Source: a virus
Direction: 5' to 3' (one strand)
Virus record (IMG/VR): IMGVR_UViG_2974606986_000001
Coordinates: 10,017 to 74,016 of that record
Length of the DNA stretch: 64,000 bases
Shown here: piece after piece, positions 1 through 64,000 of the stretch
Layout: the number at the start of each line of letters is the position of its first letter
How positions within the stretch are numbered: the stretch's first letter is position 1
The notes under the pieces: generated by a model
Database searches by the model: none
Seen by the model: only the letters and a program-made list of their open reading frames with translations
Told to the model about the DNA's origin: nothing
Program-made: the position numbers and the translations under genes

Positions 1-182
1 GACTGGTTCATCGCGCTGATGATGCCTTCTTCCTTCATGTTGCTGGCCTGGTAGATCTCGACCTCGGATTCAGTGCTGTCGCCGTCGCGCAGGTAAACCG
101 AACCACGGAAGGTTTTCAGACGGGGTTCCTTCATGGTGGTTACCAGGTTCAGGAAGTCAGCTTTTTTCATCATGTGGGCCAT
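1..182 (-). CDS. Hypothetical early protein, 3' end runs off the window
   Basis: Read manually: ATG at 182 preceded by GAGG, MAHMMKKADFLNLVTTMKEPRLKTFRGSVYL..., open to base 1. Confidence 0.6.
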   Translation of the reverse strand, partial: MAHMMKKADFLNLVTTMKEPRLKTFRGSVYLRDGDSTESEVEIYQASNMKEEGIISAMNQ

Positions 183-232
183 GGGTCGATCCTCTCAGGG
201 GGTGGTGATGCCCGGCGAGCCGGGCGACAGAA

Positions 233-430
233 TCAGAGTGAAGCAATCACAGCGGCGAACTGGGCGCGGCTGGTGCAGTCTGACAGGCGGGCAAAGATTG
301 CTTTGCTTTCGTCGTCTGACACCTGCTGTTCGAACATGCGGCATTCAGCAGCGATAGCTTTCAGAGTGCGTTTGCCGTTCGCGATGTCTGCCTGAATACC
401 TTTCACTGTGTTTGCGGTTACTGTGTTCAT
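233..430 (-). CDS. Hypothetical early protein (65 aa)
   Basis: ATG at 430 with GAGG upstream, directly downstream of consensus promoter 477-505. Confidence 0.65.
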   Translation of the reverse strand: MNTVTANTVKGIQADIANGKRTLKAIAAECRMFEQQVSDDESKAIFARLSDCTSRAQFAAVIASL

Positions 431-476
431 CTGTCTGCCCTCGTTTCCTGCGACCCCGTGTCGCCTCAATGAATAT

Positions 477-508
477 ATAGTAATTGATTATTCGGGGGTC
501 GTCAACCG
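477..508 (-). promoter_or_regulatory. Early sigma70-type promoter, conserved phage motif
   Basis: Minus strand CGG-TTGACG(505-500)-17 bp-TACTAT(482-477). Confidence 0.8.
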
Positions 509-529
509 CCTTGATAAAATTTATAGTAA

Positions 530-1645
530 TTATTTTCCGCCGTCGATCAGGGTGAAGTCTCGCAGTTCATCCAGCTGGCGATTAACCTCCAGCGCCGCAT
601 CGTGGGCCAGCGCCAGGATGGCAGAACGCTGACAGGCGTTAAGGCTAGACCAGTGCGCCTGAAGCGCTTCAATAGCCGCCGGGAAGCGCTGGACCCTGAT
701 ATCCATCGGCGGTTCGATGGTGCCGGTAACGTCCAGTGATGCATTCATCCGCAGCGCTTCGTCATGATGATGCTTGATGATCTGCGCCTTCACCGTGTCA
801 CTACAGCCACGCCAGACCAGGCTGCTAGGGTTGCTCACACTGTCAGCGATGGTCGCGATAGCCGTCTGATACTGGCGATCATCTTCCAGCGCCTCTGCGT
901 GGTTCAGGTTCACCCAGACGCCCCGCATCATCGGCGCTGCGTTGAAGAATTCGTCCTGATGCATTTGCTTGTCAATCGCCAGCGCCTCTTCGTGGGCCAG
1001 TGCCATCAGGAAGTTTTGCTGGTACGGGTCCAGATGGTTGAAGAAAACCTGGTCGCGATAACCGACCGGAAAGAATTTTCTTGTGTTGCCCGCGTAATCA
1101 CACACCTTCGGGGCAGGCTGACCGCGCAGCGCTTCCAGTTGATTGGATTCATAGTCGTAGTTCATCAGAATGGCTTCCATATGGTCTGCATCCAGCTTCG
1201 CGCAACGTCCGGCATAATCCAGGCCCATGAAGTATTCGGCCACGCGGCGACGGTGCTGAACCTCCAGGGCTACAGCGTGCGCCGCTTCACGCGCTTCAAA
1301 ATCAACATTCAAAGCAACCTGCGCCGCCAGGCGACGCAGTTCACCGGCTGTGGTTTTCTCCAGCGATACGAAAGATTCCTGGGTCCAGTCATCCAGGTTC
1401 GCGTTGATGTAGCGTTCAACAGCGTCGGCCATATCTTTGAACTCATTGGCGGCAAAGGTGGTGCTGTTTTCGATGCCGAAAGCATTCGCGGCAGAATCGA
1501 TGATGAGCGCAGCCAGCTGATCAGCACTGCGCCAGTTTTTGCGCAGCGCCGGGATAGAGATGTATCCGACCAGGTTCACTTCGACGCCAGCGATCGCCAT
1601 GATTTCTTGTGCTTTGGTCAGTGCTTTGATTGCTGATTTAGACAT
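530..1645 (-). CDS. Hypothetical early protein with ~6 H-x-x-A-(L/I) helical repeats
   Basis: 371-aa ORF with own promoter; repeats AHAVALEV, DHMEAILM, AHEEALAI, NHAEALED, HHDEALRM, AHDAALEV. Confidence 0.75.
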   Translation of the reverse strand: MSKSAIKALTKAQEIMAIAGVEVNLVGYISIPALRKNWRSADQLAALIIDSAANAFGIENSTTFAANEFKDMADAVERYINANLDDWTQESFVSLEKTTAGELRRLAAQVALNVDFEAREAAHAVALEVQHRRRVAEYFMGLDYAGRCAKLDADHMEAILMNYDYESNQLEALRGQPAPKVCDYAGNTRKFFPVGYRDQVFFNHLDPYQQNFLMALAHEEALAIDKQMHQDEFFNAAPMMRGVWVNLNHAEALEDDRQYQTAIATIADSVSNPSSLVWRGCSDTVKAQIIKHHHDEALRMNASLDVTGTIEPPMDIRVQRFPAAIEALQAHWSSLNACQRSAILALAHDAALEVNRQLDELRDFTLIDGGK

Positions 1646-1677
1646 TTTGTTTTGCTCTCTTTAGTGGGTGTGTGGAT

Positions 1678-1709
1678 ATAGTAATTAATCACTGGCATGT
1701 CGTCAACCG
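1678..1709 (-). promoter_or_regulatory. Early sigma70-type promoter, conserved phage motif
   Basis: TTGACG(1706-1701)-17 bp-TACTAT(1683-1678) with CGG and TAAT flanks. Confidence 0.8.
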
Positions 1710-1797
1710 TTATTTTCACTTAGATGTTATGGGGCTGAATTGAGGCGCGCCATGTGCTAGGTTCCGGGCGTACAACTTAACCAGATGGCGCGAATCC

Positions 1798-3141
1798 ATG
1801 GACTCAGCAAACATCCTCACTGACCCGATGACTGAAGCAGAAAAAGCGGCGCTCTTTCGCGAGAATTTCGACGGGTTTATGAACCTGCTTTTACGGGCAG
1901 GAACCGACGGTGGGACCGTGGCCGAACAGGCTGTCCCGCTGACGGTCACGGAACTTGAAAACCTCTACATGACATCGCCGACCGCACGCCGCATCGTCGA
2001 TATTTACCCGGAAGAAATGTTCCGCGCTGGCTTCACTCTGAAGGGTGTGCCGGACGGCTTCGACATGGACGCGCTTCGCAGCGATTGGGAAGATCTGGAT
2101 CTTGATTCAAAGCTGATCCAGTTCTTCACATGGTCACGCCTCTATGGCGGTGCCGGGCTGTTGCTGGGAACCAAAACCGGTGCTCAGTTCAGTGAACCGA
2201 TGGACACACTGGAAGAACTCGACTTCGTGCGCGTGCTGGGTGCGCCGGAAATGAAGTCAATGATCGACGTGACGGTCAGCCCTGAATCTGCGCTGTCTGG
2301 CGTGCCTGAAGTGTGGAACGTCAAACCGCTGCTGGGTGGTTCCGATTTCCCGGTCCACAATTCGCGCGTGCTGTTTGACGGCGGAAAGCCGATGCCGCCA
2401 GCGATGCGCCTGACGCAAAAATCTGACTTCGGCATGTCAATCTTGCAGGGGTTGCAGGACAAGATCGCCCGCTATGACATCGCGAACAAGATGGCGAACC
2501 TGATCCTTTCACGCCTGCAACAGGGTGTGTGGAAGTCGGACGGCCTGGGCGAACTCTGCGATAACGACGCCGGGTTCCGCACGGTGCAGCGCCGCCTGAA
2601 CCTGGTCGACTCGACCCGCAGCGTTTCGAATACTATCGCTATCGATTCAACGGAAGAATATACGCTGTTAAGCGGTACTCTGGCCGGTGTAACCGACCTG
2701 CTCAAAGAGTACCGCGCGCAGCTGTCGCTTTATACCGGGATCCCTGAAGTCGCGTTCAGTTCTGCGACCGTAGGCGGAATCTCAAACAGCTCTGAAGGTC
2801 CATTACAGATGTTCTGGTCCGCCACCGCGCGTGAGCAAAAATTACGCGCAAACCGCATCGTGATGAAACTGGTCATGATGCTGCGGCCTGAACTGAAAAC
2901 CTTCACCATCGAATGGCTGCCACTGGCCGAAGAGTCACCAGCAGCTGCCGCTGACCGTCTTCAGAAAACCGCCGCCGCTGATGCCGCTTACATCACATCA
3001 GGCGTGCTGTCGGTCGAAGAGATTCGCGACACACTCGGAACGCGTGGTGATTACCGTCTGGGCAAAAACCCGCCGCCGCCACCGCGCCAGCCAGCGCCGG
3101 TGACCACCAGCAACCCATCGACACCGGCAGGCGGTGAATAA
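1798..3141 (+). CDS. Portal protein (DUF1073/anti-CBASS-unrelated phage portal type)
   Basis: 447 aa, first gene of head module; ARRIVDIYPEEMFRAG, WSRLYGGAGLLL and G+S+LQ motifs typical of DUF1073-type portals. Confidence 0.85.
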   Translation: MDSANILTDPMTEAEKAALFRENFDGFMNLLLRAGTDGGTVAEQAVPLTVTELENLYMTSPTARRIVDIYPEEMFRAGFTLKGVPDGFDMDALRSDWEDLDLDSKLIQFFTWSRLYGGAGLLLGTKTGAQFSEPMDTLEELDFVRVLGAPEMKSMIDVTVSPESALSGVPEVWNVKPLLGGSDFPVHNSRVLFDGGKPMPPAMRLTQKSDFGMSILQGLQDKIARYDIANKMANLILSRLQQGVWKSDGLGELCDNDAGFRTVQRRLNLVDSTRSVSNTIAIDSTEEYTLLSGTLAGVTDLLKEYRAQLSLYTGIPEVAFSSATVGGISNSSEGPLQMFWSATAREQKLRANRIVMKLVMMLRPELKTFTIEWLPLAEESPAAAADRLQKTAAADAAYITSGVLSVEEIRDTLGTRGDYRLGKNPPPPPRQPAPVTTSNPSTPAGGE

Positions 3142-4013
3142 TGGCCCGCTTCATTCCGGCGCAGCCTCGCGCCCTTGAAATGCAGTATTTCAGGGACATC
3201 GACAGCATTCACACCGGGATGGTGCAGGCCGTGCGCCAGAATATCGGGCTGGCGGATGCCCTGCCGCGTCTGCGCATGGATGCGGATCCGGGCGAATGGT
3301 CATTCGTCAATGCGGTGGTGACCACCATTACCGCCGGGAAAGACCGCGTGATCAGCCTGCTGGACACAAAGTTCGAACAGGTATCGCATTTCAATTGGGT
3401 GCAGTGGGCGCGCGAAGTGAAGGCCGGGACCGGCCACCAGCTTCAGGAGATCCGCCCATGGTATGAACCCGGCATCGATATTCAGGGCCGGATCTGGGTG
3501 CGGGACAACGTGTCGCTGATCACGCAGATGTCAGGCCAGATGGATGCGGAATTCCAGCGCGTCGTTCATGACGCGGTCAGGCGTGGTCTGTCAAAAAACC
3601 AGCTGAAGAAAGATATCCTGGATCAGATTGAAGGATTCGGCGGCGTCCGGGGCCTGTCAGCGGAACAGCGCGCGGACCTGATTGCTACTGACCAGATCCT
3701 GAAGGCTAACAGCTCGCTGACGAACCAGCGCCAGCAGAACGCCGGGGTTTCTTACTACCGCTGGCAAGGCATGATGGACAACCGCGAAAGACATTCGCAT
3801 GTCCTGTTACAAAATCACATTTTCCGCGTCGATGGCAAACCGATGACGGATGCAGATCTGAAAGCGGTCGGCAATGAGTGGCAGACCATCAGACACCCAT
3901 CAGAATCAGACAGTGAAGCCAGCAGACCGGGAACGGCTGTTCGGTGCCGGTGCCATTCTGAAACCGTGTTTAAAGGGTCGGTTTTCGACTTTGAAGGGTT
4001 AGACGAGGAATAA
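3141..4013 (+). CDS. Head morphogenesis protein (SPP1 gp7 / Mu gpF family)
   Basis: RADLIATDQILKANSSLT...YRWQGMMDNRERHSH...PGTAVRCRC motif; follows portal. Confidence 0.85.
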   Translation: MARFIPAQPRALEMQYFRDIDSIHTGMVQAVRQNIGLADALPRLRMDADPGEWSFVNAVVTTITAGKDRVISLLDTKFEQVSHFNWVQWAREVKAGTGHQLQEIRPWYEPGIDIQGRIWVRDNVSLITQMSGQMDAEFQRVVHDAVRRGLSKNQLKKDILDQIEGFGGVRGLSAEQRADLIATDQILKANSSLTNQRQQNAGVSYYRWQGMMDNRERHSHVLLQNHIFRVDGKPMTDADLKAVGNEWQTIRHPSESDSEASRPGTAVRCRCHSETVFKGSVFDFEGLDEE

Positions 4014-4019
4014 CCAAAA

Positions 4020-5153
4020 ATGAAGACAGTAATTCGCTATGACTCTGCGGAACTGAAAGCCCGCGAAGACTCCGACGGATTTCTACACGATTCGCCGGTA
4101 GTGGCCCGCACCGGGATCATGGTGTACCGCAATGCAGACGGAACCGTCCGTCGTGAACTGCGCACCCGTGAAGATGCCAGCAGCCCCGGCTTCCTGGAAT
4201 CCATGGTCGGCAAGCCGATTATCGTTACTCACAAACTCGGAATGGTGAACCAGCATTCCGCGAAAGGTAACGTAGTCGGGACCATGCTTAGCGCACGCCA
4301 TGACGGCGATAAGACCCGCGCGCAAATCGTAATCCATGACGGTGAAGCGATTAAAATGGCCCGCCAGAACATTGCCCGTGAATTGTCATTGGGTTATAGG
4401 CTGGAATTGGAAAATCGTGCTGGATACTATAACGCCGACTCGGACGAGATCAGCGATGTTGCAAAGCCTGGCTTTGAACCATTCGACGTGATCCAGCGTT
4501 CGATCCGTGTAAATCATCTGGCTTTAGTTCGCCGCGCCCGCGCTGGTGAAATGGCCCGCCTGAATCTTGACGGCGATGAAATAACCATTAATGAGGCAAA
4601 CTTGATGAAAATCAAACTCCCGAACGGCGTTGAAGTCGAAGTCACTGAAGAAGTCGGCGCGGCTTATAACGATCAGATGACCCGATTGGATGGTGTCAGC
4701 TCTGAACTGTCTACCACTAAAGGCACCCTGATCGCAGTATCCGCCGAACGTGACCAGCTGAAAGTCGAAGTGAATGGCTTCGAAGACAAGCTGAAAAAAT
4801 CACGTATGGACGCGATGGACGAACTTAAAGCCACCGACGCCCTGATTAAATCTGTTGCTCATAAAGTGACTGATACCGATGGAAAGTCTGACGTTGAAAT
4901 TAAATCAGCGTTCCTGAAGGCTGTTATGCCTGCCATTAACCTAGACGGTATGGAAGATGCGGCAATCGATGGCGCGTTCGCTGTTGCTCTGGCTTCTCAC
5001 CCAGCCACCAAAGACACCAACGGCCAGCGCAAAACCGCAACTGGTCAACGTGGCGATGCTGCCGAAGATGAGAACGACGGTAAAACCGCCTCTCAGATCG
5101 CGCAGGAAAAACACCGCGCCCGCCTGTTCGCCAACAACATCGCAGGTAAATAA
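4020..5153 (+). CDS. DUF2213-type prohead protease/scaffold protein
   Basis: VARTGIMVY, RELSLGY, IRVNHLALVRRARAG...LNLD motifs plus C-terminal coiled coil. Confidence 0.85.
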   Translation: MKTVIRYDSAELKAREDSDGFLHDSPVVARTGIMVYRNADGTVRRELRTREDASSPGFLESMVGKPIIVTHKLGMVNQHSAKGNVVGTMLSARHDGDKTRAQIVIHDGEAIKMARQNIARELSLGYRLELENRAGYYNADSDEISDVAKPGFEPFDVIQRSIRVNHLALVRRARAGEMARLNLDGDEITINEANLMKIKLPNGVEVEVTEEVGAAYNDQMTRLDGVSSELSTTKGTLIAVSAERDQLKVEVNGFEDKLKKSRMDAMDELKATDALIKSVAHKVTDTDGKSDVEIKSAFLKAVMPAINLDGMEDAAIDGAFAVALASHPATKDTNGQRKTATGQRGDAAEDENDGKTASQIAQEKHRARLFANNIAGK

Positions 5154-5155
5154 TC

Positions 5156-5980
5156 ATGCTGGACATCATGAATTTGCAGGGTCGACGCATTGCGCTCGCC
5201 GGTGCGATTAGTGATGCCTCTCTGACTGATATCATGACGGTGACTAACCGTGACCCGGCCCAGGGTAATGGCGTCGGGTTCCGCGCGGGAACCGTCGTTG
5301 TGATTGATAGCATGATGGGCGACAACTATCGCGGCTTTACCCCCGCTGATATGGCGTCCGCCGCTGGCAAGATCTGCGGCGTTGCAGTCTTCAGCCATTA
5401 CGAAATGGACCAGTTCGCAGACAGCAACATCGAACTGAATGGCGCACTTAAGCAACACCCTTGCAACGTGGCAACCACTGCGCGCGTCTGGGTGCTGGCT
5501 GATGTGACCGGCATTCAGCCAAATGACAAAGTCGCGGTGGGCCAGTTCAAAGTCGATGGAACCAATCTTCTGTCAGGCGTGGTGAAAAAGGCTTCGGGTA
5601 GCAATATTCCAGGCTGGTTCTTCACTGGTCGCACTGTGAAAGATGCGAACGGTTTCCAGGTGGCGGAAGTTCAGGTCCGACCTCAAACGGTAGCGGCTGC
5701 CGCTGCTGCGGTCGTGCCGGTAACTGGTGTAACCATTACCGAACCTGACCAGTCGCTGGCTAAAGGCGCTAAATTCACGTTCCACGCGGTAGTGGCCCCG
5801 ACCGGCGCAACCAATAAGGGCGTGAAGTGGTCATCCAGCGATACAGCTGTCGTGACCATCAATGCGGACACTGGCGAAGCAACGGCGGTATCTGGTGCGG
5901 CTTCAGCTGCAACAGCGACCATCACAGCAACAACCGATGACGGCGCGAAGAAAGCAACCCGCGTTATCACTATTTCTTAA
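5156..5980 (+). CDS. Capsid decoration/cement protein with C-terminal Ig-like (Big_2) domain
   Basis: Position before MCP; poly-Ala linker then VPVTGVTI...ATNKGVKWSSSDTAVVTI. Confidence 0.75.
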   Translation: MLDIMNLQGRRIALAGAISDASLTDIMTVTNRDPAQGNGVGFRAGTVVVIDSMMGDNYRGFTPADMASAAGKICGVAVFSHYEMDQFADSNIELNGALKQHPCNVATTARVWVLADVTGIQPNDKVAVGQFKVDGTNLLSGVVKKASGSNIPGWFFTGRTVKDANGFQVAEVQVRPQTVAAAAAAVVPVTGVTITEPDQSLAKGAKFTFHAVVAPTGATNKGVKWSSSDTAVVTINADTGEATAVSGAASAATATITATTDDGAKKATRVITIS

Positions 5981-5992
5981 GGGGTTTGAACT

Positions 5993-6538
5993 ATGGTTCT
6001 TCCAATCATGCAATTCGACCGTTACGAGCGTAAAGGTCGCGCGGGTCTGATTTCAGATTCGTCTTTGCTGGACACCGTCACCGGCGTTTCAGATGAAGCC
6101 GTTCGCCATGGTGTGATCGTTGACATCACCGGCATCGTCGGCAATGACGGCAACAAAAGCACGCTGAAGTTTGCCACTCTGGCAACCGGCGCGGCTGGCA
6201 AGGCTGCAAAACGCCCTGCTATCGTTGCTCTCAGCCACTATGACACCGTTGAAGGTCGTAACAACGGCGTTGCCGCTGGCGCTCCTGCGAACCTGGTGGA
6301 AACTGGCCGTGTGTGGGTTCTGCTGAAAACTGGCGTTACCGTCACTCCGATGGGTCCGGTTGCTGTCGCAGCGCCGTCTGCGGGTAGCAATGTCGTCAGT
6401 GGCGTGAAAGGCACTGTGACAAATGCGGCTGGCGATGGTTCTGATGCAGTTCGTGGGCTTGTATTCACGGGCCGTACAGATAAAAATTCTGCTGGTGTCG
6501 AAATCGCAGAAGTACAGATCCGCCCACAAACGGCCTAA
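5993..6538 (+). CDS. Capsid decoration/cement protein, paralog of upstream gene without Ig domain
   Basis: Shares AGxISDxSL, RVWVL and FTGRT...AEVQxRPQT with 5156..5980. Confidence 0.75.
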   Translation: MVLPIMQFDRYERKGRAGLISDSSLLDTVTGVSDEAVRHGVIVDITGIVGNDGNKSTLKFATLATGAAGKAAKRPAIVALSHYDTVEGRNNGVAAGAPANLVETGRVWVLLKTGVTVTPMGPVAVAAPSAGSNVVSGVKGTVTNAAGDGSDAVRGLVFTGRTDKNSAGVEIAEVQIRPQTA

Positions 6539-6577
6539 TAGGTTTCGTTTTTAACTTTGATTTTGGAGTGTGCGCAA

Positions 6578-7564
6578 ATGCCGCAACTTAATTACGACGA
6601 AGCGGAAATGAGATATTTCCGCGATCATTCCGAAGTCCGTCTGGACGAAGCGGAATCTATCTTCCTGGCCCGTGAACTGGACGCGCTGCGCGCTCGCGTA
6701 TTCGAAGCCGAATTCCCCGGCCTGAATGCGTTGCAGATCTTCCCGGTTCAGTCTGAAGCGGCAAGCTGGCAGAAGACTTTCACCTATGGCCTGATGTCAG
6801 AATTCGGTATCGCAAAAATCGTTTCAGATTATGCGGACGACATTCCGATGGTCGGCGTTATGGGTCAGTGGGAAACCTGTACCATTTACCGCATCGCTGA
6901 CGCCTATCAGTTCAGCCTGGATGAAATCCGCGCTGCTCAGGCGCTGGGCAAAAACCTGAACGGTCGTCTGGCTCTGGCTGCACGTCGTGGCTGTGATGCG
7001 AAAATTAACGAACTGGCGTTCAAGGGTGATGCTGCTTATAACATCGTCGGCCTGTTCAACCACCCGAACCTGACCTGGGTTTCTGCTTCTCTCAGCTGGA
7101 CAGCTGGCGGTAGCGGTAAAACTGGTTCAGCTGCTGCGTTCGATGACCTGGTGAAAGCCATCGGCATCGTGAACACGGTTACTAAGGGCCTTCACAATGC
7201 TAACCGCATCGTGATTCCACCTTCCATGACCACTGTTCTGACTGCCCAGCTGCCGAACACTTCCATTTCTTATAAATCGTTCCTGCTTCAGGAATACCCG
7301 AATATGGCGATTTATACCGCGCAGGAACTGGAAGCAGGCCCAGGTGGTAAACCTTGTGCCATCGTGTTCGAATACGACGCCGATAGCCTGGCTATCGAAC
7401 TGTCGCAGCCGTTCGAACAGATGCCAGCAGTGTGGAACAACTTCCACGCTAAAGTGGCGTGCTCTGCGCGTACCGCTGGCCTGATCGTGTACAAGCCGCA
7501 AACCACTGTCATCATCACCAGCCTGATCGAAGGCAGCGGCAACGAACAGAACAAGCCTGCTTAA
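6578..7564 (+). CDS. Major capsid protein (DUF2184/encapsulin-like HK97 fold)
   Basis: FLARELDALRARVFE, AKIVSDYADDIPMV, GLFNHPNL, ARTAGLIVYKP motifs; ATG 6578 with GGAG upstream. Confidence 0.9.
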   Translation: MPQLNYDEAEMRYFRDHSEVRLDEAESIFLARELDALRARVFEAEFPGLNALQIFPVQSEAASWQKTFTYGLMSEFGIAKIVSDYADDIPMVGVMGQWETCTIYRIADAYQFSLDEIRAAQALGKNLNGRLALAARRGCDAKINELAFKGDAAYNIVGLFNHPNLTWVSASLSWTAGGSGKTGSAAAFDDLVKAIGIVNTVTKGLHNANRIVIPPSMTTVLTAQLPNTSISYKSFLLQEYPNMAIYTAQELEAGPGGKPCAIVFEYDADSLAIELSQPFEQMPAVWNNFHAKVACSARTAGLIVYKPQTTVIITSLIEGSGNEQNKPA

Positions 7565-7584
7565 TCTGTTCTGACTCGCTAATA

Positions 7585-7610
7585 AAAGGCCCCTTCCGGG
7601 GCCTTTTTTA
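7585..7610. terminator. Bidirectional rho-independent terminator
   Basis: AAAAGGCCCC-TTCC-GGGGCCTTTTTT between convergent genes. Confidence 0.85.
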
Positions 7611-7778
7611 TTTGGGTTCGCGCTGAACATTTTCGCCTTTGCCGGTGTATTTCACACGGCAGGTGGTGCATTCGTAGCCGGTATCGTCGGCGCGGTACTC
7701 CGGGTAAAACCACGAATGGCCGCAGCGACACAACACCTGATGCTGAACCCCGTTTTTTCGGGCGTAAATCTGAACCAT
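7608..7778 (-). CDS. Small Cys-rich (zinc-ribbon-like) protein, 56 aa, absent from ORF track
   Basis: MVQIYARKNGVQHQVLCRCGHSWFYPEYRADDTGYECTTCRVKYTGKGENVQREPK; CxC/CxxC pairs. Confidence 0.65.
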   Translation of the reverse strand: MVQIYARKNGVQHQVLCRCGHSWFYPEYRADDTGYECTTCRVKYTGKGENVQREPK

Positions 7779-7780
7779 TT

Positions 7781-8542
7781 TCACTTCGGTTGTTCCTCTT
7801 CGATAATCACTTCAGCTCTGGTCGGCCTGGTAAAGTAGGCGTGCGTCGTGTCGCCTGCTGCATGCTCAAAACTGCCACTGAATCGGATGCGTTTACCTGG
7901 CAACTCTTCGACGCATGCCAGGCTTTGTGGGCGGGTTCCCCATGCCGTTGATCCGTTGTCCATGACCACCAGCATTTTGATGCTGATCCCGTAATCGTTA
8001 ACAGCCTGCTTAAGGAATTTCACAACGCCTTCCACGACGGTTTTACCCTGCGGTGCCGTGCCCTTCATCGCCTTCTCTGCCTCGCGGGCCTCCTGCTCTT
8101 CCGCTGCGGTGATGGCTTCCACAACCTTGATGATCGGGTCATAGCCGGTCAGGTAGGCGTAAACATAAGGCGCGCCGCCCCGGTCAAACTCTTTACCGAA
8201 CCCAAGGTCAGCCCAATTGCGCATGATGTCGGTGAACTCGACACGTTGCGACACCGGGACCAGCATCCGGTATTTACGGTGCGGGTAAGGTTCGGTCGGC
8301 TCGCTGTAGTTCCAGTCATCCTTCGGCAGCGGGACCCATTGGCCTTTCCCATATACTTCTCCGGTGTCTAAGTGGGTCCAGCCGTCATGGGGCGCATGCC
8401 AGCCGCTGGAACTGTAATTCGGGGCTTGCTGCTTGCCGTTGTCAGTAACGGCTGCCAGAAGGGCTTCACGGCGCTTGCTGTAGGCTTCGCTTAGTTCGGC
8501 ATGGCGAGCTTTGATGGCGTTCTGGATTCTTTCGAGATTCAT
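7781..8542 (-). CDS. Hypothetical early protein, possible C-terminal OB fold
   Basis: ATG 8542 with GAGG RBS after consensus promoter; GWHAPHDG motif. Confidence 0.7.
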   Translation of the reverse strand: MNLERIQNAIKARHAELSEAYSKRREALLAAVTDNGKQQAPNYSSSGWHAPHDGWTHLDTGEVYGKGQWVPLPKDDWNYSEPTEPYPHRKYRMLVPVSQRVEFTDIMRNWADLGFGKEFDRGGAPYVYAYLTGYDPIIKVVEAITAAEEQEAREAEKAMKGTAPQGKTVVEGVVKFLKQAVNDYGISIKMLVVMDNGSTAWGTRPQSLACVEELPGKRIRFSGSFEHAAGDTTHAYFTRPTRAEVIIEEEQPK

Positions 8543-8573
8543 GATAGGGGCCTCTTTTATTGGGTAGGCCCCT

Positions 8574-8605
8574 ATAGTAATTAAATAATGACTAGTCGTC
8601 AACCG
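8574..8605 (-). promoter_or_regulatory. Early sigma70-type promoter, conserved phage motif
   Basis: TTGACG(8602-8597)-17 bp-TACTAT(8579-8574). Confidence 0.8.
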
Positions 8606-8882
8606 ACTTTGTTGAACCGTCGAACGCGGCCCGGTAAAGGTTTAATGCATGCATCGGCATTTTGGCCGACGCCACCGCCTGAATGAAACGGCGCGCCATT
8701 TTGCTTTTATAGCGGCCACGCATCCGGCGACAGCAGATCCACAGCGCGGCGCTGCGGTCGCGGCCATCGGCAACAGCCACCAGCGCGCAGATCTCCAGAA
8801 CCATGATGGCGTCGTAAAGCTCCATGGCTGCCGCCTCAACCCGTGCCAGCCCTTTCATTACGGCTTGCCTTTCCCGACCCAT
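8592..8882 (-). CDS. Hypothetical protein
   Basis: ORF track; tiles with neighbours; start uncertain. Confidence 0.55.
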   Translation of the reverse strand: MGRERQAVMKGLARVEAAAMELYDAIMVLEICALVAVADGRDRSAALWICCRRMRGRYKSKMARRFIQAVASAKMPMHALNLYRAAFDGSTKSVDD

Positions 8883-9184
8883 TCGTCGATAACCGCTGCG
8901 GCTGCTTCCCGTGCGTTCATTTTGGCCGGACGAAGGAAGCGCGCTTCAAGGTTCTGGATGCTCTGATGTTCAGGCGAATTAACCCGATAGCCCAGGCTGT
9001 CAGCCATCCGTTGCTGGGGGGTAAGTGCAAAGTCTTCGCTCAGCCCCTGCACTTCGACCGCTGGGCCGTCTCCGCTCTGGACAGTGACGGTTACCCCTTC
9101 CGGGCTGTAGCGCGCATGGTGGGCCGCTTCATGCGGGTCGTTAAAGTCGATAACAGGTTCTTTGGTGATCTTCGGGATAGCCAT
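8858..9184 (-). CDS. Hypothetical protein
   Basis: 108-aa ORF tiling the minus-strand block. Confidence 0.65.
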   Translation of the reverse strand: MAIPKITKEPVIDFNDPHEAAHHARYSPEGVTVTVQSGDGPAVEVQGLSEDFALTPQQRMADSLGYRVNSPEHQSIQNLEARFLRPAKMNAREAAAAVIDEWVGKGKP

Positions 9185-9186
9185 GA

Positions 9187-9507
9187 TTAGTCTTCCAGGT
9201 AAAGGTTTTCAGGTTGAAGGTTCAGAATGTTTCCGTCTCTGAACTTAACGGGGGTCGCGGGCCACACGTCATTGTGAAGCGCGTACACGATTTCATGTGC
9301 CACATAGCGAACGCCGTTGAACATCACCTGGCGGGTGCCGTGACCATTCAGTGACCCGGCAACCTTGCCAGCTTTACCACGCGGCGGGATGTCTTTCGCG
9401 TAAACCAGCTGTCCCAGCTCGCGGTCAAAGGTAAACACCTCCCGCATTGCCGGAATGAATTTGGTGCGCTCTGCGGCGTCTCTGGCGCGTTTTTCTGCGT
9501 ATGTCAT
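9187..9507 (-). CDS. HNH_3-like homing endonuclease derivative, catalytic His apparently lost
   Basis: FTFDRELGQL...GKVAGSLNGHG...YVAHEIVYALHNDVWP..VKFRDGNILNLQPENL; canonical vDH replaced by VKF. Confidence 0.6.
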   Translation of the reverse strand: MTYAEKRARDAAERTKFIPAMREVFTFDRELGQLVYAKDIPPRGKAGKVAGSLNGHGTRQVMFNGVRYVAHEIVYALHNDVWPATPVKFRDGNILNLQPENLYLED

Positions 9508-9950
9508 TGCGTTACCCTAAATGTTGAAAAGTGTCGTTCAAACTGCTGGTGAAGGCCACGAATCAGGTTCATCACGGTGATCAGCGCTTCTTCTGGCTCT
9601 GGCGCATCGTGCATGAACTGCTGACCATTGATGATGATAGAACAGCAATAGCCGCTCGGATTGCAGTCATCATCGAAGTATTCGTCGATACTGCATTCGT
9701 CAGGATAAGGCATCATTGAATTAGGGTTTGGCACGTCGCGGATCGCTTCGTAATGCCATCCCATGTTTTCCCAGACGTGCGGTTTCCAGTCTTTGAAACC
9801 GAACCGCATAGCGTTAAGGCGTTCGCAAAGCCGTTCGGCGCGTATCATCGCCAGCTCAAATTCGGCTTTGGTGCAATCAGCCCCGCAGGCTGGCGAACAG
9901 TAAATCTCTCCGTTGGAAACAGGGGGCCAGGCGCTTTCTGCATCGGTCAT
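9504..9950 (-). CDS. Hypothetical protein
   Basis: 148-aa ORF, 4-bp overlap with neighbour. Confidence 0.7.
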   Translation of the reverse strand: MTDAESAWPPVSNGEIYCSPACGADCTKAEFELAMIRAERLCERLNAMRFGFKDWKPHVWENMGWHYEAIRDVPNPNSMMPYPDECSIDEYFDDDCNPSGYCCSIIINGQQFMHDAPEPEEALITVMNLIRGLHQQFERHFSTFRVTQ

Positions 9951-9964
9951 GATATTTACCTCAA

Positions 9965-10648
9965 TCAGGCTTTAAAGCTGGTAGGCTGCAACTCGCCATA
10001 CATGGAAAACGGGGAAGTTACCGGCATCGGGTCGCCTTCATCGTCTTTGATGTAATACAGATTAATCCCATGCGCTTTGCATTCAGGATCGCCGCATGAA
10101 CAGGCGGGTTCAACCTTCGTGATTTTGTATCCCTTACCGGGCGTCAGGTATGGGCAGGATGATGAAATGCGGCCAGCGCGAAGGATCGTTCCTACTTCAA
10201 GTTCATTGTTATATTGCTGATCTGCGGCATCGTGGGCAGCAGACATAAACGTCACACCTGCAAAGGCCGGATAAGTCGCGAGCGTTTCAGTTCCGTTTAC
10301 GGGGTCACGTAACACGACATGTGCAGGAAGGTTCAGCGGGAAGGATTCCAGAAGGTCGGTGATCTCTTTGTGAATGCTGGCATGGCGCATGTAGTCGATG
10401 ACTTTCGCGCGGCTTCCAGCATCACGCGAGTTTGCGACCACGTCATAAACGCGGCCAGATTCAAAGACAAGTTTTTCACCTGGCTGATTCAGGTTCATGC
10501 CCATGGAAAAGGTGCAACGAATTTTGTCGCCAGCGACCGGCTGATCACCTTTGCGATCGTCATGAATCTTACACAACATGGCGGCTGATGATGCCAGCTT
10601 GCGCAGTTCCATTAAACTGATCACGGCGTCGGTGATTGGTGGGATCAT
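9965..10648 (-). CDS. Hypothetical early protein
   Basis: 227-aa ORF downstream of consensus promoter 10689-10717. Confidence 0.7.
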   Translation of the reverse strand: MIPPITDAVISLMELRKLASSAAMLCKIHDDRKGDQPVAGDKIRCTFSMGMNLNQPGEKLVFESGRVYDVVANSRDAGSRAKVIDYMRHASIHKEITDLLESFPLNLPAHVVLRDPVNGTETLATYPAFAGVTFMSAAHDAADQQYNNELEVGTILRAGRISSSCPYLTPGKGYKITKVEPACSCGDPECKAHGINLYYIKDDEGDPMPVTSPFSMYGELQPTSFKA

Positions 10649-10688
10649 GGTGTTTCCTCTTTCTGAATAATATTGCTGGTGGAGTCAC

Positions 10689-10720
10689 ATAGTAATTAAA
10701 CCAGCGAACGTCGTCAACCG
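10689..10720 (-). promoter_or_regulatory. Early sigma70-type promoter, conserved phage motif
   Basis: TTGACG(10717-10712)-17 bp-TACTAT(10694-10689). Confidence 0.8.
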
Positions 10721-10737
10721 ATGTTTTATTCAGGGCG

Positions 10738-10765
10738 AAAAAAAACCCGGTGGTTAACCGGGCTT
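10738..10765 (-). terminator. Rho-independent terminator after holin cassette
   Basis: Minus strand GCCCGG-loop-CCGGGT followed by T8. Confidence 0.7.
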
Positions 10766-10778
10766 CCTGTCTGGCTGG

Positions 10779-11120
10779 TCAGGTACGCTGAAACCTCCTG
10801 CCTACCTTGTAAACCTGAACCGACTTATAAACACCGCGAATCGCCATCAGGATTATCATCGACTTCACTATCTGATGCGGCATGTCGCTTTCAAGGCCCA
10901 CGCAAAAGGCCGCGAACGCCACAATGGACATAAAAAAATGCCAGATGGTGTCGAATAATCCAGCTGATGACTGGCGGTGAATAACCCGGTAAACACTGGT
11001 CAGGCATAGTAACGCGGTGCAGGTCAGTCCCAGGGGGGATGACCAGAACGATTGAGCAATATGGGAAGGGCCAAAAACAGTGCTACTATGCCATCCCAGC
11101 CAGATCAGGAATTCATTCAT
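10779..11120 (-). CDS. Multi-pass membrane protein, possible antiholin or second holin
   Basis: Three hydrophobic segments, basic C-terminus, overlaps putative holin stop. Confidence 0.55.
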   Translation of the reverse strand: MNEFLIWLGWHSSTVFGPSHIAQSFWSSPLGLTCTALLCLTSVYRVIHRQSSAGLFDTIWHFFMSIVAFAAFCVGLESDMPHQIVKSMIILMAIRGVYKSVQVYKVGRRFQRT

Positions 11121-11415
11121 CAGATTTCTTCTCTCCAAAAGGTAAGCGAATAAAATCAATCAATCCGCCTGCCTTCATAATTATAGGCTTCCAGAATATG
11201 CCCGCCAAAAATGACGCTCCGCTGGTCGCCTCCGGTTGTGTCGCACCGTAATAACTCAAACCCCATGGGATGAGAAACAGCGCCGTGCAAACACCTGAAA
11301 CAATAAACCCGATCCGCTGCGGGCGGGTTAGTGGTTCATCTGAAATGTACTGACCCAGAAAACCACCTCCCAGCGCTGCAATTATGATCCAGGCTTTAGC
11401 CTTTAGTTCATCCAC
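11113..11415 (-). CDS. Putative holin
   Basis: 100 aa, 2-3 TM segments, GGGFLG motif, charged C-tail GEKKSDE. Confidence 0.6.
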   Translation of the reverse strand: MDELKAKAWIIIAALGGGFLGQYISDEPLTRPQRIGFIVSGVCTALFLIPWGLSYYGATQPEATSGASFLAGIFWKPIIMKAGGLIDFIRLPFGEKKSDE

Positions 11416-11468
11416 AATAGGGCCTCATAAGCAAGTTTAAGCGCGAATTATAAGCGGATTCCTAACGT

Positions 11469-11493
11469 AAAAAAGCCCATCAAAGATGGGCTA
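11469..11493 (-). terminator. Rho-independent terminator upstream of holin cassette
   Basis: GCCCATC-TTT-GATGGGC then T6 on minus strand. Confidence 0.65.
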
Positions 11494-11691
11494 TATAGCG
11501 TCGCGCGTTTCGGGCTTACGTGGGATGTCCTGCCAGTCTGGATCGCCGCCTGTCCAGTCCCGCAACCAATACTCAAAGAGTCTGACAGCGATGTCGGCGC
11601 GTTGTTCCGTCTCGAAAGTTCCCAGCGACCGTTTAGGATATCGGGTTTTAGCTTGCCATTTTCCGCTGGCCTGCAATGTAACCGGCATCAA
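11491..11691 (-). CDS. Small AP2-like DNA-binding domain protein
   Basis: SGKWQAK..Y.KRSLGTFETEQRADIA matches AP2/HNH-AP2 consensus kW.A......LG.F.T.eeA. Confidence 0.55.
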   Translation of the reverse strand: MMPVTLQASGKWQAKTRYPKRSLGTFETEQRADIAVRLFEYWLRDWTGGDPDWQDIPRKPETRDAI

Positions 11692-12029
11692 TCATCATCC
11701 TCTTCTTCGTCATCAAGCGGATCGGTGATGTAATCCAGTTCGTGTTCCAGTATCCGGGCGGTGCTTTCGAGATCGTCAACGATGGCACTGATGCGGCTGG
11801 TGACCCGTGCCAGCCTCTTTTTCGCGTCAGCCTTTATTCTGGCTTCATTGTCTGCCAGCTCACTTTCGATGTCGTCGTCAGTTGGCATCAGCAGGCGTTC
11901 AGCAATCAGCCGCAACAGCTCAGGCGACAGGCTGACCGATTTCCTTTTTTTGACTTCAGCATCACCAGCCCACTGTTCGCAAAAGCGGGCCAGCTCTTTG
12001 TTCGAACTATTCCGATAAATTGGATTCAT
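11688..12029 (-). CDS. Hypothetical protein
   Basis: 113-aa ORF with acidic tail, tiles with neighbours. Confidence 0.65.
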   Translation of the reverse strand: MNPIYRNSSNKELARFCEQWAGDAEVKKRKSVSLSPELLRLIAERLLMPTDDDIESELADNEARIKADAKKRLARVTSRISAIVDDLESTARILEHELDYITDPLDDEEEDDD

Positions 12030-12450
12030 GGGACTGCACCAGGTTTATTTGGGTGTCGGGCAGCACTGCGATCACTGCGCCATTCTCCAGGGTGATTTGG
12101 ACTTCATCGCGCCCGGCCAGAACTTTCGTAACCAGCCACGGTGAGCCACCATTCAGAATGATGTCACCATCGCAAATGGCAGTAGCCGGATAGACTCCGG
12201 GTTTTGGCACGGCCTGTTCAATCGTTTTAGGGCTGGCGTCGATAGCCTGCGCCATTGCCGTGGGATCCTGCGCAAAGGTCAGCGCAACGTCTGCCACGGC
12301 CTGAACAAAGCGGACACCCGCTTCAGTCATGTCACCACGGGTGCGGGTAACCTTCGACACATTGGTCAGCGCCTGCTGAACCGCTGGCTGGTTATAAATC
12401 AAAACAGCCATCTGGCGCATTACCTGATCGTGCAATTCCTGGTCTGTCAT
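12007..12450 (-). CDS. Hypothetical protein
   Basis: 147-aa ORF. Confidence 0.65.
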   Translation of the reverse strand: MTDQELHDQVMRQMAVLIYNQPAVQQALTNVSKVTRTRGDMTEAGVRFVQAVADVALTFAQDPTAMAQAIDASPKTIEQAVPKPGVYPATAICDGDIILNGGSPWLVTKVLAGRDEVQITLENGAVIAVLPDTQINLVQSHESNLSE

Positions 12451-12456
12451 AAAGCC

Positions 12457-12711
12457 TCACTTACATTTTATTGTTGATAATGAATTTAATTCGCATGTGT
12501 AAAGATAGCGCTGTTCGAAAGTGTTTATCTCTGTCGCATCCGAACGCAGTCGCAGCCAAATCTGGTCGGCAATTTCCTTCACTGATGCTTCGGATGTGCT
12601 GTTCGGGTTATAGCGGAAAGACTCCGATATATACCCGCCACGCACCGGATGAAACACCGTGCATTCCCGCCATGCGTCGGGACCGGTCATCCGGCCCCAT
12701 CGAAACATCAT
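12457..12711 (-). CDS. Hypothetical protein
   Basis: Start moved to ATG 12711 to avoid overlap with upstream gene. Confidence 0.55.
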   Translation of the reverse strand: MMFRWGRMTGPDAWRECTVFHPVRGGYISESFRYNPNSTSEASVKEIADQIWLRLRSDATEINTFEQRYLYTCELNSLSTIKCK

Positions 12712-12716
12712 CCGGT

Positions 12717-13082
12717 TCAATTCAGACGTTTCCTGACTGTCGGTTCCATGAAGTTGGCTTCGGCCACTACCTGATGAAGCGGGACAAGCCCGGCTGATGT
12801 GTTGACCAGCTGTTCCAGAACGAAGGTGAAGCCCATCAGACCATCCAGCAGAACGCGCAGTGTCGTTCCTGCCCACTCGACGTTTTCATCCGTGCTTGTC
12901 GCACGCTCGCGATTCTCCAGCCTTTCGCGCAGCAGCTGCAAAAGGGCTGGGATAACCACATCAGAATGCTGATCCTTCAGATGCGACCGGTAAATGTCGG
13001 TTAAAGATTCAACCGCTTTCCGGTCAGCTTCGATTCTGTCTTCTGAATGTTTTGCGCCCATAGCGCGGCATTTTTCGCACAT
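12717..13082 (-). CDS. Hypothetical protein
   Basis: 121-aa ORF. Confidence 0.65.
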   Translation of the reverse strand: MCEKCRAMGAKHSEDRIEADRKAVESLTDIYRSHLKDQHSDVVIPALLQLLRERLENRERATSTDENVEWAGTTLRVLLDGLMGFTFVLEQLVNTSAGLVPLHQVVAEANFMEPTVRKRLN

Positions 13083-13085
13083 GAA

Positions 13086-13958
13086 TTATTCCTCGTTCAG
13101 GTTGAGAATTTCAAACAGGTCGGTGGTCCACTTGTGGTCACCCAGGCTGACACGTTGACGCCAGTCCGGTGCAGCTGCCATCAGCTTATCAATCACTTCA
13201 GACTGCCGGGCCACCGCGTCGGCTAAAGCAACGTGCGGCGGCAACTTCATTTCTTCACGTAACTGGAAATAGATGTCCGCAGCGGATTTAATGCCATCAC
13301 TATCGATGCCGCCCCGGTAGGCTGCCAGTTCATGTTCAATGCGACCCAGGTCGCCTTTCATTTCTGAATTACGTGTCAGCGCTTTGCCTAGCTTTTCTTT
13401 CGTCTGCCGGTGCGCCTCTTTCTCTTCCTTCAGCGCATGGCTGGTGTCGGCGTTTTCCATCTGGACGGCAGCGCATCGGCTTTTTGGTTGCAGTGTGGTG
13501 ACGCCGATAGCTTCCAGACTGGCGATCACTTCGTCGCTATCGTCGATAGCCATAATGACATTCAGACCCATAGCGGCCAGGTTTTTGACTGCGTGGGCTT
13601 TAAACTCTCCCGGCTTCATCTGGCTGTCGTCAGGGCGCATGACCAGTAAATGGCCGGTTTGAAAATTCAGACTGTGTGCGGATAACTGCTGAACGGTCAA
13701 CTGGCTGCGGGATGCAAATCTGGCCGTACAGTAGGCGATGTTATAGCGGCCAGAACTATGCAGCGTTTTGACCATTTCGACCACTGTTTCGACCGGCTTA
13801 TCAGCCATCGCTGCCAGTTCATATTCGGCCCACGCGGAAGCATCGCGCCATTTATCGCGCGGCGGAACCAAGTGCGCCCGGTGAGTGTTGTCAAACATGG
13901 TGCCATCCAAATCGACGAGGATGACGGGAAGTGGCTGTCGTGAATTAGGTGCGATCAT
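13086..13958 (-). CDS. HAD-family phosphatase (T4 PNK 3'-phosphatase-like) with C-terminal coiled coil
   Basis: DLDGT motif I, CTAR motif II, AIDD motif IV; no P-loop kinase half; ATG 13958. Confidence 0.75.
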   Translation of the reverse strand: MIAPNSRQPLPVILVDLDGTMFDNTHRAHLVPPRDKWRDASAWAEYELAAMADKPVETVVEMVKTLHSSGRYNIAYCTARFASRSQLTVQQLSAHSLNFQTGHLLVMRPDDSQMKPGEFKAHAVKNLAAMGLNVIMAIDDSDEVIASLEAIGVTTLQPKSRCAAVQMENADTSHALKEEKEAHRQTKEKLGKALTRNSEMKGDLGRIEHELAAYRGGIDSDGIKSAADIYFQLREEMKLPPHVALADAVARQSEVIDKLMAAAPDWRQRVSLGDHKWTTDLFEILNLNEE

Positions 13959-13988
13959 CAGAATGTTCCTGGTGTGTTTTGAGGCTAT

Positions 13989-14020
13989 AAAATATCGGTT
14001 GTCGTCTATGTCGTCAACCG
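13989..14020 (-). promoter_or_regulatory. Variant of conserved promoter, with internal inverted repeat
   Basis: TTGACG(14017-14012)-17 bp-TATTTT; CGGTTGTCG...CGTCAACCG. Confidence 0.6.
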
Positions 14021-14074
14021 TTTTTTGTCGTCGCGAAGAGTGTATGATCTGCGCAACACCATCAGGGGGAACCC

Positions 14075-14803
14075 ATGTCAAAACTAAACAATTTAACTTT
14101 TGGGCTGTTCGGTGAAGGGGCGCTGGGCTGGTACGGTAAGCGCGGTCCCGGTTCAGTCGCGCCGCCACCACCACCAGCGCCGGTGTTCACCACTCAGCCA
14201 GGCACAAACGCGACCACCGGGACGGCTGGCGGCGTAACATCAACGGCTGTTCTTTATCAGCAGGGCGGCCCGCTGCGGATCGAAGGCGCTGTCGCCACGA
14301 ACGCAACGGCGTATGAATGGCAGCAGTTCGTTAACGGGTCGTGGGCTTCATCAGCGAATACATCGCCGGTGCTGAACCTCACGAACGCCACTGCGGCGAT
14401 GGCTGGCCACTGGCGTCTGATGGCAACCGGGCCGGGCGGGACCGTCACGTCGAATGAAGTGATCGTCGAAAATGCGTTCATCTACCTGCAACACCTGACC
14501 AATGATCAGCAGCCAGACAGGCCGATTATTAACGTCAATGACCGCACACAATGGACCATGGCCGCCACCGCAAACAAGGTCGTGCCGGTTATCGCGCTGA
14601 TCCGCAAACTGTCTGCGCCGACGGTTAATTACATGGGCATTGATGCCGGTCTGACCGCCACCAGCAGCGATGAAACAAAAGCCACTGTCGCCACGTCAGG
14701 ACGTAATGTCACCATCACCCCGAAAGCGGTCGCCGGTAACGCCGACCTTTATGTCAACTTCGCGGCGCTGTCAGCTCACATCGCCATTACCATCACGGTT
14801 TAA
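14075..14803 (+). CDS. Ig-like domain virion protein (Hoc-like I-set plus Big_2-like)
   Basis: PVFTTQP...AYEWQQ...LNLTNATAAMAGHWRLMATGPGGTVTS; C-terminal ATSSDETKATV. Confidence 0.7.
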   Translation: MSKLNNLTFGLFGEGALGWYGKRGPGSVAPPPPPAPVFTTQPGTNATTGTAGGVTSTAVLYQQGGPLRIEGAVATNATAYEWQQFVNGSWASSANTSPVLNLTNATAAMAGHWRLMATGPGGTVTSNEVIVENAFIYLQHLTNDQQPDRPIINVNDRTQWTMAATANKVVPVIALIRKLSAPTVNYMGIDAGLTATSSDETKATVATSGRNVTITPKAVAGNADLYVNFAALSAHIAITITV

Positions 14804-14819
14804 ACCATAGGGTTCAGCT

Positions 14820-15083
14820 ATGCCTAAAAAATTAATCACCTCAAAAACCCCGCAGAAAGTGAACACCGCAACAGCCGACGTGGTGCTGGGCGGTGGCGGG
14901 TTCCTCCTGTTCATGGGTGGTAACTCCGTACCGACTCCGGCAAGCGACTGGCTCTTCATTGATAAGATCGCAGTGATTCCGAAAGGTGTCGGCGCTTATG
15001 TGCTTTCGCCTGGCCCGGACATTTATGTCACAGCGATGGTTTATGACCAGGCCAGCGCCGCGCCCACTAATCCATGGGCATAA
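14820..15083 (+). CDS. Hypothetical protein, possibly virion-associated
   Basis: 87-aa ORF co-oriented with Ig protein, ends at terminator. Confidence 0.6.
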   Translation: MPKKLITSKTPQKVNTATADVVLGGGGFLLFMGGNSVPTPASDWLFIDKIAVIPKGVGAYVLSPGPDIYVTAMVYDQASAAPTNPWA

Positions 15084-15110
15084 AAAAAGGCCCCGTCCGG
15101 GGCCTTTCTT
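15082..15110. terminator. Bidirectional rho-independent terminator
   Basis: AAAAAAAGGCCCC-GTCC-GGGGCCTTTCTT. Confidence 0.8.
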
Positions 15111-15207
15111 ATATCGACATCCACCCGCGCATGATGGCGTATTTGATGCCAGCGGCTATCAGCAGACCAGCCAGCGCAGTTATGATCCCGGTTGCTTTAC
15201 TGCTCAC
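15109..15207 (-). CDS. Small membrane peptide (32 aa), absent from ORF track
   Basis: MSSKATGIITALAGLLIAAGIKYAIMRGWMSI; GTG start overlapping upstream gene, stop at terminator. Confidence 0.5.
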   Translation of the reverse strand: MSSKATGIITALAGLLIAAGIKYAIMRGWMSI

Positions 15208-15520
15208 CGTTCAGACTCCGCATTACGTTTAAGACAACGCGGACCCCATTATCGTTGGTGCTGTCTTCGACGAACTCACGCAACGCAGCATCGATTTCAT
15301 CTTCGTTGGCGCGGTCCTGCGCCTGCTGCCAGGTTATCGGTGGCGACTTCTTCCAGCCCTCGCCCAGCGGCAGGCAGGCCAGAACCCTTTTCGTTAACTC
15401 AGCCTGATCCGGTTTGAATCCCGGCGCGTCAGTATCGGCGAAGTAATCCGATATCTCAGCGGTGATCAGCTCCGCGACTGAAGGCGCTTTTACGCCGTTG
15501 TGGCATTCCTTATCAGACAT
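15197..15520 (-). CDS. Hypothetical protein
   Basis: ORF track; start set to ATG 15520. Confidence 0.6.
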   Translation of the reverse strand: MSDKECHNGVKAPSVAELITAEISDYFADTDAPGFKPDQAELTKRVLACLPLGEGWKKSPPITWQQAQDRANEDEIDAALREFVEDSTNDNGVRVVLNVMRSLNGEQ

Positions 15521-15524
15521 GATA

Positions 15525-15848
15525 TCAGCCCCCATCCTTGAATAGCGTTGCTTGCTGAATAGCATCCTCATACTCAGCGACAGACAGGAAAAGGAAGTCA
15601 GGGATATTGATGTTGTATGCTGCTAACTGACTCGCGAATCGATGGATAAGCAGCAGGCATTGAAGGTCGTTGCCTTGCGGCAGAGTTTCCCCGCGCGCGC
15701 GGCATTCTTCCCATATGCTGATAGCTTCAGCATGCAGCGCCGCCGCTGTGCTTTGGTTAGCCGGACGAAGGCTGTACTGTTTAGCTATTGTTGCTAACGT
15801 GCGTACCGGTGCAGATTCAACAGTGATCGGTGTCGGCATGTTTTTCAT
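15525..15848 (-). CDS. Hypothetical protein
   Basis: ORF track; start set to ATG 15848 (ATGA overlap). Confidence 0.6.
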   Translation of the reverse strand: MKNMPTPITVESAPVRTLATIAKQYSLRPANQSTAAALHAEAISIWEECRARGETLPQGNDLQCLLLIHRFASQLAAYNINIPDFLFLSVAEYEDAIQQATLFKDGG

Positions 15849-16501
15849 TTTCTCACCCAATGATGCTGATGGCATTTGTCGCAGCGAGCGCCGTAACACT
15901 CCGTGCCTTCAATGGTTTCAAGTAAGCGCATACCGTGGACCTGATGCCATAGTAATGGCGACTTACAACATGGTGATGACACGGTGTTACGTTTCAGGAT
16001 GGCTGTTTTCGGTTGCTCCATGATTTTTCCATCCGGCAACTGGATAGCGTTCATCCGGCGGAAGTGCGTGATGTCGCCCATAACGCCCCATTCGCAGACG
16101 TCGTAAATTACCGGGAATGGGTTTTTACGGTGCGGATTGTATTTCGATAGCCCCCACATTTCGCCATCAGTCACGATGACGCCTTCACGCGGTGACAGCT
16201 CGCTGACACGGTCAATCGGGACCCACTCGCTGCCTTCTGGTGCTTTAATCATCCCTTTGTCGCGGGCTGTCTTCATGATGGTGTCGATTAAGACGCCCTT
16301 CATCTTCTCGACTTCGGCGGCCATTTCATCTATCGATGATCTATCGATGTTAATGGTCATCACCATTTCGCGATTTTTGATTTTGTCGGCCTGCTCTTCC
16401 AGCCAGTCCAGATGATTTAATGCCAGGCTTCGGTTTGCTTCATCCAGATCTGGATGACTCGCCACGATAGCCCTGATCGCGGCTGTTATGTTGTCGCTCA
16501 T
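15845..16501 (-). CDS. Hypothetical protein (DUF551-like W-I/P segment)
   Basis: 218 aa; SEWVPIDRVSELSP...VIVTDGE...ITHFRRM resembles DUF551 prophage domain. Confidence 0.6.
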   Translation of the reverse strand: MSDNITAAIRAIVASHPDLDEANRSLALNHLDWLEEQADKIKNREMVMTINIDRSSIDEMAAEVEKMKGVLIDTIMKTARDKGMIKAPEGSEWVPIDRVSELSPREGVIVTDGEMWGLSKYNPHRKNPFPVIYDVCEWGVMGDITHFRRMNAIQLPDGKIMEQPKTAILKRNTVSSPCCKSPLLWHQVHGMRLLETIEGTECYGARCDKCHQHHWVRK

Positions 16502-16749
16502 TGGTCCCGTTCCTTAATCTTGCCTTCAAGGATCCCCACGAAATAAAGCAGCTGGGGAAACGTGAATTTAGGCTGTAAATAGGGTTTGGTTTTCTGGAAG
16601 ACGGCGCGCGCTATCTGGTCGCGCTCACCGGCGGCGGCGCTGGTATCTTTGCCACGAACCCCGGCAGCCTCCCATCTATCATAGATTTCCTGCCGCGCCT
16701 TTTTGGCTATCTGGCGCAGCAGGATCCGATCATCTTCCGTCATTTTCAT
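16498..16749 (-). CDS. Hypothetical protein
   Basis: 83-aa ORF, 4-bp overlaps both sides. Confidence 0.65.
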   Translation of the reverse strand: MKMTEDDRILLRQIAKKARQEIYDRWEAAGVRGKDTSAAAGERDQIARAVFQKTKPYLQPKFTFPQLLYFVGILEGKIKERDQ

Positions 16750-17033
16750 TGCGGGATGTGGGCCAGGTCAGCGTCGGTCATGCCGCCATACTGCAAATCG
16801 ATATGAATATAAGCCCGAACCCGAACAGCCGCGCTGCGCGTCAGGGTGTGAAGGATGTAAGTATCGACGGTAAGCGGTTTAGCGGGTGCGGGTGCTTCGC
16901 CATTGCTGGGGTTAAGGGGTGGCCGCTCTTCGCTGGTGTCCTGGACATACCAGACGGATGGCAAAGGCTCCTGCATTTCCTGGGATGTGCCGCCAGCTTT
17001 ACCGCCGACAAAATAAACAGTGGTCATGGTCAT
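16746..17033 (-). CDS. Hypothetical protein
   Basis: ATG 17033, VYFVGGKAGG motif. Confidence 0.6.
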   Translation of the reverse strand: MTMTTVYFVGGKAGGTSQEMQEPLPSVWYVQDTSEERPPLNPSNGEAPAPAKPLTVDTYILHTLTRSAAVRVRAYIHIDLQYGGMTDADLAHIPQ

Positions 17034-17053
17034 GATGTTGCCCTGTGATGGAT

Positions 17054-17080
17054 GGTTGCCGACATCGTAGGTCGACAACC
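17054..17080. promoter_or_regulatory. Intergenic inverted repeat, candidate operator
   Basis: GGTTGCCGAC-ATCGTAG-GTCGACAACC (9/10 match), related to promoter -35 flank. Confidence 0.5.
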
Positions 17081-17088
17081 GATTTTAA

Positions 17089-17445
17089 TCAAGTCTTTTT
17101 CAGCCAGTTGTTTTCGCCGATCAGGGTGAAGTTATCATCCTGCAAACGGTGGATAAGAAGGTCGCGTTCTGACAGCTTCCGTTCAAGGTTTCGGATGTAA
17201 GCCAGCTGGGGATCGCCGTCTTCACCATTCAGCCAGTGAAGCGTAGCAGCCTCTACCTGATCGTAAATAGGGAATGACCGGTCAATGTAAAGACCGATCA
17301 CCGGGTGGCGCTTCTCTTCACGCCGTTTCCGTTCGATGATGCCGCTGATCAGATGGATGGTGTGCCGGTCACTAACACTAAGATAGCGATCAATGTCGGA
17401 CAGCTTCAGAACCAGATAGCGGCGCTCAATCTTTTTGCGTGTCAT
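17089..17445 (-). CDS. Hypothetical protein
   Basis: ERRYLVLKLSDIDRYL motif common in prophage early genes; ATG 17445. Confidence 0.6.
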   Translation of the reverse strand: MTRKKIERRYLVLKLSDIDRYLSVSDRHTIHLISGIIERKRREEKRHPVIGLYIDRSFPIYDQVEAATLHWLNGEDGDPQLAYIRNLERKLSERDLLIHRLQDDNFTLIGENNWLKKT

Positions 17446-17998
17446 AGCTCGACCCCGGAACGATCCAGTATTTTTCAATGTTCGGCTGACCTTCGGCATG
17501 GTGCCAGTCGAACCGGCAGGCAGGCGCAGGGCCGAAGCGTTCGTCATCGCCCAGGTATGACACCACGACGATATTATCGAACCGTGGGGCGTCTTCAGGG
17601 CCGTTATAGTTGATCGGTTCCTGGTCGCCCAGCAGTTCGGCCAGATATTGCGTCTGCGCTTCTTTCTGGGTCAGCATCAGCGGCTTGATGGCGTCCCAGA
17701 TGCGCGTCAGGTACTGGCGTTCGACCTTGTAAGATGACTTCGTCTTGTGCCGTGGGTTGTGCAGGCGTTCAACAATATAGCCAGTGTTGCAGCCGCGCAG
17801 GAACTCTGTTGGCGTGCCGGATGGGCCGCTGAAATAGGTGGTCCAGACTTCGCCAAAGCAACGAACCGTGATGGTGAACGGGCGGTTAGCAGTGACCGCC
17901 GGATCTTCGCCCATGTTGATTTCGATATGGACGGCCACCGGGTCCAGCGCTTCCAGTTCGCTAAACTTCCAGTAAAGGTGTTGAATGTTGTCGTTCAT
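17426..17998 (-). CDS. Hypothetical protein
   Basis: 190-aa ORF. Confidence 0.7.
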   Translation of the reverse strand: MNDNIQHLYWKFSELEALDPVAVHIEINMGEDPAVTANRPFTITVRCFGEVWTTYFSGPSGTPTEFLRGCNTGYIVERLHNPRHKTKSSYKVERQYLTRIWDAIKPLMLTQKEAQTQYLAELLGDQEPINYNGPEDAPRFDNIVVVSYLGDDERFGPAPACRFDWHHAEGQPNIEKYWIVPGSSYDTQKD

Positions 17999-18393
17999 CG
18001 TGTGGTCATTCCTGTTGGTTTCATAACTTCGTTAAGGGTAACGCCACAATCTTCGCTCAGGCGTCGGTTAAGTTCGCCCATGGCGGTTCGCAGCCCCAGC
18101 TTACCGGATGCGATTTCCGCTTCCATCTGGCCGATCTCTTTCTTTTTGGTCGCGATAAACGTCATCAGCTGATCGGCGGTCATCGTGGCAAACTGACTCA
18201 GCAATCGATATTGCGAGATCCGCTTTTCCTCTTCAGGTTTCCAGCTCCAGTCAAAATCTATTCTGGGTCCCTTCATGACTGAACCGTCGGCGAACATCAC
18301 TTCGACCATCTGACCTTCAGCCAGATTTGCAGGGCCGCTTGCCGGACAGTGCTGCTTAAGTATCCAGCCTTTATTCACTTCGTCTTGCGACAT
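17995..18393 (-). CDS. Hypothetical protein
   Basis: 132-aa ORF; VEVMFADG...FDWSW motif and coiled coil. Confidence 0.7.
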   Translation of the reverse strand: MSQDEVNKGWILKQHCPASGPANLAEGQMVEVMFADGSVMKGPRIDFDWSWKPEEEKRISQYRLLSQFATMTADQLMTFIATKKKEIGQMEAEIASGKLGLRTAMGELNRRLSEDCGVTLNEVMKPTGMTTR

Positions 18394-18698
18394 TTTTTCT
18401 TCCTTCTGAATGGAACTGTGTTTTCAACAATGGCATTTAATGCCATTAATTCCCGTTGCTGGTGGTGCGAAACTCCACCCAGCATCCCAGCCGTGGCGGA
18501 CGTATTCCCCCGGACGTCATAAAGAAGAGCGTTTGTTTCACGCTGGTTATGAATTAGCCCGCCAATATCACCGCGCAGGTTCTGGATAGCCGTGTGGACA
18601 TGCATCACTTGTGAAATAAGGAAGTGGCGATCCTTTTCTTCCTGGCGCTGTATTGCGCTGGGCGCGATGCGCGCCCGTAATGCCTCTTTGCTGATCAT
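18375..18698 (-). CDS. Hypothetical protein
   Basis: 107-aa ORF. Confidence 0.6.
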   Translation of the reverse strand: MISKEALRARIAPSAIQRQEEKDRHFLISQVMHVHTAIQNLRGDIGGLIHNQRETNALLYDVRGNTSATAGMLGGVSHHQQRELMALNAIVENTVPFRRKKKCRKTK

Positions 18699-18711
18699 GC
18701 TGCTGCGTTCC

Positions 18712-18813
18712 TTAAGTGTTATTCATGTACAGAAAAGCCAGCCATTCGATTAACGCGCCAGCCGCAGCCAGCACGATGACCACGATAGCGGCAAATCGAT
18801 AATTACTGATCAT
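18712..18813 (-). CDS. Small membrane peptide (33 aa), absent from ORF track
   Basis: MISNYRFAAIVVIVLAAAGALIEWLAFLYMNNT; ATGA overlap with upstream gene. Confidence 0.5.
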   Translation of the reverse strand: MISNYRFAAIVVIVLAAAGALIEWLAFLYMNNT

Positions 18814-19004
18814 ACCTTTCCGATCTTCAGTGTGATTACTTCGCCCTTACGAACCAGCATGCCTTCGACTTCAACCAAGCGGGCTGACTGAACCTTGTGA
18901 TGGTGCGCCAGTTCCATGACGGTTTCCCGCACTTCCTGCCGCAGCGCGTGCAGCTGCTCCACGGTCAGATCTTCCAGATTGAGAAGTTTGGTTTTGTCGG
19001 TCAT
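18810..19004 (-). CDS. Hypothetical protein
   Basis: 64-aa ORF with GAGG RBS. Confidence 0.6.
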   Translation of the reverse strand: MTDKTKLLNLEDLTVEQLHALRQEVRETVMELAHHHKVQSARLVEVEGMLVRKGEVITLKIGKV

Positions 19005-19174
19005 AGCGCCACCTCATACCCGCGATCACGCATTTCTTTGAGCACTGCCGACAGAAGGTTTTTTGACTTATCCAGCATTACGTGATCATGCTCCAGCAAG
19101 GCTTTCATGTGATCGCCAAAGTAGGTGATTAACATTTCGCGTAATTCAATGAAGGAAAGCTGTTGTAAATTCAT
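19001..19174 (-). CDS. Hypothetical protein
   Basis: ATG 19174 overlapping upstream stop. Confidence 0.55.
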   Translation of the reverse strand: MNLQQLSFIELREMLITYFGDHMKALLEHDHVMLDKSKNLLSAVLKEMRDRGYEVAL

Positions 19175-19563
19175 TTGGTGGCCTCGCAATACAACATATC
19201 ATCAGAATTAGGCAGCAGCAGACCGCCAGTGGCCGTCTGGCCTTTGCCGGTAATGAAATAAAGCTGCGTGCCGTTGCTTACGAACTCATATTGGGTGGTT
19301 TCAATCTCCGTGGTTTGCTGCACGCCGTTGACCACGGATCCATCACGCCGGGCCGTGCTGCCCATGATGCCTACATTGGTCCACGCCTTACCGTCGAAGG
19401 TGGCGACCTGCGCGCCCAGGATGTAATTCACGCTGAAGATTTTCCCTTCGTCGCAAAGGTATTTGACCGCCAGCACGTCTTCCTTAGGTAACGCCTGCGC
19501 GCTGGTGGCCGTGGCTGCCATGATCAGCGCCAGGCCAATCGCCGTTCGGGTATATCGTTTCAT
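19171..19563 (-). CDS. Exported periplasmic protein, MliC/PliC-like pattern
   Basis: Sec signal MKRYTRTAIGLALIMAATATSAQA; KYLCDEGKIFSVNY...ITGKGQTA...YCE with two Cys. Confidence 0.55.
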   Translation of the reverse strand: MKRYTRTAIGLALIMAATATSAQALPKEDVLAVKYLCDEGKIFSVNYILGAQVATFDGKAWTNVGIMGSTARRDGSVVNGVQQTTEIETTQYEFVSNGTQLYFITGKGQTATGGLLLPNSDDMLYCEATK

Positions 19564-19605
19564 GCTGTTCCTTAAAAGATGGCCCGGCGAACCGGGCAGA
19601 GTTAA

Positions 19606-20037
19606 TTAGAAGCGGCTATCCAGCCAGGCGTTTTTCTCGTTCTGATATTCCCAGGCTGCCTGACCACCGGCCATGATGACTTCCAGTGATGGGGTGTTGT
19701 CATCTTCGCCACCCTGCATTGACAGCCAATCTTCGTAACCTTCCATGTATTCAGATTCGTCTGCGACGTCCATATCGCCCAGGGCTTCAGCCAGTGACAT
19801 TTTTTTCAGCGCGACCATGTCAGCGGTAACATCATCCAGGCCAGCGCGTTTTGCTGCACCGAATTTCATTGTGCGTGCGATCAGGGTGTGGAAGGTAAGC
19901 GCGCTGAAACGGTCATAAAACACTTCAGCTTTTTTACCCCATTTAGGATCGGTGTAAGCGACGACATATCGAACAGTTTCGGTCAGGGTTGAAACAGTGG
20001 TGATGACGTAGTCTGATTCGCGGATGACGTTAAACAT
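19606..20037 (-). CDS. Hypothetical early protein
   Basis: 143 aa, GAGG RBS, directly after consensus promoter. Confidence 0.7.
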   Translation of the reverse strand: MFNVIRESDYVITTVSTLTETVRYVVAYTDPKWGKKAEVFYDRFSALTFHTLIARTMKFGAAKRAGLDDVTADMVALKKMSLAEALGDMDVADESEYMEGYEDWLSMQGGEDDNTPSLEVIMAGGQAAWEYQNEKNAWLDSRF

Positions 20038-20068
20038 TTTGCTTTACCTCTTTTGTTGGTGTCTTTAT

Positions 20069-20100
20069 ATAGTAATTAAACACGCATATGTCGTCAACCG
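20069..20100 (-). promoter_or_regulatory. Early sigma70-type promoter, conserved phage motif
   Basis: TTGACG(20097-20092)-17 bp-TACTAT(20074-20069). Confidence 0.8.
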
Positions 20101-20117
20101 ATATTTTGATTCAGACG

Positions 20118-20142
20118 AAAAAAAACCGGGCGGACCCGGCTT
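20118..20142 (-). terminator. Rho-independent terminator after spanins
   Basis: CCGGG-TCCG-CCCGG then T8 on minus strand. Confidence 0.7.
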
Positions 20143-20641
20143 AGTTTTTTCTGGCCTGCATGGCCCTGATGATGTCCTGAAGTTCATTCACTTTGTCGCG
20201 GAGTCGGTTCCCTTCGCGTCCGGTTTGAACAAGAAATTCGACATCAGCGTCTGATAATCCGCAGTCTCTGGCTCCATCAGTCGGGCGTCCACTGGCGGCA
20301 TTTTGGGACATGTCCCGATAACAGGTGAATTGTTCGCGCAGCCGCTTATTACCAGCGCGATAATCAGCCAGGGTTTTTTCATAGGTGCTATCTCTTAGTT
20401 TCTGATTGGCTGCGGACTTGCCCACGACGGCAGCAAACTTCTCTGCCCATGTGGCGTAATTATCAGCGTCGGTCTGCGCGGCTATGACCTGCGCGCGAAG
20501 ATCTGCCGCATCCCTTTCCAGCCATTTATCCTTCCAGTGGGAATTGACCAGCGCCCCGGATAGCGCCGCTGCCCCCAGCAAAAGCAGGGCGAAAACGCCC
20601 CACTTTAACCACGGCAGGATCCCGGCAGGAATGACCGGCAA
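20141..20641 (-). CDS. Rz: Inner-membrane spanin (Rz-like)
   Basis: N-terminal TM, coiled coil, C-terminal CGLSDADVEFLV...LQDIIRA; embedded lipoprotein gene. Confidence 0.8.
   Translation of the reverse strand: MPVIPAGILPWLKWGVFALLLLGAAALSGALVNSHWKDKWLERDAADLRAQVIAAQTDADNYATWAEKFAAVVGKSAANQKLRDSTYEKTLADYRAGNKRLREQFTCYRDMSQNAASGRPTDGARDCGLSDADVEFLVQTGREGNRLRDKVNELQDIIRAMQARKN
20188..20382 (-). CDS. Rz1: Outer-membrane spanin lipoprotein (Rz1-like), embedded in a different frame
   Basis: Lipobox ISGC, Pro-rich CPKMPPVDARLMEP; nested in i-spanin. Confidence 0.8.
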   Translation of the reverse strand: MKKPWLIIALVISGCANNSPVIGTCPKMPPVDARLMEPETADYQTLMSNFLFKPDAKGTDSATK

Positions 20642-20908
20642 CTACGGAAGAACCTTAGTGATCACGCTGGCAGACATGCCCAGGGAAATGTCGACGAACT
20701 CGCGCGTTTCCTTATCCTCGAACTGGATCTGGTGTTCAGACTGCTTAACCTTGCCAGTGCTGAAGCCGTGATAAATGATCTTGTCCATCTGATAGACGGT
20801 GATTTCATGCGGCTTACCATAAGCGCTGTAACCGGCCATGGTAGTGTCAGTACAGCCGACAGAAAGCGCAGCAGCGGCCACCAGTGCGGCCAGAATGATT
20901 TTTTTCAT
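20642..20908 (-). CDS. Lipoprotein
   Basis: MKKIILAALVAAAALSVGC lipobox; ATG 20908. Confidence 0.7.
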   Translation of the reverse strand: MKKIILAALVAAAALSVGCTDTTMAGYSAYGKPHEITVYQMDKIIYHGFSTGKVKQSEHQIQFEDKETREFVDISLGMSASVITKVLP

Positions 20909-20910
20909 CG

Positions 20911-21036
20911 TTAAGAGATCCAGTTTAAGTGTGAGTATAAAAAGTGCATCAGCCATATAGCGCCGCCGATAATCGCCACGATTCCGATGATGGAAAGGAT
21001 CATGGCAGTGAAAAAACAGCCCGTGTAATCCTGCAT
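20911..21036 (-). CDS. Small membrane protein (41 aa)
   Basis: MQDYTGCFFTAMILSIIGIVAIIGGAIWLMHFLY... Confidence 0.5.
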   Translation of the reverse strand: MQDYTGCFFTAMILSIIGIVAIIGGAIWLMHFLYSHLNWIS

Positions 21037-21037
21037 G

Positions 21038-21433
21038 CTATCGACCGACCTTTGATGGTAAAGGCTTTGACAGTTCATCCAGGACGGCTTCGGTTTCATG
21101 CATAACATGGCTGTGATGCGCCCGATGCAGGTCGGTGATAAGTGGGTCCTGACTGTCCAAGCATTCGCCCAGCAAAGCGCTATAGCCAATCATGTCGACG
21201 ATATTGTCGATTTTGAATTTGCGCTGATTGCGTACCTGCTTCAGCACGATCAGTAACGTCCAGACGTCGGCTTCAGTCAGTTCCTTGCCGGTCAGGGCAT
21301 TGAACACGGCAGCCACTTTCGCAGCGCTGCGCTCCTGCCCGGCATCATAGCCGTTATCGGTGCCGCGCTGATCAACGGTATTGGCCGCCATGCCGGTGAA
21401 CTGATGCGGCCTTAATGGGATCTTAGTATTCAT
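21038..21433 (-). CDS. DUF6378-like all-helical protein (possible dNTP pyrophosphatase relative)
   Basis: QRG..YD...ERSAAKVAAVFNAL...VWTLLIVLKQVR...DNIVDMIGYSAL. Confidence 0.6.
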   Translation of the reverse strand: MNTKIPLRPHQFTGMAANTVDQRGTDNGYDAGQERSAAKVAAVFNALTGKELTEADVWTLLIVLKQVRNQRKFKIDNIVDMIGYSALLGECLDSQDPLITDLHRAHHSHVMHETEAVLDELSKPLPSKVGR

Positions 21434-21878
21434 TCCAGTTCAAATCCTCGGTGAACTCTGTATGCCCCAGCGGCATTTCAGAAGGTGGGTTATGCGGATT
21501 CTGTCCGATGTATTCCAGCGCCTTTTCAGCCTGGGCCATCTGGACTTGTAGTTTCCACAATCGCATTTCCTGGCGCGCTCTGAATGAATTCCACGCCATG
21601 ATGGGATCTTCGAAACAGAATGACCGGGCCGCGCGCTTCATCACCTTGCGAACGGGATAACCAAAAATCCTTTTCGGCATCGGCCCGCCAGCCATCACCG
21701 CCCGCAAATCGGCATCCAGAACATTTCTGTTTGTTTCTTCATTCACGACGAAGTAATAGCAGCGGGTTTCGGCAATAGCGATGAACTGCTGTTGGATGAT
21801 TCTCACGCCATCCCGATCAAGCGTGGTTGCGTATCGAAACAGCTTTGGCCGGTTCTGGGGTTCAATTACTGTTGGCAT
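21423..21878 (-). CDS. Hypothetical protein
   Basis: 151-aa ORF. Confidence 0.7.
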   Translation of the reverse strand: MPTVIEPQNRPKLFRYATTLDRDGVRIIQQQFIAIAETRCYYFVVNEETNRNVLDADLRAVMAGGPMPKRIFGYPVRKVMKRAARSFCFEDPIMAWNSFRARQEMRLWKLQVQMAQAEKALEYIGQNPHNPPSEMPLGHTEFTEDLNWNEY

Positions 21879-22225
21879 CTGTCACACCCTCCACACTCGA
21901 CATCATCAACAACCTGAACGGCATACGTGATGAACAGAACGTAATTCATGTGTTGCCAGTAAGATTCAGTTACGGCCAGCTGGTAACCGTTATCGCCACG
22001 TTTAAAGATCACCCAGCCAGCAGCATGTAACCCTTCAAGGATCGCCACCTCTTCAGCGTTAACGCGGCGTGCGTCAATAGCGCCGCCATTCATGACGACA
22101 TATTGAATGTAAGGTAATAGACGCACCTCGCGCGTTGTCAGTTCCCGTTCGACCGCTGCCTGATAATAGGCCGCTGCGCGCGGATTAATGCTGCCACGCG
22201 GCGGAATAAAAATGGTTTTGCTCAT
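21866..22225 (-). CDS. Hypothetical protein, possible winged helix
   Basis: 119-aa ORF; ELRLLPYIQYVVMN-type phage motif. Confidence 0.65.
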   Translation of the reverse strand: MSKTIFIPPRGSINPRAAAYYQAAVERELTTREVRLLPYIQYVVMNGGAIDARRVNAEEVAILEGLHAAGWVIFKRGDNGYQLAVTESYWQHMNYVLFITYAVQVVDDVECGGCDRCQQ

Positions 22226-22938
22226 TGTGTAGATCCTTCACTGTTAGACTGGAATACGGCTTCCGCAAATCCGCGCGGGGTGGCGCTGCGGATCTTCTTC
22301 GTCCGGTCGGACCTGCCGCCGGTTTTTTTGTACTGCGTCGAATAACCAGCGTTGACCGCCACTGGTTTTTTCGGTGGCATAACAAAGCCATTGCCGGACC
22401 AGATCGCCGTTTTCTTCGGGTAAGCATCACGCGCTTTGATATGGTCAGGGAACAGCGGGTGGATGTCATCAGCTGGCAGATAGCCGCCATACTCCCACGG
22501 GTGGAAGTAATGGTCCGGCTTTCGCCATAGCGATGACAGCATGCTGACCGGGTTTTCGGCAATCCATGGACACTGCCATCGATTGCCCATTACTTCGACA
22601 AACTTCGCCCGGCCAGCAGCGATGTTCTGGCATTCAGGATCTAAAGCCAGTTTACCTTTAAACCAGCGTGACCCGGACACCGCCATGTCATCGCACGGCG
22701 GGAACCCGGCGACGAATGCAACATCACCATTACCGACGATAGCGACCAGCTTTTTCAGTGTGTCGAAATCATCTTCTATCTTCATGCCGATTTTGATTAT
22801 GCCGGGACGTTCATGATCGATGCTGACACCGTCAGGGTGTTTCATGTCGACCAGAAAGCAGGTGTAGCCAGCCTTGCGCCATGGGTCCGCAGCGAACCCG
22901 GTTTCGTCATACAAAAAAACAGCCTTACTGCGTTTCAT
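22222..22938 (-). CDS. DNA cytosine-C5 methyltransferase (short phage type)
   Basis: Motif I variant LYDETG..ADPW, catalytic GFPPC, ENPV motif VI. Confidence 0.8.
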   Translation of the reverse strand: MKRSKAVFLYDETGFAADPWRKAGYTCFLVDMKHPDGVSIDHERPGIIKIGMKIEDDFDTLKKLVAIVGNGDVAFVAGFPPCDDMAVSGSRWFKGKLALDPECQNIAAGRAKFVEVMGNRWQCPWIAENPVSMLSSLWRKPDHYFHPWEYGGYLPADDIHPLFPDHIKARDAYPKKTAIWSGNGFVMPPKKPVAVNAGYSTQYKKTGGRSDRTKKIRSATPRGFAEAVFQSNSEGSTQ

Positions 22939-23207
22939 GTCGCCTTCCTTTGCCTTAAGTGATAGCCCGTAATTTTCATGACTCTTCCTTCAGTGGTGCC
23001 GACATACCATCGTTCACATAGGGGCTGATCACGCCTTGAAACCAGTATTTCAACCGCCACACCACCTTCTTTTACATCGGTATTTCTGCGAAGAAAGGTA
23101 TACCGAACGCCATCTATCATGACCGCTTCGCCAACCTTCAGCGACATCACATTAACCAGTTTCAGGCGCGGGATGGTTCCCTGAAAGTTAGTCGGGTAAA
23201 GGATCAT
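22935..23207 (-). CDS. Hypothetical protein
   Basis: 90-aa ORF, 4-bp overlaps. Confidence 0.6.
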   Translation of the reverse strand: MILYPTNFQGTIPRLKLVNVMSLKVGEAVMIDGVRYTFLRRNTDVKEGGVAVEILVSRRDQPLCERWYVGTTEGRVMKITGYHLRQRKAT

Positions 23208-23497
23208 ATTGTGATGATCCCATACACATGGCGCAGGCTACCCAGGAAGCGGGTGGCCTCTTCAGCTGATTTGAAATACAGCGATTTGAAGTGATAGTCG
23301 CGCTCATACTGGCCGCGCTGGTAAATGAATTGCGCGTTGCCGCCGTCATCCAGGTAGCGGGTGAAATCGCGCGTGGCCGTGGGGGCCGATACGCCGAACA
23401 TGTCCTGGACGTCAGCACGGATCGCGGTGCCGCGCGTGCTGAACGTGGCATCGATAAACTTCTGTCGAATGATTTGGCTTTTGGTTGATTCGCTCAT
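23204..23497 (-). CDS. Stand-alone CapW/BrxR-type winged helix-turn-helix protein, no WYL domain
   Basis: QIIRQKFID...RGTAIRADVQDMFGVSAPTATRDFTRY...N...Y...FKSLY..SA...RFL matches the N-terminal wHTH of CapW/BrxR as I recall it. Confidence 0.7.
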   Translation of the reverse strand: MSESTKSQIIRQKFIDATFSTRGTAIRADVQDMFGVSAPTATRDFTRYLDDGGNAQFIYQRGQYERDYHFKSLYFKSAEEATRFLGSLRHVYGIITI

Positions 23498-23508
23498 AAG
23501 TCACCATT

Positions 23509-23530
23509 AAAAAAGCGCCCGCAGGCGCTT
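23509..23530 (-). terminator. Rho-independent terminator after tciB-like gene
   Basis: AAGCGCC-TGCG-GGCGCTT-TTTT on minus strand. Confidence 0.65.
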
Positions 23531-23539
23531 AGGGTTATG

Positions 23540-23704
23540 TCACCAGATCTTCTTCACCAGCGGCCAGGCTAAGAAAATCACCGCCGCCATGAACAGCCCG
23601 TCTGTAAAGGCGCTGATAACATAATAGATAGAATCGACAAACACTGATAACAACATCAGGATCGCTATTGCGACCACGCGCGCTTTATCAGAGATTTTAG
23701 CCAC
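23540..23704 (-). CDS. TciB-like two-helix membrane protein (54 aa), absent from ORF track
   Basis: MAKISDKARVVAIAILMLLSVFVDSIYYVISAFTDGLFMAAVIFLAWPLVKKIW; coupled to TerB-like gene as in P1 tciAB. Confidence 0.6.
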   Translation of the reverse strand: MAKISDKARVVAIAILMLLSVFVDSIYYVISAFTDGLFMAAVIFLAWPLVKKIW

Positions 23705-24149
23705 GGTATGCCACGCCCAGCGCGCCTGCGATTTCTTTCAGGACAGCGCGTTCTTCGTCGCTGATGCCGCCGTTGTCGGCTACGGTTTCAATACAGGCGA
23801 AAGCCAGTTCGGCATCTGCCGGTGAACTGCGCAGGTCGCCCAGCTCGCGGAGTGCGGACAGTTTGCCCAGCTTGTAACCGGCGCGAAGTTTTTTGCTGTA
23901 GCGGTCAACCAGGCCTGGAACGTCTGAAGCCCATGCGGTGAATGACTCTTCCGCCTCCAGCAGGTTCAGAAGTGACGTGATTTCATCATCGTCACAGGTG
24001 CCATCAGCAAATGAAACCAGCAGAGAACCAGAAATAACGGCCTCTACCAGATCTTTGGAAATGCGTTTTTCCAGGTTCTGTTCAGCGGTCGCTGCTGATT
24101 TTTTAATGTCAGCGGTTTTTGATGCAAACAGTTTGCCTAACAAGCCCAT
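23697..24149 (-). CDS. TerB-family protein (P1 TciA-like)
   Basis: DLVEAVISGSLLVSFADGTCDDDEI...ALRELGDL...VADNGGISDEERAVLKEIAGALG. Confidence 0.8.
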   Translation of the reverse strand: MGLLGKLFASKTADIKKSAATAEQNLEKRISKDLVEAVISGSLLVSFADGTCDDDEITSLLNLLEAEESFTAWASDVPGLVDRYSKKLRAGYKLGKLSALRELGDLRSSPADAELAFACIETVADNGGISDEERAVLKEIAGALGVAYRG

Positions 24150-24182
24150 GTTAATTCCTCATTGTATGTTGTCCGCCGTCGG

Positions 24183-24226
24183 GTGACGACAGGCGATACA
24201 GTAATCATAATGCTGTAGGGTGTCAA
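24183..24226. promoter_or_regulatory. Overlapping opposed promoter pair
   Basis: Minus: TTGACA(24226-24221)-17-TACTGT(24203-24198). Plus: GTGACG(24183-88)-17-CATAAT(24206-11). Confidence 0.6.
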
Positions 24227-24308
24227 TGGGTTTTCTGTCGGGATATGATGATTTTCTACTTTACCGGGAACGCTATCCCAACCAATAAACAACCGACAGG
24301 AATTCATC

Positions 24309-24626
24309 ATGGCCGCTGCTAAACCACAAGAAACCATCATCATCGAAAACGTATCCCGCCGCCTGCACATCATCGCTGGTGTTTACCTTGCCCCTACTCA
24401 GGCGCAAAGTTTCCCGGCTGAAGTGCTGAATAACGGTGGTGTAAAAATCGCTTTCGACCTGAACGAACTTAAGCTGGGCGAAGAAATTAAAAACCCGATC
24501 ACCGATGAGAAAGAAGCCGAAAAAGAACTGGAACGCCGCGCAGCTGAACGTGCTGGCAAAGGCGGTCAGATGGCGAAGACTGACGCTTCCGGCGCACCAG
24601 CGGCTAAAGTTAACGCGGGTAAATAA
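24309..24626 (+). CDS. Virion morphogenesis protein (head-completion region)
   Basis: First gene of neck/tail block; AGGA RBS. Confidence 0.6.
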   Translation: MAAAKPQETIIIENVSRRLHIIAGVYLAPTQAQSFPAEVLNNGGVKIAFDLNELKLGEEIKNPITDEKEAEKELERRAAERAGKGGQMAKTDASGAPAAKVNAGK

Positions 24627-24629
24627 TCC

Positions 24630-25121
24630 ATGAATGCGGCGCTGATCGCGGGGAAAACCCCGCTGGAAATTTTCCGGGTGTATGCCTTCGAACTGAAGAC
24701 CTTCCCTGACGATGTTGTCCAGCCTTACATCGATCTGGCCGACATGATGTTCGACGCTCAATGCTATGGGGATTTTGCGCCGCTATTTCTGGCTTTGATG
24801 GCTGCCCATCTGATGGTGATTCCGGGCGGTGTCGCGGCATCGTCAAACAGCAGCGGCGGCGGCCCGAATGGGATTAAGTCGATCAAGGAAGGTGATTTAC
24901 AGATCACCTATACCGACCCCGGAACATCGAAGGATTCAAGCGCGATGACGTTCAAAGCATGGCTGGACCTGTCGCGGTTCGGCCAGCTTATCGCGCAGCT
25001 GCGGCGAACCATGGGAATGGGCCATGGCATCATGACGCGTGGACCGGCTGCGGCCTGCACTGCCGACAGCTTCCACTTCCCGAACAGCATGATGGATATC
25101 CTGACTAACCGTGGCCGTTAG
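24630..25121 (+). CDS. Head-tail adaptor (DUF4054-like)
   Basis: LALMAAHLM...IKSIKEGDLQITY...WLDLSRFGQ motif. Confidence 0.8.
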   Translation: MNAALIAGKTPLEIFRVYAFELKTFPDDVVQPYIDLADMMFDAQCYGDFAPLFLALMAAHLMVIPGGVAASSNSSGGGPNGIKSIKEGDLQITYTDPGTSKDSSAMTFKAWLDLSRFGQLIAQLRRTMGMGHGIMTRGPAAACTADSFHFPNSMMDILTNRGR

Positions 25122-25647
25122 CCGGATTAAGATCAAGGATGATCGTAAAGAATGGGACAAGCTGGAACGCCGGGTCAAACGCATGCAAACGAAACACGTT
25201 GTTTCGGGCATTACGCATGACTCCGGGGAAAACCCAGACCCGTTCGGACCCACTGTCGCTGAATATGCCACCATCAATGAATTAGGGCTGGGCGTTACCG
25301 CCCGACCTTTCATGGCGCATTACTTCGACGGCAAACAAGCCCAGATAACCCGCTTCGCAAATAACGCCGCACGCCAGGTGGTGTTCGGTAACGCGTCACT
25401 TGATCAGGCTCTTTCCGCCATCGGGCTTTACGTCCAGAAAGGCATTCAGGAAAGCATATCGACGGCGTATCAGTGGGCAGCGCCAAACGCCCCGGCAACC
25501 ATCGAAATGAAGACCAAAAAAGCACACTGGAACGCGGCTTCACCCATTGGCCCGATGATGCCGAAACCATTGATAGACCATGGCATCATGTTGAACAGCG
25601 TCACGTTTGACATCCGAATGGGCATGCTGACAGCGACAAAATCATAG
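25111..25647 (+). CDS. Neck/tail completion protein (virion morphogenesis family)
   Basis: AEYATINELG..ARPFM...APNAPATIEMK...KPLIDHGIMLNSVTF. Confidence 0.8.
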   Translation: MAVSRIKIKDDRKEWDKLERRVKRMQTKHVVSGITHDSGENPDPFGPTVAEYATINELGLGVTARPFMAHYFDGKQAQITRFANNAARQVVFGNASLDQALSAIGLYVQKGIQESISTAYQWAAPNAPATIEMKTKKAHWNAASPIGPMMPKPLIDHGIMLNSVTFDIRMGMLTATKS

Positions 25648-25654
25648 GTGACTC

Positions 25655-26176
25655 ATGACCATTGCCCAGACCCCCTTTAATTCCGTATTCAGAAAGGAAC
25701 GCGAAGTCCGCGTCTTTATGCCCGATGCTTTTGAATATGGTGTGATTAAACATGACCCGACCGTCATCAGCGCAAATCTGTTTTTCAGCGTGCAGCGGCT
25801 GCCGGATGACAAAGCGAAAGCACTGGAAGCGCGCGGCATTGTCGGGCGTGAACTAAAGCGCCTCTACGGTCACGTTTTCATGCCTATGGAAAATGAAGCG
25901 CTGGTGGGCTTTAAGCCAGGCCCGGCAGAACCGACCGACTTCGTTTTCATGGACCATCAGAACCAGCCGCGAATCGCGCTGTTTTATCGGCCTGATTTCG
26001 GCGCTGCTCCAGCAGCGACACCCGGCCAGCGTTCGCCAACCTGCCCGGCTGCCCGCGTGAAAATCGATGGCGTCTGGTTTGAAGTGGTGAACCGAATCGA
26101 AATGCTGAATGGCGTCCTGTCCAACTATGAATACCACGTCGCGAGGCTTCCACTGGATGAGCAACTATCAGCCTGA
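25655..26176 (+). CDS. Head closure / head-tail joining protein
   Basis: Synteny; SVQRL...DGVWFEVV motif. Confidence 0.6.
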   Translation: MTIAQTPFNSVFRKEREVRVFMPDAFEYGVIKHDPTVISANLFFSVQRLPDDKAKALEARGIVGRELKRLYGHVFMPMENEALVGFKPGPAEPTDFVFMDHQNQPRIALFYRPDFGAAPAATPGQRSPTCPAARVKIDGVWFEVVNRIEMLNGVLSNYEYHVARLPLDEQLSA

Positions 26177-26705
26177 TGTTTTAGAAAAGGCATTGTGGGA
26201 CATCCTGCAACCGCTAATTAACCGCGCCAGCGTTCCGGCAGATATTGAAGCATTACGCTTCACCCATCAGTCAGCTGGCGAATGGTCAGATCGTTATGCA
26301 ACGTTGCAGGTGGTCAGCCGTCAGCCACAAGGGCAGGATGAACAGCTGGGCTTTGATGATGTCACTGGCGAATACTTCTACAAGGGCCAGCGTAACGGCC
26401 AGGTGTCGGTGACGTTCCATGGTGATCAAGCGTCATGGCGTGCCGAAAACCTGGTCAGCTCGCTGTCGACTGAAACAGCTAAAGACCTTTGCCAGGATCA
26501 GCGCGTCGCGCTATTCAGCCCGAAGTTGCTGAACAACGTCCCGATTCGTGATAAGGAACGATGGCTCCAGGGTGCCGCCGTTGTCATCGGCTACCGCGTT
26601 GCCTATAAGTTCAGCGACACCGTTGGCATTATTGAGATCGTCGATCTGACCGCCTTCACCAATAAAGACCCGATCCATAAAGTCATCAACATTCAGACCC
26701 CGTAA
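26157..26705 (+). CDS. Tail terminator / sheath stabiliser
   Basis: Synteny just before sheath; DTVGIIEIVDLT C-terminal motif; ATG 26157. Confidence 0.65.
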   Translation: MSNYQPDVLEKALWDILQPLINRASVPADIEALRFTHQSAGEWSDRYATLQVVSRQPQGQDEQLGFDDVTGEYFYKGQRNGQVSVTFHGDQASWRAENLVSSLSTETAKDLCQDQRVALFSPKLLNNVPIRDKERWLQGAAVVIGYRVAYKFSDTVGIIEIVDLTAFTNKDPIHKVINIQTP

Positions 26706-26800
26706 TCCTGAAGCCTGTTTTTGCCCCCCGGCCTGCCATAAAATCGCGGGCGGGGGGCTTCCAGCCGCCCTTAATTAACGTTATTTAATGGGGCTAGAAA

Positions 26801-28210
26801 ATGGCTAAACTCTCGCAAATATCGAAGGTGGTGATCGAGCTATCGACTGCCTCCATCGCGAAAGCGTCTTTCGGGATCCCGATGTTCGTCGGGGCCTCAA
26901 CTGCCGCTGTATGGAAGAATGCGACAACCGGCGCGACTTCCTACACCATGATTTACACCGATGTAGCCGCAGCCGTTATCGATAAGCTGGAACAGCCGTT
27001 CATCGACGCGATTCAGGAAGCCTTCAGCCAGACACCGCGAATTGAACGCGTGATGGTGGGCCGTCTGGTTCCGAACGAAGCGACCTTCCAGCCTGATAAC
27101 TCTCTGGCTGATTCAGGCACGGGCAAATTCCCAACCGGCACCGTTTTTGAACTGACCGTGAACGGAACGTCCGTGAAGTACACCAGCGTTGCCGATGACA
27201 CCAGAACGCAGGTGGCCGCCGGGCTGCTGGCTGCCGCTAAAGGGCTTCCGGCTCTGACCACTGATTACAATTTCGCGGCTGACTCAGTCAATTCTTATGT
27301 AATCCGCGTAACTCCGCTGGTGGTTTCTAATGGCGCGCCGATGCTGGGCAACGTTAGTGGCGTGACCGTGCAGAATGGCTCGATCAAACCAACTGACATC
27401 ACCAGCGGCCTGACTCAGATCAACTCTGAATCAAATATCTGGTATGGCTTCGCGTTACTGGACCGCACCAGCGATCTGGTGCTGGAAGCGGCCAAATGGG
27501 CGGAAGCGGCTGAACCATCCAAACAGTTCTTTACTGCATCCGATGACCCGAAAATCTGGTCAGCGGCAACTGATGACATTCTGTCTAAGCTCCGCGATTT
27601 GCAGTATCAGCGCACCACGCTGATCGCGCATAAAGCCGCGAAAACAGAATGGCCGGAGGCTGCCTGGATGGCGAAAGTTTACACAGCCGATCCAGGCTCT
27701 GTGATCTTCGGTCTGAAAGTGCTGTCGTCTATCACTCCATCTGTATTTACGCCAGGCGAACAGCAGTTCATTTGGGGTAAGAACGGTAACACGTATGAAC
27801 GCTATGCGGACAACACCTTCCTGATTAACCAGGGTACAACGGTTTCAGGCGAGTGGGTCGACATCATCCGCGACCGTGACTGGCTGATCGATTACATCCA
27901 GAAGTCAGTGGCATCAGCGATGATTCGCCGCAAGAAAATCCCGTACACGAACACCGGTATTCAGATCATCGTCAACGTGTTGCAGGGCTGTCTGCGTTAT
28001 GCGCAGCAAATGGGCGTGCTGGCCCCGGATGAACGAAACGCAGATGGTGAAACCGTTCCGGGCTTCGTTATCAGCTATCCGAACGCGGCTGATGTATCCG
28101 CCGATGTCAAAGCAAAACGCACGCTGTACATTTCCTTTGTAGGTCTGTTGGCTGGTGCCATTCAGCTGACCGACATCAAAGGCGTACTGGCGTATAAGTA
28201 CGGGGAATAA
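26801..28210 (+). CDS. Tail sheath protein (DUF3383-like)
   Basis: ASFGIPMF, FSQTP, GKNGNTY, GEWVDIIRDRDWL, KIPYTNTGI, LAGAI motifs. Confidence 0.9.
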   Translation: MAKLSQISKVVIELSTASIAKASFGIPMFVGASTAAVWKNATTGATSYTMIYTDVAAAVIDKLEQPFIDAIQEAFSQTPRIERVMVGRLVPNEATFQPDNSLADSGTGKFPTGTVFELTVNGTSVKYTSVADDTRTQVAAGLLAAAKGLPALTTDYNFAADSVNSYVIRVTPLVVSNGAPMLGNVSGVTVQNGSIKPTDITSGLTQINSESNIWYGFALLDRTSDLVLEAAKWAEAAEPSKQFFTASDDPKIWSAATDDILSKLRDLQYQRTTLIAHKAAKTEWPEAAWMAKVYTADPGSVIFGLKVLSSITPSVFTPGEQQFIWGKNGNTYERYADNTFLINQGTTVSGEWVDIIRDRDWLIDYIQKSVASAMIRRKKIPYTNTGIQIIVNVLQGCLRYAQQMGVLAPDERNADGETVPGFVISYPNAADVSADVKAKRTLYISFVGLLAGAIQLTDIKGVLAYKYGE

Positions 28211-28213
28211 TCC

Positions 28214-28663
28214 ATGTCACAAAATAACAAGCTGGCGGGAACCTGGGACGCGTCCCAGCTTAACGTGATCATCGGCGCGTTGCCGGTGACGGGCCTGTCC
28301 GACGGCGATAGCGTTGTCGCCCGTCGTAACAACCCATTCTATAACAGCCGCGCTGGTATGGATGGCAGCGTAGGCCGTGCGAAAGTCACTGACAAGCGCG
28401 GGACATTCGAACTGCACATCATGCAGACGTCTGAAATGCTCGACGAAATTTCGGCCATTTTCAACCTGGACAGCCTGTCAGAAGAAGGTAAGTTCGTCGG
28501 CCCGCTGCTCTGTTCCGACCTGTCAGGCCGGACCGTGCTGTCAGCTGGTCAGGCGTGGTTGAATGAGATCGGCGACATTGGCTTCGCACCAGGCGAAGTC
28601 GGCGAACGCGTTTTCACCTTTGAATGTGCAGACCTGAAAACATGGGTCGGCGGCAGTAACTAA
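28214..28663 (+). CDS. Tail tube protein (DUF3277-like)
   Basis: WDASQLNVIIGALPVTGLSDGD...GMDGSVGR...GTFELHIMQTS. Confidence 0.85.
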   Translation: MSQNNKLAGTWDASQLNVIIGALPVTGLSDGDSVVARRNNPFYNSRAGMDGSVGRAKVTDKRGTFELHIMQTSEMLDEISAIFNLDSLSEEGKFVGPLLCSDLSGRTVLSAGQAWLNEIGDIGFAPGEVGERVFTFECADLKTWVGGSN

Positions 28664-28667
28664 TCTC

Positions 28668-28699
28668 AAGGCGGCAACTCTGCCGCCTTCTCTCTCTTT
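28668..28699 (+). terminator. Rho-independent terminator after tail tube
   Basis: AAGGCGGCA-ACTC-TGCCGCCTT plus pyrimidine tract. Confidence 0.65.
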
Positions 28700-28704
28700 G
28701 TAAG

Positions 28705-31700
28705 GTGATCACTATGTCAACAATGAATGGCGGCGCGGGTGGTATCCTGGTTTTACCCGGCCAGAACGGCGGGACCGCAGGCAATAAGCCGACCAGCAAA
28801 CCGCAACCACCCAGCCTTCAGGACATCATCAGCGGGTCTGAAAAGACCGTCCTTTTTGCGCTTATCACTGAATTCCTGAAACTGAATCCCGACGCAGTCA
28901 GCGCTGCTGACCCGAAAGTGATCAAAGCAGCTGTTATTGAATATCTGGACCAGAATCCGATCACTGCCGGTCTGGATGCTGCGGCTGTCCAGGGATTGAT
29001 CAACACATCAATTCAGGCAATCCGACAGGGACACACCGACACTGAAATCCAGAACATCATTAACACCTTCATTGCGACGAATCCGCCCAGCTTCAATGAT
29101 GCGGTTAAAAAGTATCTGAAGGATAACCCGGTATCGGGTGGCGGTGGTCTGGGCGAAGATCAGATTAACGATCTGATTGAACTTTACATCGCCGCGAATG
29201 GCTACAACAACGACGCGAGCGACATCAATAATCTGATTCAGGGCTGGATTGCCTCGCATCCTATTTCGGCCACCATCGATCCTGCGGTGCTGACGAAGGC
29301 GATCACTGATTACCTGAAAGCAAACCCGGTTGTTCCTGATTCAGACGCTGTCGAAGCGGCTGTCACGGCCTATTTCAATGCCCATCCTCCAGCCGCTGGC
29401 GTCAGTCCTGCGCAGATGACGAAGGCGCTTTCGGACCTGCTGGCATCGACTGACTTCACCACGGCTGTTGTTGCTTCCATTAAGGCTGAAGAAGCAAACC
29501 TGTTAGCCCAGGACGCATTCAAAAATGCTGTTAACGGGATGATCACTGCCGCGTTGACTGCGAAGGATTTCACCGCTGACATTACCGCAGCTATCAATCA
29601 GTATTTCAGCACGCATCCGCAGCGCACTGACGCGCAGGTGAAAGCGCTGGTGGCCGCGTGGATCAATGATAACCCGCAAGGTCTAAGCCAGGCCGAAGTC
29701 GAAGCCGCCATCGTGGCATACCTGACCGCTAACCCGCCAGGTGATGTCAGCGCTGCTGATATTGAAGCCGCAGTGAACACCTATCTGGGCGCACATCCGC
29801 CATCTGGTGGTGTGCGTGAATTCGCATCGTTTGACCTGCTGTGTAAGGCTAAGCCGTCGAAAGAGGGTGAGCGCGTCTGGCTGGCAAACCACAACCCACG
29901 GTTACCGGCTGGCAACATGGCGCAAGGCCAGGGCTACTTCGTCGGTCACATTGTGACTTCATCAATGAAATATCGAACCCCGGATGGTGGTTTATTCGCT
30001 GGCGTTAACACGGATAAAACCTACTTCTGGATCCGCGATATTTCACTTGAAGAATTGAACGTTACCCACTTCGGCGCGATGGGTGTGGTAGGGGTGAAAA
30101 GCGATAACCGCGCTGGCGCTATTGATGACAGCCCGGCACTGATCGCGATGTATGACTGTCTGAAGTCAGCCCAGACTAAAGCAATTTTCCCGAACTCGGA
30201 AATGGCCCCGGTTAAATTCCCTGCTGGTGCGTACATGATCAACCCGGTCGACCTGACAACCCGTGGCGCGAAAACGTCTGATGCCAAAATGCTGGAAGCC
30301 CGTAAAAAGGCGATCTGGACAGCGTCCCGCAAACCATGGGATGGGAATAAGTTCGGCCAGGGCGTCGGCACTGGTGGCGCGAACGTGTCGAAGTGGGAAA
30401 ACGTCGACGTGGACGCGGTGAAGAACAGCACGAATGCAGACATCAAAAAACTGTATGTCGAATTCCCGGCGTCAGAAAACCATAACGGTTACGAACAGGC
30501 TGGCTTCTTCGGCATGACCGGCCCGTCGGTTCCTTATGGCCGTGCGCCGCAGGTGACGATCTTCAGTAACAAACAGCAGGACAGTTACGTCATCGACCTG
30601 AAGCACTCGCTGTGTGTGATTCAGGGCATCGAATTTGATGGCGAGATTAAAGAAGGGTTCAACTGGAACACCGACGCGACGAAAGGCCCGATTAACGGTC
30701 CTGCGTTCACTGGAACCATTGCTGGCGGTAATCTGGTCGTACCATCTGCACCATCGAATAATCAGGGCTTTCTTCATAACTGGCGCAACTCCGGCCAGTA
30801 TTACAGCGTGACCAACTTCCGCGCTCAGAGTGTCGGCGGTCGCACGTTCGATGTTAAAGACACACTGGACAGCCAGTTCGATCAGATCTATTCCGGCCAG
30901 TGCTGGGGTGAAGTGATCTGCGTAGGCTGGACCAATATTATTGAAGGTGCCTGGAACCATTCGACAGCTGTCGAAATCAGTAATAGCAACTTCCAGCAGA
31001 TGTTAAGCAAACCGGCCATTGTGCTGGCACGAACTGCGCAATCTATCGTCCGTAACGTCTGGATTGAGCATTCACTTTGCCCTGCTGACTTCTCGCTAAG
31101 CCACCTGATTATGGATATGTTCTGCGTCGAATCGTCAAACTTTGACGTTCACGCGTGGAACTCACGCATAACGCTGAACAACCTGTCTAACCCGACTGGC
31201 GTGAACATCGATCTGGATACCGGACCTTACCTGACCGGCGTCACCAGCTGGGATCCTGCCACCTGGAAGATCAACCCTAAATGGCATAGTAATATTGCAT
31301 TGCCAGATGGTTCTGCGTTCCCGTCATGGGACAAATACTTCGCATGGCCGGGCGGTTCGTATTACTTCAGTAATATTTCGGCATACGAACCAAACCATCT
31401 GCACACTGAAAGCTATGGTATCGAAACCCGTGGGACCATTAAGACGGGTTATAGTGCCGGATGGCGTTTGCAGAACTACAGCGAAAAGGAAATGTGGGTC
31501 CGCTGCGGTACGTTCCAGAACCAGCAGGCCAACGGCTCAGCTCAGGCAGCATGGAAGGCTTCAGATGCTGGTAAAGCCTATACCGAATCTGTTATCGACT
31601 TCGCCTATAATGCCTGGCTGGCAACCGCCGCAGGGCAGGCTGCTGACGACGCAGCGAAGACGGCAAAACGGAAGGCGCTCAGTGATGGGGCTTATTCAAA

Positions 31701-32370
31701 ATTCGGTAGCGGTGGCCTCGCAGGTCAGACCAACTTCATCAACTCGCTGACCCATTGGGAAATCGACGTAATGGGTTCACGGATGAACGGCAAAGCGCGC
31801 GACCAGCTGGGCTTCCCGGTGTCGCCGATGAACGATGAAATGGATCCGCTGGCTAACACCACTGAAGGTCTGGCGCGAATCAACATTCTGAACACGAAGA
31901 ATGCCAACTCGCAATACACCGACACTGGCGGAATGCTGAACTGGATCACGCATGGTGATTCATGCATCCTGGATGTGCGATTGTCTGAATGGTCCGGCAC
32001 TCCGGCGCTATGGGTCAAACTTGCCCCATGGACGCTGGCATGTTCGTTCTTCATTCGCTCAACGGGCAACACCCATTTTGAAGCCGGATCATGGTCCATG
32101 TTCAAATGGGATGGGTCGATGCAAGAAATGGCCCCTGGTGCTGCCGGTAGCATCCCGATTGCTGGTGGTCTGAAAGCCGGTCAGCGTAAATGGTCAGTTC
32201 ACAATGACAAGGCGGGGATCGGCATCAACACCGATGGCACGATTTCGCTTGCCACTGCGGCCCCGGCCAAACTGCCGACCACTATCGATATCGCCAGCGT
32301 CCAGGCGTGGGTTCAGGTGAATATCGGCGGGGTTGATTGTCTTATCCCGGCTATAAAGATTCCGACCTGA
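28705..32370 (+). CDS. Tailspike / polysaccharide depolymerase-like receptor-binding protein
   Basis: 1221 aa: 12 (Y/F/W)-x-x-x-(N/H)-P helical repeats, tailspike head segment ending ELNVTHFGAMG...DDSPAL, beta-helix-like middle (VKFPAGAY). Confidence 0.7.
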   Translation: MITMSTMNGGAGGILVLPGQNGGTAGNKPTSKPQPPSLQDIISGSEKTVLFALITEFLKLNPDAVSAADPKVIKAAVIEYLDQNPITAGLDAAAVQGLINTSIQAIRQGHTDTEIQNIINTFIATNPPSFNDAVKKYLKDNPVSGGGGLGEDQINDLIELYIAANGYNNDASDINNLIQGWIASHPISATIDPAVLTKAITDYLKANPVVPDSDAVEAAVTAYFNAHPPAAGVSPAQMTKALSDLLASTDFTTAVVASIKAEEANLLAQDAFKNAVNGMITAALTAKDFTADITAAINQYFSTHPQRTDAQVKALVAAWINDNPQGLSQAEVEAAIVAYLTANPPGDVSAADIEAAVNTYLGAHPPSGGVREFASFDLLCKAKPSKEGERVWLANHNPRLPAGNMAQGQGYFVGHIVTSSMKYRTPDGGLFAGVNTDKTYFWIRDISLEELNVTHFGAMGVVGVKSDNRAGAIDDSPALIAMYDCLKSAQTKAIFPNSEMAPVKFPAGAYMINPVDLTTRGAKTSDAKMLEARKKAIWTASRKPWDGNKFGQGVGTGGANVSKWENVDVDAVKNSTNADIKKLYVEFPASENHNGYEQAGFFGMTGPSVPYGRAPQVTIFSNKQQDSYVIDLKHSLCVIQGIEFDGEIKEGFNWNTDATKGPINGPAFTGTIAGGNLVVPSAPSNNQGFLHNWRNSGQYYSVTNFRAQSVGGRTFDVKDTLDSQFDQIYSGQCWGEVICVGWTNIIEGAWNHSTAVEISNSNFQQMLSKPAIVLARTAQSIVRNVWIEHSLCPADFSLSHLIMDMFCVESSNFDVHAWNSRITLNNLSNPTGVNIDLDTGPYLTGVTSWDPATWKINPKWHSNIALPDGSAFPSWDKYFAWPGGSYYFSNISAYEPNHLHTESYGIETRGTIKTGYSAGWRLQNYSEKEMWVRCGTFQNQQANGSAQAAWKASDAGKAYTESVIDFAYNAWLATAAGQAADDAAKTAKRKALSDGAYSKFGSGGLAGQTNFINSLTHWEIDVMGSRMNGKARDQLGFPVSPMNDEMDPLANTTEGLARINILNTKNANSQYTDTGGMLNWITHGDSCILDVRLSEWSGTPALWVKLAPWTLACSFFIRSTGNTHFEAGSWSMFKWDGSMQEMAPGAAGSIPIAGGLKAGQRKWSVHNDKAGIGINTDGTISLATAAPAKLPTTIDIASVQAWVQVNIGGVDCLIPAIKIPT

Positions 32371-32384
32371 TAACGCGATAACAT

Positions 32385-32409
32385 GGGCCGCTGATGCGGC
32401 CCTTTTTTT
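32385..32409 (+). terminator. Rho-independent terminator
   Basis: GGGCCGC-TGAT-GCGGCCC-T7. Confidence 0.85.
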
Positions 32410-32422
32410 ATGTGGAAAATCC

Positions 32423-34504
32423 ATGACCAGACGAATTCTTAAACCTGACGCGTCCATCCCGTGGCCGCACCAGAATATCTTTCCCGGCGAAGACATTACG
32501 CCGCCGGTAGACATGATCGACCCTGTCGCAATCTACGTCGATGCTATTAACCTTCCTTTCGGCGGAATGCGCTATCAGCCGAAACTGAACGTAATCCCGG
32601 CGTCTGCGCGCGGGTACAAGGTCCAGTGGTATTGGGAAGGTAACGAAATCATCCTGACCGAAGATAAATCTATCGTGCTGCCAGCGTCGCGCCTGTCTGT
32701 CTTCCCTAATGGGTTGCAGGCAGTAGTGACAACCAGTTCTGGCGTGCGGATGACATCATCACCTAACCCCGTCAGGATTATGGATTTCAACACGGCGGGA
32801 CTCACTAAAGCTGATGATGGTTCGTGGCCTCGACTTAAGTTCGGCGATGACTACCAAATCAAAATGACGCTAAGTGTAAACCTGGTTAAGCAGCCTTACC
32901 CGATGCCCGATCTGGTTCTGGAATATCAAAGCCGGGATCCGGCTCGCGTGAAGGTAACTAAATCCGGGATGGTCACACCGCTAACCGATACTGCCGGTAA
33001 CTTGCCGATCAGGGTTAAGGCTACTTATCGGGGCCTGTCTAAGCAGTCTGATTTTAATATTCCGCAATATGTAAACCATCCGTTAACTGCTATCGCATTC
33101 GATAAAGCAGACCTGGCTGAATCCATGGTCGGCAGCGGGACCGCGCTTAACCTGAAATTAACGCCAGCTGATACCGGTGACACAGACGCCGTATGGACGA
33201 ACAGCAACCCTGACGCGGTTCAGATGCTGGTGAACGCGACTAAATTACAGGCCGTGCTGACTATGAAAGCCGAAGACCCGGTCGGGGCCACAATCACCGC
33301 CAGCATCCTGTCGACCAATGGAACGACATACACGGCCACTTTTAAGATCGGCCCGATTAAGCCCCAGCCGATCCCGGTTCAATCAGTGCGATTTGAACCA
33401 GACACCGGAAGCGGCCTGCGCGTCGGCGATAAGTTCACGCTTACACCGATATTTACGCCAGCGAACGCAACCAATAAGACAGGGACATTCAAAGCACAGG
33501 ATGGAAGCACTTTAAAGGTTACCACCGCCGCTGATTTCAAATCCGCCACCGTTGAAGTGCTGAAGTCTGGGTCTGGAACATTCGTGACTTTCACCAGTAA
33601 CGAAGGGGGTAAAACTGCGATATTCCAGACAGGACAGCTATCACCGAAACCACTACCGCCAGCGCCTATTGACTTAACCACGGTTGATATCGATCAGAGG
33701 ATCACTTATTTGGGCGGGGAAGTGCCTTATATCGATTTTGATGGGTCGCTGAAATGGACCGGTGCTGATGTCTGGCCGGTGCAATATTATAACGGCGTTG
33801 CTATCGGGCGCACGCTGCCGGAAAAGGAAAACGTAAACCGCATTACCAAAACTCATTTTGAAGGTGCTAACACCACCAATCAGGCCGGGTCAGACACATG
33901 GCGATACACGTCAGGTGCTGGGCCGTCATTCCCCGGCACTGCTGGCATTGATGGGTTACGCGCACTTACCACCAAAAACTGGCAGAACGCGTCACGCATC
34001 CTTCAGGACGACGCTGTCATCTATGAAAACGGGAACCGGTATAACTTCGAAATCAGGGTCGGCACGAACTGGAAGATCTACGGCGGACGGTTCAATCTGG
34101 GGTCGCCTGCGGCAACGGAAACGCGCTTTGAAATTTCACTGTTCCCGAACTCCGTCACGCAGACCACGCTTTACAGCTATAAAGAAAGCGAGCCTGGCGA
34201 CTATACCTTCAGTTTCTTCCGTGCTCCGGGGTCAGGCACGCTGATCTATTCACTGCCGCAGATCACGAAAGGCAAAGGCGCGCGCGGACCGATGAAAAAT
34301 GCGACCAGCGAATTGGCGGCAGCGGTCATCATGTCAAACGAAGACGTGGACGCGATCAGGTTACATCGGGTAATTGCTGAAACAGGGGTCACATCGATCG
34401 TGGATATTCAGACCAATGGCGAAACGCAGGTTACGCTTCAGGCATCTGACGATGACAACTGGTTCGAATACCTGATAACAAAAATTGAGTACATCATTAA
34501 CTAA
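32423..34504 (+). CDS. Ig-like (Big_2) domain tail-associated protein / fibre
   Basis: Two Big_2-like repeats (PADTGDTDAVWTNSNP; PANATNKTGTF), C-terminal lectin-like region. Confidence 0.7.
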   Translation: MTRRILKPDASIPWPHQNIFPGEDITPPVDMIDPVAIYVDAINLPFGGMRYQPKLNVIPASARGYKVQWYWEGNEIILTEDKSIVLPASRLSVFPNGLQAVVTTSSGVRMTSSPNPVRIMDFNTAGLTKADDGSWPRLKFGDDYQIKMTLSVNLVKQPYPMPDLVLEYQSRDPARVKVTKSGMVTPLTDTAGNLPIRVKATYRGLSKQSDFNIPQYVNHPLTAIAFDKADLAESMVGSGTALNLKLTPADTGDTDAVWTNSNPDAVQMLVNATKLQAVLTMKAEDPVGATITASILSTNGTTYTATFKIGPIKPQPIPVQSVRFEPDTGSGLRVGDKFTLTPIFTPANATNKTGTFKAQDGSTLKVTTAADFKSATVEVLKSGSGTFVTFTSNEGGKTAIFQTGQLSPKPLPPAPIDLTTVDIDQRITYLGGEVPYIDFDGSLKWTGADVWPVQYYNGVAIGRTLPEKENVNRITKTHFEGANTTNQAGSDTWRYTSGAGPSFPGTAGIDGLRALTTKNWQNASRILQDDAVIYENGNRYNFEIRVGTNWKIYGGRFNLGSPAATETRFEISLFPNSVTQTTLYSYKESEPGDYTFSFFRAPGSGTLIYSLPQITKGKGARGPMKNATSELAAAVIMSNEDVDAIRLHRVIAETGVTSIVDIQTNGETQVTLQASDDDNWFEYLITKIEYIIN

Positions 34505-34533
34505 AAAAGGGGCCGCAAGGCCCCTTTCTTTTT
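34503..34533. terminator. Bidirectional rho-independent terminator
   Basis: AAAAAAGGGGCC-GCAA-GGCCCCTTTCTTTTT. Confidence 0.85.
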
Positions 34534-34618
34534 AAAGCATAATCAGAGATACAACGCCCCAGAAAGCAAGGCTGAAAGCTAATACGGCCAACCAGGTATT
34601 ACTGCGAGTGTTTTTCAT
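34532..34618 (-). CDS. 28-aa single-pass membrane peptide with own promoter, absent from ORF track
   Basis: MKNTRSNTWLAVLAFSLAFWGVVSLIML; GGAG RBS; promoter TTGCAT-17-TATAGT upstream; terminator at stop. Confidence 0.6.
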   Translation of the reverse strand: MKNTRSNTWLAVLAFSLAFWGVVSLIML

Positions 34619-34648
34619 TTTTTTCGTTCTCCGTGTGGGTGTTTAATT

Positions 34649-34677
34649 ACTATATATCGTCGCATGTCGTCATGCAA
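34649..34677 (-). promoter_or_regulatory. Sigma70-type promoter for the 28-aa peptide
   Basis: TTGCAT(34677-72)-17 bp containing GACGAC-TATAGT(34654-49). Confidence 0.6.
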
Positions 34678-34765
34678 GCGAAAATATTATGATGATAGAT
34701 TTAATTGCCAGGGCTTGTTCTGTACGCTTCCGGGAATACTTCGACAACCCATAGGAAGCCATCAC

Positions 34766-35254
34766 ATGTCCGTTAACATCAAAACATTCAGCGTCGGTGA
34801 TCGTCAGTTCCAGATGTTCACCCTGCAACCCTTTGCAGCTGTTCAGCATTCCCTGAAACTGAAAAAAATACTGGAACGCGGCCTGGGTAAAGGTCTGGAT
34901 TCCAACGTCGTTTCAGTGCTGGAAAATATCGATGAAAAAACCCTGACCGAAGTCATCTTCCCTATCCTGCGCGACACCGCGCTGACCTGCACCAGTGCCG
35001 AACAAAAATTACAATCACCAAACGACATGAATGAAGTTTTCTCTATCGAAGACATGGACGAATTCTTTATCGTTGTGTGGGAGGTGTTAAAAGCTAACTT
35101 CGGCCCTTTTTTCCAAAAGATGGCGAAAAACCTGTTTGGGTTCGATCTGGCCGAAATCGACCTGGACAAACTTCGCAGTCAGATAAAACAAACCCTGGAC
35201 AAGGCAAAGGCGGACAAGGAAACGGCAAACCTGCCGAAGACCCCCGAAGCGTAA
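34766..35254 (+). CDS. Tail assembly chaperone (G-type)
   Basis: Upstream of tape measure; DMDEFFIVVWEVLKANFGPFF motif; ATG 34766 with AGGA. Confidence 0.8.
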   Translation: MSVNIKTFSVGDRQFQMFTLQPFAAVQHSLKLKKILERGLGKGLDSNVVSVLENIDEKTLTEVIFPILRDTALTCTSAEQKLQSPNDMNEVFSIEDMDEFFIVVWEVLKANFGPFFQKMAKNLFGFDLAEIDLDKLRSQIKQTLDKAKADKETANLPKTPEA

Positions 35255-35415
35255 CACTCCGGGAAGATGTGCAGGCCGAATGGTTTATCTGGCGCGTCAT
35301 TCTGGCCGGGCATTGCACGGTGTCAGAAGTGAAGGAAAACCGGGTAACCCTGGAAGACCTTTTCCGGCTGAATTCCTTAATGGACGCTCAGGAATATTTG
35401 AGGGGTAACAATTGA
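35255..35415 (+). CDS. Tail chaperone T-type segment in -1 frame (probable G-T frameshift product)
   Basis: EWFIWRVILAGHCTVSEVKENRVTLEDLFRLNSLMDAQEYLRGNN; frame open back to at least 35125; stop overlaps TMP start. Confidence 0.65.
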
Positions 35416-36983
35416 ACATCCGCGAACTGCTAATCCGCATCGGCGTATCAACCGGAACCACCGGAGCCGAACTGGACAAGGTCGACAGCAAAGTCCAGAA
35501 GGTAAAAAACAGCTTTGAAATGCTGAATGGCGCGCTGGGCATCCTTGCCGCCGGTGCGTCGCTGCGGTCCATCATTTCCATCGGCGATGAAATGCAGAAC
35601 CTGCAATCCCGGATCGGCAATGCCACCGGCGACATGGCGGGCGCTGCTGCCCAGATGGACGTTCTGTCAAAGCATGCTGACGATGGGCGCGTCGCCGTCG
35701 ATAACTATATCGGCTCATGGGCGAAGATGATGTCCGGCGTTAAGCAGTTCGGCGGGACCGCTGACGACACCACCAAATTCATGGACACCCTGTCGGCGGC
35801 GTTTGTGTCGAACGGTACTGACACCCAGACCGCAAACGCCGCCCTGTTCCAGCTGTCGCAGACTATGCAGGGCGGCCAGGTTCAGGGTGAAGAGATGAAC
35901 AGCCTGATCGATGCGCAGGGTGAGCTATACCATGATCTGGCGGTAGAAATTGGCGGGACAGTTACTAAATATAAAAAGATGCAGGCCGCTGGTAAGGTCA
36001 CTTCGGAAATGCTGCTGAAGGCCGTCAATAAGTTTTACGACAAGTATCAGGGCCGCGTCGAAAAGATGCCGATGACGGTCGCCCAAGCATGGACCAAAAT
36101 CACCAACCAATGGAAGATGGGCATCGCCCATATGAACCAGGCGTCGCCGGTTATCACTGACATTGCAAACCTAATCGTCATGCTGGGTGATAAGGGGTCT
36201 GCCGCGCTCGCGTGGCTGGTGGATGCTTTAGGCGGTACGCAGTCAGCCATCAACGATCTGAAGTGGCAGATCGGCGGCCTGGTCGCAATCTTCGCCGGTG
36301 CCAAACTTATTTCCCTGCTAACGAACCCTTTCACTTATGTGATCATCGCCATCATGGCCGCGATTGCCGTGGTTCAGGATTTGACCGCCTGGATCCGGGG
36401 TGATACGAAAACCGCTTTCGGTGAATTATTCGGCAGTTTTGACCAGTTCAAACCTAAGCTGGATGCCGCAGCTAAAGCCATTACTGACTTTAAAGACAAT
36501 AGCATCCGAGAATTGCGCGAATTAAAAGAAATGCTGGACAGTATCGCAAATGCATTTAACGCGATCATTGATTCGCCAAATACAATCCGCCGCGCGCTGG
36601 GGCTGTCTGAAACTAAAGGCTTTGGCGAGGGTGGCGGGACGGCTGGCGACGGTGCGCGCGAAAGCATCCCCGGCCAGGCTTACACTCAGCTGTTTGGCTG
36701 GCTTGATAACCAGATCGGCAAGGCCGCGAACTGGATGAACAACACCGATACCCCGCGCGCAATAGGCCCCCGCACCATGGGTCGTGATGCGCTGGGCGTA
36801 CCGACTGAAGGTGGTGTGAACATGCAGAACAGCGGCAACGTTACCAACCACATCACAGTGATCGCACAGCCGGGACAGTCACCAGAAGATATTGGCAATG
36901 CGGTAGCCGGTAAGGTTTCGCGCCCTGTATTGCCTGGCACATTTAACCCGGCATCACTGATGAATAATGCAGGTGCTAAATAA
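35412..36983 (+). CDS. Tape measure protein
   Basis: NIRELLIRIG start, ALFQLSQTMQGGQVQGEEMNSLIDA tape-measure motif, 523 aa. Confidence 0.9.
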   Translation: MNIRELLIRIGVSTGTTGAELDKVDSKVQKVKNSFEMLNGALGILAAGASLRSIISIGDEMQNLQSRIGNATGDMAGAAAQMDVLSKHADDGRVAVDNYIGSWAKMMSGVKQFGGTADDTTKFMDTLSAAFVSNGTDTQTANAALFQLSQTMQGGQVQGEEMNSLIDAQGELYHDLAVEIGGTVTKYKKMQAAGKVTSEMLLKAVNKFYDKYQGRVEKMPMTVAQAWTKITNQWKMGIAHMNQASPVITDIANLIVMLGDKGSAALAWLVDALGGTQSAINDLKWQIGGLVAIFAGAKLISLLTNPFTYVIIAIMAAIAVVQDLTAWIRGDTKTAFGELFGSFDQFKPKLDAAAKAITDFKDNSIRELRELKEMLDSIANAFNAIIDSPNTIRRALGLSETKGFGEGGGTAGDGARESIPGQAYTQLFGWLDNQIGKAANWMNNTDTPRAIGPRTMGRDALGVPTEGGVNMQNSGNVTNHITVIAQPGQSPEDIGNAVAGKVSRPVLPGTFNPASLMNNAGAK

Positions 36984-37669
36984 TGGCTATCCCAAATCTT
37001 GTGGGCTTCATCTGGAATGGTGCTTCAGACCGCACGTTTTCAGTTCAGGCCCCCGGCATGCAGTCACTTGAAATCGATGCGTTACTAAGCGAAGTGCCCA
37101 GCTTCAAAAAAAACGTGACGCAATACGAAGTGGAAGAAGGCAAGCCGGTGACAGACAGCGTGCGCAAGATGCCGATCACCCTGTCGCTGGAATGCTTCGT
37201 ATCAAACAGCCCGATCCGCTCGCTGCTGGACACCGCAGCATCATTCGCTGATGGCCTTCTGGGTGGCGGACAGCGCAATCAGGAAATTTATAATCTCCTG
37301 TTGCAGCTGTATGAGTATGACGACGAAATCACGGTTTACACCCGTTACAAGACGTTTGAACACATGGTGATTACCGACATCACCCCCGCGCGAAAACCAG
37401 AAGATGGTGATGCCCTGATTTTCACAATGGAACTTCAGGAGATCAGGAAGGCGATCAGCAGCACAACCGAAGTTCCGAAAGGAATGGGCGTGAAGCCGGA
37501 CACCGGGAAATCATCAGCGACTGATAAAGCGACTGCCCAGCGCGCTGGCGTGACCAAAAATGCCGGGCAGAATACCGGCGTTGCTGGTGCTGCCGGTAGT
37601 GATTCGCCGACCCTGCTCTATCAGGTTACGCAGGGCATCAAAGACTTCAAAATCCCAGGGTGGAACTGA
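36983..37669 (+). CDS. Baseplate / tail tube initiator protein
   Basis: DALLSE...VTQYEVEEG..VTDSVR..P..LSLECFVSN; synteny. Confidence 0.75.
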   Translation: MAIPNLVGFIWNGASDRTFSVQAPGMQSLEIDALLSEVPSFKKNVTQYEVEEGKPVTDSVRKMPITLSLECFVSNSPIRSLLDTAASFADGLLGGGQRNQEIYNLLLQLYEYDDEITVYTRYKTFEHMVITDITPARKPEDGDALIFTMELQEIRKAISSTTEVPKGMGVKPDTGKSSATDKATAQRAGVTKNAGQNTGVAGAAGSDSPTLLYQVTQGIKDFKIPGWN

Positions 37670-38004
37670 TGATTATTATCCGACCATTAAAGGGTGAAAC
37701 AGACCAGTGGATTGATGAAACCTTCGGCGCAACGCCGGTATCGCTGCGGATTAAATGGAACGAGCGTTTCCAGTTTTTCACCGTGTCGATTTATGACCGC
37801 CAGCGCGCACCGTTAATCGAAGGCATTAAACTGTCTCGCGACTATCCGCTGATCCATACCTACCAGTTGCCGGGCATCGATGGCGAACTGTATTGCTATC
37901 GGTCATATGGCGATAAAGAAAAACCCGCGTTCGATTCATTCCCGGATGAATTCTTCCTGGTGTACATCGATGCGGATGATATCGCCCTGCTGGGGAGTAT
38001 GTAG
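37669..38004 (+). CDS. Baseplate protein
   Basis: SLRIKWNER..FFTVSIYD motif; synteny. Confidence 0.75.
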   Translation: MIIIRPLKGETDQWIDETFGATPVSLRIKWNERFQFFTVSIYDRQRAPLIEGIKLSRDYPLIHTYQLPGIDGELYCYRSYGDKEKPAFDSFPDEFFLVYIDADDIALLGSM

Positions 38005-38006
38005 CC

Positions 38007-38945
38007 ATGCCAATGTTTGGTCGTCAGGTCGAAGTGATTATCGGCTTACCCGGCAGCGAAGGCGTAAAGCTGACTGAAGCCTTTCATATCTCTGGCCGCT
38101 TTACGCGGACGGGTGGCAGCAGCGCCAACAAAGGTGAAGTGACCATCACTGGTCTGAAGGATGACACAGTCAGGAAGATGCAGACGCCGGGGGCGGTCGT
38201 CGTCTTCAAGGCTGGTTACTCACAGGACCACGGGCCGGTCACGTTCTTTGCAGGGACGATAACCCGCATTGAACCCACGCGAGACGGCACGGATGATAAC
38301 GTCGTTATTGAAGTGATGGATAGCGTGATCCCGCTACGCGACGCGAAGATCTCCGGCAGCTTCCCGCCGAACACATCAGCTCTGAAAATCCTGGATTATG
38401 TTGCAGGGCAGTTCGGGCTGCCGGTGCGGAAAAACCTGAAGATTGCAGATCGGCAGATGGTGCGGGCGTTTGCCTATAACGGCAGGGCGCGCAACGCCAT
38501 GAATGAGATCTGTCAGTTCCTGGGGCTGGAATGGTCAGCCCAGGGTAACGAAATCCAGATCATCAAAAAGGGCGACGTTTATTCGGATGTCGCCGTCGTG
38601 CTGTCTCATGGAACCGGGCTGCTCGGATCGCCGAAGCCAAAATCCAAAAACATGATAGAAAAAGGCGCGGCGAAAAAAGGCATCAAATACGGTCAGGACG
38701 GCGTGATCCGCTTCACCAAAACTGACCCATCAGCAAAAATCAAAGACCGCCAGATGTTGCAGGTGCAGGGCTATTCAGTCGAAAGCCTGATGAACCCGAT
38801 GATCTATCCGGGCGCGCTGGTGCAGCTGTATTCACGCGGCGTCGATGGTAAATTTTTCCGCGTCGAAGCATGCGAATATGAAATCGACACCCATTCAGGG
38901 AATTTCCTTGTTCGGGCAGAACTCCGCGCGGTGGATGGTAAATAA
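38007..38945 (+). CDS. Baseplate hub protein
   Basis: SANKGEVTITGL...FKAGY...GLLGSP...SLMNPMIYPG motifs. Confidence 0.8.
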   Translation: MPMFGRQVEVIIGLPGSEGVKLTEAFHISGRFTRTGGSSANKGEVTITGLKDDTVRKMQTPGAVVVFKAGYSQDHGPVTFFAGTITRIEPTRDGTDDNVVIEVMDSVIPLRDAKISGSFPPNTSALKILDYVAGQFGLPVRKNLKIADRQMVRAFAYNGRARNAMNEICQFLGLEWSAQGNEIQIIKKGDVYSDVAVVLSHGTGLLGSPKPKSKNMIEKGAAKKGIKYGQDGVIRFTKTDPSAKIKDRQMLQVQGYSVESLMNPMIYPGALVQLYSRGVDGKFFRVEACEYEIDTHSGNFLVRAELRAVDGK

Positions 38946-39628
38946 TGGCTGACGAAAATTTAGACCCAGAAGACGCGCTGACGCATTTCATAAACAGCCA
39001 TCTGGCCGATCATATTAACACCGCGCTGGAATGCGTTGTCGTGTCATATGCGAATGGCCGGGCCACTGTGAAGCCTATCGGCACGAAGAATTACACCGAC
39101 GGTGACAGCAACGGCTTTCCGCAGCTCCACAGCCTTCCGGTTCACTGGCCGCAGGGTGACGGCGGTTCCTGCGGATTCAAGGTCCCGATTAAGGCTGGCG
39201 ACAAATGCCTGGCCGTGTTCAGCCAGCAACCGCAGGATGAAGGCGACACCGAAAACGTGCGCCGGTTCAGCATGGCCGACGGCTATGTCATTCCCGGTGT
39301 TTCATACGATGATTCGCACGCCGGAAACGACAGCGTGAAGATGTACTATGGCGACGCTTTCATCGAAATCACGAAAGACGGAAAAATCAATTTCAATGCG
39401 CCGGGCGGGACGAACTTCAAAACGCCGCTGGCAACCTTCAGTGAAAAAGTAACCGTGACCGGGTTGTTTGCTTTCAACGGCGGCGCAACCGGCCAGGGTG
39501 GATCTGGAACCACCATCACGATTAAAGGGCGCATCGTCACTGATGCCGCGACGATTAATGGCAAAGACTTTATCTCGCACTTCCACACCAACAGTGGCGG
39601 CAGCGGTAACGGGGGGCCTGTAGGCTGA
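38945..39628 (+). CDS. Baseplate central spike (Gp138/gpV-like)
   Basis: INTALECVVVSY, PIKAGDKCLAVFSQ, RRFSMADG, C-terminal HFHT metal-binding tip. Confidence 0.85.
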   Translation: MADENLDPEDALTHFINSHLADHINTALECVVVSYANGRATVKPIGTKNYTDGDSNGFPQLHSLPVHWPQGDGGSCGFKVPIKAGDKCLAVFSQQPQDEGDTENVRRFSMADGYVIPGVSYDDSHAGNDSVKMYYGDAFIEITKDGKINFNAPGGTNFKTPLATFSEKVTVTGLFAFNGGATGQGGSGTTITIKGRIVTDAATINGKDFISHFHTNSGGSGNGGPVG

Positions 39629-39990
39629 TGGCTGACTTAATGGATTTCCGCATCGATGGCGGGAAAATCATATTCGATAAGAATGGCGATATTGAATATG
39701 TGATGGGTGCCGAACGCGTGCGCCAGCAAATAGAATTCAGGCTGTCACTCTGGCGCGGGACATGGTTCCTGGATGGCAACTTCGGGACACCATACCTACA
39801 ACGTATTTTGGGCAAATCATTATCACTGGATGGCGTGATCGCAGCGTTCCGCACCGAAATTATGCAGGTTGAAGGCGTGACCACGATCACCCGGTTCGAC
39901 TATTCATTCGACCGCCGCAGACGCGCGCTTTCCATTGATCTGGAATGCTCCACCGATTACGGCATCGTTAAATATAAGCAGGCGGCTTAA
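39628..39990 (+). CDS. Baseplate wedge / sheath initiator (gp25-like)
   Basis: RQQIEFRLSLWRGTWFLDGNFGTPY motif. Confidence 0.85.
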   Translation: MADLMDFRIDGGKIIFDKNGDIEYVMGAERVRQQIEFRLSLWRGTWFLDGNFGTPYLQRILGKSLSLDGVIAAFRTEIMQVEGVTTITRFDYSFDRRRRALSIDLECSTDYGIVKYKQAA

Positions 39991-39992
39991 TA

Positions 39993-41426
39993 ATGGCTCA
40001 AACAGTGCTCACCGCGTCCGGGTTTAACCGCCCGACGCTTGCCGAAGTGATGAAGCGTATCGGCGATAATCTATCCATCATCATTGGCCCGGTTAACCGT
40101 GACCCGGATTCCGGCACGGGCCAGCTGATCGGGACATTTGCCGAAGCGCTGGGCGTCAACTTTGAGACAGCCGAAAAAGTGTTCCTGTCCCGCTTCGTCT
40201 CTTCTGCTGAAGGATCGGCGCTGGATGCCATCGGCGAATGGATGGGGATGTCGCGCCTGGGTAAAACTAAAACCCGCGTGAATGCGATCCTTTATGGCAC
40301 GAACGGCACCACCGTTCCGGCAGGCTCGACGGCTACCTACAATAACCACCTTTTCGGCCTGTCTGCTGATGTCGTGATTTCAAACTCAAACACCAACGAC
40401 ATCACCATCCGATTTTCAGCCACAACGGCAAATGCTGGCGTTCGTATCGGCGGGATCCCCTACACCACGCCAGGCGCGAACAAACAGCCCTTTGAAATCG
40501 CGACTGCTGTCGCTGCTCTGGTCAATGCGGCTGGCACGGCAAACGGTGCCACCAACTTCACCGCCGCCGCTGATGGTGCAAACATTCGAATTCGTTCGCC
40601 AAACGTCAGCCAGGGCATCGTCGTTTCACCTGAAGGCGCTGGCGCAGCGATTGTTACTGTCGGCTCTCCGGGGCTTTTCACAGCACTGGAAGACGGCCCC
40701 ATAGTTGTTCCGGCCAACCTGCTGACGACGCCAGTGTCCGCCATTATCGGATGGACAGGGCTTAACAACCCGACAGCGGGCGCGACTGGTTCCGACCGCG
40801 AAAGCGACACAGCGTTCCGTAACCGACTGACCCTGACCCAGGGTTCCGGCAACGGCAAAGCAACGCCGGATGCGATCAAGGCTGCCATGCTTCAGATCCC
40901 CAGCGTGACGTCAGCAACTGTCATCGTAAATAACACCCTCACACCTAACTCTGAAGGCCAGCCGGGGAAATCTTACATGGTGGTTGTCAGTGGCGGGCTG
41001 GCCCAGGATATCGTTCAGAAAATATGGGACGTGGGCGGGGCAGGAATCGAAACCTATGGCACCCAGCAGGCGACCGCAGTCGATAGCAGCGGTAACCCTC
41101 ACGTAATCCGTTACAGCACGGTACAGGGCCAATCAGTTGACGTTCAGGTCGTGGTCGACGCGCTGTCTACTGAAGAAGTTGTCTCTACCGGTCTGAAACA
41201 GCTTATTCAGGGTGCCGTCAGTAACTACTTTGCCACCCTGGGTCTGGGTGATGATGTGGTGCCACAAAGAATTTTTGGTTACATCTACAGTGCGACCAAT
41301 GGCGTGATCCACATGACGATTAAAGCGGGTCCGGCTGGTGGCGCGATGACCGATGGCGCTACACCGATTGATGCTGACCGTGTGGCGACACCAAACACCA
41401 TCACCGTGACTGGTTCGGGGGTCTGA
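39993..41426 (+). CDS. Baseplate J-like protein
   Basis: AEGSALDAIG, GSDRESDTAFRNR, DIVQKIWD..GAGIETYG motifs. Confidence 0.9.
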   Translation: MAQTVLTASGFNRPTLAEVMKRIGDNLSIIIGPVNRDPDSGTGQLIGTFAEALGVNFETAEKVFLSRFVSSAEGSALDAIGEWMGMSRLGKTKTRVNAILYGTNGTTVPAGSTATYNNHLFGLSADVVISNSNTNDITIRFSATTANAGVRIGGIPYTTPGANKQPFEIATAVAALVNAAGTANGATNFTAAADGANIRIRSPNVSQGIVVSPEGAGAAIVTVGSPGLFTALEDGPIVVPANLLTTPVSAIIGWTGLNNPTAGATGSDRESDTAFRNRLTLTQGSGNGKATPDAIKAAMLQIPSVTSATVIVNNTLTPNSEGQPGKSYMVVVSGGLAQDIVQKIWDVGGAGIETYGTQQATAVDSSGNPHVIRYSTVQGQSVDVQVVVDALSTEEVVSTGLKQLIQGAVSNYFATLGLGDDVVPQRIFGYIYSATNGVIHMTIKAGPAGGAMTDGATPIDADRVATPNTITVTGSGV

Positions 41427-42157
41427 TGGCTACTTCAGATTGGGTCGATTTCAATTATGTTGAGCGGGCAAAGTCCCGCCCGACTACATACCTGAAGGAA
41501 GATTTACAGCCTGCCGAAGTGTTCGCCGCGTTTATCGAACCCCTTCAGATGCTGGAAGAGGTTTTCAGGATCCTTTATGACTCGCTGTCCATCAACACGG
41601 CATCCGGGATCATGCTGGATGCGTTCGGCGAAATGGTGAACGAACCACGGCTGGCCCGCGATGATACGACATATCGCGCCGCTATCCTGGCGAAGCGTTT
41701 CACGGCTGGTGGCAGCGGTACGCATGAAGAAGTGATGGCGGCTATCGCTGGGCTGACTAATGGAAAAGTGCGGCTGATAGACCACTTCCCGGCGTCATTC
41801 GTCGCAATCATCAACGGTGATTCCATCCCGCAAAACCTGCCGCTTCGCATGCATCAGAACACGGTCGCAGGCGTCGCCGGTTATCCAGTTTTTGATTATG
41901 GCGCTGGTGGCTTCGAGCTATCCGGTATCGGCGGTGCCGCCACCAACGTTCTGGGCATCCACCCGGACAATGACACTGCCGTCGGCATTCACCCGGACGC
42001 TGACACAGTTATGGGCGTGAACGCTTCTATTCAGGCGCTGGGCGGGACAAAATTAGCCAGCTCGCTGGAATCTCAGGCGACCAACACGAAAGACTATGGC
42101 AGCGCTGCCGCCGGTGCTTTTTTTTACGGGGCTTATGAGGCATACAGGCAACCATGA
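41426..42157 (+). CDS. Baseplate wedge protein (DUF2612/gpI-like)
   Basis: INTASGIMLDAFGEMVNEPR..RDDTTYRAAILAK motif. Confidence 0.8.
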   Translation: MATSDWVDFNYVERAKSRPTTYLKEDLQPAEVFAAFIEPLQMLEEVFRILYDSLSINTASGIMLDAFGEMVNEPRLARDDTTYRAAILAKRFTAGGSGTHEEVMAAIAGLTNGKVRLIDHFPASFVAIINGDSIPQNLPLRMHQNTVAGVAGYPVFDYGAGGFELSGIGGAATNVLGIHPDNDTAVGIHPDADTVMGVNASIQALGGTKLASSLESQATNTKDYGSAAAGAFFYGAYEAYRQP

Positions 42158-43842
42158 CAGACTTTGCTAAAAAGCCAGTGGCTTTCGATGACAAACAGTC
42201 ATCAGTTTTAAAATGCCCTGAAGAAATTTATGCGCGCGGGTTCTTCCCGCCGATCCAGTTACCTGATGGTCGCGTCATTAAAGGCGACGTGTTGCCATCA
42301 GGCTGGTTCAACGATCTGATGTCGCGCGCCATGCAATCGAACATCAACGAATTGCCCGTGGCCGCCGTGCCAAGTAGCTTTGGCTGGAATGAAGCGGCAA
42401 GCGGCGTTACTGATTGGTTTGCGATCCACGTCGGCCCCATATCGATTGAAATCGGCTCGATCAGGGAAACGACAAATAGTTCGCCCACGTTAGTTCCGAA
42501 AACCCCTTTCATCGGGAACCCGCAAGTTTACTTAACCGACATTTCAGACCCTACTGTCGCAAACGGTAAAATGGTCGGGTGGACTGGTGTCGGCGGGACG
42601 CTGCCACAAAAACCCCTGGCATTTTGCAGCCTGAACAGAGCGGAAGGCTTTGTCGCTCCGGGAACGTTTTATTACATTCTGGTGGGCGAACGTGCGGTCA
42701 CCGGTCAGACGCCGGGCGGAAAACCGTTCTGTAGTGAACCGCAAACCTTCCTTGATGGGCAGACCAGCTTTTCAGCGCCGACCAATGACCAGGTCTCATT
42801 CGGATTCGTGCCGCCAGTGATGGACACTACCGGACTACGTGAAGCCGATACCCTGCCCGCGAACGTGCTGAATTATCTTTTCCATGAACTGACCGCGAAC
42901 ATCGGTTCAGTCTATTGGGAAATGAAAAACGATGGCGGAAATTCAGGGCTGAAGCACTACCGGATCATTCTGGGCGATATGATGATCCAGTCATTCGGTA
43001 CTGCCATCCCCGCCGGTGGCAATGGCGGAACAGATAGCGTAACAATTAGCTATGCCTGGCCGTTTAAAACAAACTGCGCCGCAGCTGAAATGATGGCGAT
43101 TGGTGGCGTGCAGAATACCGGCGTTCCCAGCTATGCGATGGCTAACTGTATCAGCTATCAGAATATGCAGGTGGCAAACCGCCAGGTGAACGTCGCTAAC
43201 TCTGCGAAAAGCGTTGCCGGGACCATGGCTTTTTTATGCTTCGGTCCTGCACCTGACAATCTGGCCCGGCCAAAATCGAAAGTCCCAGGGATCGATGGTT
43301 TCGCCATGCAGGATAAAACCTATGTGGACGGCCAGCCAAACAAAGTTAAACCGGCAGCCGACCGCATGGCCGCAGGCTTTTTCCCGTCTCGCAAGATGAA
43401 CGGCGGCGCGGTTGAACATGGCGATTTTGTCACGGCCAATGAAATTAACTGGCTGTTCAATGACGCCTATAAGCTGAAGGCGAACACGAAGATCGCAACC
43501 GGCACTATTGCCGCTGACGCCGCAAAAAAAATAGCTGGTGGTCACTGGATTACTATCGGCGACCTGCTGATCGAGTGGTTCCAGGTTTCAGGGACAACTG
43601 CGGCAGACTGGCCCTCTAACGTTCGCCAGCAGTTATTCGCCATGCCGTTCAGGCCTGGTTCATCACCCTGCGTCTGGCTGCGGGATACCAGCGCAGCTGA
43701 AACCGGATATGTGATGGCCGGGACGATTGGCGAAGCGTTCCTAACGAACGAATGGGCGCGCTTTACCGGCATTCAGATAAACACAGGGAACCAGGCATGG
43801 CCGGGTAATTTCTGCGTGTTGGCGATTGGCCGAAAACCATAA
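42154..43842 (+). CDS. Tail fibre built from three tandem anchor + gp53-like modules
   Basis: Motif F..Y.DGQ..P..GF.P..G....N.L(F)N occurs three times, each followed by a small beta-sandwich ending in (Y/F)..lG. Confidence 0.7.
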   Translation: MTDFAKKPVAFDDKQSSVLKCPEEIYARGFFPPIQLPDGRVIKGDVLPSGWFNDLMSRAMQSNINELPVAAVPSSFGWNEAASGVTDWFAIHVGPISIEIGSIRETTNSSPTLVPKTPFIGNPQVYLTDISDPTVANGKMVGWTGVGGTLPQKPLAFCSLNRAEGFVAPGTFYYILVGERAVTGQTPGGKPFCSEPQTFLDGQTSFSAPTNDQVSFGFVPPVMDTTGLREADTLPANVLNYLFHELTANIGSVYWEMKNDGGNSGLKHYRIILGDMMIQSFGTAIPAGGNGGTDSVTISYAWPFKTNCAAAEMMAIGGVQNTGVPSYAMANCISYQNMQVANRQVNVANSAKSVAGTMAFLCFGPAPDNLARPKSKVPGIDGFAMQDKTYVDGQPNKVKPAADRMAAGFFPSRKMNGGAVEHGDFVTANEINWLFNDAYKLKANTKIATGTIAADAAKKIAGGHWITIGDLLIEWFQVSGTTAADWPSNVRQQLFAMPFRPGSSPCVWLRDTSAAETGYVMAGTIGEAFLTNEWARFTGIQINTGNQAWPGNFCVLAIGRKP

Positions 43843-43857
43843 TGAGGACTGAATAAA

Positions 43858-44643
43858 ATGGCTGTGAATATTGCCGCAATTAAGTATATCCCCGACCTGC
43901 CCGCCGTTTCCGCGCTGGCTGGTGCCGACCTGTTGCACGTCTCGCAGGGCAACACCGATAAACAGGCCACCATGACCCAGCTGGCCCGCTTCATCAATGA
44001 CGCTGCGCACCCTATCGGCCAGCTGATGTTCTTCGGCGTTAAAGGCAAAGACCCTAATACCCTTTTCCCCGGCCAGTCATGGACCCGTTACAACGCCGGG
44101 CGAAGCCTTCGTGTGTGTCTGGATAATGAATCGAACCTGGGGCAGAACGTCGGCGCAGATCAGATCTCACTGAACACGTCGCAGATGCCATCCCATAGCC
44201 ACGGCGCGCAGGGTCTGGTGATTCAGGATAACGGCAACCACCAACACAACGCCACGACGTCATGGGTCGGAGATCACGCCCACTCAGCATGGACCGATGC
44301 GCAGGGTAGCCATCAGCACATCGTGGGCCTTCGCAGCCCAAATAACCATGATGGCGCTGGCAGTATTTTTGGGACCAGCGGCGGCGGTGGTTATAACGGT
44401 GCGGCGGCATATGGTAAGGGTAATAACGGTATTGACCTGTACCCGCTAACGAACGTGGCGGGAAACCACGGCCACAACGTCGGCATCGGCGGCGCTGGCG
44501 GTCATAATCACACCCTGACGACGGAATGGGCGGGGCAACACTCACACGGAATTATTGGTCAGGTGCTGGCTAATGGTAGTGGTGCGGCAATCACCATCGT
44601 TCCAAATACCGTTCATGTAGCGTGCTGGATAAGGAATTCGTAA
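43858..44643 (+). CDS. Short tail fibre / tail collar protein with HxH repeats
   Basis: HPIGQLMF..DPNTLFPGQSW, QMPSHSH and six further HxH motifs, NTVHVACWIR C-terminus. Confidence 0.8.
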   Translation: MAVNIAAIKYIPDLPAVSALAGADLLHVSQGNTDKQATMTQLARFINDAAHPIGQLMFFGVKGKDPNTLFPGQSWTRYNAGRSLRVCLDNESNLGQNVGADQISLNTSQMPSHSHGAQGLVIQDNGNHQHNATTSWVGDHAHSAWTDAQGSHQHIVGLRSPNNHDGAGSIFGTSGGGGYNGAAAYGKGNNGIDLYPLTNVAGNHGHNVGIGGAGGHNHTLTTEWAGQHSHGIIGQVLANGSGAAITIVPNTVHVACWIRNS

Positions 44644-45167
44644 TGTTAAAAATGAGAGTCAGTGACAACGGCCTGCGGTTTACCGCAGCGTGGGAAGACT
44701 TCCGATCTGCCCCATACTTCGCGACTGAAGCCGAACGCAAACGCGGGATTTATACCTGGGGTTTCGGTCACACTTCAACCCGGCCACCGGGCCGCAGCAT
44801 CACCCGTGAAGAAGGCTATGCGCTGCTGCGTGAAGATCTGGCGAAGGCTGAAGCGTCCGTGAATAAGTGGGCGCATTCGTCCATTAATCAGGCTCAGTTT
44901 GACGCGCTGGTCGACCATGTAATCAACAACGGCGACGGCTCAATCGTTGCTGACAGTGTCGCAGGCGACTTCGACGACATGGTCCGCTTCGGGCAGTGGG
45001 ATAAAGTGCGCGTGCATCTGCTGGACTTCCGCAACCAGCGCCAGCCGGATGGGTCATTGAAACGGATGCTGGGCCTGGTTCGCCGCACCACCGGGCGTCA
45101 GGCGCTGTTCGATGGTAAGCAGTGGGACGTTGCTGAAAAAATTGGCCGGGCTGTCAGCTCAGTATAA
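44643..45167 (+). CDS. Endolysin, GH24 lysozyme
   Basis: WEDFRSAPY...YTWGFGHT, INQAQFDALV, GLVRR motifs; no SAR domain. Confidence 0.85.
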   Translation: MLKMRVSDNGLRFTAAWEDFRSAPYFATEAERKRGIYTWGFGHTSTRPPGRSITREEGYALLREDLAKAEASVNKWAHSSINQAQFDALVDHVINNGDGSIVADSVAGDFDDMVRFGQWDKVRVHLLDFRNQRQPDGSLKRMLGLVRRTTGRQALFDGKQWDVAEKIGRAVSSV

Positions 45168-45173
45168 AAAACC

Positions 45174-45200
45174 AAGGTGGCCGTGTGGCCACCTTTTTTT
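45174..45200 (+). terminator. Rho-independent terminator ending the late operon
   Basis: AAGGTGGCC-GTGT-GGCCACCTT-TTTTT. Confidence 0.85.
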
Positions 45201-45229
45201 GTTCTGCGGATCGCTATGGCGCCGCAGTG

Positions 45230-45643
45230 TTATTCAGCATCTTCCGCTGGTTTTGCTTCGCGCGACTCTTCAGCAACTTTATCGAAAATGCCTTCTACCG
45301 GCTTGCCGTCTTCCCCTACTACCAGCCAGCGCAAACCACCTTTCACAGGCTGCGAAACGATAGTCCATTCAGGCTTGATCTGTTTAAGGATGCCCATCGC
45401 ACATTGAAGCGCGCCCGCCTGCTGGATCAGGCTTTCAGTCAGGAACGCAAAACTGGTGCGAAGGTTATCAACCTGGGTATGCAGGATCTGAATCTGTTCA
45501 CGCTGCGTGAATGCTTCGAACGGCTTTTCTTTCTGGTTCAACACATCGCGGTGTTCCTGCGGGATGTCAGCTTCAGCGCCAGCGCCCAGAATGGTGTTCG
45601 GGTGCTGAATGTCGGTGGTGCTCTGGTGCTCTTTATCGCTCAT
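45230..45643 (-). CDS. Hypothetical protein
   Basis: 137-aa ORF with GAGA RBS. Confidence 0.65.
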   Translation of the reverse strand: MSDKEHQSTTDIQHPNTILGAGAEADIPQEHRDVLNQKEKPFEAFTQREQIQILHTQVDNLRTSFAFLTESLIQQAGALQCAMGILKQIKPEWTIVSQPVKGGLRWLVVGEDGKPVEGIFDKVAEESREAKPAEDAE

Positions 45644-45679
45644 TGTCTTCTCTCAATGGGTTAGTGTGACGTCATACTA

Positions 45680-46039
45680 TCAGTTACAGCGGGTTGTTCC
45701 AAACGCGTCGCGACGGCAGGTGTTGCCATGGTTATCGCGGGTCGTACCAAAACTATCAGTCCGCCAGGTGTTGCCGTTATTGTCGCGGGTGGTGCCAAAA
45801 CTATCAGTCCGGTAAGTGCTGCCGTCCGAACCGCGCGTCGTGCCAAAACTGTCAGTCCGCCAGGTGTTGCCATGGTTATCGCGGACGGTGCCGAAAGAGT
45901 CCTGGCGATAAGTGTTACCGTTATCACACCGGGTGGTGCCGAAACTGTCTGCGCGGCAGGTGGTCGCGTCTGCATTCGTGACGCCTGCGCCCAGAACCAG
46001 GGCGATAATTGCGATAGCTGTGATGCGTTTCATTCTCAA
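45680..46039 (-). CDS. Exported beta-hairpin repeat protein
   Basis: Signal peptide then six 16-aa RTDSFGTTRDNxGNTW-type repeats with terminal Cys pairs. Confidence 0.75.
   Translation of the reverse strand: MRMKRITAIAIIALVLGAGVTNADATTCRADSFGTTRCDNGNTYRQDSFGTVRDNHGNTWRTDSFGTTRGSDGSTYRTDSFGTTRDNNGNTWRTDSFGTTRDNHGNTCRRDAFGTTRCN
45690..45965 (-). repeat. 48-bp coding tandem repeat (about 6 copies)
   Basis: Visible DNA repeats such as GTACCAAAACTATCAGTCCGCCAGGTGTTGCC. Confidence 0.85.
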
Positions 46040-46043
46040 TTCC

Positions 46044-46511
46044 TTATTTCATTAAAAGCCACATGAAGACGAAGAAGATAACCACGCCCCATTTCACCCA
46101 TGACGGATCCGCGCTGAACTTGCCGGACAGTGAAAAGGCGGCGGGTTCGGCAGCCGGTTTTGACGGCGCGCTATTGGCACTCAGAACGCGACCATAAATA
46201 GTGTTGAATGTCGCGCTATCAGCTTCAGTGAAAAAAGTGTCTCCACCTTTAAACGTCATCATGAAAGCGACATTGTTCAGTGTTTTGTTGCTGCGGGTTC
46301 CCGCGCCAACCAGTGCGCCGACAGGACCGGCCACCAGTGTTCCGACTACAGCGCGACCCATCCATCCGCCCTGCTTCTGTTGGCTGCTGGTGCTGATGAT
46401 GTCTACCGATGAAATTTCATCATAACCGAATTCACCATCGCGGGTTTTGACGCCTGATTTTGAAACAATCATGCTGCCTTTCAGGGTGCCGCCTTTATAC
46501 GATAATTTCAT
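46044..46511 (-). CDS. Membrane-anchored protein with GxxxG-like helix (early)
   Basis: ATG 46511 after consensus promoter; GRAVVGTLVAGPVGALVGAG; C-terminal TM. Confidence 0.65.
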   Translation of the reverse strand: MKLSYKGGTLKGSMIVSKSGVKTRDGEFGYDEISSVDIISTSSQQKQGGWMGRAVVGTLVAGPVGALVGAGTRSNKTLNNVAFMMTFKGGDTFFTEADSATFNTIYGRVLSANSAPSKPAAEPAAFSLSGKFSADPSWVKWGVVIFFVFMWLLMK

Positions 46512-46566
46512 GTTCAATCCGCCTTGTTCGTGTGGCGGTCGAACACATCGCCGCCTGATGGAAAAT

Positions 46567-46598
46567 ATAGTAATTGACTTAATGCAGGTCGTCAACCG
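46567..46598 (-). promoter_or_regulatory. Early sigma70-type promoter, conserved phage motif
   Basis: TTGACG(46595-90)-17 bp-TACTAT(46572-67). Confidence 0.8.
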
Positions 46599-46869
46599 TC
46601 TTGTTATGTTTTTCTCGCTCCAGGATGACATCTTCATATTCCCAGGTAAAGCCAGCGTGCTGTTTGGCGATCCCGTTGCAACACTTCCAGATGCCCGACT
46701 GGCTGAACCCTGCGTCTATCATAGCCATACCACCACACAGCCGGATGGTTTTTCCAGTCTTCTGGTGAACACCAATGACAGGACGTGAACCACTGCCCCG
46801 TGGTCGTCCGCCCGTGCCGTTTCCGCCGTTGCGCGCTCCACGGCGCACCTGATTCACGATTCGTGTCAC
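46579..46869 (-). CDS. Stand-alone NUMOD1-like DNA-binding domain protein
   Basis: SRPVIGVHQKTGK...AGFSQSGIWKCCNGIAKQHAGFTWEY. Confidence 0.6.
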   Translation of the reverse strand: MTRIVNQVRRGARNGGNGTGGRPRGSGSRPVIGVHQKTGKTIRLCGGMAMIDAGFSQSGIWKCCNGIAKQHAGFTWEYEDVILEREKHNKTVDDLH

Positions 46870-47435
46870 TTTGCTTTTCTCCGGGTTCTTTTTGGTTTAG
46901 GCAACAGGCTTTTAGCCGGTCGCGGTGTTGGTGTCCTGAAGTACGGCACGCGGATAGCCGGTCCGATTTTATGAACAGGGAAACAGATCAGGACGCTGGG
47001 GAAGTTAACCCCCGATTTCCGTGTCTTTCCGTCGCGCTCATAGAATCCGATGCGGCCATCCGGGGTGTATTCGATGATGTCTTCAGACAGGTTTTCCCGC
47101 CACCAGTTCGAGCATGGTTCATACGGGATCAGCATCATCCCGCCATGGCCCATCTGCTGGTGGTATCGCGCCCGCCTGATGAACTCGACCTTTAAATCGA
47201 ACGGCGGATTACACCACCAGTCAGCGGGCCACGGCAGGACCAGCGCATCTTCACCGCGCGCCAGGCAATAAAAATCGTCACACTTTGCGGTCAGCGGTTC
47301 GGCTGCAACATCGAACTGAAAACGACGGCCATATAGCCGCTGCCCGTCATGAAATGTTTCCCATCGGGTCGACCAGAAGTTTTTGTCTTCTTCTTCGGTT
47401 TTACTGGCGCGCGCGGGCGCGTAAGTGCCGCTCAT
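46866..47435 (-). CDS. Phage DNA N6-adenine methyltransferase (Dam-like phage family)
   Basis: WSTRWETF, FQFDVAA..TAKC..FY, WWCNPPF catalytic motif. Confidence 0.85.
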   Translation of the reverse strand: MSGTYAPARASKTEEEDKNFWSTRWETFHDGQRLYGRRFQFDVAAEPLTAKCDDFYCLARGEDALVLPWPADWWCNPPFDLKVEFIRRARYHQQMGHGGMMLIPYEPCSNWWRENLSEDIIEYTPDGRIGFYERDGKTRKSGVNFPSVLICFPVHKIGPAIRVPYFRTPTPRPAKSLLPKPKRTRRKAK

Positions 47436-47605
47436 TACCAGTTACCCGAAATAAACCAGCAGATGAAACCGGCATACACGACAAGGCGAACGCCACCGAT
47501 GAACAACTTGCCGCCATCAGTCATGGGGGTGTTGGCGATTCGGAATAGATCGCCCATCCAGTAAAGAATCGCCACGAATAAAATTGCAATTTCAGAGCCT
47601 GTCAT
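47435..47605 (-). CDS. Small two-helix membrane protein (56 aa), absent from ORF track
   Basis: MTGSEIAILFVAILYWMGDLFRIANTPMTDGGKLFIGGVRLVVYAGFICWFISGNW; overlaps both neighbours. Confidence 0.55.
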   Translation of the reverse strand: MTGSEIAILFVAILYWMGDLFRIANTPMTDGGKLFIGGVRLVVYAGFICWFISGNW

Positions 47606-48039
47606 TTCTTATCACCTCTTCTGATAACCTCAACCAGTTCACGAATTGAAGTTTCAAGGGTCAGGATATAGGTTTCAAGCCCGCGCGGAATTTTAACGCC
47701 ATGCGGCCTTTCAAAATGGAAAGTCACTGGATTAAACGAAAATGGCTTTTCATATCCTTTGGCTTCCTTAAGCAATTCTTTCAGCTTTTCTTCAACCACA
47801 CCGCCAATAAGCCATGAAGGCAATGGCGCGCCTGTTTTTTGTATGGCCCGCTGAATATCACAAATCAATTCCAGCCGGGTTGAAAGGCTGATGCATTTCT
47901 GTCTGAATTCAGCGGCCATCGCATCAGCCGATGCAAGTGTCGCAATGTGATACGTCAGATCTGCGTCAGCGCTATTAAACTTTTGGAACCAGTATTCTGA
48001 TTCGGCAGTCGCCTTTTTTAGTTGCTCTTCAATCTTCAT
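47602..48039 (-). CDS. Hypothetical coiled-coil protein
   Basis: 145-aa ORF. Confidence 0.6.
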   Translation of the reverse strand: MKIEEQLKKATAESEYWFQKFNSADADLTYHIATLASADAMAAEFRQKCISLSTRLELICDIQRAIQKTGAPLPSWLIGGVVEEKLKELLKEAKGYEKPFSFNPVTFHFERPHGVKIPRGLETYILTLETSIRELVEVIRRGDKK

Positions 48040-49015
48040 TGCGTTCGCTACTCCAATAGACCAGATGAACTGCCGTCAGCGAATAAGATCGCTTGCAGCT
48101 ATTGCACTGATGAACTTCATCGCATGCCCCATAATCTTCGCCTTCAGCTTCCCGTGTACTGCCGCACCACGGGCAGGTCGGATCATTTGCCATATCGCAT
48201 TCGGTTTCGCCTTCTTCGTCACGCTCAGCAATGCGCGCTTCAGCGTCGATTCTTTCCCGCCGCTCACCCTCCTGATAGCAGTCATTACACATCCAGCCGC
48301 CGCGCATACCCCATACAGCGCCCATTCCATCGATAGCCTTTGACGTTGTCGCCTGCGCCCGCTTAACGCCGCAGGCGATGCAGCAATCGTGATCTTCGCA
48401 GCGGATATAGGCATAATCTTTCCGCTGGCCGTTACAGATATCGCAGCCTTCAACCCACATCCAGACGCCGTCGACTTCCAGCGCATACCAGCTTTTATTG
48501 GGCGGTATGATTTGAAAGTCGCATTCCTGCTGGTTAGGACCACGAATAATTCTTTCGCCAAACATCTGAATATGACCGCTGCGACTCCGGTGCATACCCG
48601 GCACTAAGCGACGGTCTTCAATAGGCCCGCGAATAATTTCGCCGTCTTTAGTCCGCTGCATTAAGACCTCTACGTTAATAAAGTTGATTAAGGATGTTGC
48701 GCTGTTCACCAGGTGGCTTAATTCAAGGCGGCGTTTTTTCATAATGTCCAGCAACGCTTTATGCGCTTCGCGCTCTGAACCAAAGAACATGTAGTTCTTT
48801 CTTGAAAACACCCGGACATGGCCGTCATACATAACGATGCTGCCTTTCCAGCCCTGCGGCGTCCGCTTTTCAATCTTTATTTCCTTAACATAAAGTTCCA
48901 AGGCGTTACTGAAAATCTTAGTTCGGAAAGCAGGGCCGTTAATTTCAATGATCCACAGGGATTCCGGGGTTTTCTTAATCAATTCTTCAGGCTTCATCTT
49001 TATTTTCCAGTTCAA
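48029..49015 (-). CDS. Hypothetical protein with Cys-rich C-terminal half, possibly a two-gene fusion
   Basis: Multiple CxxC pairs in C-half; internal GAGG-ATG at MQRTKDG. Confidence 0.65.
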   Translation of the reverse strand: MNWKIKMKPEELIKKTPESLWIIEINGPAFRTKIFSNALELYVKEIKIEKRTPQGWKGSIVMYDGHVRVFSRKNYMFFGSEREAHKALLDIMKKRRLELSHLVNSATSLINFINVEVLMQRTKDGEIIRGPIEDRRLVPGMHRSRSGHIQMFGERIIRGPNQQECDFQIIPPNKSWYALEVDGVWMWVEGCDICNGQRKDYAYIRCEDHDCCIACGVKRAQATTSKAIDGMGAVWGMRGGWMCNDCYQEGERRERIDAEARIAERDEEGETECDMANDPTCPWCGSTREAEGEDYGACDEVHQCNSCKRSYSLTAVHLVYWSSERNED

Positions 49016-49391
49016 TGCCCAGCATGGCTGCGATATTTTCGACTACTTCCAGATCGGGTTTGTCGACATACTGCAACTGCTCAACAATCAACAGCTTTAA
49101 TTGGTTCGCTCGTTTATGCGCTTCAAATTCAGCCGCGTCGCGATAAATGCGATATCCACTGCCAACATTGGCCCGTGTAAGTGGAACCGCCAGACGAGTT
49201 ACGGTCATGTCAGCATCGATAGGGTAACCACCCAGGCTTTCGGGGTTTCCATTACGGCCAGCGAACACCTGCAAAAAGCCCATCAGCTTTCTGCCCTTTT
49301 TGACCACTTCGGCCTGGAACGGTTTGTTACGGGCATCACCCGGAACCATCCAGACGCGATCACCCACGTTCAGTTCATTTAGTCTGTTCAC
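48987..49391 (-). CDS. Hypothetical protein, SH3-like start
   Basis: GTG 49391 with GAGG RBS; LNVGDRVWM. Confidence 0.6.
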   Translation of the reverse strand: MNRLNELNVGDRVWMVPGDARNKPFQAEVVKKGRKLMGFLQVFAGRNGNPESLGGYPIDADMTVTRLAVPLTRANVGSGYRIYRDAAEFEAHKRANQLKLLIVEQLQYVDKPDLEVVENIAAMLGIELENKDEA

Positions 49392-49401
49392 TTCCTGTTC
49401 C

Positions 49402-49860
49402 TCAATTTTGCGTGCTATCCTGAAACAGCTGATTATGTCGATGTCTGTCGATACGCCGCCCGCTTTTGGTGTCGGCGTTTTTTTCGCGCAGCGCCCGCTG
49501 ACGTGTCCTGATGTAATCCCTGTTCTCTTCCCGCCACCGCGCGCCATACTCCGGGTTACTGTCCCGCCACTGCTTGCTGATGCGATTCCGGCACGCCCTG
49601 CATGCGCAGGTATAGCCGTCGGCTGATCCCGCCTTCCGGTGAAACCCTGTCGCCAGTGGCTTCAGTTCCCCGCACTCAGAACAGCACTTCATGCCGTCGT
49701 TGCTGGTGGCTTTAACCCGTGGTTCCCCGTTCTTATTGCGGCAGGCTTTGCAGATGCCGACATGACCATCACGCGAATCAGAACGATGGTGAAAGGCGGT
49801 TGCCAGCGGCTTCATTTCACCGCAGCGCGAACAGCGTTTATTCAGGCTGCTGATGTTCAC
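49402..49860 (-). CDS. Tandem zinc-finger protein (HNH/Endo VII N-terminal type), no nuclease domain
   Basis: CSRCGEMKPL..F.....DG....CKAC twice; GTG 49860 with GAGG. Confidence 0.65.
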   Translation of the reverse strand: MNISSLNKRCSRCGEMKPLATAFHHRSDSRDGHVGICKACRNKNGEPRVKATSNDGMKCCSECGELKPLATGFHRKAGSADGYTCACRACRNRISKQWRDSNPEYGARWREENRDYIRTRQRALREKNADTKSGRRIDRHRHNQLFQDSTQN

Positions 49861-50251
49861 GGCGTCTATCCTCAATCCACTCTGCCGCCTCTTCTGGCGT
49901 CGTGAATCCGCGACGCATGAACAGCAGGCCATTAACCGTGACGCGCGCCCGATAGCTGGTGGCCGCCCAGATGACGCCAGGAATATTCGAACAGTCACGC
50001 GGGGCGATCTCTGGAACGTAATTGCGCTGCATGTCCAGCGCCTGTTCCATGGTTTTGGCGCAGCCGATGTAAATTGCTGGGGTGGTGCGGGTGAAAACCT
50101 GGTACGGGCTGCGGCGATAACGGTCGCGGTCAGTGCGCATCGAAATCCCGCGATAACCTGTCGACTGATTATTCCGTCCGCGCCCGGTCCCTTTTTTCGG
50201 CTCCGTCTTAATGCCGCTGCTGGGCATCTTCAATAATTCTTCGAGTTTCAT
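49838..50251 (-). CDS. Tandem AP2-like DNA-binding protein
   Basis: STGYRGIS...IYIGCAKTMEQA and SNIPGVIW..SYRARVTVNG....GFTTPEEAAEW; ATG 50251 with GAGGAG. Confidence 0.6.
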   Translation of the reverse strand: MKLEELLKMPSSGIKTEPKKGTGRGRNNQSTGYRGISMRTDRDRYRRSPYQVFTRTTPAIYIGCAKTMEQALDMQRNYVPEIAPRDCSNIPGVIWAATSYRARVTVNGLLFMRRGFTTPEEAAEWIEDRRREHQQPE

Positions 50252-50264
50252 CGTCTGCTCCTCA

Positions 50265-50297
50265 TGTCGGCTGTCGACAATATAACGACAACCGACA
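50265..50297. promoter_or_regulatory. Intergenic inverted repeat, candidate operator
   Basis: TGTCGGCTGTCG-ACAATATAA-CGACAACCGACA (11/12 match). Confidence 0.55.
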
Positions 50298-50303
50298 TCC
50301 GAG

Positions 50304-50891
50304 TCAAACGACAATTGGCATCAGAATAAACGTCAGCTTGAATGACTGGCCCGCGCGGACTTTAACCAGTGCGGCGGTGTTGCTGCCGGTCAATGAAAAT
50401 GCAAACTTCCCGCCTTCCTGCTTCGAAAACAGGTCGGCCACCTTCGGCAACAGCGCCAGGTAATCGGCATCGAAAACGATTTCCTTCACGGCTTCCGGCT
50501 TCGGCGGGATCGGGTTCGACAGCTTTATGATGCGGTTCGACGAAATGATCTTCACAACCGACATTGCCAGGCGGTGTGCGATACACTCTTCATCGGTGGC
50601 GCTCTCAATGCCTTCAAACGGCGGAATGTAACTGCACGTTCCTTGCGCCGTGTCGATGATGGCAAACTGGTATTTCTTACCGGCTGCTGGCGTCTTATCG
50701 ATATCCAGCGCCATTTCCTCTTCGAACTCTTTCCCGGTGCGGGCGACCAGCGCAACGTGACCATTACCGGCCCAGATGGTCCCATCCTTTTCAAAGATGA
50801 TGCCGGTCAGCTGGGTGCGCCATTCGGCCTTCGGTGCTGCCTTAAGCAGGTGCATCGATTCCAGTACAGCTTTATCAATTCGAAAAATCAT
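50304..50891 (-). CDS. Phage DNA polymerase III beta-clamp-like protein (half size)
   Basis: RTQLTGI....IWAGNGH and IVFDADYL...C-terminal FILMP resemble DnaN domain motifs. Confidence 0.5.
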   Translation of the reverse strand: MIFRIDKAVLESMHLLKAAPKAEWRTQLTGIIFEKDGTIWAGNGHVALVARTGKEFEEEMALDIDKTPAAGKKYQFAIIDTAQGTCSYIPPFEGIESATDEECIAHRLAMSVVKIISSNRIIKLSNPIPPKPEAVKEIVFDADYLALLPKVADLFSKQEGGKFAFSLTGSNTAALVKVRAGQSFKLTFILMPIVV

Positions 50892-51385
50892 TCCTCGATC
50901 CTCATGTCCGGGTTGTCACCAAAACTTAATTTAATCCAGTCGGCCAGCGCATCACGCGCGGCATCGATACCCAGGCAAACGCACACGAACGCCCCTACCC
51001 GCATTGAATGCACCATGTAGGTGATCTGCTCTTCCAGTATTTTTGACTTCAGGTAGTTCTGCCGCTTCAGCTCCATAATGAATGACGGATTACCTGGGAT
51101 CTGAACGTCGGTCGCACCCTTCTGTAATGCGCCCTTCATGCGTTCCCGCACGGCCTGCGCTTTGCTCCGCTCGCCTTCGTTCTTCACATGGATTGCGATT
51201 TTAGACAGTAACGGAAAGTCATATTTCAGATCATTGAAGAACTCGATCAGGTCCGCATCTTCCAGTGAGCAATCACCCCGGAAGGTGATGTCACCATAAA
51301 CCGGGATCCCCGCCGCGATGACGCGTTCAATCCAGTTGCCGGGAACTTCACCATTTCCCGGCGCTAATTTCTTCATCACCATCAT
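50888..51385 (-). CDS. VRR-NUC / PD-(D/E)XK nuclease
   Basis: IHVKNEG...KGATDVQIP...FIMELKR...EEQITY. Confidence 0.8.
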   Translation of the reverse strand: MMVMKKLAPGNGEVPGNWIERVIAAGIPVYGDITFRGDCSLEDADLIEFFNDLKYDFPLLSKIAIHVKNEGERSKAQAVRERMKGALQKGATDVQIPGNPSFIMELKRQNYLKSKILEEQITYMVHSMRVGAFVCVCLGIDAARDALADWIKLSFGDNPDMRIEE

Positions 51386-53301
51386 TCACCCCAGATTATG
51401 TTTTTCAGGTCGATAAAACGTGACCCCTTTTTCCGCTGAAAGCGGATCGCTTTCGGTAATTTGGCCTCCAGTCGTCGGGCGATAACCTGTTCGACCGTCA
51501 GCACTTCGCCCCATGCCTTATTCGAAAAGTCACGCCAGCGCGCAATCGCTGATGCCTTTTCGCTGTCCGGCGCGTAGGTCTGTTCAATCTGCTGGAACTT
51601 CTTCAGCTTATGGTCAGTAACGAACGACACCCGGACGGCTTCGTCGCCCGTGGTTTCGGTATAGGTCCGCGTAAAGTACAGCCGCGTCACCCCGGCAGTT
51701 TTAATCGCATAGGGATCTGCCTCCAGCCTTGCGGCCTCCAGTGCCAGTTTTTCGTTCGGGTTGACCAGCTCACCTTTGCAGGTGGAACAGAACCGCGCGG
51801 CAATGTCGTTCGGCTCGCCACACTCAGGGCAATCTTTATATTCAAACAGGTGCGAACACCGGACCAGCTCGCGGGTAACCGCCTTGCTGGTGATCATGTT
51901 TATGCAGCGGCGGCCATAGTGCGCCGGGATAGGCACGTCTTTGTATTCAAAGTCGCCAGCATAAACACCGTGTTCATCGCGCCTGGCCTTTAGCACTTCC
52001 TGAAGAACCCTGCGCCCACGCTTATCGATGAAATACCCTTCCTTATCGATGTCCAGCCCTTCCGGGTTCGGCCTCAGCGTGAACGTGTTCACGAAATTAC
52101 ATGCCGGGCAGGTCACGTTATAGGGCGTACCTTCTGGCGGTTTACGCGCGACGATCTCAGGGGTGAACACGTCGCCGGTTTCCCCGAAGTGGCGTTCGAT
52201 GTTGCCGCCGTAATCCAGCAACAAAAAGTGATCTTTCATCCGGCCATCAGGATATGGCTCATCACAAAGCCTGGTGCCGCGCCCGACAATCTGCTGGTAA
52301 AGCCCCGGCGATTCAGTGGCGGTCAGGACCGCGATCACATCCGTCAGCGGGCTGTCAAAGCCGACCTGTAAGATTCGCTGGTTAACCATGTATTTGAATC
52401 GCCCTGCGGTAAAGTCGCTCAGGATGCGTGTGCGCTCCATTCTGGGCGTATTGCTGAACACCGCCCCGAATTCACCCGGTGGCAGCGACGCCATCACTTC
52501 GTTCGCATGCTCGCGCGTGGCGGCGAACATCAGAACTGACCGCATGTTCCATGACTTGCGGACCACGTCGGCCACGATCAGCGACGTCTTGCGGCCCCAT
52601 CCTTCGAACACCGCCGACATTTTTTCAGCGTCAAACTGGCCCATACGGTTCAGCGTCAGGCCGGATGTGTCGTAACTCTCCGATACTTCCCCGATCCGTG
52701 GCGGATTCAGGAAGCCCCACTGGATCAGCTGGCTGGCGTGCAGCTCATAAACCACCGTGTCAAAATATGGCTTGTAGGCGTTTGACTCATCCGTCGGGCC
52801 GTTGATGTAGTGGTATTTGTAGATATAACCGGTTCCCATGCGGTATGGGGTGGCTGTCAGACCAACCAGCCGAACGCGGGGGTTTTTCGCCCGCAGCGCG
52901 TCAATGATAGCGACCAGCGTCGGCGTGATACCCTGGCATTCATCCACGATGATCGCCGCGAAATCGCCGAACTTTTTCAGGTCGTTATAAACCGTTTTTG
53001 GTGACCCAAACACCACCGGGTGGCGCAGTGATTTACCCCCGGCGCTGCTGCTGTAGATTGAGGCGTTATAGCCATAGGACATGAACTTCGCGCGGTTCTG
53101 GGTGACCAGTTCTGCGCTGGGTGCCAGACATAAAACCGGCTTATTGCTTCGCTGGTGGATCAGGCGCGCCAGCTCCGCCACTACCAGTGACTTTCCCGCG
53201 CCGGTCGGCAGGACGATTACCGCTGAAGCCATGCTGTGATTAATATGGGCCAGCGTGCAGCCTACAGCCTCCGCCTGATACGGCCTTAAACTAAACGCCA
53301 T
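51382..53301 (-). CDS. Superfamily II DEAD/DEXH helicase (YejH-like) with Zn fingers
   Basis: LPTGAGKS, IVDEC, GLTATPYR, GFDSP, QIVGRGTR, C-terminal CPEC. Confidence 0.9.
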   Translation of the reverse strand: MAFSLRPYQAEAVGCTLAHINHSMASAVIVLPTGAGKSLVVAELARLIHQRSNKPVLCLAPSAELVTQNRAKFMSYGYNASIYSSSAGGKSLRHPVVFGSPKTVYNDLKKFGDFAAIIVDECQGITPTLVAIIDALRAKNPRVRLVGLTATPYRMGTGYIYKYHYINGPTDESNAYKPYFDTVVYELHASQLIQWGFLNPPRIGEVSESYDTSGLTLNRMGQFDAEKMSAVFEGWGRKTSLIVADVVRKSWNMRSVLMFAATREHANEVMASLPPGEFGAVFSNTPRMERTRILSDFTAGRFKYMVNQRILQVGFDSPLTDVIAVLTATESPGLYQQIVGRGTRLCDEPYPDGRMKDHFLLLDYGGNIERHFGETGDVFTPEIVARKPPEGTPYNVTCPACNFVNTFTLRPNPEGLDIDKEGYFIDKRGRRVLQEVLKARRDEHGVYAGDFEYKDVPIPAHYGRRCINMITSKAVTRELVRCSHLFEYKDCPECGEPNDIAARFCSTCKGELVNPNEKLALEAARLEADPYAIKTAGVTRLYFTRTYTETTGDEAVRVSFVTDHKLKKFQQIEQTYAPDSEKASAIARWRDFSNKAWGEVLTVEQVIARRLEAKLPKAIRFQRKKGSRFIDLKNIIWGE

Positions 53302-53854
53302 CCCTGTTATCTTCCCATTGGCTGAAGGTGTCGCAGTCCAGACGCAGCGGGCAGGCCATACACTGATCGTTCAGCATTTCACGCATTGAAAGCGCGCTGC
53401 CCAGCTCCGCGTCATAGATGTGTTGGAAGTCGATTGCGAATTCGTCACGGTACGGCACGACGCGTTCACGCACGGTGCCAGCGCACTTATTCACAACCAG
53501 CATGAAGCATGAATCCATGTGCAGGTGGGTTTCTTTGCGCTGATTCAGGTCGTACAGCTGGCGCTGACAGTGCAGCAGGTGGGCATCTAGTGGCTCGCTG
53601 TCGAACGACACGGCGACATACAGCAGCTTTGCGCCGATGCCTTCGATATCGATGATGCCGTCGATTGACCCGGACCGAACGTCCAGGCCGCGAAAACGGA
53701 TGGGTGGCGCGCCAGCCAGAACGGCCATTTTCACAGCCTGATCGATGGTGTCCATCCGGTCGATCAGTTCCATCACTTCGGGCTGGCGTCCCGCTGTCCA
53801 GATAAGCCGATTGCACGCCGAAATTATGGGCGTGTTAGGTCCTGTCTTTATCAT
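53291..53854 (-). CDS. Degenerate Cas4-like/PD-(D/E)XK exonuclease relative
   Basis: GSIDGII, Q.Q-like HCQRQLY, FMLVVNK, C-terminal CMAC...C; ExK motif missing. Confidence 0.5.
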   Translation of the reverse strand: MIKTGPNTPIISACNRLIWTAGRQPEVMELIDRMDTIDQAVKMAVLAGAPPIRFRGLDVRSGSIDGIIDIEGIGAKLLYVAVSFDSEPLDAHLLHCQRQLYDLNQRKETHLHMDSCFMLVVNKCAGTVRERVVPYRDEFAIDFQHIYDAELGSALSMREMLNDQCMACPLRLDCDTFSQWEDNRDGV

Positions 53855-53903
53855 CTGATGTGCTCACTGCGAAGAGTGGCCCCGCGAACGGGGCCGGGGC
53901 GGA

Positions 53904-54722
53904 TTAATAATCCAGTGGCGGGGTGTCGTCGTCAGTCTGAACGCCGTCCATTGCATCGGCAACGTTGGCGGCTTCTGCTGCGACGGCCTGGGCGTCAGCT
54001 TCGCGCTGCGCTTCTTCAGCGGCAAGGCGTGCGGCTTCTGCGGCTTCCTTCGCTTTAATCTGCGCAGGTGTCGGGCCAGTCACTTTCGGGCCTGCTGCCG
54101 GACCGTTCACCTTTGGACCTGCTGCCGGGCCAGTCACTTTCGGGCCTGCTGCCGGGCCATTGCCTTTGTTCATTTTTGCAGTAGCCGCAGCGACAGCCGC
54201 TTCTTTTGAAGGGTGCGCTTCGAACGCTTCAGGTTTCTTGCGAAACACACCGGCAACCCACTGGTTATAGGTTTCAGCGCCGGTTTCCTGATTGGTGCCA
54301 GCCATTGCGCGGATTTTCACCAACATCGGTTTGTTCTGGAACGCTTCCAGCAGGTCAACGATATCTGGTGCTTCACCGGCAGCCATGAATGCGCCAGCGT
54401 TCATGTGCAGATCCATGAAGGCCAGAACGTCCAGGGCCTGATCGCGCTGGGTATTTTTGCGGGACATAACGCGCAGCGCCTGCTTCACGTTTACGCCAGC
54501 GAATTCACCCTGTTCGATGATGTTCCAGGTAAATTTATAGCCGTCATATTCATACAGGTCTTCTTCGAAATCTTCATCACGAACCTTGTTCATTTCGATG
54601 TCGGTGATGATGGCCTGTACCATGGTATTGTCGGGAATTCGGACCAGTTTTCCGCTTTCCGCGCCTTCCTGCTCCATGGTTGCTTCTGCTGCGACGCCCG
54701 TTGATTTTGCCCAAAATGACAT
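53904..54722 (-). CDS. Phage single-stranded DNA-binding protein
   Basis: IPDNTMVQAII, NQWVAGV, low-complexity linker, acidic tail DDDTPPLDY. Confidence 0.7.
   Translation of the reverse strand: MSFWAKSTGVAAEATMEQEGAESGKLVRIPDNTMVQAIITDIEMNKVRDEDFEEDLYEYDGYKFTWNIIEQGEFAGVNVKQALRVMSRKNTQRDQALDVLAFMDLHMNAGAFMAAGEAPDIVDLLEAFQNKPMLVKIRAMAGTNQETGAETYNQWVAGVFRKKPEAFEAHPSKEAAVAAATAKMNKGNGPAAGPKVTGPAAGPKVNGPAAGPKVTGPTPAQIKAKEAAEAARLAAEEAQREADAQAVAAEAANVADAMDGVQTDDDTPPLDY
54071..54160 (-). repeat. 27-bp coding repeat (GPAAGPKVT, 3-4 copies)
   Basis: CACTTTCGGGCCTGCTGCCGG recurs; protein GPAAGPKVTGPAAGPKVNGPAAGPKVTGP. Confidence 0.8.
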
Positions 54723-54725
54723 ACT

Positions 54726-55580
54726 TTATTCCTCTGTGATGTCCGTTCCGCGATAATACGGAATCAGTGATAGTAATGGATTTTCGAATGGTGGAACTTC
54801 GATTTTTGGTTCAAGGCTCCAGCGGTTTTTCGCGTTTGGAAAGCCCATGTTCCCTTCGCTGGTAGTAACGAGAATGCGCTTGCCCGTTGATGCCGACTTG
54901 CCCAGCTTAGTCACTACCCCTTTGGTGTTCGTTTCACGGCCCCGGATGAACTCTTCAATGCGAAGATACAAAACCGCGTCTGACTGATCGATGTACATCG
55001 CGCCACATTTGGCCGCCATGTTCAGATCCCAAATGGTGTGTTCTTCGGCGTCCGGTTTATTGCGGATTTTGCGGATCTCAGTGTGGCCGGTAAACACGAT
55101 GGTCATGTTCCAGCGGTCACGGATCTTTTTGCAAATCTCAATCAGTGAGTAATGCCAGCGCGCCAGAACGATATAGCATTTCTGGAAACCGCCGCAGCAG
55201 TCTTCCACGTTTTCTTTGTTCTCAATGGCGCATAGCTCTTCTTCAAACATTTTTTGCAGAACGGTGATTGAGTCTAAAGCCAGCGTGCCGCCCTGGTAAC
55301 CCTGCGGGTCATTCAGGATGGACTTAAGCAACGCCATCAGCGCTTTGCGGGTGCTGATGCCGCGTTCTTTTTCCGTGATCGGAATCGGCGGAAGAAAGTC
55401 CGGTTGCGCGGCAAGGTCCCATGTCTGAAACGTTGCCTTTGAATCCTCTATCGGGATCCACAGAGTAAGCCCCGGCGTGAACAGCGCTGCAAGCGTGGAC
55501 TTACCACAACCGGCCAGACCGCCGATAGTGAAAATCCCTGGCTTCATCACATCGCCTGGTTTCTCTGTCGTGAATGCCAT
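54726..55580 (-). CDS. AAA_24 / Sak4-like P-loop ATPase (recombinase)
   Basis: GLAGCGKS Walker A, LALDSIT Walker B, VFTGH, AKNRW; start may be further upstream. Confidence 0.85.
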   Translation of the reverse strand: MAFTTEKPGDVMKPGIFTIGGLAGCGKSTLAALFTPGLTLWIPIEDSKATFQTWDLAAQPDFLPPIPITEKERGISTRKALMALLKSILNDPQGYQGGTLALDSITVLQKMFEEELCAIENKENVEDCCGGFQKCYIVLARWHYSLIEICKKIRDRWNMTIVFTGHTEIRKIRNKPDAEEHTIWDLNMAAKCGAMYIDQSDAVLYLRIEEFIRGRETNTKGVVTKLGKSASTGKRILVTTSEGNMGFPNAKNRWSLEPKIEVPPFENPLLSLIPYYRGTDITEE

Positions 55581-55658
55581 ATACAACCCCTTGCGGCTTA
55601 TGCTATGCCGCGCTATATTGCCCTTGCTCATTGTGTGACGTGTCCGCCACACCGTAGA

Positions 55659-55686
55659 AGCCCTGGCTTAATCCCCAGGGCTTTTT
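55659..55686 (+). terminator. Hairpin with U-tract on plus strand
   Basis: AAGCCCTGG-CTTAATCC-CCAGGGCTT-TTT. Confidence 0.6.
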
Positions 55687-55704
55687 CGTTTCTGGCGGGG
55701 AGTG

Positions 55705-55737
55705 ATATTAATCAATTATATCGCCCGTCGTCAACCG
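55705..55737 (-). promoter_or_regulatory. Variant of conserved promoter for recombination/replication genes
   Basis: CGG-TTGACG(55734-29)-18 bp-TAATAT. Confidence 0.65.
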
Positions 55738-55775
55738 ATTTAAATCATTGAATCGCTCAGTGTTTGCGCGATCAG

Positions 55776-56180
55776 TTATGGCAGGATATCCGCAACGAAA
55801 TTGTATTCTTTGTACATGTCCACGACGATAGTTGCGGGCCTGCCCTTCAGCGCCTTCTGCCACACCCTAGCGTCGCGATTCGGTATTAAGTCGGCCCGTT
55901 CATGCCTGTCAGGTACAACCACATCCAGAAGCGGTTTTATGCGCCCAGGTTTCGCCGCCTTTACGCGGTAATTCACCTCATGGTTATTGAACCTGCCGCT
56001 GGTAATGCGGAACGTGAAGATCCTGTCGATGCCACCCAGCGTTCCATCAGCCTTTCGAAAACTCACCGCGACGATTTCCGCCGGGTGCCGGGTGCGTGCC
56101 GGGATTAACCCGGCGTCGCTGGTGGCCTGCTCTGCGGGCTTTGCCGTGCTGAACCATCGTGACCAGTCGTAAAGGATCAT
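55776..56180 (-). CDS. Hypothetical protein
   Basis: 134-aa ORF coupled to primase. Confidence 0.6.
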   Translation of the reverse strand: MILYDWSRWFSTAKPAEQATSDAGLIPARTRHPAEIVAVSFRKADGTLGGIDRIFTFRITSGRFNNHEVNYRVKAAKPGRIKPLLDVVVPDRHERADLIPNRDARVWQKALKGRPATIVVDMYKEYNFVADILP

Positions 56181-58957
56181 CGTGCCGCCAGCTCCTTACC
56201 TTTTTTCGTCAGCCAGATGCGCGTGTAGTCATCATCTGAACCGTTCGTGGCGATGATCTGCGCCGCCTTCAGTTCGCCGACGCGCCGGGACAGGAAGTCC
56301 GACCCTTTCATCTTCGGATTTGTCATCTGCTTGTTGATCTTCTTCGCCGTCGAATTCTTTTCAAGCCGCTGGCGGAATGATGACCGGGGCATATATTTTT
56401 CTTGATCGGTCCGCTTAAGGATTTTCAGGATGACTTCAGTCAGCGCGACTTTCGCATCCTTCTCCGACCCTTCCCATTCGTTCTGCTTCAGCATGGACCG
56501 CGACGCGGACAAGTGGCCTTCACACAGTCGAAGTGCAGTTCGCACGATCTCCGGTGTTATCACCCAGCTATTCCCGGCAGCCAGTATCGATGAGACGGCA
56601 TAGACACGTTCGCGGATCCTGCGGTTCAGGCCGCCCATTTCCGGGTGATTATAGTTGTCGTCATTGGCGATGTATTTGTCATAAATCGCTTCAAACTCGA
56701 CCATGGCGTCATCCTGCGCGCGAACTTCCATGCCCGCCATGGCCTGGTTCGATATCTCCTGAAGAATCGCGGCCAGCTCATGAAACTCTACGGCCTCCGA
56801 TGGCGGAACATCCTTGCGCTGCGGCGGTGCGCCATAACCGCAATCGAACACCAGTGAACGCCCTGTCAGTCCGCTGCCGACCGTCTCCGCGTTAATATAC
56901 TTCTCAAACTTCACCGGCGTTGACGATGCCATCAGATTGAAATGGATCCCCTTAATGCCGGTTTTAAGGTCCTCCATTTTGTACTGGATATGCTCAACCC
57001 TTGCCGACAGCTTGCGGATCTCTGCGTCGCATTCCTCCTGGGTTTTCACTTCCCACACACCCTTCCTGTCGGCGACCTTTTCAATCAGCTTTTCAAACTT
57101 GCCCAGCTCGCGACGCTTCGATTCCAGCATGTCTTCCAGGTGGTTGCGCGCCAGGAACAGGGTATCCGACGTTGCAGCCTTCAGCAGCAGGGCCGCCATG
57201 TTTACCAGATAGGCGGGGGCGCGGTCATTCTCCATGGCTCCGAAGAAGGCGTGAGCCTCATCGATGACCAGACACATTTTCCCGTCGCCCTTTTCCAGGC
57301 CGTACATGAAATCTTTGTCGCTTCGCGTCTCCGGGTAAATCTCGCGCCCAATATGCTGCATCAGTTTGGTGAACACCTTCTGGGGGTGATCCTTGCCGCT
57401 CGCAGTGTCGGCCACAACCAGTGTGATCAGCGACAGCGGCGCATCTGCATAGCCATACGCACCCCATGCAGCACACGACAGGGCCTGAAGCGCTGCCGCT
57501 TCGGCTGCCGGGCGCTGGAATGCCCACGCCGTTTTTTCCATGTGGTCAACGATGCGACCTGCCAGACCAGGCAGGCGGTCCGTTCTGATGTCAGCTGGCC
57601 GTGGTTTCTTCGGTGCTGGTGGGACGGATGCTGGCGCGGCAACGGGTGCCGGTGTTGCCTGCTGATACTCCGGTTTATTCATCACCTTCGCGACGAACTC
57701 CGGCACTTCGCCGAACTCCACGTCGTCTTCAGGGATGTGCATGTCGTGCGGGTCAGCCGGTGCTGCACCTCGCTTGCCCACGGTGGTAGCTTTCCAGCCA
57801 TCACCCCAGCCAGCTGGCCGGACAACCTGTTCCGGCGTCTCTGGCAGTTCCGGCACGTCAGGGAACACCACTTCAGGTTCCTGCGCTGCGGCCTGATCAC
57901 GGGCTTCAATGCGCGCCTGAAGCATGGCGCTTTTTGCTTCGGGGTAACGGCGCATGCCGTCATGGATAGATGCCAGGCTCACATTCTGGAACGCGGCAGC
58001 CAGCACGCCAGACATCGCCCTGACTTCGGGGTCCTGCACCAGTTCGCCGGTGGCTTCGTCCAGGGTTCCCCACGCTGGCCCCTGCGGTCGTACCCAGCCA
58101 TGATCGGCAGCTATGCCGAAGATGGTCCCGATGGTGCGGCCACCGCTTTCGCCGAACGAACGGAACTTCCGGTCGGTTTCGTTTTCGTCGTACTTCGTCG
58201 ACTGCTGCGACCACCGGTCGAAAAGTTCCCAATTTTTCGGGTCGTCCCAATGGGCCAGCGCCATGCCGATGACCAGCCAGTCGTCATAAGGCACATCGTC
58301 ATTCGGGATGGCAAACAGTGCTGATTCCACCAGCGCGGCGGGGGCTTCACCGTGCGGGCCGTCGTAGGCGTCCCACTCCGGGGCCTTGATCAGCTCAATC
58401 AGCGCGGCGGGGGCCGGGCCAATCTCCAGCGGGCTGCCGGTGATCACATCATAAGTGCCGCCGGACTTGTGCAGCGAACCCGCACCCATGACGAAGTGAC
58501 CGGCACCGCGCTTGAAGTCGACACCGGGGAATTCCTTCATGCCGGTGCGCAGCCGGACCTGCCCTTCATCGTGGAAGTAAAAATGGGTGCCGCCGCCGCC
58601 GGTGCTGACCACGAACAGGGATTCATCAGCCAGGTTCATGTCCAGTGCGGCTTCGAGTGCTTCCAGACCTGCTAAGCCACCGTTTCGTGGGTCCACGTCG
58701 ACCACCAGCCAGCCTTCAAGGGCAACGCCATAGTACGGAAGCCCCCTGCGGCCAAACTCCATCTTCAGGCCGTTAAGCGATATGCGGCGATCCTTCTGCC
58801 AGTTTTTCGACTTCGGATGCTTACCAATGGCTTTGCATTGCGAACCACGGTTACAGGTGCAGGACATGCCCCCGACCGCGTTCGGTTCCATTGGCATCAT
58901 GGGGATGATGCGGAAGCCTGCTTCCGCGTAGTGCTGCCAGTACTGGAGATCCTGCAT
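56177..58957 (-). CDS. Bifunctional primase-polymerase with PriCT-2 and DUF3987-like helicase domain
   Basis: VVDVDPRNGG, TGGGGTHFYF, YDDWLVIGMAL..FDRWSQQSTKY, VADTASGKD, VIDEA. Confidence 0.9.
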   Translation of the reverse strand: MQDLQYWQHYAEAGFRIIPMMPMEPNAVGGMSCTCNRGSQCKAIGKHPKSKNWQKDRRISLNGLKMEFGRRGLPYYGVALEGWLVVDVDPRNGGLAGLEALEAALDMNLADESLFVVSTGGGGTHFYFHDEGQVRLRTGMKEFPGVDFKRGAGHFVMGAGSLHKSGGTYDVITGSPLEIGPAPAALIELIKAPEWDAYDGPHGEAPAALVESALFAIPNDDVPYDDWLVIGMALAHWDDPKNWELFDRWSQQSTKYDENETDRKFRSFGESGGRTIGTIFGIAADHGWVRPQGPAWGTLDEATGELVQDPEVRAMSGVLAAAFQNVSLASIHDGMRRYPEAKSAMLQARIEARDQAAAQEPEVVFPDVPELPETPEQVVRPAGWGDGWKATTVGKRGAAPADPHDMHIPEDDVEFGEVPEFVAKVMNKPEYQQATPAPVAAPASVPPAPKKPRPADIRTDRLPGLAGRIVDHMEKTAWAFQRPAAEAAALQALSCAAWGAYGYADAPLSLITLVVADTASGKDHPQKVFTKLMQHIGREIYPETRSDKDFMYGLEKGDGKMCLVIDEAHAFFGAMENDRAPAYLVNMAALLLKAATSDTLFLARNHLEDMLESKRRELGKFEKLIEKVADRKGVWEVKTQEECDAEIRKLSARVEHIQYKMEDLKTGIKGIHFNLMASSTPVKFEKYINAETVGSGLTGRSLVFDCGYGAPPQRKDVPPSEAVEFHELAAILQEISNQAMAGMEVRAQDDAMVEFEAIYDKYIANDDNYNHPEMGGLNRRIRERVYAVSSILAAGNSWVITPEIVRTALRLCEGHLSASRSMLKQNEWEGSEKDAKVALTEVILKILKRTDQEKYMPRSSFRQRLEKNSTAKKINKQMTNPKMKGSDFLSRRVGELKAAQIIATNGSDDDYTRIWLTKKGKELAAR

Positions 58958-59667
58958 TACTTCACATCCCCCTTAATGCGGCTGATGTTCCACCCACGGG
59001 ATTCGAAAAGCAGTTCCAGCTTCAACAGCGCGCCATTCAGCTCAGCGTTTGCGATGGCTGCTGCCTGATTGATTTCCTCAGCGCGCAGGCGCAACACTTC
59101 ATAGTGGCCCAGCATGTCATCGACAGACATTTCCTCATCGTCGTTAGGCTCAACCGGCGTGAAAGGCTGCGGTTCCACAGTCCGGCCACCAGCGGTAACA
59201 TCACCTTCGACCACTTCCCCCAGGCGTTCTTCAATGGGTCTGGTTTGCGGTTGGTAGCCTTCGAACGGTTTAAAATGGCAATCCGCCACCGGCATCAGTT
59301 CGGCATCCCCGCGATCCGTAATACCACGAACTAATTCACTTTGAGCGCGGTGATTTTGTGCGCTTCCCATATGGTATCTGATGACATAAACGTGATCGGC
59401 GAAAATCTTCTGTTCCTGATACTCAAAATTACTGATCGCCTTGCAAAGGGTCACACGGCCACCTAAAACCCTGTATGCCTTTTCCCTGATATCCATTGCG
59501 CGAATATATGATACAAGCCGCGTCCTGAATGACACGTCTGATTCGCCTTTGTAGCGATCCTCAAAACCCCATGCTTTCGACACTGCGTCCAGCTCATGTC
59601 CACTGGCTGCGTTAATTGTTAAATAGTTGTTACTTGATGCACTCATTGTGATTTGTCCGATGCTCAC
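58957..59667 (-). CDS. Hypothetical protein
   Basis: 236-aa ORF; start uncertain. Confidence 0.6.
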   Translation of the reverse strand: MSIGQITMSASSNNYLTINAASGHELDAVSKAWGFEDRYKGESDVSFRTRLVSYIRAMDIREKAYRVLGGRVTLCKAISNFEYQEQKIFADHVYVIRYHMGSAQNHRAQSELVRGITDRGDAELMPVADCHFKPFEGYQPQTRPIEERLGEVVEGDVTAGGRTVEPQPFTPVEPNDDEEMSVDDMLGHYEVLRLRAEEINQAAAIANAELNGALLKLELLFESRGWNISRIKGDVK

Positions 59668-59819
59668 TGAAAGGAATCGGATGATCTATCCAAAAGGGGT
59701 GTTTGTCAATGACCCGAAGATCGTCAACCGACTAACCACCATCGATATGGTGACCGGTCAACATATCTCAGAGCATTTACATTTGCTCATCGTTTAGAAA
59801 CACTTTCGGCCATATTGGC

Positions 59820-59960
59820 CCAAAAGTGGATAAAGTGGATAAGGTATCGGATGACACTAAGAGGGGGTAAGGTACTGTATAGTATATATATATTAATATA
59901 TTTATATATTATATTATTTATATTACAGAATACCCCTCTACACCCTCCCCTTGGGACCCT
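59820..59960. other. Putative replication origin
   Basis: About 60 bp nearly pure A/T core flanked by inverted AGAGGGG(G)TA/TACCCCTCT and CTGTA/TACAG; two tandem TTATCCACT; intergenic divergence point next to primase. Confidence 0.6.
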
Positions 59961-60151
59961 CTCATCAAAATGATCACCCCCATAGAAAAAAGTGTCTATA
60001 TGTCTTAGGGCGCAATTTAATGGATAAATAGCTAATTGTTATTGGTATCAATAACTTAAAGTTTAATTGGCGAAATAACGAACAATCAGAACGGTTGAAA
60101 CCCCATTTTTGCCCCTGACCGCGTCCATTTGCTTAAAGTCGATGACCGACA

Positions 60152-60180
60152 TTGACTTCCGCTGGTGGTTTAATTACTAT
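60152..60180 (+). promoter_or_regulatory. Early sigma70-type promoter
   Basis: TTGACT-17 bp-TACTAT with TAAT extension. Confidence 0.75.
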
Positions 60181-60237
60181 GTGACTTCGAAGACGACATA
60201 ACGAAGATTCACAAAATTTTAACAATCGAGGCAAAAG

Positions 60238-61035
60238 ATGTTCGACATGACAAAAACAGAAATCATCAAGTGTGACCTGAACGGGATCACCTGCGGGATG
60301 GAATGGTCACAACCTGAAGGCCGCGATATGCCGGTGATCAAATTCCGGTTTGAAGAGCACGACACCAACCGGACTATCTTCCACAAAACGAGAATCTTCA
60401 GTCAGCGGGAAGACACCCGCGAAAAAGCGGTCACCGGCCTGAACGAAATCGACCACGCGATGAAAGCTGGTGGCGCTATCGTCAAAGCAGCTTTAGACGT
60501 CGGGCCATACGCTGAAAATCATCGGTCTGATATCGACATCGTAATGGCTGCTGATTTGGATTCGGTGCTGGTGGGCGTTAAGGGGGTGATAGTGGTCTAT
60601 CGCCATTCGGAGTCGACAGATCCGAAGTCCGGGCGGGTTTACACCAGCAGCTTTGTTCATCGGGTGTTGCCGTGGGACGAAAACATCGAAGCGGTGATCA
60701 GCAACGTGCATCCTGATGACTTCATCGGCATGCGTGGTGACGTGGCGAGCTTTTGCCAAACGAAGGAATGGCTGATTGTGCGCCGTGAAGTGCTGAAACT
60801 GTTTGGGGCGCGCTGTTTGTGCTGCGGGGCCACCAGCGCGAATGCGGTGATCACGGTCGATCACATCATCCCGCGAAGCCGGAAGCCAGCGCTGTCGCTA
60901 TCGCCTTCAAACCTTCAGGTGTTGTGCAGAGAGTGCAACGTTGGCAAAGGGTCAGATGACGAAACCGACTATCGAAGCGATGACCAAATCGAAGCGGCTC
61001 GCCGTCTTGAAAAAACGATGACCAGTGACGATTGA
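60238..61035 (+). CDS. HNH endonuclease domain protein
   Basis: C-terminal CLCCG...VDHIIP..RKP..NLQVLCRECNVGK. Confidence 0.85.
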   Translation: MFDMTKTEIIKCDLNGITCGMEWSQPEGRDMPVIKFRFEEHDTNRTIFHKTRIFSQREDTREKAVTGLNEIDHAMKAGGAIVKAALDVGPYAENHRSDIDIVMAADLDSVLVGVKGVIVVYRHSESTDPKSGRVYTSSFVHRVLPWDENIEAVISNVHPDDFIGMRGDVASFCQTKEWLIVRREVLKLFGARCLCCGATSANAVITVDHIIPRSRKPALSLSPSNLQVLCRECNVGKGSDDETDYRSDDQIEAARRLEKTMTSDD

Positions 61036-61060
61036 CGGTTACCGAATTACGGGTTATATT
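61032..61060 (+). promoter_or_regulatory. Sigma70-type promoter
   Basis: TTGACG(61032-37)-17 bp-TATATT(61055-60). Confidence 0.65.
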
Positions 61061-61066
61061 CTCCGT

Positions 61067-61152
61067 GCCTGAATGACAAGCTCGACGTTATAAGAATAGC
61101 TCTGTTGCTGATTTGACCCTGGCGGGTTGTCCGACTCGCCAGGGTTTTTTTT
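61067..61152 (+). ncRNA. Candidate ~85-nt small RNA
   Basis: Promoter directly followed by terminator; only a 6-codon ORF without clear RBS between them. Confidence 0.4.
61116..61152 (+). terminator. Strong rho-independent terminator
   Basis: ACCCTGGCGGGTT-GTCC-GACTCGCCAGGGT then a T run. Confidence 0.85.
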
Positions 61153-61219
61153 CGCCTGCGGATTGACTGTCGGTTACCGTGTGGTAAATTCCGTGTCGAC
61201 AACCTATCAGGGCCGGACA

Positions 61220-61483
61220 ATGAAAACCGAAATTGACTGCATCGTGTATCACAATCTCACCATGGAAGCGGCCTGCGTTGAACGCCGCGTGAATGACTCC
61301 GACATCACCAAAGCCAGAAAGGCAAAGCTGTACACTGACGCTGGCATCTGCTGGCTTCAGGCAATGCGCCGCAGCAAGCGCGACGAAGTCACATATGCCG
61401 AACGCCGCCTGGACTTCTGCCGGGCAGCACTCATCCGGCTGGGTCGCCATGACCTGGCCCAACAACTGGACGCCACCCGATGA
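61220..61483 (+). CDS. Hypothetical protein
   Basis: ATG 61220; tiles with next gene. Confidence 0.6.
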   Translation: MKTEIDCIVYHNLTMEAACVERRVNDSDITKARKAKLYTDAGICWLQAMRRSKRDEVTYAERRLDFCRAALIRLGRHDLAQQLDATR

Positions 61484-61974
61484 AAAACGAACACCCAATG
61501 GACACACTTCAGAATTACGTCGCTATGGCCGAAAACTTTAAATCGTTCCAGGTTGACCCACGTTCATGCAGTGAACTGGCCGCAGCGATTAAATGGCTGA
61601 TTGCTGATCGTCATAACCACCTGAACCGTGTCGCTCTGCTGCGCCAGCGACCGGACCTTCCTGTCGACCGGATCCATGCTTATCGCGAAATGGAACGGTT
61701 GCAGCGCCTTGAACAGGAATTACTGACGCCGCGTGAAGGTGGAGAGTTTTACGGCCTGACCGCCAAACAGGTCAGTGAATGGGCGTGGGAAAATGGCGGG
61801 CTGATGTCCCGTGCTGAATTCGCGTCGCTCTGTCAGCTGGCGCTTGAACGTATGGAAGAGTTCATCGATCCGCGCGGCGTCACCTGGACACCGCCGACGG
61901 CATACGCCTATGCGTGCGTTTGCAGCGCGCTCCATCAGGCCCGCGAAAAACTGACGCTGGCAGGCATCGAATAG
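61480..61974 (+). CDS. Hypothetical protein
   Basis: 164-aa ORF, ATGA overlap. Confidence 0.65.
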   Translation: MKNEHPMDTLQNYVAMAENFKSFQVDPRSCSELAAAIKWLIADRHNHLNRVALLRQRPDLPVDRIHAYREMERLQRLEQELLTPREGGEFYGLTAKQVSEWAWENGGLMSRAEFASLCQLALERMEEFIDPRGVTWTPPTAYAYACVCSALHQAREKLTLAGIE

Positions 61975-61998
61975 GGGTGAAAAAAACTTTCAACAAAA

Positions 61999-62030
61999 CG
62001 GTTGACGACATGCGATAGTTTAATTACTAT
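61999..62030 (+). promoter_or_regulatory. Early sigma70-type promoter, full conserved motif
   Basis: CGG-TTGACG(62002-07)-AC...TAAT-TACTAT(62025-30), 17-bp spacer. Confidence 0.85.
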
Positions 62031-62079
62031 CTTCATCAACGGCGACAGGGGTCGCCCACTTAAGCCAACAGGAACAACC

Positions 62080-63279
62080 ATGAAAAAGTCACTTTTAGCC
62101 GTTGCAGTCTTCGCCGTGTTCGCCACCAGCGCCAGCGCTCACAACCTGCCAACTTCGTATGACCTGGTTCAGGATGGCCGCATCGGCTCACTAGCCGACC
62201 GTGCAGGCAGCGCGCAAAACTCAGCTGATGCTGCTTATGCGCTGGCTAACACCAAATACACTGAAGGTGCTGGCAAGGCGCTGGAACTGGAAGTAAAAAA
62301 CAAAGTCAGCCAGGCGGACTTCAAAGCCGACCAGCAGCGCCAGGACAACATCACGAACAGCATCGGCGGCCAGGTAACCATTCTCAACGGCCAGATGAAA
62401 GGCGTAAATCAAACCATCGCTGACAACACGGCAGCGCAGGCAAAGACTGATGCCGGTCAGGATCGCCGCATCGACAACAACGACGCGAAAATCGGCGTGG
62501 TACAGGGTGAAGTTCAGGAAAACCGCCAGAACATTCAGGCCGGTGCAGTTCGCATGGACGGTATCGAAAAACAGGCTGGCGTTCTGGATCAGCGTGTCGG
62601 CGGAACCGAAGTTCGCCTGGACAAAGCCGAAGGCGGCATCCGCGAAGTCAACACCCAGATGACCAGCGACCGCCAGCAGCGGGTCGACGGTGATGTCGCG
62701 CTGAATACCCGCATCGAACAGGAACAGTCAAACCGTGCGACGCAGGATCGCGTGATTACTGACCGTGTCCGCAAGGAAGAGACGAACCGCGCGACCGCTG
62801 ATGCCGGTCTGTCTGCCCGTATTGACACTAAGGTCGATAATGGCGTCTTCACCCAGCGTTCAGCTGTCGTCGACCAGCGCTTCGTCGATACCCAGCAGCG
62901 CATCGACACGAACAAAGCCGAACAGGCGAAAGTAAACAAGGCCGTTGCCAGCACGCTGGATAACCACGAACAGCGCCTGTCAGCTGTTGAGCAAAACACG
63001 AATAGTAAATTTGCCAACATCGACAAACGCATCGACGAAGTGAAAGACGAAGCGCACGCCGGGGCAGCGTCTGCCATGGCCCAGGCAAACATCCCGCAGG
63101 TGATGGAAGCAGGGGAATTCGGTGTCGGTGCCGGTGCTGGCACGTATGCGGGCGAATCAGCTGTCGCGGTGGGCGCGTCATTCGCACCGCAACAGAACCT
63201 GGTATTCAAAGCCACCGTTTCGACCGATACCCAGCATAACTTCGGTGCGGGTGCCGGTGTGATGGTGTCATTCCGTTAA
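62080..63279 (+). CDS. Trimeric autotransporter adhesin (YadA/Eib-like) with coiled-coil stalk and membrane anchor
   Basis: Signal peptide MKKSLLAVAVFAVFATSASA; R(I/V)D/RxD stalk heptads; anchor AHAGAASAMAQANIP..GVGAGAGTYAGESAVAVG..GAGAGVMVSF. Confidence 0.9.
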   Translation: MKKSLLAVAVFAVFATSASAHNLPTSYDLVQDGRIGSLADRAGSAQNSADAAYALANTKYTEGAGKALELEVKNKVSQADFKADQQRQDNITNSIGGQVTILNGQMKGVNQTIADNTAAQAKTDAGQDRRIDNNDAKIGVVQGEVQENRQNIQAGAVRMDGIEKQAGVLDQRVGGTEVRLDKAEGGIREVNTQMTSDRQQRVDGDVALNTRIEQEQSNRATQDRVITDRVRKEETNRATADAGLSARIDTKVDNGVFTQRSAVVDQRFVDTQQRIDTNKAEQAKVNKAVASTLDNHEQRLSAVEQNTNSKFANIDKRIDEVKDEAHAGAASAMAQANIPQVMEAGEFGVGAGAGTYAGESAVAVGASFAPQQNLVFKATVSTDTQHNFGAGAGVMVSFR

Positions 63280-63357
63280 TCGGTCAGGCGGCAAGGATGC
63301 CGCCGATATTCGAAAGCCTCACCAGTGGGGCTTCCAAATATCACCAATGAGGCTGCC

Positions 63358-63801
63358 ATGAAAAAGTTTATTGCCGTGCTGTTCCCTGTCGCCCTGCTGT
63401 CGGGCTGTGTTATCGAACAACAACCACCAGCTGAAGTCGGTCAGGCTATCGCAGTCGGTGCCGTCCAGAAGGATGACGCCGGATTGTGCCATACCGTCGG
63501 TTATGCCTGGGGCATGGCCCATACTGCGCCATCAATGCAAACGCGCCAGATGTACGCTGACGTGCTGGCAATCACAAAACAGGAAGTCGCAGAACGCCGC
63601 CTCTATGCTGTTCCTGTATGCCAACAGGCTATGGTGTCGGGCAAGGGTGCGGCCACCAGCGAAAATCAGCAGCGTTATGCAGCCGTGCAGCAGCAGACGC
63701 AGCAGGCGGAACGTCAGCAACGTGCGAAAGCGTATGTCGCAGCACGCCCGCAGGGGCCGTCAGGCTCGTTCAGCGCCCCGATCAAGTATTCGGCGAAGTA
63801 A
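63358..63801 (+). CDS. Lipoprotein
   Basis: MKKFIAVLFPVALLSGC lipobox; GAGG RBS. Confidence 0.7.
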   Translation: MKKFIAVLFPVALLSGCVIEQQPPAEVGQAIAVGAVQKDDAGLCHTVGYAWGMAHTAPSMQTRQMYADVLAITKQEVAERRLYAVPVCQQAMVSGKGAATSENQQRYAAVQQQTQQAERQQRAKAYVAARPQGPSGSFSAPIKYSAK

Positions 63802-63885
63802 CGCCACACCCCGATGTTAATCGGGCCTGTATGGCTTCCACAGGCAGGGAAACGGGGCCACCCCTAATCAATCGGAGTGTTAAGC

Positions 63886-64000
63886 ATGGAATACATCAGA
63901 GTTACCATCGCGCGTGAAAGGGTTAAGTCCGGACAGTTGGTTCGACTGAATGGCCTGTCATACACCGCCAGCGCCCAGCGTAATGGCTATCTGTACTTAT
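63886..64000 (+). CDS. Hypothetical protein, truncated by window end
   Basis: ATG 63886 with GGAG RBS, MEYIRVTIARERVKSGQLVRLNG... Confidence 0.5.
   Translation, partial: MEYIRVTIARERVKSGQLVRLNGLSYTASAQRNGYLYL

What the first reader, a model, noticed from the sequence alone, without database searches (positions are those of the whole stretch)
23204..23497. WYL-less CapW/BrxR winged helix: candidate non-inducible repressor of host anti-phage operons
Seen: a 97-aa protein matching the CapW/BrxR N-terminal pattern (Q..R..FID...G...R.D....FG.S.P.A..D.T.Y....N...Y....FK..Y..SA...R.L..L) over its whole length, then stopping, with no WYL or dimerisation domain. It is encoded in an early accessory block between TciAB-like genes and a C5 methyltransferase. 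Established: CapW and BrxR repress CBASS, BREX and RM operons through this wHTH and are switched via the WYL domain. Inference: a sensor-less copy could occupy the same operators and keep defences off, or poison host dimers. This would be anti-defence at the level of transcription. Alternative: it is the phage's own early-gene regulator.
Basis: partly seen in the sequence, partly recalled or inferred. Interest (0 to 1): 0.85.

Follow-up and report, generated by a model that had tools for sequence, protein, structure and literature searches.

The report
Phage sensor-less BrxR/CapW winged-helix protein
Pantoea phage LIET2 encodes a 97-residue protein that is only the DNA-binding head of the bacterial BrxR/CapW defence-gene repressors, without their sensor and dimerisation domains; it belongs to an unstudied phage-borne group, and what DNA it binds is unknown.

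Summary
Window 23204-23497 (-) is an intact 97-codon gene of Pantoea phage vB_PagM_LIET2. A profile of it and its short relatives matches CapW and BrxR in the PDB at E 5.7e-15 to 5.2e-14. An AlphaFold model (pLDDT 90.8) has CapW/BrxR chains as its 15 best PDB matches. Residues needed for DNA binding in CapW and BrxR are kept. No WYL or WCX domain is encoded in the gene, its neighbours or the rest of the phage.

The gene is under purifying selection. Thirteen of the 14 short forms sampled make one well-supported clade apart from full-length cellular regulators. All members whose context I read lie in phages, prophages or phage-plasmids. A wider profile search found 196 short proteins.

The anti-defence reading is neither shown nor excluded, and I put it near 0.2. 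Published work says CapW/BrxR derepression is not needed for first-infection defence and that WYL repressors do not cross-talk. The protein also lacks the family's main dimer interface.

My preferred reading (0.4) is a ligand-blind regulator of the phage's own accessory, anti-restriction cassette. The wHTH-to-C5-methyltransferase linkage survives at 55% identity, and a DNA methyltransferase lies within 2.5 kb in 4 of 12 lineages. The same idea was noted, unchecked, on other phage DNA earlier in this scan.

The parts
23204..23497 (-). Gene for a 97-aa stand-alone BrxR/CapW-type winged helix (helices 6-22, 27-34, 38-50; wing strands 55-58 and 63-66; C-terminal helix 78-92). No WYL or WCX domain.
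23513..23530 (-). Intrinsic-terminator-like hairpin (7-bp stem, T6) 15 nt upstream of the wHTH start codon. It closes the TciA/TciB cassette, so the wHTH gene must be read by read-through or from an unseen internal promoter.
   Evidence: fold -17.6 kcal/mol, z -3.0
23540..23704 (-). TciB-like small membrane protein (DUF3927, phrog_1470)
23697..24149 (-). TerB/TciA-like protein (PF05099, phrog_632)
24198..24226 (-). Sigma-70-type promoter candidate for the leftward unit (TTGACA, 17 nt, TACTGT). Its -10 region resembles the phage's repeated promoter. It overlaps a rightward promoter candidate at 24183-24211 (+).
   Evidence: read from the sequence; rightward site; promoter family
22935..23207 (-). 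90-aa ORF of unknown function. Its start overlaps the wHTH stop (ATGA) and its stop overlaps the methyltransferase start. In the 55%-identical relative a non-homologous 102-aa ORF takes its place.
22222..22938 (-). Short C5 (Dcm-like) DNA methyltransferase (phrog_757, E 1.6e-70). It is linked to the wHTH gene in LIET2, Nafs113 and the metagenomic relative L003 (59% identity).

Best explanation
The gene encodes a ligand-blind, stand-alone BrxR/CapW-type winged-helix DNA-binding protein. It belongs to a phage-borne clade that has lacked the WYL sensor and WCX domain for a long time.

I think it most likely acts as a constitutive, sequence-specific transcription regulator of the phage's own accessory, anti-restriction cassette. 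That cassette is the leftward unit carrying the wHTH gene, a variable small gene and a C5 methyltransferase. The role would resemble that of Aca repressors of anti-CRISPR operons, or of controller proteins of restriction-modification systems.

Shown here: fold, homology, kept DNA-contact residues, absent sensor, purifying selection, phage-only clade, and gene linkage. Inferred: that it binds DNA, that it binds as more than a monomer, and that its target lies in the phage.
For: Identity:
- Profile against PDB sequences gives CapW/BrxR at E 5.7e-15 to 5.2e-14.
- The 15 best Foldseek matches are all CapW/BrxR.
- R27, S37, T40 and T42 stand at the positions of Sm CapW R32, S42, Q45 and S47, which were mutated to abolish DNA binding. 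R11 stands at the position of the DNA-contacting R11 of Acinetobacter BrxR. R11 is invariant and R27 nearly so in the short family.

Selection: 10 synonymous against 4 non-synonymous codon differences versus Nafs113, and 12 against 2 for Nafs113 versus L058.

Phage clade:
- 13 of 14 short forms make one clade (support 100/96) apart from 29 full-length proteins.
- Members lie in a virulent myovirus, a jumbo Yersinia phage, a 180-kb Salmonella phage, lambdoid prophages and phage-plasmids.

Linkage:
- The wHTH-to-small-ORF-to-C5-methyltransferase order, with overlapping stops and starts, is kept in a relative at 55%/59% identity, although the middle ORF is unrelated.
- In lambdoid prophages the wHTH gene overlaps the end of a Dam gene in 5 of 7 loci.
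- A methyltransferase lies within 2.5 kb in 4 of 12 sampled lineages, from three methyltransferase families.

Operator position: in relative L003 the gene is the first one behind a TTGACA-17-TACATT promoter. A perfect 10-bp palindrome (TTGACGTCAA) lies between the -10 and the ribosome site, where an autoregulatory operator would sit.

Family precedent: full-length members are repressors of the operon next to them (PMC9122588, PMC9122601, PMC9122589).
Against: - No operator is demonstrated. The L003 palindrome is not conserved in LIET2.
- In LIET2 a TciA/TciB cassette and a terminator lie between the promoter and the wHTH gene.
- No palindrome with exact arms of 6-7 bases recurs three or more times in the 64-kb window.
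- In lambdoid members the gene sits in mid-operon with no promoter of its own.
- 8 of 12 sampled lineages show no nearby methyltransferase, and the adjacency was not tested against a control set of phage genes.
- The protein lacks the WYL/WCX domain-swapped interface through which the family dimerises (PMC9122588).
- No RNA data exist for this phage.
Confidence: 0.4

Rival explanations
1. Anti-defence by operator mimicry. The sensor-less head binds operators of host BrxR/CapW-type repressors. It keeps BREX, CBASS, RM or defence-island operons repressed when the host regulator is released by ssDNA, and so blocks the induced boost of immunity.
For: - True homology with kept DNA-contact residues and lost sensor.
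- The clade is restricted to phages and lies in accessory blocks with anti-restriction methyltransferases.
- In Arash-like large phages it lies in the same gene block as Acb1, 4.5 kb away.
- Full-length homologues occur in 115 of 401 sampled genomes of the host's order and in 3 of 75 Pantoea species genomes.
- The 2026 preprint shows that WYL-dependent priming raises defence levels enough to overwhelm a phage inhibitor, so blocking the priming would help phage kin (10.1101/2025.11.13.688357).
Against: - Derepression is not needed for first-infection defence (PMC9122588 abstract; preprint abstract).
- WYL repressors act without cross-talk, so operator specificity is narrow.
- The short forms are a deep separate clade, not mimics of particular host regulators.
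- The LIET2 residues at CapW's base-contact positions differ from all three Pantoea full-length proteins.
- There is no dimerisation module for a roughly 20-bp palindrome.
- The two Pantoea genomes that carry short copies on a prophage or phage-plasmid have no full-length homologue at E<=1e-5.
Confidence: 0.2
2. Temporal regulator of phage transcription. It binds the extended, nearly invariant -35 region (CGGTTGACGAC) of the phage's repeated promoters, or the overlapping divergent promoters at 24183-24226. There it shuts off early or leftward transcription or switches to the rightward structural genes.
For: - 12 motif sites against 1.5 expected, with conservation beyond what sigma-70 needs (CGG before and AC after the -35; TTAATTACTATA around the -10).
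- The leftward and rightward promoter candidates overlap, so occupancy of one excludes the other.
- In L003 the palindrome next to the wHTH gene also forms the -35 of the opposite promoter.
Against: - The motif is not palindromic.
- Nothing links this protein rather than the phage's other small DNA-binding proteins to it.
- Relatives in lambdoid prophages and phage-plasmids already have full regulatory circuits and do not need such a factor.
- The gene is not itself behind a canonical copy of the motif.
Confidence: 0.15
3. DNA-binding partner of the methyltransferase rather than a transcription factor. It would recruit, restrict or time methylation, or shield particular sites.
For: - Translational coupling with the methyltransferase unit in LIET2 and L003, and a 4-nt overlap with Dam in lambdoid prophages.
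- Unchecked notes from this scan report a different small winged-helix gene travelling with M.EcoGII-type methylases in E. coli prophages.
Against: - Most sampled lineages lack an adjacent methyltransferase.
- The methyltransferases are of unrelated families.
- I know of no such role for this fold.
Confidence: 0.1
4. Dominant-negative 'poison' subunit that forms inactive heterodimers with host BrxR/CapW.
For: The C-terminal helix (78-92) aligns with the start of the inter-domain helices that help form the dimer core in BrxR (PMC9122589).
Against: - The main interface (domain-swapped linker, WYL and WCX) is absent (PMC9122588).
- Inactivating the host repressor would switch defence on, which is the opposite of a benefit to the phage.
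Confidence: 0.03

Closest known systems
CapW (S. maltophilia 7TB6, P. aeruginosa 7TB5, R. leguminosarum 9C5G), repressor of CBASS operons
   Same: - Same winged-helix fold (TMq 0.76-0.80, 28-30% identity over 92-95 columns).
- The profile match covers residues 7-87.
- The DNA-binding arginine (CapW R32 = R27 here) and the start of the recognition helix (SAPQ in CapW, SAPT here) are kept.
   Different: - It ends at residue 97 where CapW goes on for another 200 residues, so there is no WYL ssDNA sensor and no WCX domain.
- It lacks the domain-swapped dimer.
- It is encoded by a virulent phage, not next to a defence operon.
BrxR (E. fergusonii 7QFZ; Acinetobacter 7T8K/7T8L), regulator of BREX and defence islands
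   Same: - Same fold (rmsd 1.7-2.6 A over 82-88 columns).
- R11 is conserved at the DNA-contacting R11 of Acinetobacter BrxR.
- There is a helix after the wing, where BrxR's dimer-core helices begin.
   Different: - The base-reading SRQQ motif of Acinetobacter BrxR is SAPT here.
- No WYL or WCX domain.
- No BREX genes nearby.
Aca (anti-CRISPR-associated) repressors
   Same: A small stand-alone HTH protein encoded inside a phage accessory operon beside variable small genes and counter-defence genes. It is proposed to feed back on that operon's promoter (my knowledge of the Aca literature, not tested here).
   Different: - Different HTH families.
- No anti-CRISPR is identified here.
- No operator is shown.
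Controller (C) proteins of restriction-modification systems
   Same: A small DNA-binding protein co-transcribed with a DNA methyltransferase.
   Different: - C proteins have Xre-type HTH folds and act on C-boxes to time a nuclease.
- Here the fold is a BrxR-type winged helix and the methyltransferase is an orphan.
Other stand-alone PF26109 proteins in databases
   Same: - Same one-domain architecture.
- ESM Atlas clusters of 94-105 aa with 90, 131 and 267 members.
- 196 short proteins in the profile search.
- UniRef names one of them 'DNA-binding transcriptional repressor CapW'.
   Different: - These are automatic labels only.
- I found no paper that describes or tests a WYL-less form.

Membership tests
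BrxR/CapW wHTH-WYL-WCX regulators | N-terminal BrxR-type winged helix (PF26109) | tested here: met
   Profile against PDB E 5.7e-15. Foldseek top 15 are all CapW/BrxR. Relatives carry PF26109.
BrxR/CapW wHTH-WYL-WCX regulators | Central WYL ligand (ssDNA) sensor domain | tested here: not met
   The protein ends at residue 97. PF13280 finds nothing in the whole phage at E<=1. Neighbouring ORFs are not a split WYL.
BrxR/CapW wHTH-WYL-WCX regulators | C-terminal WCX / BrxR_CTD domain and domain-swapped homodimer | tested here: not met
   No residues are left for it. hhalign of neighbouring ORFs against 32 full-length proteins gives probability <=1.1%. Self-association of the short protein could not be tested.
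BrxR/CapW wHTH-WYL-WCX regulators | Binds a palindrome in the promoter of the adjacent operon and represses it | not testable with these tools
   There are only hints: a 10-bp palindrome behind the promoter in relative L003, and no recurrent palindrome in LIET2.
BrxR/CapW wHTH-WYL-WCX regulators | Encoded next to a bacterial defence system or island | tested here: not met
   The gene lies in a virulent phage between TciA/TciB-like genes and an orphan C5 methyltransferase.
Stand-alone WHD_BrxR (PF26109-only) proteins of phages | Single domain of 72-126 aa, carried by a phage, prophage or phage-plasmid, clustering apart from full-length forms | tested here: met
   Tree: 13 of 14 short forms in one clade, support 100/96. 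Contexts.
Aca-type autorepressors of anti-defence operons | Small HTH gene inside an operon with counter-defence genes | tested here: inconclusive
   It is coupled to an orphan C5 methyltransferase and a variable small ORF. No proven anti-defence gene is present.
Aca-type autorepressors of anti-defence operons | Binds inverted repeats in its own operon's promoter | not testable with these tools
   Needs EMSA or a reporter assay.
RM controller (C) proteins | Xre-type HTH fold and a C-box operator upstream | tested here: not met
   The fold is a BrxR-type winged helix. There is no Pfam HTH_3 match.

The most novel reading that the evidence does not exclude
The phage-borne WYL-less clade is a transcription-level counter-defence. 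As an uninducible copy of the BrxR/CapW DNA-binding head, it holds host defence operons in the repressed state after the host sensor has fired. This blocks the 'primed immunity' that would otherwise overwhelm phage inhibitors in later infections.
Probability: 0.17. Interest if true: 0.85.

Novelty: new variant of a known kind. Interest (0 to 1): 0.55.

Why it matters
BrxR/CapW-type repressors control many bacterial defence systems. How phages deal with that layer of control is unknown.

This work shows that phages of several kinds keep a conserved, sensor-less version of exactly that DNA-binding head. The kinds are virulent, jumbo, lambdoid and phage-plasmid. The gene often lies beside anti-restriction methyltransferases.

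If it acts on host operators, it would be the first counter-defence that works by repressing immunity genes. If it regulates phage cassettes, it would be a new marker gene for finding phage counter-defence cargo, as Aca genes are for anti-CRISPRs.

Either outcome can be tested with one purified 97-residue protein and one phage knockout.

Tried and rejected
**Family and homology searches that gave nothing or little**
- Pfam, PHROGs and PADLOC scans of the protein gave nothing, and NCBIfam only a far sub-threshold MntR hit (E 0.13). The local Pfam copy lacks PF26109, so the Pfam blank says nothing.
- The single-sequence AF2 model was poor (pLDDT 48). It was replaced by the alignment-based model.
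- The representative search returned long multi-stretch hits. P0004 is a repeat protein; P0003, P0007, P0009 and P0010 were not inspected. I set all five aside as spurious.
- BFVD holds no other viral protein of this fold at E<=1e-3.

**Searches for more relatives**
- It found only four lambdoid loci with P0012.
- It found one near-identical metagenome contig. Footprinting of the promoter was therefore not possible.

**Ideas tested and rejected**
- A split gene, with the 90-aa downstream ORF or other neighbours acting as a detached WYL/WCX domain, is rejected. The Atlas gave only sub-threshold leads for the 90-aa ORF.
- A recent capture from a host BrxR/CapW is rejected for LIET2, because the short forms make a deep clade of their own. 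The 75-aa protein of Stenotrophomonas phage Sonora is the exception and groups with CapW-like full-length proteins.
- A recurrent palindromic operator in the phage was not found with exact 6-7-base arms.

**Tools and data that were not available**
- No RNA runs hold the phage, so timing and terminator read-through stay unknown.

**Literature**
- Four searches and three papers read for this point gave no description of WYL-less phage forms.

Full report
**What is there.** The window is Pantoea phage vB_PagM_LIET2. The protein is 100% identical to a LIET2 entry in BFVD, and the region is 95% identical to phage Nafs113. The genome record is 74.7 kb. The ORF at 23204-23497 (-) is 97 codons long, with an ATG start and a GGTGA ribosome site. 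It is annotated as hypothetical in Nafs113 (ORF74). Against Nafs113 it differs at 10 synonymous and 4 non-synonymous codons; Nafs113 against metagenomic copy L058 differs at 12 and 2. So it is a real gene under purifying selection.

**Homology.**
- The lone sequence already ranks CapW (7tb6, E 1.2e-3; 7tb5) and BrxR (7qfz) first among all PDB sequences, aligned over residues 9-91.
- Exhaustive and word-based searches gave a handful of short relatives of 97-110 aa.
- A profile of 12 of them matches CapW/BrxR at E 5.7e-15 to 5.2e-14.
- With that alignment AlphaFold gives pLDDT 90.8. The model has three helices, a two-strand wing and a C-terminal helix.
- The 15 best Foldseek PDB matches are all CapW or BrxR chains, with TMq 0.65-0.80. 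Other winged helices start at TMq 0.53 or below.
- The ESM Atlas agrees by features and by structure.
- The local Pfam copy lacks PF26109, which explains the empty scan. Relatives carry PF26109 in precomputed tables.

**DNA-binding residues.** The HMMER alignments can be read against the papers.
- Sm CapW R32, S42, Q45 and S47, which were mutated to disrupt DNA binding (PMC9122588), correspond to R27, S37, T40 and T42 here.
- The DNA-contacting R11 of Acinetobacter BrxR (PMC9122589) corresponds to R11.
- R11 is invariant and R27 nearly so in the short family.
- BrxR's base-reading SRQQ is SAPT here, which is closer to CapW's SAPQ.

**Sensor and dimer domains are absent.** The protein stops one helix after the wing. 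Pfam WYL finds nothing in the whole phage at E<=1, although the same search rings in 9 control genomes. There is only one WHD copy. Neither the 90-aa downstream ORF nor the neighbours of relatives match the WYL/WCX part of 32 full-length proteins. The hhalign probability is 1.1% or less, against 96% for the WHD control.

**A phage clade.**
- Only 4 of 50,697 phage records hold a relative: Nafs113, Yersinia jumbo phage fHe-Yen9-02, Salmonella phage Arash and Stenotrophomonas phage Sonora. All four proteins are short.
- Other members sit in lambdoid prophage nin regions, in phage-plasmids with StbA partition genes, and in a Pantoea prophage next to its integrase.
- In 401 genomes of the host's order, 115 have a match. 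All but six matches lie in open frames of 219 aa or more, that is, full-length regulators.
- In Pantoea, 5 of 75 species genomes match: two short mobile-element copies and three full-length proteins.
- In a tree of the WHD core, 13 of 14 short forms make one clade (100/96) apart from 29 full-length proteins. Only Sonora's 75-aa protein groups with CapW-like proteins. The alignment has few columns, so only this main split should be trusted.
- A wider profile found 196 proteins of 72-126 aa with PF26109 only.
- All seven further contexts look phage-like.

**Surroundings in LIET2.** A sigma-70-type promoter candidate (TTGACA-17-TACTGT, 24226-24198, minus strand) resembles the phage's repeated promoter. 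That repeated promoter is CGGTTGACGAC plus TTAATTACTATA, with 12 sites against 1.5 expected. The candidate overlaps a rightward promoter candidate that faces the structural genes. Leftward from it come, in order:
- a TerB/TciA-like gene and a TciB-like gene;
- a good terminator hairpin 15 nt before the wHTH start;
- the wHTH gene, a 90-aa ORF and a short C5 methyltransferase with overlapping stops and starts;
- three unknown genes, the spanins and another terminator.

**Surroundings in relative L003.** In the only diverged relative of this subtype (L003, 55% identity), the TciA/TciB cassette is missing. The wHTH gene is the first one behind the promoter, and a perfect TTGACGTCAA palindrome lies between the -10 and the ribosome site. 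The methyltransferase is conserved at 59% identity, but the ORF in between is unrelated.

**Methyltransferase and counter-defence neighbours.**
- In lambdoid prophages the wHTH gene overlaps the end of a Dam gene in 5 of 7 loci.
- One phage-plasmid has a DNA methylase 1.6 kb upstream.
- One metagenomic phage has a C5 methylase 2.3 kb downstream.
- So a methyltransferase lies within 2.5 kb in 4 of 12 sampled lineages, from three families. I could not run a control for this.
- In Arash-like phages the gene lies in the same block as Acb1, 4.5 kb away, beside a NUDIX gene.

**How it most likely works.** The parts that are shown point to a sequence-specific DNA-binding protein that cannot respond to the family's ligand. 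For the target I favour the phage's own accessory cassette, an Aca-like or controller-like feedback (0.4). The reasons are the conserved coupling to the methyltransferase unit, the operator-like palindrome in L003, and the family habit of repressing the adjacent operon. The weaknesses are:
- no operator is conserved in LIET2;
- a terminator lies in front of the gene;
- no palindrome recurs three or more times in the window;

It remains possible, and it is the exciting case. Against it:
- Derepression by CapW or BrxR is reported as unnecessary for first-infection defence (PMC9122588; 10.1101/2025.11.13.688357).
- WYL regulators act without cross-talk.
- The phage clade is old and separate.
- Its base-contact residues match none of the three Pantoea regulators.
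- The two Pantoea genomes with short copies have no full-length homologue.

The same preprint shows that primed, derepressed BREX overwhelms a phage inhibitor. That gives a sensible population-level benefit to blocking derepression. The dominant-negative version is unlikely, because the interface is absent and the effect would switch defence on.

**Novelty.** Databases label such proteins automatically. In the held literature I found no description or test of WYL-less, phage-borne BrxR/CapW heads. The scan's own notes show the same idea raised, unchecked, on three other phage genomes. They also record two checked cases of small stand-alone heads in E. coli islands. I file this as a new variant of a known kind, of moderate interest. 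One protein and one knockout would settle its target.

Noticed in passing
window, 12 sites (e.g. 498-508, 1699-1709, 8595-8605, 20090-20100, 61999-62009): A repeated phage promoter. It has an A-rich upstream stretch, an invariant CGGTTGACGAC (-35 TTGACG), then TTAATTACTATA around the -10. There are 12 sites against 1.5 expected. Conservation goes beyond what sigma-70 needs and may mark a regulator site.
   Followed up: partly
window 24183-24226: The leftward (TTGACA-17-TACTGT) and rightward (GTGACG-17-CATAAT) promoter candidates overlap back to back between the accessory block and the structural genes. RNA polymerase could hold only one at a time, so this is a possible switch. Relative L003 has the same layout with a perfect TTGACGTCAA palindrome (L003 about 1388-1397).
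   Followed up: partly
window 23513-24149 (-): The TerB/TciA-like and TciB-like genes, with their own terminator, look like a moron inserted between the promoter and the wHTH gene. The cassette is absent from relative L003.
   Followed up: partly
window 22935-23207 (-); L003 1703-2011: The small ORF between the wHTH gene and the methyltransferase is replaced by an unrelated ORF in the relative (90 aa against 102 aa, no BLAST match). This is a variable cargo slot and a candidate counter-defence gene. It has no family match.
   Followed up: partly
L059 46-501 and L060 69-524 (Arash-like large phages): An Acb1 (anti-CBASS phosphodiesterase, PF23474) gene lies in the same same-strand block, 4.5 kb upstream of the short WHD_BrxR gene. 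A NUDIX gene is adjacent and a radical-SAM gene lies downstream.
   Followed up: no
L018 2995-3324 (Salmonella phage Arash gp136): The gene is annotated 'WYL domain-containing protein', but it is only 109 aa and matches just the winged-helix head. The GenBank product name is misleading.
   Followed up: partly
proteins P0029-P0136: Many metagenomic PF26109-only proteins are about 73 aa, that is, the wHTH core without the C-terminal helix, like Sonora gp088. Some sit on contigs of 30-80 kb. They may be a second, independent class of sensor-less heads related to CapW.
   Followed up: no
L011, L012, L013, L015, L016: In lambdoid prophage nin regions the Dam (PF05869) gene and the 110-aa WHD_BrxR gene overlap by 4 nt. 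Two related loci (L014, L017) have another gene in Dam's place.
   Followed up: partly

Follow-up and report, generated by a model that had tools for sequence, protein, structure and literature searches.

In Salmonella, the small RNA DapZ is transcribed from a promoter that shortly precedes the stop codon of dapB (PMC9438474). Among phages, the lambdoid pR′-tR′ layout gives an abundant short RNA, which acts as an sRNA in Stx phages (PMC12197685), and the lambda sRNA LPR1/PreS, found by Hfq RIL-seq, has dnaN as its target and is widely conserved (10.1101/2024.10.31.621285). T4-type phages carry PeSLs, composites of a stem-loop terminator and a sigma70-like early promoter which insulate accessory genes and serve as recombination points (PMC2839356, PMC4122927). 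We compared with these systems a locus of Pantoea phage LIET2, a lytic myovirus, in which a sigma70-type promoter (P1) at the end of an HNH endonuclease gene is followed by a strong intrinsic terminator and then by a second promoter (P2) ahead of the next gene (Table 1).

The window, i.e. the whole 64,000-nt stretch of DNA that was analysed, covers positions 10017-74016 of the complete 74,710-bp virus record. Pantoea phages Nafs113 and vB_PagM_LIET2 are the sole meaningful relatives of each other, and both are lytic myoviruses with elongated heads (PMC9915841). Across the locus, identity to Nafs113 (OK570186; genus Lietduovirus, species LIET2) is 97 %, and a scan of metagenomes yielded a single relative, fragment L003, which is 98 % identical and derives from the same near-identical phage. 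Two further IMG/VR fragments of this phage (L006 and L007), both with the locus outside them, were recovered by scanning for the canonical early promoter described below; L007 bridges genome position 74710 to position 1, from which it follows that the LIET2 map is circular or permuted. The layout of the locus is the same and collinear in all three known genomes (LIET2, Nafs113 and L003). Within the intergenic region Nafs113 differs by 5 substitutions in 185 nt (at 61064, 61066, 61094, 61158 and 61175), in line with the background rate; the P1 hexamers, the P1 spacer and the hairpin are free of changes, which carries no information at 3 % divergence, and both P1 and the hairpin are identical in Nafs113 and L003. 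As the relatives compared are as close as 95-97 % identity, conservation and covariation are uninformative for the unit formed by P1 and the hairpin. ORF125 and ORF126 had no matches in IMG/VR and genome contigs, and in the phage collection their sole match was Nafs113; homologues of ORF125, the gene downstream of the hairpin, exist at 54-78 % identity.

Table 1. Features of the LIET2 locus and of related elements elsewhere in the genome (window coordinates unless marked otherwise)
Feature	Position	Strand	Basis or remark
HNH endonuclease gene, 265 aa	60238-61035	+	ORF list; Pfam HNH PF01844, E 1.5e-10
P1, sigma70-type promoter, TTGACG-17 bp-TATATT, 10/12	61032-61060	+	promoter scan
Palindrome CGGTTACCG, candidate operator, in P1 spacer	61036-61044		genome motif count
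5′ part of predicted transcript, 48 nt	61067-61114	+	start placed at G61067
Decayed promoter-like segment, TGACAA..GTTATA.AGAATAGCT, 13-bp spacer	61074-61101	+	gapped local alignment
Intrinsic terminator, 12-14 bp stem, GTCC loop, T8	61115-61152	+ only	fold, terminator scan
P2, sigma70-type promoter, TTGACT-16 bp-TG-TAAATT	61163-61190	+	promoter scan; 10 nt past T8
Downstream gene, 87 aa, first of P2 unit	61220-61483	+	homologues; AGGG 7 nt upstream
Canonical promoters, examples	62002-62030; 60152-60180; 46595-46567 (-)		genome-wide scan
Promoter at genome 8616, canonical-type, TGGACA-T-CGGTCACCG-ACTTAAT-TACTAT	palindrome L005:302-310 = genome 8601-8609	-	drives ~77-aa ORF
Second gene-less unit	L004:321-499 = genome 74120-74298, just past window end, 3 kb downstream		promoter, fold, ORF scan
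Terminator/promoter junctions	genome 20764/20733 (-); 30143/30113 (-); 71161/71179 (= P2); 74289/74316		motif + terminator scan

The HNH gene, for which the Nafs113 annotation likewise gives an HNH endonuclease, belongs to a transcription unit driven by the promoter at 60152. Its TGA stop codon (61033-61035) falls within the -35 hexamer of P1 (TTGACG, 61032-61037), with the -10 hexamer TATATT at 61055-61060. An earlier note on this DNA, made from the letters alone, had reported TTGACG-17-TATATT followed some 55 nt on by a hairpin and T run, and all of these elements are present where it placed them, the stem being 12-14 bp. Promoter matches of 10/12 or better are found at just 8 sites in 149 kb (both strands), a frequency of some 0.5 % per 100 nt. 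Across the region, neither promoter-like nor terminator-like matches were more numerous than in shuffled sequences; such counts alone therefore prove nothing, and the argument for P1 rests on its placement.

Most of the promoter landscape against which P1 has to be judged is formed by a conserved early promoter, cGGTTGACGAC-N12-(T)TAATTACTAT, of which we identified about 14 copies genome-wide before genes on both strands. The phage thus clearly depends on host sigma70 RNA polymerase for its early genes. These canonical promoters are neither annotated in the Nafs113 record for that stretch nor mentioned in its paper. P1 and P2 fall outside this class and are instead similar to each other, with GATTGAC, CGGTTACCG and ATTC-CGTG in common, indels between these parts and spacers kept at 17 and 16 bp. 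This likeness was established by local alignment and an exact 9-mer; a MAFFT alignment of the pair is poor, and the spacing of the motifs differs. In the divergent gap between the primase/polymerase block on the minus strand and the early plus-strand genes, an imperfect 31-nt inverted repeat of 29 % GC (window 59871-59934) is a possible origin or divergent control region.

The palindrome CGGTNACCG is present in six copies in the genome, three of which lie inside promoter spacers just past the -35 hexamer, compared with 0.088 expected in promoters (Poisson P about 1e-4). The three promoters are P1, P2 (copy at 61171-61179) and an early promoter on the minus strand at genome 8616. In Nafs113 and L003 the central base alone of the P2 copy is altered while both arms are retained. 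We regard CGGTNACCG as a candidate operator for a DNA-binding regulator of phage or host origin, and as such it is a motif open to direct testing. Of the in-silico arguments that P1 would be under selection and regulated, and more than a fortuitous match, the enrichment of this motif is the strongest. Given that the palindrome is common to P1, P2 and the third early promoter, P1 is probably a real promoter, active and co-regulated with the other two.

The hairpin begins 55 nt past P1. Its core stem (61117-61128 paired with 61133-61144) comprises 12 bp, two of them G-U, and extends to 14 bp from 61115, with the T8 run at 61145-61152. At -21.7 kcal/mol and with T8 it is the strongest compact intrinsic terminator of the genome and the sole terminator downstream of the HNH gene. 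The distance from the HNH stop codon to the T run is 109 nt, compared with 13-58 nt at eleven other good terminators. Long spacers of this kind are otherwise found at the second gene-less unit (165 nt) and at genome 25104 on the minus strand; the latter is accounted for by a 32-aa ORF, and nothing comparable is present behind the HNH gene. That ORF, at genome 25104-25215 (window about 15088-15199), has 32 hydrophobic codons with a GTG start, directly precedes a strong terminator and seems to be unannotated.

The order of a hairpin, a run of 8-9 T and then a promoter recurs at four junctions in the genome, three of which have the motif T8-CG(C/T)C(C)TG in common. The junction motif GGGTTTTTTTTCGCC..TG is identical over 15 nt between this locus and the minus-strand junction at genome 20764, and similar at 30143, also on the minus strand. 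The two minus-strand junctions lie at genome 20700-20800 and 30085-30175 (window 10684-10784 and 20069-20159). Judged by its sequence, the segment 61115-61190 is a composite junction, terminator then promoter, which would separate early genes and is not a dedicated sRNA terminator. Since the hairpin is part of a repeated junction, it would primarily terminate the HNH unit and keep the P2 unit insulated.

This junction is concealed in the public annotation. The public version of the downstream gene is a CDS of 118 aa which starts at TTG 61127, inside the hairpin, while five homologues of 87-92 aa align from ATG 61220; the 118-aa call is therefore over-extended, and its correction uncovers both the terminator and P2. 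The 87-aa product has no match in Pfam. Features from a protein language model point, with a high score, to PerC-family small transcriptional activators, an assignment to be taken as a lead only.

Taking the start at G61067 from the usual 7-nt distance, the transcript from P1 is predicted to be 84-86 nt long. The predicted RNA has a minimum free energy of -30.2 kcal/mol (z = -3.2), and its centroid structure consists of the terminator hairpin alone. The 48 nt upstream of the hairpin had been described as an unstructured A/U-rich stretch; the composition holds, at 58 % A+U, but with a mean unpaired probability of 0.54 the folding model makes this 5′ part only moderately open and not fully unstructured. 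The single ATG ORF between P1 and the hairpin is MTSSTL, 6 codons at 61073-61093 without a Shine-Dalgarno sequence, which agrees with the 6-codon ORF lacking an RBS described in the earlier note, and the remaining starts open 3-17 codons, none a credible ORF. Within the same 5′ part, 61074-61101 aligns with the 11/12 promoter at genome 74120 with a score of 29 (99th percentile of the null, 18), the best non-self match in the genome; with its spacer cut to 13 bp this segment should be dead as a promoter. No Rfam family matched the RNA, all hits being driven by the terminator and below threshold (NsiR1 scored 22 bits, with the cut-off at 39), and searches of the RNA locus against plasmids and E. 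coli genomes gave nothing at E <= 1. The interval 61036-61220 contains no tandem repeat, no repeat family and no tRNA.

A second unit without a gene is found beyond the end of the window. Its promoter, TTGACA-16 bp-TAGAAT, matches at 11/12, and the -35 hexamer holds the TGA stop codon of an upstream 76-aa ORF. The promoter is followed by about 150 nt without a credible ORF, folding into a 5′ domain plus a long terminator hairpin that carries U9, and further downstream by a promoter of the canonical type and then a 93-aa gene. The second unit had no match in Rfam. It is almost unchanged across LIET2, Nafs113 and L007, where some 280 nt contain 1 substitution; elsewhere in the genome, too, there are stretches of 100 nt that differ at no more than one position. 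The occurrence, within 3 kb, of two units built alike speaks for design, or at the least for shared descent.

These observations are best explained as follows. The hairpin with its T8, together with P2, would form the junction at which the early HNH unit ends and the next unit, with the 87-aa and 164-aa genes, starts. P1 would be an additional sigma70 promoter on the HNH stop codon, co-regulated with P2 and the third early promoter through a DNA-binding protein, and its main product would be a non-coding RNA of ~86 nt with a 3′ end in common with the HNH mRNA. With the strongest terminator of the genome only 55 nt past P1, the main product of that promoter, if it fires and termination is efficient, must be this ~86-nt RNA. 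P1 being probably an active promoter, a short RNA that ends at the hairpin and shares the 3′ end of the HNH mRNA is likely, and on balance we lean towards such a non-coding transcript being made.

A possible, if somewhat unlikely, reading is that the unit is a relic of cassette shuffling, in which recombination removed an early gene and left behind P1, a broken second promoter and the terminator, so that the RNA would be a by-product. The segment homologous to the genome 74120 promoter, cut to a 13-bp spacer, is what such an event could leave, as are the parts shared between P1 and P2 (GATTGAC, CGGTTACCG and ATTC-CGTG) with indels between them; PeSL-mediated recombination yields indels of this type in T4-type phages (PMC2839356). 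Against this, none of the three known genomes departs from the layout or carries the presumed ancestral gene. The relic reading is compatible with the explanation favoured above.

It is also rather unlikely, though conceivable, that the locus works as a terminator only. The hairpin would end the HNH unit and insulate P2, P1 would be inactive or negligible, and the upstream palindrome would help to repress P2, for example through DNA looping. The recurrence of the junction fits this, as does the distance of 135 bp between the two palindromes, which corresponds to some 13 helical turns. Were the P1 palindrome an auxiliary operator of P2 at that distance, the P1 hexamers would be incidental. P1 moreover is without the conserved extended -10 of the canonical promoters (AATTACTAT), and promoter-like matches of 9/12 are common by chance. 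A match of 10/12 with a 17-bp spacer is however rare, at the frequency given above, and the placing of a promoter on a stop codon is repeated in the second unit with an 11/12 promoter. A terminator alone would also leave the gap of 80 nt between stop codon and hairpin otherwise unexplained. Both this reading and that of a by-product of cassette shuffling are fully viable.

We consider it possible but unlikely, on the comparisons made here, that the RNA is a functional trans-acting sRNA which binds Hfq through the hairpin and U-tail and whose 5′ part pairs early in infection with mRNAs of Pantoea or of the phage. An Hfq-binding module consists of a Rho-independent terminator with a U tail of at least 6-7 and a U-rich stretch before it (after Otaka 2011, Ishikawa 2012). 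The predicted RNA fits this criterion in sequence, with its GC-rich stem of 12-14 bp, eight U and AUUUG before the stem, and it would have a strong promoter of its own and an open 5′ stretch. This stretch includes AAGAAUAGC, which can be read as three A-R-N triplets with the G to C change of Nafs113 at 61094 on an N position, a weak indication. The same early region contains the second gene-less unit, which hardly varies among three genomes, and phage-encoded sRNAs are known, among them lambda LPR1/PreS (10.1101/2024.10.31.621285) and StxS (PMC12197685).

Base pairing gave no such indication. A duplex scan of the 5′ part against the whole phage genome had a best non-self value of -37.5 kcal/mol, within the shuffled range of -33 to -40.5, and the 17 early leaders paired with it worse than random segments did, so that pairing with phage RNA was no better than in shuffled or random controls. 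The absence of an Rfam family and of E. coli or plasmid matches (E <= 1), the background rate of intergenic divergence and the membership of the hairpin in a recurrent terminator/promoter junction likewise count against a trans-acting role. In addition the proposed seed is in part a decayed promoter copy, which fits cassette shuffling and weakens the idea of a base-pairing seed. The sRNA claim of the earlier note therefore divides in two: the promoter-terminator unit should give a non-coding RNA of ~85 nt, whereas the trans-acting role through Hfq received no positive support. On present evidence the unit of P1 and hairpin is a reasonable but ordinary sRNA candidate.

The most far-reaching version of this idea, which we hold to be doubtful, would be that lytic phages of the LIET2 type possess a small early regulon marked out by the CGGTNACCG operator. 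The two gene-less units would belong to it, and their RNAs would serve as Hfq-type riboregulators of Pantoea mRNAs in the first minutes of infection. By its layout, the first unit would then be a DapZ-like sRNA located after a homing-type HNH gene. Should the RNA be produced and have a trans-acting role, the few riboregulators known in virulent phages would gain another case, this time from a genus of lytic Pantoea phages that is isolated and hardly studied, and a defined operator would be at hand for work on timing.

A regulated leader, in which transcripts from P1 would read through the hairpin into the 61220 gene by means of an antiterminator in the style of lambda pR′-tR′/Q, a leader peptide or a riboswitch, is highly improbable. 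The order of promoter, short RNA and terminator resembles pR′-tR′, hexamers resembling a -10 (TATAAG and AAGAAT) lie at about +22 to +30, and we count in its favour GCTCTGTT, which we take to be weakly boxA-like. No fold competes with the terminator, however, and nothing upstream complements the 5′ arm of the hairpin; the mini-ORF has no RBS and ends 22 nt before the stem; a search of the complete genome for the Q-type families PF03589 and PF06530 found neither while detecting its controls; and the 61220 gene has its own P2, with no Rfam riboswitch match. The alternative of an attenuator for 61220 raised earlier is unsupported for these reasons, namely the missing antiterminator fold, the missing RBS of the mini-ORF and the separate promoter of the gene. 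A crRNA mimic or type III antitoxin, also suggested earlier, finds no support either, because 61036-61220 contains no tandem repeats of about 30-36 nt.

Salmonella DapZ and Vibrio MicX (PMC9438474) resemble the LIET2 unit in having a promoter at the end of the upstream CDS, which in LIET2 lies on the stop codon itself, and in an RNA, predicted for LIET2, of ~80-90 nt whose 3′ end is the intrinsic terminator of the upstream gene, with an open 5′ part and a U-tail. They differ in that LIET2 is a lytic phage whose parent gene encodes an HNH nuclease, and in that the predicted RNA can be compared among near-identical genomes only. With the lambdoid pR′-tR′ units (lambda 6S RNA; StxS, 74 nt, PMC12197685) it has in common a strong promoter and an intrinsic terminator within about 100-200 nt, although LIET2 is lytic and non-lambdoid, PF03589/PF06530 were not found in it and its downstream genes have their own promoter. 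Like LPR1/PreS, the LIET2 RNA would be a phage-encoded small RNA proposed for host mRNAs in lytic growth, a role that for LIET2 is a proposal; experimental targets and wide conservation are features of PreS alone, and the two RNAs have no sequence similarity.

A further likeness in architecture concerns the junctions. As with the PeSLs of T4-type phages, LIET2 has a stem-loop and a strong early promoter in the gaps between accessory genes, repeated with common sequence and with signs of indels and duplication. Unlike them, the LIET2 elements belong to a Lietduovirus and not to a T4-type phage, number only four and are unrelated to the PeSL cassettes in sequence; an extra promoter before the stem-loop is not normal in PeSLs, and the LIET2 locus is collinear in Nafs113 and L003. 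We therefore file the LIET2 junctions, by analogy, as elements that may work like PeSLs and not as members of that class. LIET2 thus appears to divide its early accessory genes by means of repeated terminator/promoter junctions, in the way that PeSLs are used by T4-type phages.
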